DNA of 64,000 bases from the human T2T-CHM13v2.0 reference genome, Homo sapiens. The stretch lies in the NCBI RefSeq assembly GCF_009914755.1, contig NC_060931.1; one strand, given 5' to 3'. Within the stretch, counting starts at the first letter, position 1, and each line of letters starts with the position of its first letter. Position numbers and translations under genes: made by a program. The notes beneath the pieces were generated by a model. The model had not been told where the DNA came from. It made no database searches and saw only the letters and a list, made by a program, of their open reading frames with translations. Positions 1 to 64,000 of the stretch are shown one piece after another.

Positions 1-506
<506 letters not shown>

Positions 507-2380
507 CTACATTTCACATCTTGTCAGCCTGTCATTGAGCCCTGCTGTCCGTCCCTCAGTGTGTATCCCCGTGCTGACCCTCCCTGCTTCCAACGAGCCT
601 AATCCAGCACTGCCCCTAGCCTGGATTGCTGAACAGCTGCCTGTGTTGTCTCCTTGCCTTTGCAGTCTTTGCCTCTTTCAGATTATTTTCTGCATAGCAG
701 CAAGACTGGTCTTTTTCTTTTTTTCTAAAATGTAAGTTGTATCTTGTCATTGCTCTTTTAGTGCCTTCATTGCAGTTGTGCTCCCCGCTCATGTTGATTT
801 TCCTTAACACCCTTCACTGCTCTAAGTCATACACATACCAGTTGACTTGGTTATTATTTGTATCTCCAGCTAGAGTGAAAACTTGGTGAGGACTGGTATT
901 ATATCCCTGACATTAAAAATAGTGTCTTGTTAGTAAAAAGTGCTCAGTATTTTTCTGAATGAATAATTGATTATAAGGTAGTGAAGAGGGAGGTTATATC
1001 TGAGGTCCAGTTGACATGAGGGAAAGGTCTTAAGACCTTTAAGACATTTAAGAGGAAAAATGAGCCCAAAATGCATGTGTTTGGAAGGCCCACAGCTGGG
1101 CACAGCCATGCATGTTCCTCACGTCCACCATAGGTTTATGCTGCCTGACCCCTTGGGTCTTTGCTCATTTCCCTTAGTTTCCCTAGTTCATTCCCCATGG
1201 GGAGCTGGGACCCTTCTGGATGACCTCTTCTCTGAGGCGCCCATCTCGTGCTCCCAGGGAGCACTCCCATCTCCTCCCTCCCAGGGGAAGTACACATTGC
1301 CTTATCTCCATGTGTCTTAGGATCCTTCTTGTCCTTACACTGGTGTCTTCAAACGACATGTCCTAAAAGTAAATGTGGGTAAGTTGAATGACCTGAGCAT
1401 CCATTCCTCAGCTATTCAAAAAGTAGGGGTAGTGCCACCTATCTTGGCAGTGTGTTGAGGGTGCCCAGCACGTACCTTGCCATCCCTCGTTCTGTAGGCT
1501 CTCACTTCCAGTTCCTCAGATGAGGTACAGGGCAGGGAGGAGCTTCTCCCGTTACTGTCATCTCAGTCTAACCACATTCAGGACACTTGTTTATTTTAAA
1601 TAAACAGGTGAATTAAGAAAAAGTTTTTTAAGTCTTTACCTAATCAGTCTCCAGGCTCTCTTTTTGGCCTGTTCCTCCCTTCCTCCTGGCCGCCTCCCTC
1701 CCATGCCTCTCATGTGCCTCCTGCAGGGCTGGGCCCCCACTTCTCTTGGGACCTGTGCTTTGGGGCACTCCCCGTCTTCACCTCCTTCCTTTAGCTCCAT
1801 TGATGACTTTCCCCCTTGCTGCTTCTCCCATGGCTCACCTCTTGCCCCCTGGTTCGCCACTCTGCCCTCACTTTGTACTCTTTGTAGAATCTTGAGATGA
1901 CTCCTCCTGTGTCCCCAGCCCTGCTCTGCAGCTGCTCCTGCTTTGTGCTGGCTCATCAGGCTCAGGCATCCGAATGGCAGCTCCTTGGCTTGCCCTGTCT
2001 CTGGTTTCTACGGATGGTCACAGGGGTCTTCGGGGTTACCCCGCCCTCTTTCCTTCTTCCCTCATACCCCTCAGTCCTTCCTTTTCAGCCCCTCCTTTCC
2101 ATCCCTGTCTTCCTGCCCCCAAGCTGTGGGACCCTAAGCTCCTGCTGTGAACTGTCGACTGTGCTCTTGAAGTCTAGGTGATGATGTGTCATTGCATTGG
2201 TAGAAAGCGGCCTGCTTACTGCTGCTTAGCTGCTTCCCGAAGAGGGAACAGACTGCTCGCTGGTGTTTAGGTCTCCATGCCCGGCCCAGCTCTCTCCTCC
2301 TCTGCCCACCCAACAACCTCTGTGGCCCGGATGGATGTTATCAGGAAGGAGGGTGTCCAGAGCGGGGAATTGTGTTATAG

Positions 2381-2431
2381 GGAAGGTGGAGCATTTGAGA
2401 GAAGGGGCATCCGAGGCCACCAGACTCGGAG
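2381..2431 (+). CDS. BUD23: BUD23 alternative cassette exon (51 nt, EGGAFERRGIRGHQTR), long isoform
   Basis: tatag|G acceptor and AG|gtaagc donor. Phase 2-2, 17 codons, in frame with the next exon. Matches my recollection of the longer BUD23 isoform insertion. Confidence 0.8.
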
Positions 2432-2519
2432 GTAAGCTTGCCATGGATTCACATGGGGGCCAGTCGGGCAGCCCCATCCATCAGCTGTCCATCAGCTCAT
2501 AGCTGTGTCTCCGCCACAG

Positions 2520-2609
2520 GTTCCCATTAAGGATGTCGAGGCGGGGAATGGTGAGGAAGAGTCGGGCATGGGTGCTGGAGAAGAAGGAGCGGCACAGGCG
2601 CCAGGGCAG
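2520..2609 (+). CDS. BUD23: BUD23 (WBSCR22) 18S rRNA m7G methyltransferase, penultimate coding exon
   Basis: cacag|G...AG|gtgagt. Translates (R)[29 protein letters not shown](R), the recognisable basic BUD23 C-terminus. Confidence 0.95.
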
Positions 2610-2745
2610 GTGAGTGCCAGCCTGGGAGCTGGCAGGGTGGGTGGGGGTGGATGACTATTGCCATGAAGAGCTTCCCTTTATTTGAAGGGTCCAGGGCTGC
2701 TTTGATCTTTTTTTTCTGAGACTGTCCTATTCCTTTTCTGCACAG

Positions 2746-2800
2746 GGAAGTCAGACCTGACACCCAGTACACCGGCCGCAAGCGCAAGCCCCGCTTCTAA
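2746..2800 (+). CDS. BUD23: BUD23 last coding exon
   Basis: Pyrimidine tract then cacag|G. Reads EVRPDTQYTGRKRKPRF-TAA, the conserved Bud23 YTGRKR tail. Confidence 0.95.
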
Positions 2801-2854
2801 GTCACCACGCGGTTCTGGAAAGGCACTTGCCTCTGCACTTTTCTATATTGTTCA

Positions 2855-3184
<330 letters not shown>

Positions 3185-4139
3185 CTACTGCTCGACTCCC
3201 CAGGCAGGAATCAGATTTAAAACACTTAGATGAAAGCATTCTTTCCATTTGCAAGGAACACAGAGTCCTTTAATTTAGGGCTTATATATAACTGTATCAT
3301 AATCACACCAAGCAAAGTTGGGAAGAGGGCCCACATGAAATGTGTTCGTGGTGCCTGCTGGCCAGTCCGTTTTCCCTTCCTGTGAAGGCCTTGCCAGTCC
3401 AGCGGCCCCAGCTTGAACTGTGGCACTGAGCTGCACGGTCAGCTGCCTACCAGCCCAGTGCTTGGATGTCTTGGGCTGATCTCTTGTCCCGTCACTAGTG
3501 GTTGGAAAGGGAAGGTCCTGCTCTGGGGTAGTGTGGGACTGTCCAGCTGGCTGTGATAGGAGAGGAGGTGTAATGGTTGCTTGAGCCTTTTGGTCCATGT
3601 GGGAAGAGGGGCAAGATCCTGGGCATTGCAGTACAGAGCTGGATTAGGTGTTCAGCAGCTTAAGACATTAGGGAATGGGTGCCGGGGCCCGAGGGGCTGG
3701 GTGTCTGGGAGTGGGGTGAGGCTTGGGGCCTGAGGATCTAAGCCCTGCAGTGGGGTTTCCTGCAGGTGTCAGATTCCAGGCCTTGAGAGTGGCCTCTGGG
3801 CCTGTTCTCAGGGAATAAGGCCTGGATGTTTTCCACTGCACGGCCAGAGACAGGTCTGAGGAAGTTGAAGGCCCAGGGTGGGGTTGAGGCTGAGTTGGGA
3901 TCCTCGCCTCTGAGCCCTTCCTCTTAGTGCCACATTCATTCATCCTCAGGTTCTAAGACTGTGACACTGCAGATGGCAAGAAGTCTAGAGCAGCCAGGCC
4001 AGGCACAACCTGTGGTCCCAGCTCTGTGGGAGGCTGAGGTGGGAGGCCAGCTTGGGCAATAGTGAGAATCCTCCTAAGGTTTTCCCCCAGGAGACCTGGG
4101 GAAGAAATCTACAACAGAGGCCTGGTACAGATACAAATG

Positions 4140-4145
4140 TTTATT
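4140..4145 (-). terminator. STX1A: STX1A polyadenylation signal (AATAAA on minus)
   Basis: tttatt on the + strand ~1.2 kb past the STX1A stop. Confidence 0.8.
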
Positions 4146-5322
4146 CTACATAAAAATTTCACAAAATGGGCAGCTGGTTGTACCAAGACCTTTGGTGAAG
4201 GGGTTGGGGGGAATCGCTGTTCAAGAAGGCAACACGGACAGTGGTCACAGTCACTGGGCAGGAGTAAAGCCGAGGGAGGGTGGGGCACACGGACACGGCC
4301 CCATCCCCTGCTGCATGCACTCGCATGCATCTCCCTGCCTGTCCACAAGGGAGAGGGTCCTGGGGCGGGGGCACATTTCCCATGAGAAGCCCCAAGGTGG
4401 TGAGGAGGAGGAGGTAGCCCTCCCCGGCTGGCTGCCGAATACTGCATCTGGGACACGTGACACCCACGTGGCACATCGATGGGAGGATGGCAAGGGCAGG
4501 ATGAGACTGCAGGCCTGAAATGACATCTGACTTCCCAGAGCGCAAGACAACAGGAGCCACCATCCCAAACATGCAACGCTGGCTTGAGGGACTGACTGCA
4601 GCCTGCTTTGCCTCCCTAGCTGCTGGGGTGGCTGGAAATAGGGCACCAGCCAGCCCCTTCCAGAGGGACACCTGGGGTCAGACCTAGCCCAAGGGGTTGC
4701 TCCTGGGGCCGGAGGAATGTGGGAAGGGAAGCTGAGGCCCAGGACCCGATGGACTTTGCCCCTAGGCAGGGGAGGGAGCCTGGAGCCATGGCAGCCTGAG
4801 CCTCCCTGGCAGTGATCAGCGACTGAGACTCAGAGCTGGGCTGTCCCTCAGGGCCACCTCTCCCCTAACCTGAAAAGCAGCACCATGTGGCCAGCTGGTC
4901 CCCACCCCTCAGGGCTCTGCTTGTGGGGACAGCTGGAGAGGACAGGGCAGGTCAGCTGGAGGCGAGGTTAGGGTCCCCAGGGAAGAGCAGAACCTGGGCC
5001 CACCGAGTTACTGAAGGCAAGGAAGGGTGGCCTGTGTCACCCTGGCGGCCCTGCCTGGGTCTGCTCCTCGCTGTGCACACTGCATCACGCCCCGCTGGCT
5101 GCCTCCCTCTGCCTCTTCCCGTACAGACGCACACTCACAGAGATCATGCACACGACACGGGGCGGGGACGGAGGGCCCATGGCAGAGAAGGGAGCATGGG
5201 GGCCGGGAGGGAGGGTGCTCTGAGCCAGAGGCGGGGGTTGGGAGGGCAGCCCAGCCAGGTGGCAGCAGCCAGGGCCTCCTTGGAGTGGCCCACCTGGAGT
5301 GGAGTGGCAGTTTGGGTGGCTT

Positions 5323-5847
<525 letters not shown>

Positions 5848-6224
5848 CTAGAGACAAAAAGGGGGCGTGAGGAGGTTAGGGTACAGCTTCTCACCTGGGC
5901 CAGGTACCCTGGGTGGGGTGTAGAGGGCCAGGCAGGCTCCCCAAGGCAGCTCCCACATTTCCCCGCAGAGCAGCAATCCTGGGGGTGGAGCTGGCCATGC
6001 AGTCTCAGCTGAGGGTTGGGGACCATGCAGAGAACACTGTCAGAGATGTGGCAGTGCCAGGCAGAGGAAGGTGGGAGCAGGAGTGGGTATGCTGGAGTCT
6101 GGTCCTGCCCTGGCCATAGCTCCTGAGGTGGCCACAGGTGAGCCTGCCCACACCCCCATCCTCAGGCATGACAGCTCCATCCAGCTCTGTCTGCTGTCTG
6201 GGGTCTTCAGTCTTTAAGAACTTG

Positions 6225-6865
<641 letters not shown>

Positions 6866-7760
6866 AACCCCCTCCAATCTAGAAGAGACCGCAAATTCCC
6901 CAGCACACTGCCTGCCAAGGCCCCGTCCACCTCGTCTCCAGCTTCATCTCAGCTCCGACCACTCCTTGTGCCCCAGCAGCAAGGACCTCCTTTTTCTGTT
7001 CCTGAAATAAGTCTGGGTCTTGCTGGGCTTGGGACCTTAGTGTTGCTGGGGCCAGCTCTTCATCTCCGCTGCGAAGTCTTCACAGCTGGCTCCTTTTCCC
7101 CCTTTTTTGGCATCAGCTCAAATGTCCCCTCCTGAGAGGCCTTCCTTGACCACTCACTCCAACAAAGGCAGCCGCCCCATCGTGGTCACGGTGTTACTCT
7201 GTGTAACTTTGGAACCATAGTGGTGGTGGCACCACCTTTGAGCTTGTCAGAGAGGCACCTTCCTGGACCTTCACCTCAGCTGCCAGTCTCTGGGACGGGG
7301 ACCTGGAAACTTACAAGTCCTCCAGGTGACTCATTCAAGTTTGAGCCCCACTGGAGAACCTTCGATTTGTTCTTAGGCAACTCTTTTGCCCAACAGCCAT
7401 TCACTCCAGGAAGCAGGTCCCTGAGCTGTCCTGGTCACTGCTATGCCTTCAGTCTCTGGGGAAATGCGTGGCCCACAGTGGCCCCATGAGGAAACAGTAG
7501 TAGGGGAATGAGAGACGGCGGGGTATAGAGGGTGGGGCCATGCAGGGCCTGGGGTCCTTGAAGCTCAAGCAGAGCCATGCAGAGGACAGGGACCTTCGGG
7601 TCGGCAGGGCCCTGGCGGCAGTTTCAACAGCGGGTGATTGGTTACCTGAGAACTTGGTCCCTCCCCGGCAGGGCAGCGTGTCGGGCAGAAAGGGCGAGGT
7701 TAGTGCAGCCCTGGGTGCTGGTGTGGGCTGGAGTGGAGGGCAGGGGGGCCCGGCACTCAC

Positions 7761-7898
7761 CTGGCTCTCCACGAGCATGGCCATGTCCATGAACATGTCG
7801 TGTAGCTCACGGATGCTGTTCTCCAGCTTGATGATCTCACTGTGCCGCGTCTCAATCTCGCTCAGAGCCTGCTTCGAGATGCTGGAGTCCATGATGAT
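7761..7898 (-). CDS. STX1A: STX1A exon 8 (SNARE H3 motif up to the 0-layer Gln)
   Basis: [46 protein letters not shown], 138 nt, AG/GT. Confidence 0.97.
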
Positions 7899-8670
7899 CT
7901 GGGGGTGGGAGCAGGGGGCTGGGACCCAGAGGCTTGCTGAGGGGCAGGGCAGAGGGCCGAGGGGGAGGGCGTTTGGGGTGGGCAGAGCTGCTCCGGAAGG
8001 GGGCCTGAGGCTTCCTCCCAAGCCGCAGCCTTCCCCGCCTTGCTACCTGGCTCTGCCACATGCTAGCTGTTACCTAATTTCTCTGCAAGCCAATCTCCTA
8101 CCTGTAACGTGGGGCTAGTGACACTTTCCACCTGTGCTGGCCACAGAGCGAGTGCTCAGTGACAGTCCTTATCACCAGCATTTTGCAGAGCCGAAGTTGA
8201 CTGCCCCGTGGACCCAAGCCTGGAACTGCCTTTCTCCCGTCCCTTCCCCCACATTGAATGTGACTGCTCCTCCCCTCTCTCCTGGAACTCACAGCCCCAA
8301 GCCTGCCTCGAACACCTGTGTGCCACATCCTTCAGGGAGCACCCCTGCCCGGCTTCACGTGAACACAGAAATGGCCAAATGTCCTCCAGGAGAGGAAAAG
8401 GGCCCACGGATAAGAGGAGGAGCCGCTGGCCGCCGGCGAAAGTGAGTCCAACTGGGAGGCATCAGGAGACAGGGGTCTTGAGTCCACCTTTGCCGCTGAC
8501 ATTTATGTGACCTCAGCCTGGTGTTTTCCCCTCTCTGGGACTCTTCCTTCCCTAAAACCTGCCTTACAAGGGGTCTGTGTCCAAATACTGTCCAGACCCA
8601 GCACTAGGGGTCATGGACATAGGGAACATGGTGAGGGGGTCATGGCAGGAGGGATGGGGCCTACACTCAC

Positions 8671-8744
8671 CCCAGAGGCAAAGATGGCGGGGTTCCCACT
8701 CTCCAGCATGTCCTCCAGCTCCTCACTGGTCGTGGTCCTGCCGG
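8671..8744 (-). CDS. STX1A: STX1A exon 7 (linker)
   Basis: (T)GRTTTSEELEDMLESGNPAIFASG, 74 nt, AG/GTGAGT. Confidence 0.96.
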
Positions 8745-8789
8745 CTGCAAGCGAGTGGGGTCACACTGAGCCCAGCCCTCTTCGGGGAG

Positions 8790-9058
8790 TTCAGCAGCAG
8801 CATTGGGCCCCGCCCCCTCCGTCCCAGGCCCGGGCTCCCCCCAGCCCCGAGCTCAGCGGCAGCCTCAGGCCCCGCCCCCCCGGCCCTTAACACAGCAGCC
8901 GCCTCAGGCCCCCGCCCCTCCAGCCCCAAACTCAGCAGCTGCCTCGGGCCACCCGCCTCGGGCCCCTAACTAAGCAGCAGCCTCGAGCCACGCACTCAGC
9001 AGCAGACTCGGGCCCCGCCCCTCCAGGCTCCAGGCCCCGCCCCAGGCCCCACCCCCAG
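8790..9058. repeat. Degenerate GC-rich minisatellite in STX1A intron 6
   Basis: About six units of cagcagcagcctc(a/g)ggccccgcccc. Confidence 0.75.
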
Positions 9059-9063
9059 CTCAC

Positions 9064-9172
9064 TGATCTCCAGCTGCCTCTGGATGCGGCCTTTGCAGCG
9101 CTCGCGGTAGTCGGACTGCGTGGCGTTGTACTCCGACATGACCTCCACAAACTTTCTGGACAGCGTGGAGTG
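9064..9172 (-). CDS. STX1A: STX1A exon 6 (Hc helix)
   Basis: [36 protein letters not shown], 109 nt. Confidence 0.96.
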
Positions 9173-9232
9173 CTGGGGGCCCGAGATGGAGGTGCAGGGG
9201 TCAGGCCCTGCGGGGACCGACCCAGAGACTCA

Positions 9233-9358
<126 letters not shown>

Positions 9359-10065
9359 CTAAGTCATAACCAGGCCCCTTCAACCCCGTCCCCTACCCGC
9401 ACACCCAGCATCTATCCACCTTCCCACATCCCCTAGGGTATGTGTGTGGCCTGTGGCTGGTGGGATCAGTGCCAGGCACCGATGGAGGAGGGGCCTACAG
9501 AAGCCCTTCCAGCTGTGACGCTGTGTGGTGTGTGCATGTGTGTAAATGCACACCCACTCCAAGCTCTGCGTGTGTGTGAGGTCTGGTAGCTCCGGCCACC
9601 CTATGCCTGGGTACCACTCCTTTTCTGCTCAGAAAGGCTGTGTACGAGGGACCATGCCCACAGCGGGGAGAGCCAGGTGGCCCCTCCTGCAGGGCATGTG
9701 GCCCCGAGGCCTTGGCACTCATGGGGTGCACGTGTCTGTTCACCCAGAATACCGGGCTTCTGCAAGAGACCAGGAAGTACTGGCCACTTCTTCAACCCTC
9801 TTTAGCAGAGGTGAGGGGCAGTGCCCATCCAGAGTGGAGCCCTCCCTCGCCAAAGCCTTAGGTGGGTGTGTCCCTGGGCCCAGCCCAGAGTCTGGCACCA
9901 ACGGGCCTTGCCAAGTAGCTGCTGAGTGAATGGGCACATGACGCCACCCTCAGAAAGGAAAGCAAGATCCGGCGCACCCCCTCAGGGCGAGCAAAACCCC
10001 ATGGGCTCCGCAGAGGAAGCAGGCCTAGAATGCCCCCCACCCACCCCCAGACAAGCCTGACTCAC

Positions 10066-10140
10066 TCTTTAACTTGGAACGAACTTTGTTTGCTGTCTTC
10101 TTTATGTCGGACATGAGTTCTTCCAGCTCCTCCTTCGTCT
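10066..10140 (-). CDS. STX1A: STX1A exon 4 (Hb helix)
   Basis: (K)[24 protein letters not shown], 75 nt. Confidence 0.96.
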
Positions 10141-12567
10141 CTGGGGAGGTAGAAAGGGTGGGGGTAGGCCTCCTAGGCTCCGCGGGGACTGATGTGCAGG
10201 CTCAGCCTCCAGCCCAGGGGGCCCAGTGGGAGGCTCTGGGAAGATCCCTGTTCTCCCCTGTTCCCCTGGCTAAGGCTCTGCCTGCCCGCCCCCCTCCCCC
10301 AATTCTGGGCCAGGGCTGCACCAGCTGCAGCTTCACCCCCTCTTGTGCTGTCTTCGGAGGAGCCTCCCTTCCTCCTTTGCTGGCGCCCCCACCCCCTGGA
10401 GATAACAGATGGGTCTAAATTTAAGGCAGAAGTAATTGTGGAGCAGCTGGCGATGCTGGAGTTGGCGCCGGGAACAGTGACTTGATGCTTGCTGGAGTTG
10501 AAGGGGTGGGGGGGCGGTGTGGGCTCACCTGGTGTTACCTGGTGGCTCAGGAGGGTACGCAGCCAGGCAGGGGGTTGACAGGGGACCACCCCACACTCCC
10601 TGAGTCATATGCGCAAACACTCTGGGTGGGGCAGACCTTGCTGTTCCCACAAAGCTACGCCTCCCTGGGTGCTAAGTACCTGGCGGGCGGAAGAGGGCAA
10701 GGGGTGGATGGCCTGGGTGGGCGCTGATGTGGGCCCTCAGGTCCAAAGAGGTGGGCACAGTTGGCCCTGGCCGTGGCAGGTAGCTGGGGCCCTGGTGAAA
10801 TTGGACGAGGGTGGTGACATAGTGTTTTGTGGCCCTTGTTCCAACTAGAACCATCTCCCTAAAGCTGGCAGAGGCCATGGGGGTGCCCAGCTTGCCCCCC
10901 TGCCTGAGAGAAGCTGGATGGAAAAGTGGGACAAGACAGCTGCCTCCCTTGGGGGTGCTCCTGGCAACACCCCAGTCTCAGGACACCCCCAGGACTCTGC
11001 CCCGAGAGAAGCCGGGACTGAGCTCTGGCTATCACCTTCCCACCTGCCCCTCTGCTTGCCCCTGGGGCTGGGGTTTGTCCTAGAGGGGACAGGGAGGGGT
11101 GTTGAGAGTGGTCTATCAGGAAGGCCCCGGATGGGGTCACCTCCCAAGTGGAATGCAGTGAGGTGGAGCGGGGAAGGGGGGGTTCCGAGGCGCGGAGGAG
11201 GGCGCCTCATCCGTAGGAACAAAGGAAAAGTCGGTTACCAGCTGCTCTGACGTCTCAGCCTCTTTTGCTCAGACCCAAAATAGCCCAGGCCGGATGGCAG
11301 CCCCCAGAGGAGGCAGAGCCTGCCTTGCCCGGGAGAGCCCCCCACTCATTGCCATCTTTCCTTGAGACTTCTCCTTAACTCTGTGCCGCCTGTGCCCTAG
11401 AACCCCCAACATGAGCCCCCTCCTCTTAGCGAGAGCCTGGGACTCCGCCAGGTCTCAACTGCTCAGCTCACGGGTGGTGACTCAGAACCGGTCCCTATGA
11501 CTGTGCATGACACCGCAGCAGGAGACGGTGCAGGAGGTGGCCTGCAGGAGCCCAAGGTGTGGAGCAGACAGCTCTGCTGCCCCATGCCCGCCCCACCTGC
11601 CAGCAGTGAGAGACCCACTCCCCTGCTCTTTAGAGCCCTCCGTCCCCACCCCACAATCAGCCACCTCCTGACCCTGAGCAGGAACAGCCCACAGAGGGAC
11701 ACACAGTGACCCAGATACCTCTGGGCGCACAGACATCCGTCTCATGCTGCCATCCAACAAATCTCTCAGGCAAGGAGCTCAGCGTGGTGAGCCCTGGGCG
11801 TCCCTCTCTCCCTCCTGCCCTTCCTGAGGCAGTCCACCCTGCTCCCACCTGACCCATTTTGCCTTCTGAGGGCGGGGCACTGGCTTAGTTGGTGTGGCAC
11901 TGACCTGGGTTCATGCACACTTTGGGGCTGTGGAAAGATTTACTCTGGGTTCTTGAAGATGCCAGTGGGCTTGGGGGTGAGGGGTCATAGACCAGGAGGC
12001 CGTGCTGGAGGTGAGAAGAAAATCTGACCCCGGGCACCTGGGTGGCCAGCGCTTGCCTCCCTCAAACACCTGATGGCTGCATCCCTGGGGCTCATGGTGA
12101 GCCCCCCTCCAGGGAAGGGCACCTATGCCATCAGCCTGGCATCTCTCAGTGTAGTAAACAACATCTCAACAGGAACGTGAGGACCGGGTCAGGGGGACCT
12201 GTCTGGGGACAGAGTGCGAGCCTGACACACAGGCTCCCAGTGTGGAGGGAGAGGGGTGACTTCCTGGAGCCCTGAGAATGCCCGCCCCGGGGTGCCACGT
12301 GGCCAGGTGCCAGGGCTGCCAGCTCCTTCCGGAAGCTCTGCCTGCTTGGCCAGCTTGCCCTCCCACAGCGCTGACGACTTAGAGCTGCCATCTGCTCCCC
12401 TGGGAGGCGAGGGGAGGGGCGGGGCTGGACCGAGAGGCCTTCCTATTGATCACAGACAGCTTCCTCCTTCCCTCCTTCCTTCCCTCGCTCCCAGAAGCCC
12501 AGGGCTGCAGCCAGCCCAGTTGCCTTAGAAAAAAGCCAGTTCGAAATGAAAAAAAATACCTTCTTGG

Positions 12568-13256
<689 letters not shown>

Positions 13257-13504
13257 TCACCCAAGTCTTTCATGGAGACCTGGTCTGGCCGGCCTGGGAT
13301 GCTGGGTACTGACCCCCCAGTTCCAAGCCGGGGACAGCTGCATTTCCCAAGGCTTCTCGTGAAACCCTCCCGACCCTGGCCCGCCCAGACACTCCTAAGC
13401 CCACCAGCCATGAAGGCTGCAGAGGTCCCGTGAGGCCTCCCTGGCAGCAGCCCCTTCCCGAGGCTTGTGGGGCCTGAAACCCGTCCCCCGCCCCACACAC
13501 TCAC

Positions 13505-13604
13505 TCTCGTCGGGGTTGGGGGATGCCAGGATGGCACTGTGCTTCCGCTTCACCTCCTCCACGTTCTCTGCGATCTTGTCAATGAAGCCTCGAATCTCCT
13601 CCAC
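13505..13604 (-). CDS. STX1A: STX1A exon 3 (Ha helix)
   Basis: [33 protein letters not shown], 100 nt. Confidence 0.96.
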
Positions 13605-13960
13605 CTGCGGACCAAGGCCAGGTGGTCAGGAGAAGGAAATCAGGGGAGAAGCCTTCTGGGGCCCAGAGATGGCCCAGAGTAGGGCTGCGGTCAGGGCTCA
13701 GGGGGAGGACGGGCCAGGCTCCGGGTGCTGGGGTGCAGTGGGGGTGCATCCTTCCAGACCCAGATGGGGAGGAGTGTGATCCCAGATTTAGCTCCGCTCT
13801 GAGCTTCCATCTATTCACCCTCAAAACGGTTCATTCGTTGGCACCCCGGAGCTGCTGAGCCAGGTGCAGGTGTGAAAGAGCACTGAACCTGGCTCAGAGG
13901 CGAGAGTGGCCCCCCAAGTTCTGCCAGTGTGCGGGAAGGGTGGGGTGTGCTGGCTCCCAC

Positions 13961-14038
13961 CTGCTCAAAGAACTCATCCATGAAGCGGTCTCGGTCCACG
14001 GTGACAGCGACATCATCATCATCATCGCTGTCCTTGGC
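13961..14038 (-). CDS. STX1A: STX1A exon 2
   Basis: AKDSDDDDDVAVTVDRDRFMDEFFEQ, 78 nt, phase 0-0. Confidence 0.96.
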
Positions 14039-14479
14039 CTGTGCGGGGTTGTGCACACATAAGTGGACGTATGTACAGGACCCACCTGTACACACGCAGG
14101 TGCCCAGGGTACAGCGCCAGGGCCCTGCCCCTCCCCCTCTCCCTGGGGGCCTCTGGGCAGGGACAAGAACAGGCCTGGCTGTTCCGCTCCCAGCCACAGT
14201 AAGATCTGGAGGACCACTGGGGGCCCGGCACAGAGAGAGGAACCTTGCCTGATACACTGGTGTCAAGGCCAAGTCTCAGCCTCTGGGCCAGGGACTTCCT
14301 CCCTCACCTATCTGCCTGCCCCCTCCCTGTGGCTGGGGAGGCAAGCGAGCCTGGGGCCGGCCGCTCTGTCTGGGCCCTCTGGGTCCCCTAGGCCCCTAGG
14401 ACAGCTGCCTGGAAAGTGCATTCTCTACTCTCCTGGCCCTGTGGTTTACACACACACACACAAACACATACACACATCT

Positions 14480-16313
<1,834 letters not shown>

Positions 16314-18361
16314 CTCAGAGGGGCCTCCTCTCTTTAAGATATCGTACCACCTCCCCAGCAGCTAAAATAAATCCTCGTTCCCACTCCCCACCGAGTGCCT
16401 GGGGCTGTCACCAGGTGGTACCCCCTCCCCCACCAAGCTCCCTACAGACACAGAAAATCCAGGAGCCGTTTTCACGCTTTTAGACCGTGACAGGCCTAGG
16501 AGTTGAGTCAGAGGAGCCCTCCCTAGGGAAACTGAGGCAGAGCACTGCCAGGAGGAGCCCAGTTCCTCCTCCTGGGCAGGCTGCCAGGTTGGGAAGTGGC
16601 CCCAGGAGCTCCTGCCATTCAGTGTCCTGCCCTCTCTGCCCTGGTGCTCAGAGGATCAGGGTAGATGACAAAGGGTGGATGGAGAATTATCCAGCTCCTT
16701 TTCCGTGGCCAGAGACGAGCGTCACTGCCAGCCCCACCGAACCCCTGTCCTGCCCTCAGAGACCCCTGGCACCTGTCTGGTGCCTCTCTTGACCTCAGCT
16801 TGCCCATCTGTGTAATGAGGGCAGATCTTCTCCAGGCATCCGGCCAGCTCTGACCTGCTACCTTCCCAGAAGGCTGAAGGCTGGACCAGGAAGCTTCTCT
16901 AACAGAAGGGCTGGGAGGAGAGATGCCCGCATCCTCCTCTGGACCCTCCGTCTATGAGGGTAGGGCTGGGGAAAGGGAGATCAGGGCCAGGGTAGATGGG
17001 GGCACGCAGGTCAAGTCTACCCTGGAGGTGGCATTGAGATTGGCCCCAAAGCCAGTCGGGGGGCTGAGGGCCTGACCTCTGAGGCATGGTCAAACCAGCC
17101 ACAGCTCCAAGCAAAACCTAGAGGGGATGGGCGAAGTGGGCCTTTCCTCCCCACGTCCTTCTACTTCTTCGTTCTTGGGAATTTTCACCCCCAGCTCTGC
17201 TCTTTATCCTGCTGCCCTCCCCTGGGATCAGACCCCACTCCCCCACACCTACAACTGGTTCCTGGCCCTACAATCCACCCTCTGCCCCCAACTTCCCCCA
17301 GGCACATCCCTTTGCCCGGGATGCTGATTCCATGAAGGTGACATTCCCTTCTTCCTCGATGCCACCTCCTTCCAGAAGCCTCCCTGCCCCCCCAAATCAG
17401 TATCTCGCACCTTGTTCTTCCACACGCCATTCACATTCCTATTGGAGCCATGGCTGAAAACTCTCAGGCCCTAAGGGACCTGAAAAGTCCCCCTGGCTTC
17501 AGCTGCCAGCCTCAGCTTGCAAACCTCCTGTGACAGTGAGCTCACTAGCTTCCCCAGACAGCTCTGCCCATCTCGGGCAGCCCCAACTGTTAGAGTCCTT
17601 CTCTTCCCTGTGGTTTGGTTCCAGGCCATAAAGAACCTGTGGGTGCCCTCTCCCTGGGGTACCCCTGCTATAGATTTGAAGGCGGCATCCACATCCTCCC
17701 TAGATTTTTCTTTTTAAGTATTCCTTCCCTTTCAGATCCTTCCCAGGGACCCCAAATTACAGCCCCTGCCCAAGAGTTGTTCCACTGTGCCTCTGTCTCC
17801 TGTCATACAGCACACAAACTGAATCTGCTGCTGACTGTGGTCTGGGCAATGCCAAAGATCTGGCCCATCCCCTCCCTCTTTCTATATGATCTACCTCTAG
17901 TAATACAGCCAGGAATCAGATAAGTGATCATGTAGCATTTCCTGTCAAGAAAAGCCCCAAGCCCTTCCCAACCACTGTCTGTGGAGTGGATTTGGGGTTC
18001 GAGTGAAGGACCTTCTTCCTGTTTCATTTCTTCATTTGTTCTGATGCTTATTTCAGTTTGTGGGATTCTGATGGCTCCTGGCTCTGTCGCCCCTGCACCC
18101 TCATCCACATCCAAGCTAGAGCCTGGTGGCAGCATTCTAGAGATGTCCTCCAGATTCACTCAGATAAGGAATCAGTTCTCATTGGACACGGAATAAACTG
18201 ATAAGGACGCGGGATGGCAGAGCCCCACTGCCACCCTCACCTCCTCTGTTTCCCAGCCCAGACACACTCTTGACCAAAATGTAACTAGGTGATGTGGCTA
18301 CCCTGGCATGCTGTCTTCCTGGTGTCTTGGGCTGGCCAGGGCGGGCACTGTATACATAAAG

Positions 18362-20366
<2,005 letters not shown>

Positions 20367-22194
20367 ACCACCTCCAACCAGGAAGGCTGGGAGGGAGTGC
20401 TCCTTACCTCCCTAGCATGGAGACTGCTAGGAAGAACAGACCCTGCTGGAACCACGGGGAGCTGGATGCCCTGAGCTTCCCCTGGCAGAGGTGGGGCAGC
20501 CCTGGTGGTCTCTCCTAGCAGAGACTCCAGGATTCCAGGACACCTTCCTGGATGTAATAGTCTGACTCCTCCAAGAGGCGCAGAGGCCAGGCAGCCTCCA
20601 GGCGTGTCCCAGGGGAAGCCACCAGGCTGGCAAGGTTGATTCATCACTGCTGAGCACAGTGGCTGTTGTCTGCCTCGAGGGCTATTTTTTTCCCTTCTTC
20701 TTTTAAATGACTAATCAAAGTCAATATCACTAGTGCAGAGAGGCCCGGAGCTGAGTCAGGGGTGTGCGAGAGGCCAAGCTGGGTCTCCAGGAAAGACGGC
20801 TGTGCAATCTGAGCCTCCTCACCCTGTCTCCAGCCTCCAGCTGTGTGTACACCAGGTCCCCGCCCTGCAGAGCCTGCCCCTTCACAGGGCCCCAGAGTGG
20901 CTCAGGGAGGCAGCTTCAGGCCGTGGAAGGGGCCAGGCTCTGCCCCCACAGGCTGCATGACCTCAGATAAACACCTGGCCCTTTCTGGACCTGTTTTCTG
21001 ATCTGTAAGATAGGAGGTTGAACTAGATGGTCCCGGGAGGCCGTTCCACCTGCACCCCAGATGAAAATGTACCCAAATGCATCGTTCATGCTGGGAAACC
21101 TCTGGAACGTAATGGGAGGAAGGATCGGGCGAGCCCTGTCCGGCTCCTGTTCTTACACTCTCGTGCCTGCCACTCTGCAAAGTAGGTAACACTGGCTCCA
21201 TTCTGCAGATGAGGAAATGAGCAGAGGGAGATTAAGGATGAACCTGCCCGGTGTTGCCACCCAACCGCCAGACTCTTCCCAGCAACGAAAGAGAAGGGGA
21301 AACTGATGGGCAAAGCAGGGCCCTGGGCCTTCCCATCCAGGCCTGCCTGGGCTGCTCCAGTGAGTTGGGCCCTAGTCTAGACCTCAAGGCACTTCAGGGG
21401 GCCCCAGACACCAGCTGTCAGGACCACCTGCTATTCTCTCCTGGTTGAGCATTCCAATCTCTCTGCCTTCACTAAGCTGTCCCCTCCTTTGGATCACCTT
21501 CTCTCCTCCTATTCAAATCCAGCTCCTGCTCCTGTGCTATCCCAGGGTCTCTTCTTCCAGGAAGCCTTCCAGGATTGTGCTGCTCCAACTCTCCCTCCTT
21601 GCTACGTCTTCAGCCTCCTGCAACAGGTCCCATGTGTCTGTCCCACATGACCTGGCACATAGACAAATACATGTTCTGGGCCCAGGGAGAAAGGTCAGCT
21701 CTGCAAAGTCCCCAGGAAGAAAATCAGGGAGTCTCTGAGTTGAGGGGAGGAGGCAGCTACAGCCTGAGTGGGGCTCCTGGGGATGCTCTAACCTAAAAGT
21801 CTTTCCCTGGCTGTGTGACCCTGGCCCTGTCTTCGGTCTCTCTTTGTTACCTGTAACCTGCAAGTGGCCTTTCTGATCTCTGAGGGACTGCGACAGCATT
21901 GAGGCCCCCTGGCTAGTCCCCAGTGACCCCCTTCACTCCCCATCTGCAGAGGGAGAGTTGGGAGCTGGAGAAGGCTGGAGAAGGCTGGAGGGCTGGGCCG
22001 GGCCTGCAGAGTGAGGAAACGCGCCAGCTCCTTCCCCAAGTGTGACTTTTATAAATAAGCTCTCTTCGCCTCCTTCCAAATGTGGTGGTGTTGGGTGGGG
22101 GAGAAGGAGAAAGAAGAGGGAGGAGGAGGAGGAAGAGGGAGGGAGGGAGGGCTGGGAGCGGTGCACAGCCGCTGTCCCCAGCACCATCTCTGTT

Positions 22195-22254
22195 CAGCCC
22201 AGCCCAGCCCAGCCCGCCCCAGTCCAGCCCAGTCCAGCCCAGTCCAGCTCAGCC
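22195..22254. repeat. (CAGCC/CAGTC)n pentamer repeat
   Basis: cagcccagcccagccc..cagtccagcccagtccagcccagtccagctcagcc. Confidence 0.85.
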
Positions 22255-23849
22255 AGTGCTGGCCTCTTCCTTTCTGGGGATTCTGGGCTGAAAATTCTGA
22301 CTCCTGGGGCTTCAGGCCTCCTACAAATGTGGAGCTGGAGTCAGGAGACCTGTAGCCCTGCTTCTCGTCCCGAGAAACTGAATTCTAGGCTTTCCCATCC
22401 CCACTTCACAGATGGGAACCCTAGGTCCAGAGGGAAAGCAGCCTGTGGGAACAGTGGCCCCACCAAGACTGACTGTCTCACCCCACCCCGGGTGGGCTCC
22501 TGCCTGCCAGCCGTCCACCTGTCTGCTAGAAAGCCCTCCCTGGGCAGGGCCACCCAGCAATGGGTACAGCCTCCCTGGGCTCTGAATGCCTTGTGTGGGG
22601 AGGGTGGGGGTGTCTGGAGCGGAAGCCTCAGACCATTCAAAGCAAAGCCTGGCTTCACCATCTAATCAGGGGGCGAGGAGGTAGTAACAGAGACAGACAT
22701 CAGAGCAAAAAGATCTGGGTTCAAACGCTTCACAACCCCAGCTCCACTGGCTGTCCCCCAGTGTCAGCCAGGCCTGAGTCTGACTATCTTCAGGGATGAG
22801 GCAAAGCCCTTTTCTACCACCCCTCCCTCTAGCAGGCAAGCCGTGTTTCTTTTGTGCCTCAGTTTCCCCTTCAGCTAGGGGGATGAAGGCTGACATGCCA
22901 GAGGCTATTATCCTATGTAGGGGCCCATGGTTCCCCTGACCACTTGGTTCCCACACACACCCTCAGGTAACCTACCAGGCGCCTAAACATCAGCACATTA
23001 CACCACACAGCCATCCGTCACCAGGAAAACACTCATTCTGACTCAACGGAGCTCAGGAAACTTGAGGGCAACCACAGGGGCCGCGGGGGAAGTGTTTAGA
23101 GCCCATATGCGACTTGAGGGACCATCTTCTTCCTTTGAAACCTCATGGGGTTTACACCAGGGGCTGGGCGCTCGGCCAGGAATAACAGGTCTGGAGGCAA
23201 AGTGGAGGCCGTGGTGCCAGAGCAAGTGGGGGACATGAAGGCAGGGGAGCCCAGGTCCCGGCTCCAGGATGCCCAGGAGGCAACCATGACATAATGGGGC
23301 AGACAGGCTCCAACTCAGGGAGCCTCTGGGTGGAGAAGACAAGCCGTGGGGTCAAATGCCCAAAGGACACTTGACATTTTCCATAGGAGGGGACCTTAGG
23401 GTTCTAGTTCCTAGCCCAGGGAGCGGGGTGGGGGGTGCTCCCAGGGATCAGCAGGCAGGGCTGCCAGCCAGGTGGCCAGCCAGGGGACCAGATGACCAGA
23501 TGAGACTCAATCTAGTCTTGAGCCTTGATCCACCCCCCCTCCCCGACACACCCAGAGAGGCTTCATTTCCGTCGCTGTCCTCCACTCCCGGTCACCATCC
23601 TCCTGGGCTCCTCATCCCTAAGGGCAGAGGCCAGGGGAAGGGGACCCACGCAGGCTGCAGGGGTCTCTGGGCTGGGAGAAGGTGGGCTCTGACTCAGAAC
23701 GTTTGTGCATCCTCCTACTCCCCCCAAACCCCGCCCCAGGAGCCACACCCCAGGGGTTTCCCAGATACAGGTAGAAAAATAGATCCAAGTCGCAAGGAAC
23801 CCTGAAGGGTCTGGAAACGCCAGCCAGTGCTGCCCGAAAGCCCGAAGGT

Positions 23850-24790
23850 GGATAGGTGGACCGGGGGCGGGTGTGACGCCCCCCCCCCCATACCTGGGGC
23901 GGGCAGTGGATCCCTACTGCGACCAAGCAGAGGGGGAGCCACAGGTGATGGGAGCCACAGGTGACCAGGGTGGCCCGAGGAGGCCGCCACCACCCGACGA
24001 TCAGGTTTCCGCAGCGCGCCCCGCAGCGGGGCCCCGCGCAGGGGACCGGCACCGGCCCACCGCGGTCCCCTCGTCTGTCTACACCAAGGAGGTTCCCACC
24101 GCGGTCCCCTCGTCTGTCTACACCGAGGGGGCACGGGAGGTCAGAGATGAGGGGCAGTGAGGGGGCCAGAGAAAGGGCCTGCTCTGCGGGAGGGGGAAGA
24201 GGTCCCGCCACCAAAACCCCATCATACCCTCCGAACCCCCCAAATCAAGAGGGCCCCGAAAAGTTTATCCAGGACCCCGGACTCCAGCCGACCGTCCACG
24301 TGTCAGCGCGGCCGAGCTCACGCGAGCCTGACCCCGAGTGGGTCCGAGGGGCGGAACCCGGAGGGGGGTCGAGGTCCCTGGCTCGCCCCGCTCCCTTCAG
24401 CCCTGGCTGGGGGCGCAGGAGCGGCCACCATCCTGGCCGCGGGAGCCGGGCGGGAAGTGTCCGGCGCGTTGGCGCTGGCGGCGGGCGGCGGGCGGCCGCG
24501 CGCTGGGGCCGGACTCACCGTGCGGAGCTCCTGGGTTCGGTCCTTCATGCTCCCGGGAGTGGCAGCGGCGCCGGCTGCAGCCGTGTGAGCCCCGCATGCG
24601 CGACGGCCGCCCCGCGGCTGCGCAGCGCCAGCCCGGCCCCGCCCCGGCCCCCGGGACCCCGGCCCCGCCCCACCCCGCCCGGGCCCCGCCCAGACCCCGC
24701 CCAGACCCCGCCCCACCCCGCACGAGCAGCCCCGTGGGGATCGAAGCCCTGGGGTCTCGTCCTGGACGTTCCGCACGCGTGATCGCTCCC
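23850..24790 (-). promoter_or_regulatory. STX1A: STX1A CpG island / TATA-less GC-box promoter
   Basis: Dense CpG around exon 1 with repeated CCCCGCCC (Sp/KLF) boxes at ~24635-24720. Confidence 0.85.
24519..24548 (-). CDS. STX1A: STX1A exon 1 coding part (Munc18-binding N-peptide)
   Basis: ATG at 24548, MKDRTQELRT, donor GTGAGT. The ten exons sum to 867 nt = 288 aa + stop. Confidence 0.97.
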
Positions 24791-25715
24791 GGGGATGGGT
24801 CCCCAGAGACCCTGCTGCCTCCTCTGCCCCAGCCCTGTCTCGTTTTTTATTTATTATTTTTGGAGACAGGGTCTCGCTCTGTCGCCCAGGCTGGAGTGCT
24901 GTGGTGCAATCATAGCTCACTGCAGCCTTGAGCTCCTGAGCTCAGGCAATCCTCCCGCCTCAGTCTCCTGGGTGGCTGGGACTAGAGTTGCTCGCCACTA
25001 CTCCTGAATAATTTTCAAATATTTTGTAGAGACAGGGTCTTGCTATGTTACTCAGGCTGGTCTCGAACTCCTGTCCTCAAGCGATCCTCCCTCCTCCCAA
25101 AGCTCTGCGATTACAGGCGTGAGCCACCGTGCCTGGCTTCCAGCCTCTTCCCGACTTAGCAGCTCAGCATCCCTGTCCCAGAATCCGGTCCTCATCCTCA
25201 GATCCCTTCACTTCCCCAGAATTTGCTGAAGGTTGTAACTCCCTCCTTCATTTCATTACCTTGGGACCTCCTGCTCTCCCTTCTGTTCCCCAGCCAAAAA
25301 CCTCCTGGAGAGTTCCAGTCTGGGAGCCTCCACCCTTCCCCCTTGCTCCCATCATCCAGTAGGGACTCAGGCACTGGCCTCTTCTTTCCCTAGGATTTCT
25401 CAGTTCACAGCTCTGATGCTGCGTGACCCACCCCTTTTTCCTGCAGGATGAAGGAACTCCTCTATCTTTTTATGTTTGTTTGTTTGTTTGATTATTTATT
25501 TATGAGATGGAGTTTCACTCTTGTCGCCCAGGCTGGAGTGCAGTGGCGCTATCTCAGCTCTGCCTCCTGGGTTCAAGCGAGTCTCCTGCCTCATCCTCCC
25601 AAGTAGCTGGGATTACAGGTGCCCACCACCACGCCCGGCTAATTTTTTGTATTTTTTAGTAGAGACAGGGTTTCACCATGTTGAGCAGGCTGGTCTCAAA
25701 CTCTTGACCTCTTGA

Positions 25716-25910
<195 letters not shown>

Positions 25911-27930
25911 TGAGATTACAGGCACCCACAACCACGCCTGGCTAATTTTTTTGTATTTTTAGTAGAGAAGGGGTTTCACCATGTTGTCCAGGCTGGTTTC
26001 GAACTCCTGACCTCAAGTGATCTGCCTGCCTCAGCCTCCCAAAGTGCTGGGATTACAGGTGTGAGCCACTGCACCCAGCCAGGAACTACTCTATCTTTGG
26101 GAAAGAGATTTGAGTTATGGCCCCCCTCTCCTCCTTTCCCTGCATCCCCAATCCTGAACTCTGGCTCTAGGCCTGAGGTTCTATTTTCTCTTTTTTCGTT
26201 TTTGTAAAGACGGGGTCTCCTCATGTTGCCCAGGCTGGTCTCAAAGTCCTAGCCTCAAGCGATCCTCCTGGCTTGGGCTTCCAAAGCACTGGGATTACGC
26301 TTGGCCAATGTAGGTTCTATTTTCTATCTAGAAGCCTGGGGCCTGGCTTCCTCTAGGACTCATGGGAAAACCTGTGGAGGAGTGGGAGTGGGGAGGCCAG
26401 TCAACAGCAGATGTTCTTTTGAAGGTCCCTGCCAGCATCTTGTTGCAACAGTGGTCTCGCACACACCCCCATAAGCCCGCTGTGCCCTCCACCACCCCCA
26501 GCTGTCACTTCTGTGGCCCACACCCTCTTGACCTGAAGCCAAGCACATCCCTTCCCTTCCCCAGGACTGCCAAAGCATTGGAGCTCTGGAGCCAATCCAG
26601 CCCCCTGCTGCCCAGTGTGTCTGGGCCTGGCACCTCTCCCAGACTATGGGCACAGGTTAGCTGGCTGCCAGGCAAGCTAGGGACACTGTTCCAGCTTTCC
26701 CTTCTTCCCTGGAAAATCTGGCCCAAGAAGGTCCGATGTGGCCTGGCAGAGGGAACAGCCACACCCTGTTCCAGTTGTCCCGGCTTCAACTTTGGGTGCC
26801 CTGCAGAATGGGCATTGATGGCGCCCCACTTCACAGAGGAAAAGTAAGGAGGTAAGTGCTAGAGGAACTTGCCCAGAGATGACAAGTGACAGGGGAGTCT
26901 GCCTGACTCCTGGTCTAGCCTGCAGGGTGAGTCAGTGGGGTGGGTCACAGGTATGCCCCCAGAGCCCAGTGTCTGGCCCCTTAGGGAGAGGGCAGGAAAG
27001 GGAGGCTCAGCTCCTGCCCTCTGAGAGCCCTGGTGTCACACCAAGCATCACTCATTGAGACGCATATTAAATAGTAGCATGAAAAATGAATAAAGAAATA
27101 AATGTGGCCAGGCACAGTGGCTCATGCCTGTAATCCAGCACTTTGGGAGGCCCAGGAGGGAGGATTGCTTGAGGCCAGGAGTTTAAGACCAGCCTGGACT
27201 CCATCTCTTAAAAAAAAAAAAAAAGTGTGCCTTTCACTTCTTTTTTTTGTTTGTTTGTTTTTTTAAGGCTGAGTCTCTTTCTGTCACCCAGGCTGCAGTG
27301 CAGTGGTGCAATCCAGGCTCACTACAACCTCCACCTCCCATGTTCAAGTGATTTTCCTGCCTCAGCTTCTTGAGCAGCTGGGATTACAGGCACCCGCCAC
27401 CACGCCCAGCTAATTTTTGTATTTGTAGTAGAGATGGGGCGTCACCATGTTGGCCAGGCTGGTCTTGAACTCCTGACCTCAAATGATCTACCCGCCTTGG
27501 CCTCCCAAAGTGCTGGGATTACAGGTGTGAGGCACTGCACCCGGGCTTGCCCTTCTCTTTAAACTCTGTTTTTCTGCTAAGTCTTTTCCTCATTTAATCA
27601 TTCATTCATTCATCAAACATTAAATGGGAAACCATGCTCTGGGGCCACTGTTCTGCACTCAAGATGTTCCCACTGCAGTGGGGGAGACAGACATGGTTTT
27701 GGTAGGTGAGGGAACCAGGGTGGCTTCCCAGAGGTGGTGACATTCGAACAGGGTGTTGCAGTGGGATTGCAGCAGGGAGTGGACAAAGGAAGGATGCTGG
27801 GGCAGGGGTGGGGGTGGGGAGCTCTCTAAAATGGAGCACTCTACCGGGAGCACCTCAGGAGCCTGCTGTGGCACTTGGGTGGACATAGGTGGGGGATGAG
27901 CCCAAGGAAGGGGGAGGCCTTGGATGCTAA

Positions 27931-28101
<171 letters not shown>

Positions 28102-28362
28102 TAGCTGAGATTACAGGCATGTGCCACCACACCCGGCTAATTTTTTGTATTTTTAGTAGAGATGGAGTTTCTCCACCTTGGCCAGGCTGGTCTCGAATTC
28201 CTAACCTCAGGTGATCCACCCACCTCGGCCTCCCAAATTTCTGGGATTGCAGGCATGAGCTACCATACCCAGGCTTCATTCCTTCATTTAAAAAGTATTG
28301 GCCGGGCATGGTGGCTTATGCCTGTAATCCCAGCACTTTGGGAGGCTGAGGTGGGCGGATCA

Positions 28363-28945
<583 letters not shown>

Positions 28946-29056
28946 CTACTATGTGCCCGCTATTCTAGATGTTGGGAATATGGCAGAAAAAAAGATGGAC
29001 AAGCCCTTGCCCCCATGCAGTCTGTGGTCTAGTAAAGATGCCAAACACACAAATAA

Positions 29057-29639
<583 letters not shown>

Positions 29640-29810
29640 TAACACACCTGGCTAATTTTTGTTATTTTTTGCAGAGACAGGGTCTTGATATGTTCCCAGG
29701 CTGGTCTTGAATGCCTGGGCTCAAGTGATCCGTCTGCCTTAGCCCCCTGAGTAGTTGAGACTCCAGGCAAGCGCCGCTGCGCCCAGCTTCAATTCTAGAT
29801 GATTTGGTCA

Positions 29811-30383
<573 letters not shown>

Positions 30384-30605
30384 TCACTTGAGGTCAGGAG
30401 TTTGAAATCAGCCTGGCCAACATGGTGAAACCCCATCTCTATTAAAAATACAAAAAACTAGCCGGGTGTGGTGGCAGGTTCCTGTAGTCCCAGCTACTTG
30501 GGAGGCTGAGGCAGGAGAATCGCTTGAACCGGGAGGCAGAGGTTGCACTGAGCCAGAATCGCGACACTGCACTACAGCTTGGGAGACACAGCAAGCCTCC
30601 GTCTC

Positions 30606-30624
30606 AAAACAAACAAACAAACAA

Positions 30625-30678
<54 letters not shown>
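30606..30678 (+). repeat. Compound tetranucleotide STR (CAAA)n(CAAG)n from an Alu tail
   Basis: aaacaaac... switching to a long perfect aagc run. Confidence 0.95.
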
Positions 30679-30679
<1 letters not shown>

Positions 30680-31080
30680 CAGGGCAAAGGCTGGGCATTT
30701 GGGAACTCCCAGAGCTCCCGGGCACAGTTTGGTGTTTCCATCCCATAGGCTGGGAGGGTTGGGGTGAGCCCAGGCCCGCTGCATCCCTGATGTTGAGCGC
30801 TGCTGCCACCTTCTGGGCAGGGCCGGTATTGCCTTGCCTTGCCTTGTACCTGTGTGGATGGTTGGCACGAAGACAGTCACCACCTGTCCTCCAGAACCTC
30901 TGGGGCTGGTAGGAAAGGCGCAGTGACAGTGACAGGACAACGATGAGGAGGCCCAGGGGCTGCTGGGGTCTGGAGGAGGAAGAGGAGGAAGCTTTTGTAG
31001 GATTCAGGAACAGACTTGTTCCTGGAGCATGGTTGTGGGGGCTGGGGAATGGGAAGGGCGGCTGACCCAGGCTGCATGGC

Positions 31081-31358
31081 TGTGTGTGTATGTGTATGTG
31101 TGTGTATCTGTGTGTCTGTGAATCTGTGTGTGTGTCTGTGAATCTGTGTGTGTCTGTGTCTGTGTATCTGTATGTCTGTGTGTCTGTGTATCTGTGTATG
31201 TCTGTGTGTGTATGTGTGTGTGTCTGTGTATCTGTGTGTCTGTGTGTGTTCTGTTTGTGTATCTGTGTGTGTCTGTGTGTCTGTGCATGTCTGTGTATCT
31301 GTGTGTGTGTGTCTGTGTATCTGTGTGTGTGTCTGTGTGTGTGTCTGTGTGTGTGTGT
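31081..31358 (+). repeat. Imperfect (TG)n / (TGTC/TATC) compound microsatellite, ~280 bp
   Basis: Direct inspection. Confidence 0.95.
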
Positions 31359-32175
31359 AGTTGAGATTCTCTTGTTGTTGCTTTCTTGGGTCTGGCAGGC
31401 TTATTCCCTTTTTATCCTCTCCTGGGAAGCCTGGCCCTGGTCCATTTTTTTTTCTTTTTGTAATTTAATTTTTAAAAATTGCAGGTTCCAAAAAAAAGAA
31501 AGAAAAAAAAATTACAGGGTCTTGCTATGTTGCCCAGGCTTGTGTTGAACTCCTGGGCTCAAGCCATCCTCCTGCCTCAGCCTCCCAAAGGGCTGGGATT
31601 ACTGTGTTTGGTGCCCTGGCCTGTGCTTTATACAAAGCACTGGCCACCGAGTGAGTTGCCTGCCTCCTTTAACCCTTACTGTGACTCTGTCAGGGAGGCC
31701 CTCTACTAGCTGCATTTCACAGATGAGGACATTGAGCCTCCCAGAGGTGCATACAAAGTCATAAGCCTTGGGTGGCAGTGCTTAAATTGCCAGCCCTGCC
31801 AATCCCTGGTGTTGTGATCACCATGCCCAGCCCCGCAGCCCACCTGGTAGCTCTCTCTCCCCATCCCAGTTCACCATTAGCTGGGAACCGTCTCCTGGCT
31901 CAACCCCAGGCCTGGGCTCAGCCATCCTCGGGGAGCAGGAGAGGAGGAGGATGTGGGCGGCCAGGCAAGGAGTCCTGGTACTTAGTGTGTGACATTTGCA
32001 TAGTGCTTTGGGATGAAATTCACTATATGTCTGAATGTAAATTTCTTTCCTCTTTTTCTGAATGAGATTTAAAAAAAATTTGTCCCAAATTCTAATTTAA
32101 ACTTTTAGAGATACAGATGAATAATCAACTCCCTACTTATAATATTTAGTTAAATATTTAAAATTTAGACTTTAA

Positions 32176-32671
<496 letters not shown>

Positions 32672-33197
32672 TAATTTTTTGTATTTTTAGTAGAGACGGG
32701 GTTTCACCATGTTGGTCAGGCAGATCTCAAACTCCTGACCTCAAGTGATCTGCCCACCTCAGCCTCCCAAAGTGCTGGGATTACAGGCGTGAGCCATTGC
32801 GCCTGGTCTAAAATCTTATATTTTAAAGAATAGTTTTATTTAGAAACATTGCTTTTCCACTCTTGTGGTTTGTGAAAGTTTATGCAAACTCTTTATTCGC
32901 ATTTCTGCCTCCCATGGTCATTGTCATTGTTACGTGTCATCCCCTAGTGCCTCTTTCAAGTTCCCTAGTTTTCTCAAACACATCATCTTCGCTTTTGCTT
33001 GGAAACACAGCACTTTTTTATTTTTCTATTTTTTTTGTTTTGCTAACTCCTACTTGTGTGACACAGCACTTTTTGAGCTCATTAATGATGCTGTCACTGA
33101 AAATATCACTCCAAGTCATGAGAGTGATTAGGTTGGTTGTTTTTCATCTAAATGGTAGGTGAATATTTGTCATCTCCTTAGGGTAACCACAGAATTA

Positions 33198-33347
<150 letters not shown>

Positions 33348-33755
33348 TTAGTCAGGTATGCTGGCAGGCGCCTGTAGTCCCAGTTACTTCGGAGGCTGAG
33401 GGGAGAATCGCTTGAACCTGGAGGTGGAGGTTGCAGTGAGCCGAGATCACACCACTGCACACCAGCCTGGGAAACAGAGTAAGACTCTGTCTCTAACATA
33501 AAATAAAATAAAACAGCAATCGCCTGTTCCTTCCTCATTTCCTCTCCCTGCTTAATTCTTCTCCACAGTACTTCTTACCATCTGATACGCTTGTTAATTT
33601 GTTTATGGTCTATGTCCCCTCCCTGGAATGTGAGCTCCATGAGCTCAAGGAACTTTGTCTGTCTTGATTTACGTCTGCCACTTGGAAACATACTTTGAAC
33701 ACAGTAGGTGCTCAGTAAATATTTGTGGGCTGAACGAATGACTGTAAAGCTCTTA

Positions 33756-34217
<462 letters not shown>

Positions 34218-34502
34218 TTAGGTCAGGCTTGGTGGCTCATGCCTGTAATCTTAAAACACTTTTGGAGGCTGAGGTGGGCAGATCACTTGAGGTTGGGAGT
34301 TCAAGACCAGCCTGGCGAACATGGCAAAATCCCATCTCTACTAAAAATACAAAAATTAGCTAGGCGTGGTGGTGCGTGCCTGTAATCCCAGCTACTCGGG
34401 AGGCTGAGGCATGAGAATCACTTGAACCTGGAGGCAGAGGTTGCAGTGAGCTGAGATCTTGCCACTGATCTGGCCTGGGTGACAGAGTAAGATTCTGTCT
34501 CA

Positions 34503-34709
<207 letters not shown>

Positions 34710-34756
34710 TCACACCTGTAATCCCAGCACTTTGGGAGGCCAAGATGGGTGGATCA

Positions 34757-35407
<651 letters not shown>

Positions 35408-35467
35408 CTAATTGCATTGAATGTGCCTACCATGGAGATCCTGGTTTCTAAATACCATTCCTCCTTA

Positions 35468-36232
<765 letters not shown>

Positions 36233-37119
36233 TAGTTGAGATGGGGTTTTACTGTGTTGGCCAGGCTGGTCTCGGACTCTTGGCCTCAAGTTATCTGCCC
36301 ATCTCGGCCTCCCAAAGCGCTGGGGTTACAGGTGTGAGCCACTGCGCCAGGCCGATTTTTTGTATTTTTAGTAGAGATGGGGTTTCACTATGTTGGCCAG
36401 GCTGGTCTCGAACTCCTGACCTCGTGATCAGCCTGCCTCGGCCTTCCATAGTGTTGGGATTACAGGCGTGAACCACCGCACCCAGCCAAAAAAAGCATCT
36501 TAATGAAGTGATGGACGTTGGTACTACCATTCATGGCTCCAATGGACATTTGGCTACAGTGAGAGCATAGCATCATTTTTGTGGTATTTCTGTCCAGAAT
36601 GTGTCACGGTGGTCTCATCGTCAGGAAGGAGTGGACAAACCGAAATGGAAGGACAGTCTACAAAATAACTTCCCTGTAATCTCCGAAAATATTAAGGTCG
36701 TGAAACTCAAAGGCTGCAAATTGTTCTAGATTGAGAGAGAATACAGATGTCACAACTAGGTACAGGGTTTCACAACTTACCAGTTTTTTTTTTTTTTTTT
36801 TTTGAGATGGAGTCTCGCTCTGTCACCCAGGCTGGAATGCAGTGGTGCAATCTCAGCTCACTGCAACCTCCGCTTCCTGGGTCCTGGGTTCAAGCGATTC
36901 TCCTGCCTCAGCCTACTGTGTAGCTGGGATTACAGACCCACACCATCACGCCCAGCTAATTTTTGTATTTTTAGTAGAGACGGGGTTTCACCATGTTGGC
37001 CATGGTCTTGAACTCCTGACCTCGTGATCTGCCCACTGTGGCCTCCCAAAGTGCTGGGATTACAGGTGTGAGCCACAGCGCCCGGACAGTTTTTTTTTTT
37101 TTTTCACCTTAAAGGTTAA

Positions 37120-37335
<216 letters not shown>

Positions 37336-37467
37336 TAGTAGAGACAGGTTTCACTATGTTGGCCAGGCTGGTCTGAAACTCCTGACCTCATGATTGCCCA
37401 CCTCGGCCTCCCAAAAGTGCTAGGATTACAAGCATGAGTCACTGTGCCCTGCCTATTTATGTATTTT

Positions 37468-37767
37468 AGAGATGGGTCTTGCTATGTTGCCCAGGCTGAA
37501 GTGCAGTGGCTATTCACAGGCAAGATCCCACTACTGATCAGCAAAGGAGTTTTGACCCCTCTGTTTCTGAGCTGGGCTGGTGCACCTCTCTTTAGGCAGC
37601 TTGGTAATCCCCTGCTCCTGAGAGGTCACCAAATTGGTGGTGAACTTAGTGCAAGTATAGCTATCTGCACTACAGGCATACTGCACTACAACCCGGAACT
37701 CCTGGACTCCAGCGATCCTCCTGCCTCAGCCTCCCAAGTAGCTGGGACTACAGACACTGCACCTGGT
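37468..37767 (-). pseudogene. Near full-length 7SL (SRP RNA) processed pseudogene
   Basis: Alu-domain ends enclosing the S-domain sequence (gctattcacaggc..gatcccactactgatcagca..ggagttttgacc..gaggtcacca..gaacttagtgc), which Alus lack. Many substitutions. Confidence 0.9.
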
Positions 37768-38382
37768 GACATTTACTGTTTGGAGCTGGGTTGAAGACCT
37801 AATCCCTAATATGCAACTTTGCTGACAAGACCTTTGCTGAAATGGAGATTTCTTTTTACACATTTATGAATATGTTGCTGGTATACTCCGGGTACTTGTG
37901 GAGGTGGTGGTCACCTCAAGGGAGGTGGGGGGTACTGAGACCCCTGGGGGCACAGCAGACCTACCCATGCTCTTGGATCAGAACGCTGGGAATATTAGAG
38001 GTAGTATTGAAGATGTTAGGAGGGCGGGGTGCGTTGGGAGGCTGACACTGGAAGTCAGGAGTTCAAGACCAGCCTGGGCACCACAGAGAGACCTCATGTC
38101 TACAAAACATTTTAAAAACATTTGCTGGGCATGGTGGTGAATGCCTTTAGTACCAGCTACTTCGAAGACTGAGGAGGGAGGATCCATTGAGCCCAGGAGT
38201 TTGAGGCTGCAGTGAGCTATGACTGTGCCACTGCACTTCAGCCTGGGCGACACATTGAGTCTAAGAACAAAAAATGTGGGCTGGGCATGTGGGTCACACT
38301 TGTAATCCCAGCACTTTGGGAGTTCGAGGCAGGCAGATCACTTGAGGTCAGGAGTTTGAGACCAGCCTGGCCAACATGGTGA

Positions 38383-38679
<297 letters not shown>

Positions 38680-38706
38680 TAACGTGGCGAAACCCTGTCT
38701 CTACTA

Positions 38707-38904
<198 letters not shown>

Positions 38905-39177
38905 TCACGCCACCGGCTCATGCCACTGGCTACTCGGGAGGCTGAGGCAGGGGAATCGCTTGAACTCGGGAAGCAGAGGTTGCAGTGAGCCAAGACTGCA
39001 CCACTGCAGCCACTGCACTCCAGCCTGGCAAGAGAGTGAGACTCCGTCTCAAAAAAATACATAAATTAAAAAAAATTAAAAATGGCCAGGCGCGGTGGCT
39101 CACGCTTGTAATCCCAGCACTTTGGGAGCCCAAGGCAGGCGGATCACGAGGTCAGGAGATCGAGGCCATCCTGGCTA

Positions 39178-39456
<279 letters not shown>

Positions 39457-40260
39457 TTATATTTATATGTGTGGATGATGCCATTCAAGGTACCAAGCTA
39501 ACCCTTCAGGATGGGGGCTGGGGTACCTTATGCCTCTCAGCATTGGAGACATAATGCCTTCTTCCCTCCTCTCCTTACCTCTCCCTCTCTTTTTGAGACA
39601 ACGTCTTGCTCTGTTACCTAGGCTGGAGTGCAGTGGTGTGATCCTATGGCTCACTGCAGCCTTGAAGTGGGCTCAATAGATCCTCCTGCCTCAGCCTCCG
39701 AGTGCTGGGATGACAGGCATGAGCCACTGTGCCCAGCTCCGCCCTTTCTTTCACAAGACGTGGGTAGAGCACCCTCTTGTGGTGAAGGGAGGAAGGGGGC
39801 TGAGTGTGCTCTGGGCCTGGCCGGAAGTTTCTAGGATGCAGCAGGCCTTCCTCCTTGGCCTGGCAGGGGTGGGGCCTGCCAGGGAGTGCCTTGCTGGGAA
39901 GGGAGGGCAAAGGGCCATGTCTTTCGCTTGCTCCACCCAGCTGCCAAGAGTCCCAGTCACCAGGCCACCCTAAGTCCCAGCCCTTGAGGGTAAGTGTTCT
40001 TCTGAACACAGCTGCCTCGTCCTTCCCTGATGACTGGGTGAGAATTCTTTGCTCCCTGGAGGTCCAAATACCCTGCCCACGCTGCTTGCATTGAGGCCAG
40101 GCAGTGGCCACACCATCCACCTCCTCTTCCTTTCCATAGGTCCATGAGACTGGGGCAGCAGCAGGGGCAGGTACAGAGCACCTCAGCCGCCTCTCCACCT
40201 GACAGCAACATCAAAGCCGAGGCCAAGGCGGGAGGGCCCAGAGTGAGACACCTCTTCCAG

Positions 40261-40398
40261 ACAAGACTTGGTCGCTGCCTCCTCCTCTGTCACCCTGCGA
40301 CACAGCCCAGAGTACCAGGCGGCTGGAGCACTGGGGGACACCCGGACAGAACCCTCCCTGGACCAAGTCCTCCAGGAACGGGATGAAGCCATTGCCAA
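40261..40398 (+). pseudogene. BICDL3P: ABHD11-AS1/BICDL3P exon, ends ...EPSLDQVLQERDEAIA(K)
   Basis: Donor AA|gtaagg at 40399. The 5' boundary is uncertain (AG at 40260 or 40139). RDEAIAK matches the BICDL1 C-terminal coiled coil as I recall it. Confidence 0.7.
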
Positions 40399-40626
40399 GT
40401 AAGGGGAAGCTGCTTTTGGGGGCTGGGAGGGGAGTTGGGGGCTCCCCTGCAGGGCCTTGTCCTGCTAATGGAGGAGCGGGGGGCTAGTCAGGCATTCTGG
40501 AAGGAAAGCCACACAACCAGCTGCCCTTCACTGAGGCGGGGGCTGTGGCCATACTCGTCCACCCCCAGGACCTCACAACCAGACCCACAGGGTCCGAGCC
40601 TCAGCTACTCTCTCTGCCACCCACAG

Positions 40627-40747
40627 GAAGCAGGCGGTGGAGGCGGAGCTGCAGAGATGCAAAGCCAGGCTACACGCCATGGAGGCCCAGCTGCTGGAGG
40701 TCCTGGAGGAGAAACTGAGGCTGAGGCGGGAGCTGGAGGCCTGGGAG
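40627..40747 (+). pseudogene. BICDL3P: ABHD11-AS1/BICDL3P exon KQAVEAELQRCKARLHAMEAQLLEVLEEKLRLRRELEAWE
   Basis: cacag|G and GAG|gtaggg, phase-compatible with both neighbours. Heptad pattern with the BICD-family K..L..ELEAW motif. Confidence 0.85.
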
Positions 40748-40828
40748 GTAGGGGAATGCCATCAGGGCCTGGGAGGTGTGGGGAAAGAGGGCACAGGCTC
40801 AGCCTTGAACCTGCTCTCCTGTCCACAG

Positions 40829-40972
40829 GAGGACGTGCAGCAGCTGGTGTGGCAGCAGGTCCAGAATCAGCTGCAGAGAGAGGCCAAGGGTACTCGGGGA
40901 GCCCACGTGGACCCTGGAGCTGCCAGCACCCCCCGATCCAGATTCTCCCTGGGTCGGGGACGTTGGTGGTGA
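40829..40972 (+). pseudogene. BICDL3P: ABHD11-AS1/BICDL3P last exon EDVQQLVWQQVQNQLQRE...STPRSRFSLGRGRWW*
   Basis: ctcctgtccacag|GAG acceptor, open to TGA at 40970-40972. Resembles the BICDL2 tail (STPR..RFSL). Confidence 0.85.
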
Positions 40973-41007
40973 CACAGACCTCAGCCCAGGACTTTGGGAG
41001 TAGTGTC

Positions 41008-41634
<627 letters not shown>

Positions 41635-41827
41635 TGAGGAGGAGTGAAAGAGACACGTGGAAGCAGAACGGGGAGAAATGGAGAGAGCTGTGTGAGCCCA
41701 TATGCCCGGTGGTATTTCTGGCCTCTCAGCCACCCCCCTTCCACACCCAAGGCCTCCCCTGGTAGGGTCCCCAGGCTGGGGCCTGGGCGAGTAAAGCATG
41801 CCCCTCCTACTACCCAGGCTAGCTTAC

Positions 41828-42009
41828 TGCACGAACTGGGAGTTTCCACCAAGGAGAAAGAGTGTTGGCCCGAGGTAGGACTCCTGCCTCTGTGGGAAAG
41901 CCAAGATCTTGTCTAGGTGCTGGGTCAGGGCATCCAAGTTCACCCTCCACACGAAGCGCCCGTCTACCTCTACCAGGTTAGTGAGCAGGTGCTGCCGCAC
42001 GGCCATGTC
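41828..42009 (-). CDS. ABHD11: ABHD11 exon 5
   Basis: DMAVRQHLLTNLVEVDGRFVWRVNLDALTQ...GGNSQFV, 182 nt, AG/GTAAG. Confidence 0.95.
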
Positions 42010-42119
42010 CTGTGGGGGTGCAGCAGTTGGGGGAGGTTCCTTGTGCGGTCTGGGGGTGCCACTCTTCCCTTGACAGGTCCTGGTCTACAATACCATCCGG
42101 GGCACCTTGGGTGTATCAC

Positions 42120-42290
42120 CTGGATGACAGAACTGAGCTGTTCATCCGCCAGTTTTCGGGCACGGGAGCGGGGCAGCTCATCTGCGATGTTGATGGCCCT
42201 CATGGCTGCCACATAGGTTGCAAAGTGGGAGACACCTGTGCTTTCCACTGGGCTGATATCTACAGCAATGAGACGTTCCACCAGCTCTGG
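42120..42290 (-). CDS. ABHD11: ABHD11 exon 4
   Basis: PELVERLIAVDISPVES...EQLSSVIQ, 171 nt. Confidence 0.95.
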
Positions 42291-42460
42291 CTGTGGGAGA
42301 GAACCGAACTGGGACCAGTCTTAGGCAGACATAGGGAGTCTCAGGCATGGCTCCTGGAGCCTGAACTTGGTCATCCAACGATCATGTGAGTCCCAGGTTG
42401 CCTGCAGGGCCCTCAGGGTATATACTGAATGGGAGGAGGCCCCAGACATGGGCGGCTCAC

Positions 42461-42634
42461 CCTCTGTAGTGCCAGCAGCATGGCTGTCTTTCCTCCCATG
42501 CTGTGGCCAACGACGACGCAGGGCACCAGGCCCAGCTGGGGCAGAAGGTCCTGCAGGTCCTGGCTCATGATCTCGTAGCTCATGTCTGGGCTGTGGGGGC
42601 TGTCACCGTGGTTACGAGCATCCACCGTCAGCAC
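42461..42634 (-). CDS. ABHD11: ABHD11 exon 3 (nucleophile elbow GHSMG)
   Basis: VLTVDARNHGDSPH...VVGHSMGGKTAMLLALQR, 174 nt, alpha/beta-hydrolase GxSxG. Confidence 0.96.
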
Positions 42635-43226
42635 CTGGGGAGTGGGGTGAGACGGGGCTGCGTTGATATCCCCATTCTGGGGGTAGACAGCCAAAGGCTT
42701 GTAGGGACAGCAGGTCAAAGGTGTGGAGAGCCTGGGGATACACCCTGTGGAGGGGAAGGGCCCAGTTTCCAGACCTAGGAGGCCCAGATGAAGAACCTGG
42801 GGCCACTCTGCCAGAGAAGAGCAGGCCCCAGGGTTGTGACCACGTCTCTGAAGGGCTGGCCTGGCTGGGTGGCAATCTCGGAGAATGCCAGGAAGGAGAC
42901 TCCAGGAATTTCCAACAGTAGGAGCACAGAAGAATGGGCTGCCATAAGAGGTGGTGAGCTCCCGGTCATCCCTAGTGAACAAGCAGGCCCCTTCATGGAA
43001 AGGGTGCAGGCGCCTAGGCATGGGCCAGCCCCGATGGAGATCTACAACATGAATTAATGAAGATGGCAACGTGAGGGAATAAATGGGGTTGCCGTTCAGG
43101 GTCCATACTCAGAGTGAGGGATCTGGAAGTGAGCGTGAGAAGCGGGACCCCCCCTGCCCCGCCTCCTCTCAGGCCCCGCCCACTCCCGCCCAGCCCCAAA
43201 GGAGCCCCGCCCACTCGAAAGCTCAC

Positions 43227-43362
43227 CCTACGGCCTGTCTGCTGGGCCAAGATCTTGGCGATGGAGTTGAAGTTAGTTTTGCTGCCGAAGAGCCCGTGCA
43301 AAAAGACGACGGCCGGGAGGGCTGCCTCCCCGTCCAGAAGCCTGTAGGAAAGCGGAAGCGGC
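43227..43362 (-). CDS. ABHD11: ABHD11 exon 2 (oxyanion HG motif)
   Basis: PLPLSYRLLDGEAALPAVVFLHGLFGSKTNFNSIAKILAQQTGRR, 136 nt. Confidence 0.96.
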
Positions 43363-43544
43363 CTGGCAGGGGAAGGATCGAGGTCAGAGTCTGAGCCGGC
43401 GGAGACGGGGAAAGGGGTAGGGGGAAAGAGCTTTGGGGGAGAGGCCTGGGAGGTGACAGGCCCAAAGGGAGGAGATGGGGCCGTCGGGGCCCGGCAGGAA
43501 AAGGAGGACAGAGGATGGCCTCCCGCCCGGTGCCCTTGACTGAC

Positions 43545-43696
43545 CTCGGCTCGGCGCCCCCTCGGCCGCCGCTGCTGCTGCTGGGTGCGACAGGCACCCT
43601 CGCGAAGCTAGGGCCGTGGGGGCCGAGTCCCTCACGCGGGAGCCTCCAGGCTCGGGTCCAGCGGAGCATGCTTGCAAGCTGTTGGCCGGCTCGCAT
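43545..43696 (-). CDS. ABHD11: ABHD11 exon 1 (mitochondrial presequence-like); second in-frame ATG at 43669
   Basis: MRAGQQLASMLRWTRAWRLPREG...GAEP(R). The six exons sum to 948 nt = 315 aa + stop. Confidence 0.93.
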
Positions 43697-44494
43697 CTCA
43701 CAAGGTACGTCCTCCCCGCGCTCCTTCTCCCGCCCTAGCTCGCAGCCCCGCCCATTTCCGTCTTCAGCCGCCCCGCCCAGTTCCGACTTGAGCCCCGCCC
43801 TCTCCCCGCCCCCATCGCGGGATTCTCCGCCCTTGGTCCCGTTTCCTTACGTATCCCCGAGAACAGTCCGGCCCCGCCTCCATCCCCGCCCCTTACGCCA
43901 TTACGTAATCCCCGCAGGCTTTGCGCGGGTCGCCCTGAGCGCCGCACCTGGCCTCGCCCTAGGCTGGGCAACCCGCGGTGCTTGCCCCTCCCCTCGCGAA
44001 GCGCCGCGGTGCGTAGAATCTGGGAATTCGGTCTGCGCCGCTCTGTGCGTGCTCGGTTCTGGTTGCAGCTTAGGGCTCGGTTCCCGCCCCGCACCTGCCA
44101 TCGCTCACTGACCTGGGTGGCTGCCATCGTTTCTGTGCCGCCGGCGGGGGCGAGCGGCGCCAGGGTGGCTCTGGGCGGCGGAGTGCCAGTGTGGTGGCGC
44201 CGTGCTCCACTGCCGGGGGCCCGGGCAGGTTGGGCGGAGCACGGACACCCACCCATCCTGGAGTCGTCGATCTAGAAGGAGCTCGGGGGCACTCTAGAGC
44301 TCTTCCCCAAGCCCCTTCGTCCCTTTTACGTTTGGGGAAGGCTCCCCCAGTCTGATCCCACCTGCTTTTCTGCCCATACTCCCCATTCTCATACTCCCCT
44401 ATCAGGCACCCTGCCTTTCAAGGTCTTCTCCACACCCCACCTCCTGCTGGGGTGCTGTCTGTCTTCCAGATAGCCAGTTGCCCGAGTCCTATAC

Positions 44495-54073
<9,579 letters not shown>

Positions 54074-54569
54074 CCCGATTTACACTTTCAAAGGACTATT
54101 TGGCTGTGTAGAAGAAGGTGTGAGGCAGATTAGAGGGGAAGCAGAGGAGAAGCGGCAAAATGAGGAAGCTATTGCAGACATTCAACTGAGGCATGATGGT
54201 CACATGACTGGAAGGTGGCTGTGGAAGTAGGGAAAGAAAGATAGATTTGGGATGTATTTTGGAGTTCGAATCAACAGGATTTGATGAGGAATGGGATGGG
54301 GAGGGGGAAAGATGGTGGTGAGGGAGAGGAAGACACCAAGGACAGCTCCCAGGTTTCTGGATTGAACATGTGGGTGGCGAGTAGTTGTGCTATTTACTGA
54401 GATGGGGAAGGTGGTTTTGTTTGTTTGTTTTTTTCCACTCTATAGGGTGCAAGTAAGGAGACTCTAGAATGTCCACTTGGGACATTCTAGCAGTTACCGA
54501 ATGTCAATAAAAACTTAGATGTGCAATGACATTATTTTCTGTAATTCATCTTAGCTTTCACCCCAGTGC

Positions 54570-55563
54570 TGTAGGGGGCCTGCCCCTCCACACCTGTGGG
54601 TATTTCTCGTCAGGTGGGACGAGAGACTGAGAAAATAAATAAGACAGAGACAAAGTAGAGAGAAAGAACAGTGGGCCCAGGGGATCAGCGCTCAGCATAC
54701 GGAGGACCCGCACCGGCACTGGTCTCTGAGTTCCCTCAGTATTTATTGATTAGTATTTTCACTATCTCGGCAAGGGGAATGCAGCAGGAGAACAGGGTGA
54801 TAGTGGGGAGAAGGTCAGCAGGAAAACGTGAGCAAAGGAATCTATGTCACAAATAAGTTCAAGGGAAGGTACTGTGCCTGGATGTGTACATAGGCTAGAT
54901 TTATGCTTCTCTCCACCCAAACAGCTCAGTGTAGTAAAAAATTACAGCGCAGCATTGCCGCCAGCATATCTTGCCTCCAGCCACAGGGCGGTTTTCTTCT
55001 ATCTCAGAATAGAACAAATGTACGATCGGGTTTTACACTGAGACATTCTGTTTCCAGGGACAAGCAAGAGACAGAGGCCTTCCTCTTATCTCAACCGCAA
55101 GAGGCCTTCCTCTTTTACTAATCCTCCTCAGCACAGACCCTTTTTTGGGTGTTGGGCTGGGGGACGGTCAGTTCTTTCCCTTCCCACGAGGCCACATCTC
55201 AGGCTGTCTCAGTGGAGGGAAACTTTGGACAATGCCCAGGCTTTCTTAGGCAGAGGTCCCTGCGGCTTTCCGCAGTGCATTGTGCCCTTGGTTAATCGAG
55301 ACTGGAGAATGGCGATGACTTTTACCAAGCATACTACCTGTAAACATATTGTTAACAAGGCACAGCCTGCACAGCCCTAGATCCCTTAAACCTTGATGCC
55401 ATACAGCACATGTTTCTGTGAGCACAGGGTCGGGGCTAAAGTTTACGGATTAACAGCATCTCAAGGCAAAACAATTTTCTTAGTACAGATCAAAATGGAG
55501 TTTCTTATGTCTTCCTTTTCTACATAGACACAGTAACAGTCGGATCTCTCTCTTTTCCCTATA
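54570..55563 (-). mobile_element. HERV-K(HML-2) solo LTR, LTR5A/LTR5B type
   Basis: Minus strand begins ..AGGGAAAAGAGAGAGATC..TGTTACTGTGTCTATGTAGAAA and ends CCCACAGGTGTGGAGGGGCAGGCCCCCTACA. About 1 kb, with a 6-bp TSD cagtgc/caatgc (one mismatch). Confidence 0.9.
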
Positions 55564-55648
55564 CAATGCTCTATATGTTTGAGATGCCCCTGAGATATTA
55601 GAACAGTTAACACTTATGGAATGCTTAACAAATGCCAAGCACTGTTCT

Positions 55649-56038
55649 TGTTACCAAAACAGCAGGGGTTCAGGCGAGGTCCTGCTGCTTGCCGCACAGA
55701 AAGCCAATCACTGAGACGATTATTGCCAAGGAAGAAGGCTTTAATTGGGTGCTGTGGCTGAGATGGGAGATTGGTCTCAAATCCATCTCCCTGATCGACT
55801 GAAGTTAGGGTCTTATATAGCAGGGAACAAATGTAACCATGTATGGGAAAACAAGAACTTGGGGGAAGGGTAAGGAAGCAATCATGATGAATGAGGGGCC
55901 TGGCATTTCATTGTCTAGATGCCATGATCTGGTGAGTTTCAGTTCTTTCATACTTTTTGAGAGGGCTGATGGTCATTTCCTAAAGAAGAAATTCAGATCA
56001 AGTAAATGTAAGTTTCAAGCTTTAAGACCAAAAGGGTT
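55649..56038. mobile_element. Probable ERV1-class LTR fragment (family not resolved)
   Basis: Starts tgttacc..ggggttc..ggtcctgctgc..gcacagaaagccaatcactgagac, which resembles MER4/LTR8-group LTRs from memory. Confidence 0.5.
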
Positions 56039-56214
56039 GACCCGCACCATGGCTCATGCCTGTAATCCCAGCACTTCGGGAGGCTGAGGCCAGTGGATCG
56101 CTTGAGGTCAGGAGTTTAAGACCAGCCTGGCCAACATGGTGAAACCCCATCTCTTCTAAAAATACAAAAAATTAGCTGGGCATGGTGGCGCACGCCTGTA
56201 ATCCCTGCTACTCA

Positions 56215-56319
<105 letters not shown>

Positions 56320-56399
56320 TCAAACAAACAAACAAACAAACAAACAAGAAAACAAAGTACTAGGATTATAGGCATGAGCCAACACTGTGTCCGGCTTAT

Positions 56400-58262
<1,863 letters not shown>

Positions 58263-58264
58263 CA

Positions 58265-63442
<5,178 letters not shown>

Positions 63443-63776
63443 AATACCCCTTCTTTTATAGTTATGAGCTAGAGGCAGCAAGTGACTTGGTCAAGGTCCC
63501 ACAGTGGGCACCTGACACCCATGCTCTTGCTCTCTCCTGGCTCTGCGGAGCATTCTTGTCTCAGCATGGGTGACCTTTCGGGCAATCCTGGTATGGGAGG
63601 GGGAAGGAAGGTACTATCTGTTCTTCCAGGCCAGCCACAGACCTTGAGGGAGCCACAATAAACGCTGTGTTTGTTTGATAAAGCAGTTGGCTTTTGGTCT
63701 GGCAGGAGGAAGAGCTGGAACAGGTGTGGCAAGAGCGGGCAGCCTGCAGCACCTCTGTGGGAGATGGGTGAGACAG

Positions 63777-64000
63777 CCCCAGGGCCTGGCAGGGGGCTCC
63801 AGGGCTGTGAGTTTTGAAGAAACCTAGGGACTTTCTCAGCCATCTCTCTCATGTGGCACCACCCCAGGGCCTGGCAGGGGGCTTTGTGGGTGTGGAGTTT
63901 GAAGAAACCTAGGGACTTTCTCACAACCTAGCCATCCCCCACGCGTGGCCACCTCTCTCATGTGGCACCACCCCAGGGCCTGGCAGCGCGCTCCAGGGCT
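63777..64000. repeat. Long-unit tandem repeat (85-110 bp), runs off the window end
   Basis: ccccagggcctggcag recurs at 63777, 63862 and 63971. tttgaagaaacctagggactttctca and ctctctcatgtggcacca each occur twice. Confidence 0.9.

What the first reader, a model, noticed from the sequence alone, without database searches (positions are those of the whole stretch)
40247..40972. The ABHD11-AS1 lncRNA keeps an intact spliced frame for a BICD-like cargo-binding coiled coil, with a Kozak ATG for a 70-aa microprotein
Seen: three exons (..40398, 40627-40747, 40829-40972) have canonical, phase-matched GT-AG junctions. They give 138 stop-free codons from 40247: ...LDQVLQERDEAIAKKQAVEAELQRCKARLHAMEAQLLEVLEEKLRLRRELEAWEEDVQQLVWQQVQNQLQRE...STPRSRFSLGRGRWW*. 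The ATG at 40679 sits in an optimal GCCATGG context and would give 70 aa spliced. The 81-nt intron is also in frame and stop-free (97 aa if retained). Upstream the frame is broken (TGA at 40244-40246 and 40145-40147), and an out-of-frame ATG at 40144 could act as a uORF. Knowledge: this aligns by eye with the C-terminal coiled coil of the dynein adaptors BICDL1/BICDR-1 (RDEAIAKKNAVELEL..QLLDAIQQKL.L..QLEAWQDDM, Rab6-binding) and BICDL2 (Rab13-binding). I recall the locus being relabelled BICDL3P, so the homology itself is probably known. Inference: a cargo-binding domain without the dynein-binding half could be a natural competitive inhibitor of Rab-dependent dynein transport. Effects attributed to the lncRNA might then be peptide-mediated.
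Basis: partly seen in the sequence, partly recalled or inferred. Interest (0 to 1): 0.8.

Follow-up and report, generated by a model that had tools for sequence, protein, structure and literature searches.

The report
Truncated BICDL3 cargo-binding gene remnant
The "lncRNA" ABHD11-AS1 is the tail end of a third BICD-like transport-adaptor gene: its cargo-binding helix appears to be kept as protein in most placental mammals, but in humans it has no usable upstream start and is probably a transcribed pseudogene.

Summary
Exons ..40398, 40627-40747 and 40829-40972 join through GT-AG sites into 138 stop-free codons. ATG 40679 (GCCATGG) gives 70 aa spliced, 97 aa with the intron retained.

The spliced peptide matches residues 464-552 of BICDR-1/BICDL1 (E 1e-13). 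This includes the lysine that Rab6 binding needs (K512 there, AAA 40712-40714 here).

New here: about 90 short predicted proteins from placental mammals carry the same helix. Its variants are more conservative than chance (0 of 10000 simulations; intron and tail controls match chance). Reconstructed exon-2 codons differ mainly at third positions. So the helix looks selected as protein in mammals.

The human copy looks disabled. TGA 40145 and 40244 close the frame upstream, and no exon-1 frame delivers an AUG. ATG 40679 is valine in 75 of 89 relatives and is the fourth AUG of the RefSeq transcript. Human-lineage replacements outnumber capuchin-lineage ones 8 to 2.

No paper found reports a peptide. 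Best reading: a transcribed unitary pseudogene of a conserved cargo-binding-only BICDL3 gene. The homology is already annotated; the human microprotein remains unsupported.

The parts
39917..39973 (+). ATG-started 18-codon ORF in the exon-1-like DNA, closed by TAA 39971-39973. Its frame is the one that 8 mammalian gene models use as their N-terminus.
   Evidence: My working notes give the ATG as 39918; the sequence shows 39917-39919.
39968..39989 (+). RefSeq exon 1 of BICDL3P, with a GTAAGT donor at 39990. In human the three frames here are closed (TAA 39971, TGA 39985) or lack an ATG.
   Evidence: Hub table
40140..40246 (+). 5' part of exon 2, poorly conserved. It holds ATG 40144 (80-aa out-of-frame ORF) and the in-frame stops TGA 40145-40147 and TGA 40244-40246. 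Both stops are Arg in the capuchin model P0020.
40247..40398 (+). Open part of exon 2. The conserved coding block starts near 40304 (SPE..) and the predicted helix starts at about 40358 (P0015 residue 31).
40331..40333 (+). In-frame CTG (Leu22 of P0015) with G at -3 and +4, inside an invariant A-L-G. A candidate near-cognate start; speculation only.
40399..40626 (+). Intron 2 (GT..AG, 228 nt)
40627..40747 (+). Exon 3, the most conserved part of the helix. Both of its boundaries fall at the same residues as in fish BICDL1 genomic ORFs.
40657..40659 (+). Out-of-frame ATG (G at -3) 22 nt before ATG 40679. It opens a 93-aa ORF that overlaps the whole 70-aa ORF.
40679..40681 (+). In-frame ATG in a GCCATGG context, the start of the proposed 70-aa peptide. 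It sits at a core 'd' position of the coiled coil and is Val in most mammals.
40712..40714 (+). AAA = Lys73 of P0015, aligned with K512 of BICDR-1 (needed for Rab6 binding). It is Lys in 89 of 89 relatives.
40748..40828 (+). Intron 3 (81 nt), in frame and stop-free in human. It is much less conserved than the exons.
40829..40972 (+). Exon 4 coding part: the end of the helix (to about 40890), a weakly constrained tail ending in R-W-W, and the stop TGA 40970-40972.
41015..41020 (+). ATTAAA on the + strand, a possible poly(A) signal for transcripts that run past the stop. The AATAAA of ABHD11 lies on the other strand at 41008-41013.
   Evidence: read directly

Best explanation
**What it is.** The three exons are the last three coding exons of a third BICD-family-like gene (BICDL3). 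It arose by gene duplication, because the exon-3 boundaries match those of BICDL1.

**What it encodes.** The exons encode one long helix, residues 31-108 of the spliced peptide. The helix is modelled as a parallel, in-register dimer. It corresponds to residues 464-552 of BICDR-1/BICDL1, the Rab-binding end, and includes the lysine that Rab6 binding requires. No dynein-binding half is present at this locus.

**In mammals generally.** Across placental mammals the helix appears to be kept by selection on the protein. It therefore is, or until recently was, translated as a short cargo-binding-only protein. Such a protein would occupy a Rab on a vesicle without recruiting a motor.

**In the human lineage.** The frame cannot be entered from upstream. 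TGA 40145 and 40244 close it, and exon 1 gives no usable AUG. The ATG at 40679 is a recent Val-to-Met change in the middle of the helix. Replacements have also accumulated faster than in the capuchin lineage.

**Most likely status.** The human locus is a transcribed unitary pseudogene, and the RNA measured as ABHD11-AS1 is its transcript.

**Shown:** the homology, the exon structure, the helix, the conservation pattern and the human stops.
**Inferred:** translation in other mammals, Rab binding, the decoy action, and loss of function in human.
For: **Homology.**
- The spliced peptide P0015 matches BICDR-1 (6f1u_X) with E 1e-13, residues 25-120 against 464-552.
- It is 40% identical to a fish BICDL1 over 101 residues, E 9e-19.
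- Lys73 aligns with K512. K512M abolishes Rab6 binding (PMC2876961, passages read).

**No motor half.**
- Full-length fish BICDL1 carry PF28219/PF04849 plus PF27654. The short mammalian proteins carry PF27654 only.
- tblastn of 4 fish BICDL1 proteins on the window hits exon 3 only.

**Relatives.**
- 11 + 64 + 10 proteins were found in three word-indexed searches.
- 44 proteins at E<=0.001 were found in the exhaustive search.
- Sets overlap; 89 proteins in all carry the exon-3 motif, and all 89 keep Lys73.
- Named species include xenarthrans, carnivores, whales, ruminants, horses, a rhinoceros, bats, a pangolin, rodents, a tree shrew and a capuchin.

**Protein-level selection.**
- In 34 placental rows, single-step variants in residues 31-102 have mean BLOSUM62 +0.55 against a null of -0.24 (sd 0.17). 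0 of 10000 simulations reached this. With the 31 non-primates alone, 1 of 10000 did.
- The controls match the null: tail 5335 of 10000, and intron 3 read in frame 7096 of 10000.
- Mean pairwise identity over 66 pairs is 0.89 for exon 3 and 0.46 for the intron-3 core.
- Codons rebuilt from two reading frames of the same DNA cover 24 exon-2 codons. They differ at positions 1:2:3 as 1:1:5 (human-seal), 0:2:8 (human-ruminant) and 1:1:5 (seal-ruminant).
- 33 of 34 placental rows end at the same W-rich C-terminus despite several whole-codon length changes.

**Structure.**
- AlphaFold2 on 17 sequences gives one helix at residues 31-108 with pLDDT 97-99.
- The homodimer model scores 0.56, against 0.10 for the best of 3 controls.
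  - This mark was reached by 21 of 30 proteins solved as pairs of one chain and 0 of 23 solved as single chains (microbes).
  - On eukaryotes it was reached by 17 of 29, but by only 1 of the 7 with no older solved relative.
  - The runs agree in at least 73% of contacts, and the partner pLDDT is at least 67. The alignment was not used.
  - The pass may come from memory of solved BICD coiled coils.

**Human disablement.**
- Both TGA positions are Arg in capuchin model P0020.
- Met62 is Val in 75 of 89 relatives.
- There are 8 human-derived against 2 capuchin-derived replacements (Tajima chi-square 3.6, p 0.058).
- RefSeq calls the locus a transcribed pseudogene (hub table).
Against: - The 138-codon human frame itself has no stop or frameshift.
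- Three of the four human departures at columns that are at least 90% conserved are hydrophobic-for-hydrophobic changes at core a/d positions: V62M, V80L and M87V. Continued constraint would look the same.
- The relative-rate excess is not significant (p 0.058; binomial 0.109).
- The ATG context is strong, and spliced contigs run through the stop codon.
- No mammal shows a conserved AUG upstream of the helix. Of 30 named models, 21 hit the exon-1-like DNA: 8 in one frame, 8 in a second, 4 in the third and 1 in two frames. The ancestral start is therefore unknown. A non-AUG start, still available in human, is not excluded.
- Exon 4 lacks a coding-type pattern. Differences at positions 1:2:3 are 15:6:6 (human-whale, 46 codons), 7:6:2 (human-Tupaia, 31) and 4:5:4 (Tupaia-whale, 31).
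- All non-human proteins are pipeline predictions or ORFs from unnamed contigs, not observed proteins.
- The two-frame codon reconstructions pair related species rather than identical ones: two seals, and reindeer with goat or yak.
Confidence: 0.6

Rival explanations
1. Human ABHD11-AS1 is translated from ATG 40679 into a 70-aa peptide (97 aa with the intron kept). This peptide binds a Rab and competes with full-length BICD or BICDL adaptors, so effects ascribed to the lncRNA are peptide-mediated.
For: - The ATG has a strong context and the frame runs open to a stop.
- The peptide keeps Lys73, the K512 equivalent.
- A motor-less C-terminal fragment of BICDR-1 interferes with Rab6 traffic (PMC2876961, passages).
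- Spliced contigs that cover the ORF exist.
- CPC flagged NR_026690 as the only potentially coding entry in a curated lncRNA set, although for the 80-aa ORF (PMC4158813, passage).
Against: - The Met is Val or Ala in 83 of 89 relatives.
- It is the fourth AUG, and an out-of-frame AUG with G at -3 lies 22 nt upstream.
- The peptide keeps only residues 62-87 of an interface modelled over 29-87. It is also far shorter than the tested fragment 382-577.
- Its C-terminal 29 residues evolve like the neutral control.
- No paper in the library reports footprints or peptides.
- The RefSeq transcript ends before the stop codon (hub table).
Confidence: 0.15
2. The whole helix is translated in all mammals, human included, from a non-AUG start just upstream. 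The candidate is CTG 40331-40333, which has G at -3 and +4. This would give a protein of about 110 aa, and the gene would not be a pseudogene in human.
For: - No conserved AUG precedes the conserved block in any model, and exon 1 is read in all three frames.
- Conservation begins abruptly near this point, with A21, L22 and G23 at 31-33 of 33.
- The human frame is intact from 40247 on.
Against: - There is no direct evidence of any kind; the start is inferred from conservation and context only.
- The human lineage shows 8 replacements against 2.
- Curators classed the locus as a pseudogene (hub table).
Confidence: 0.1
3. The exons are conserved for an RNA or DNA-level reason, such as splicing signals, lncRNA function or regulation of ABHD11. 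They are not translated in any living mammal, and the frame is only a relic of an old BICDL gene.
For: - Exon 4 shows no third-position excess. Its first 20 codons are conserved at all three positions, with third-position differences at 0-1 of about 20 sites.
- No start codon is conserved.
- The literature treats the transcript as non-coding (PMC8938790, passages).
Against: - Variants in the helix are far more conservative than random nucleotide change, while the intron and tail controls are not.
- Exon-2 codons differ mostly at third positions.
- Length changes in the tail are whole codons, and the stop position is kept in 33 of 34 rows.
- No Rfam family matches the exons below E 0.7.
Confidence: 0.08

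Closest known systems
BICDL1 (BICDR-1, CCDC64), C-terminal Rab6-binding coiled coil
   Same: - The sequence matches over residues 464-552 (E 1e-13).
- The lysine equivalent to K512 is invariant.
- The exon-3 boundaries fall at the same residues as in fish BICDL1.
- Both carry the precomputed domain PF27654.
   Different: - It lacks the whole N-terminal dynein/dynactin- and kinesin-binding part.
- It is about 110-200 aa in other mammals against 577 aa.
- The Rab partner is unknown.
- The human copy has no upstream start.
BICDL2 (BICDR-2, CCDC64B)
   Same: It belongs to the same family. NCBI names several of the short mammalian models 'BICD family-like cargo adapter 2'.
   Different: - BICDR-2 prefers Rab13 (PMC2876961, passage). 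I could not test which paralogue this locus is nearer to, because no mammalian BICDL2 sequence was in reach.
- One BICDL2-like fragment (P0092, my label) scored only E 8.8e-5.
The experimental fragment BICDR-1C (residues 382-577)
   Same: It is a cargo-binding end without the motor-binding half. It binds Rab6-GTP directly, clusters Rab6 and impairs neurite outgrowth, and K512M abolishes this. This is what a natural BICDL3 protein would work like.
   Different: It is an overexpressed laboratory construct. It is longer than the conserved BICDL3 helix and much longer than the human 70-aa ORF.
Transcribed unitary pseudogenes annotated as lncRNAs
   Same: The locus has a spliced, expressed transcript. 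Orthologous loci elsewhere carry intact predicted ORFs. The human frame cannot be reached from an upstream AUG.
   Different: The conserved domain itself carries no disabling lesion in human, and even the intact orthologues have no agreed start codon.

Membership tests
BICDL (BICD-related) family, C-terminal domain PF27654 | Significant sequence similarity to the C-terminal cargo-binding coiled coil | tested here: met
   E 1e-13 to BICDR-1 residues 464-552; 40% identity, E 9e-19, to a fish BICDL1. PF27654 is precomputed for the relatives, but it is not in the local Pfam copy, whose scans found nothing above cut-off.
BICDL (BICD-related) family, C-terminal domain PF27654 | The conserved lysine needed for Rab6 binding (K512 of BICDR-1, K785 of BICD2) | tested here: met
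   Lys73 aligns with K512. It is Lys in 89 of 89 relatives. The role of K512 comes from PMC2876961 (passages).
BICDL (BICD-related) family, C-terminal domain PF27654 | Shared exon-intron structure, showing a duplicated gene rather than a processed copy | tested here: met
   Fish BICDL1 genomic ORFs P0093-P0097 and P0099 break at the same two residues as exon 3 here. Introns with GT-AG sites are present.
BICDL (BICD-related) family, full-length dynein adaptor | N-terminal dynein/dynactin-binding coiled coil (HAP1_N-type, PF04849 / PF28219) | tested here: not met
   The short mammalian proteins list PF27654 only. tblastn of 4 full-length fish BICDL1 proteins on the 64-kb window hits exon 3 only. 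The queries are distant, so weak remnants could be missed.
BICDL (BICD-related) family, full-length dynein adaptor | Binding of a GTP-bound Rab | not testable with these tools
   No Rab reference sequence of animals is offered to the complex tool; a pull-down is needed.
BICDL (BICD-related) family, C-terminal domain PF27654 | Parallel dimeric coiled coil | tested here: inconclusive
   There is a single helix at residues 31-108 with pLDDT 97-99. The homodimer model scores 0.56 against a best control of 0.10 and is in register (52:52, 59:59, 66:66). The pass may come from memory of solved BICD coiled coils.
Translated small ORF (micropeptide) in a lncRNA, for the 70-aa ORF | Start codon conserved and reachable by scanning | tested here: not met
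   The residue is Val in 75, Ala in 8 and Met in 5 of 89 relatives, with 1 unmatched. The ATG is the fourth AUG of the RefSeq exon chain.
Translated small ORF (micropeptide) in a lncRNA, for the 70-aa ORF | Ribosome footprints or peptides | not testable with these tools
   No data tool was available. Five literature searches found no report. Supplementary ORF catalogues were not read.
Translated small ORF (micropeptide) in a lncRNA, for the 70-aa ORF | Coding-type conservation over the ORF | tested here: inconclusive
   The exon-3 part lies in the selected core. The exon-4 part shows no third-position excess, and the tail matches the null.
Unitary pseudogene | Orthologues with an intact, selected ORF in other species | tested here: met
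   These are predicted proteins only.
Unitary pseudogene | Disabling lesions in the human copy | tested here: inconclusive
   The upstream frame is closed by TGA 40145 and 40244, both Arg in capuchin. There is no lesion inside the conserved 138 codons, and the ancestral start is unknown.
Unitary pseudogene | Relaxed constraint on the human lineage | tested here: inconclusive
   There are 8 human-derived against 2 capuchin-derived replacements, p 0.058. No foreign DNA was available for dN/dS.

The most novel reading that the evidence does not exclude
BICDL3 is a living gene for a natural Rab decoy: a cargo-binding-only member of the BICD family, conserved across placental mammals, that starts at a conserved non-AUG codon (candidate CTG 40331). 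If so, human ABHD11-AS1 and mouse Abhd11os still make a dimeric protein of about 110 aa. That protein would sequester a Rab from dynein adaptors. Part of the cancer and neuroprotection effects ascribed to these 'lncRNAs' would then be protein-mediated.
Probability: 0.12. Interest if true: 0.8.

Novelty: new variant of a known kind. Interest (0 to 1): 0.5.

Why it matters
ABHD11-AS1 is treated as a purely non-coding "onco-lncRNA" (review PMC8938790, passages). Its mouse counterpart Abhd11os is reported as a neuroprotective lncRNA (same review; PMC5787881, passages).

If the helix is a selected protein in most mammals, overexpression and knock-down studies need start-codon and frameshift controls. 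This applies most to rodents, where the frame is kept in the rodent models found here.

A natural BICD-family member with a cargo end and no motor end would also be a new kind of regulator of Rab-dependent transport.

For the human genome the practical result is more modest. The pseudogene label looks right, and the proposed 70-aa peptide rests on a young, poorly placed start codon.

Tried and rejected
- **Pfam.** Scans of the window ORFs and of three orthologues found nothing above cut-off. PF27654 is not in the local copy.
- **Single exons against the PDB.** Exon 2 alone gave only designed alpha-repeat proteins, which I judge to be chance matches. Exon 4 alone gave nothing.
- **DNA of other mammals for dN/dS.** A genome-contig scan matched 203 pattern stretches and a viral-contig scan matched 121; none was confirmed. 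I therefore rebuilt codons from database ORFs that read the same DNA in two frames.
  - Linking worked for Tupaia exon 4 (31 codons).
  - It worked for a whale over 46 of 48 codons with P0003. P0048 and P0052 broke at codons 39 and 34, and five toothed-whale rows broke at codon 4.
  - It worked for seals (32 codons) and for ruminants (24 codons, after a first try failed at codon 4).
  - It failed for a pangolin-like pair.
- **Rfam.** The scan of 39500-41500 found only Alu-type SRP, microRNA-like and other weak matches outside the exons, plus one chance-level hit in exon 3 (E 0.75).
- **Francelle et al. 2015.** This original Abhd11os paper is not held, so I could not see whether they tested for a protein.
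- **Literature searches.**
  - Searches for BICDL3P and BICDL3 found 4 papers; only the alias passage in PMC11951875 was read.
  - ABHD11-AS1 was paired with micropeptide (20 papers), Ribo-seq (4), open reading frame (45), PhyloCSF (1) and ribosome profiling (4). From the listings, and from passages of PMC11265036 and PMC5438641, none reports a peptide.
  - Supplementary tables were not opened. Published Ribo-seq ORF catalogues may list this locus.
- **Rejected reading: processed pseudogene.** Introns sit at the positions of the parent family.
- **Rejected reading: chance ORF.** Homology and conservation exclude it, although openness alone would occur in 2-3% of shuffles.
Full report
**Observation.**
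The exon ends carry canonical signals: 40398|GTAAGG, CACAG|40627, 40747|GTAGGG and CACAG|40829. The three pieces give 138 codons and TGA 40970-40972.

The single in-frame Met is ATG 40679 in the context CACGCCATGG. It gives 70 aa spliced and 97 aa with the 81-nt intron retained. TGA 40244 and TGA 40145 close the frame upstream. ATG 40144 opens an 80-aa ORF in another frame.

Openness alone is weak evidence in 64.5% G+C DNA. 377 of 20000 shuffles and 538 of 20000 Markov simulations were open, and the other five frames carry only 1-2 stops.

RefSeq NR_026690.1 ends at 40899, before the stop codon (hub table). However, a database ORF from 22 unnamed contigs (P0015) equals the spliced human peptide from TTG 40268 to the stop. 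Longer spliced RNAs therefore exist. ATTAAA at 41015-41020 could serve them as a poly(A) signal.

**Homology.**
Exon 3 alone finds PDB chain 6f1u_X (BICD family-like cargo adapter 1, 577 aa) at residues 480-523 with E 2.2e-5. The spliced peptide finds residues 464-552 with E 1e-13. A fish BICDL1 aligns at 40% identity, E 9e-19.

Joining exons 2 and 3 restores the A-I-A-K-K motif that BICDR-1 has at 480-484. This supports the splice junction.

Lys73 of the peptide (AAA 40712-40714) aligns with K512. Schlager et al. 2010 (PMC2876961, passages read) report the following:
- Residues 382-577 of BICDR-1 bind GTP-locked Rab6 directly.
- K512M abolishes this binding.
- BICDR-2 prefers Rab13.
- The overexpressed C-terminal fragment clusters Rab6 and reduces neurite outgrowth.

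Genomic ORFs of fish BICDL1 (P0093-P0097, P0099) break at the same residues as exon 3 here. The locus is therefore a duplicated gene, not a processed copy.

Full-length fish proteins carry PF28219/PF04849 plus PF27654. The short mammalian proteins carry PF27654 only. tblastn of four fish proteins on the window hits exon 3 only. No motor-binding half is visible at this locus.

**Relatives.**
Three word-indexed searches returned 11, 64 and 10 proteins. One exhaustive search returned 44 at E<=0.001. The sets overlap, and 89 proteins in all carry the exon-3 motif.

The named ones are predicted proteins of 85-260 aa. They come from sloth, armadillo, seals, mink, wild dog, fox, whales and dolphins, pig, goat, yak, reindeer, horses, a rhinoceros, bats, a pangolin, squirrels, a mole-rat, murid, cricetid and heteromyid rodents, a tree shrew and a capuchin. 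Two more distant rows (P0098, P0100; 58% identity over 78 residues) are of unknown origin.

I chose 39 rows for an alignment. Three had no anchor (P0005, P0031, P0037) and were dropped, which left 36 rows, 34 of them placental.
- Residues 31-102 align with one gap (sloth).
- Many columns are invariant, including Lys73 (33 of 33 non-human rows; 89 of 89 overall).
- The tail (103-131) varies and changes length by whole codons.
- 33 of 34 placental rows still end at the same W-rich terminus.

**Is the conservation protein-level?**
No DNA of other mammals could be fetched, so I used three indirect tests.

1. *Conservativeness of variants.* Single-step variants in residues 31-102 were compared with random single-nucleotide non-synonymous changes.
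   - For the 34 placentals, observed mean BLOSUM62 is +0.55 against a null of -0.24 (sd 0.17); 0 of 10000 simulations reached it.
   - For the 31 non-primates, 1 of 10000 did.
   - The controls behave like the null: tail 5335, N-flank 9405 and intron 3 read in frame 7096 of 10000.
2. *Segment identity.* Among 12 ORFs that read through intron 3 (66 pairs), mean identity is 0.89 in exon 3, 0.72 in the first 22 residues of exon 4, 0.56 in the tail and 0.46 in the intron core.
3. *Rebuilt codons.* Some database ORFs read the same DNA in another frame, which fixes the codons.
   - Over 24 exon-2 codons, differences at positions 1:2:3 are 1:1:5 (human-seal), 0:2:8 (human-ruminant) and 1:1:5 (seal-ruminant). 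This is the pattern of a coding sequence.
   - Exon 4 does not show it: 15:6:6 (human-whale, 46 codons), 7:6:2 (human-Tupaia, 31) and 4:5:4 (Tupaia-whale, 31). In its first 20 codons third positions hardly change at all. I cannot explain this.
   - The samples are small, and the frame pairs come from related species rather than identical ones.

**Structure.**
AlphaFold2 on 17 sequences gives a single helix at residues 31-108 (pLDDT 97-99) with disordered flanks.

A two-copy model scored 0.56 against 0.10 for the best of 3 controls.
- The contacts are in register and parallel, at the a/d positions 31, 34, 38, 41, 45 and so on to 87.
- The mark was reached by 21 of 30 proteins solved as pairs of one chain and 0 of 23 solved as single chains. 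On eukaryotes it was reached by 17 of 29, but by only 1 of 7 without an older solved relative.
- The runs agree in at least 73% of contacts, and the partner pLDDT is at least 67.
- The pass may come from memory of solved BICD coiled coils.

**The human copy.**
With the RefSeq exon chain, ATG 40679 is the fourth AUG. It follows 40144, 40383 and 40657. The last of these has G at -3, lies 22 nt upstream and opens a 93-aa overlapping ORF.

The Met codon is Val in 75, Ala in 8 and Met in 5 of 89 relatives, with 1 unmatched. Three of the five Met rows are the human forms, one is primate-like and one is unnamed.

The capuchin model reads Arg at both human TGA positions.

In the exon-1-like DNA, human frames are closed by TAA 39971 or TGA 39985, or have no ATG.

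Against the capuchin, with non-primates as outgroup, 8 replacements are human-derived and 2 capuchin-derived (chi-square 3.6, p 0.058). A primate-like ORF differs from human at 10 of 84 residues. From general knowledge of primate divergence this is about what neutral change would give; I did not compute it.

Against decay, the 138 codons have no lesion. Three of the four human changes at highly conserved columns (V62M, V80L, M87V) are conservative core changes.

**An open problem.**
No mammal shows a conserved AUG ahead of the helix. Of 30 named models, 21 hit the exon-1-like DNA: 8 in one frame, 8 in a second, 4 in the third and 1 in two frames. Exon 1 is therefore conserved as DNA, not as protein, and the N-termini are pipeline choices.

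Either each lineage uses its own AUG, or translation starts at a non-AUG codon. CTG 40331, with G at -3 and +4 inside an invariant A-L-G, is a candidate. This is speculation.

**Literature.**
BICDL3 and BICDL3P occur in 4 papers; the one passage read gives them only as an alias.

The first review of ABHD11-AS1 treats it as non-coding, with no occurrence of 'coding potential' or 'open reading' in its text (PMC8938790, passages).

A review of lncRNA-encoded peptides cites ABHD11-AS1 only as a microRNA sponge (PMC11265036, passages).

One 2014 paper notes that WBSCR26 (NR_026690) was the only entry of a curated lncRNA set that CPC scored as coding. It names the 80-aa ORF, which is the other frame (PMC4158813, passage).

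Searches pairing ABHD11-AS1 with micropeptide, Ribo-seq, ribosome profiling, open reading frame and PhyloCSF found no report of a peptide (listings plus the passages named). Supplements were not read, and the original Abhd11os paper is not held.

**Verdict.**
The new result is that the cargo-binding helix behaves as a selected protein across placental mammals. The human copy has lost any upstream entry to the frame and shows signs of relaxation.

The most likely reading (0.6) is a transcribed unitary pseudogene of a short, motor-less BICDL3 gene. A non-AUG-initiated full helix is the boldest reading still open (about 0.1).

Noticed in passing
window 40829-40888 (first 20 codons of exon 4): Reconstructed Tupaia and whale codons differ from human and from each other almost only at codon positions 1 and 2. 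Third-position differences are 0-1 of about 20. The exon-2 core, by contrast, shows 22-35% third-position divergence. Synonymous sites here seem constrained for an unknown reason, such as a splicing enhancer or an RNA element, or the sample is simply too small.
   Followed up: partly
window 40733-40747 (end of exon 3): Five models or ORFs (P0002, P0058, P0069, P0070, P0072) lack the last five residues of exon 3. This fits an in-frame alternative donor 15 nt upstream at a Glu|Val (GAG|GTG) junction. Human and capuchin have Leu (CTG in human) at that Val, which would remove the GT.
   Followed up: no
window 39844-39977: The DNA around and upstream of RefSeq exon 1 is well conserved in mammals (tblastn identities 57-81%; frame tally). 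Different species' models read it in all three frames, so it looks like a conserved promoter, 5'UTR or enhancer rather than coding sequence. RefSeq lists enhancers at 39844-39893 and 39904-40083.
   Followed up: partly
window 40387-41019 (+) and 40605-41012 (-): Stop-free frames of 210 aa and 135 aa overlap the finding in other frames. This illustrates how easily long ORFs arise in this G+C-rich stretch.
   Followed up: no
window 41155-41437 (-) and 39593-39737 (-): There are sub-threshold matches to Metazoa_SRP and to Alu-derived microRNA families. These are Alu elements in the ABHD11 3'UTR and upstream of BICDL3P.
   Followed up: no
proteins P0010, P0075 (source label jgi): Contigs from a metagenome source encode this mammalian locus, including downstream sequence. 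Host DNA evidently sits in metagenome assemblies. I did not trace it.
   Followed up: no
window 40140-40147: The capuchin model lacks one codon here relative to human. This fits a 3-nt difference that removes both ATG 40144 and TGA 40145. It is inferred from the protein only.
   Followed up: no
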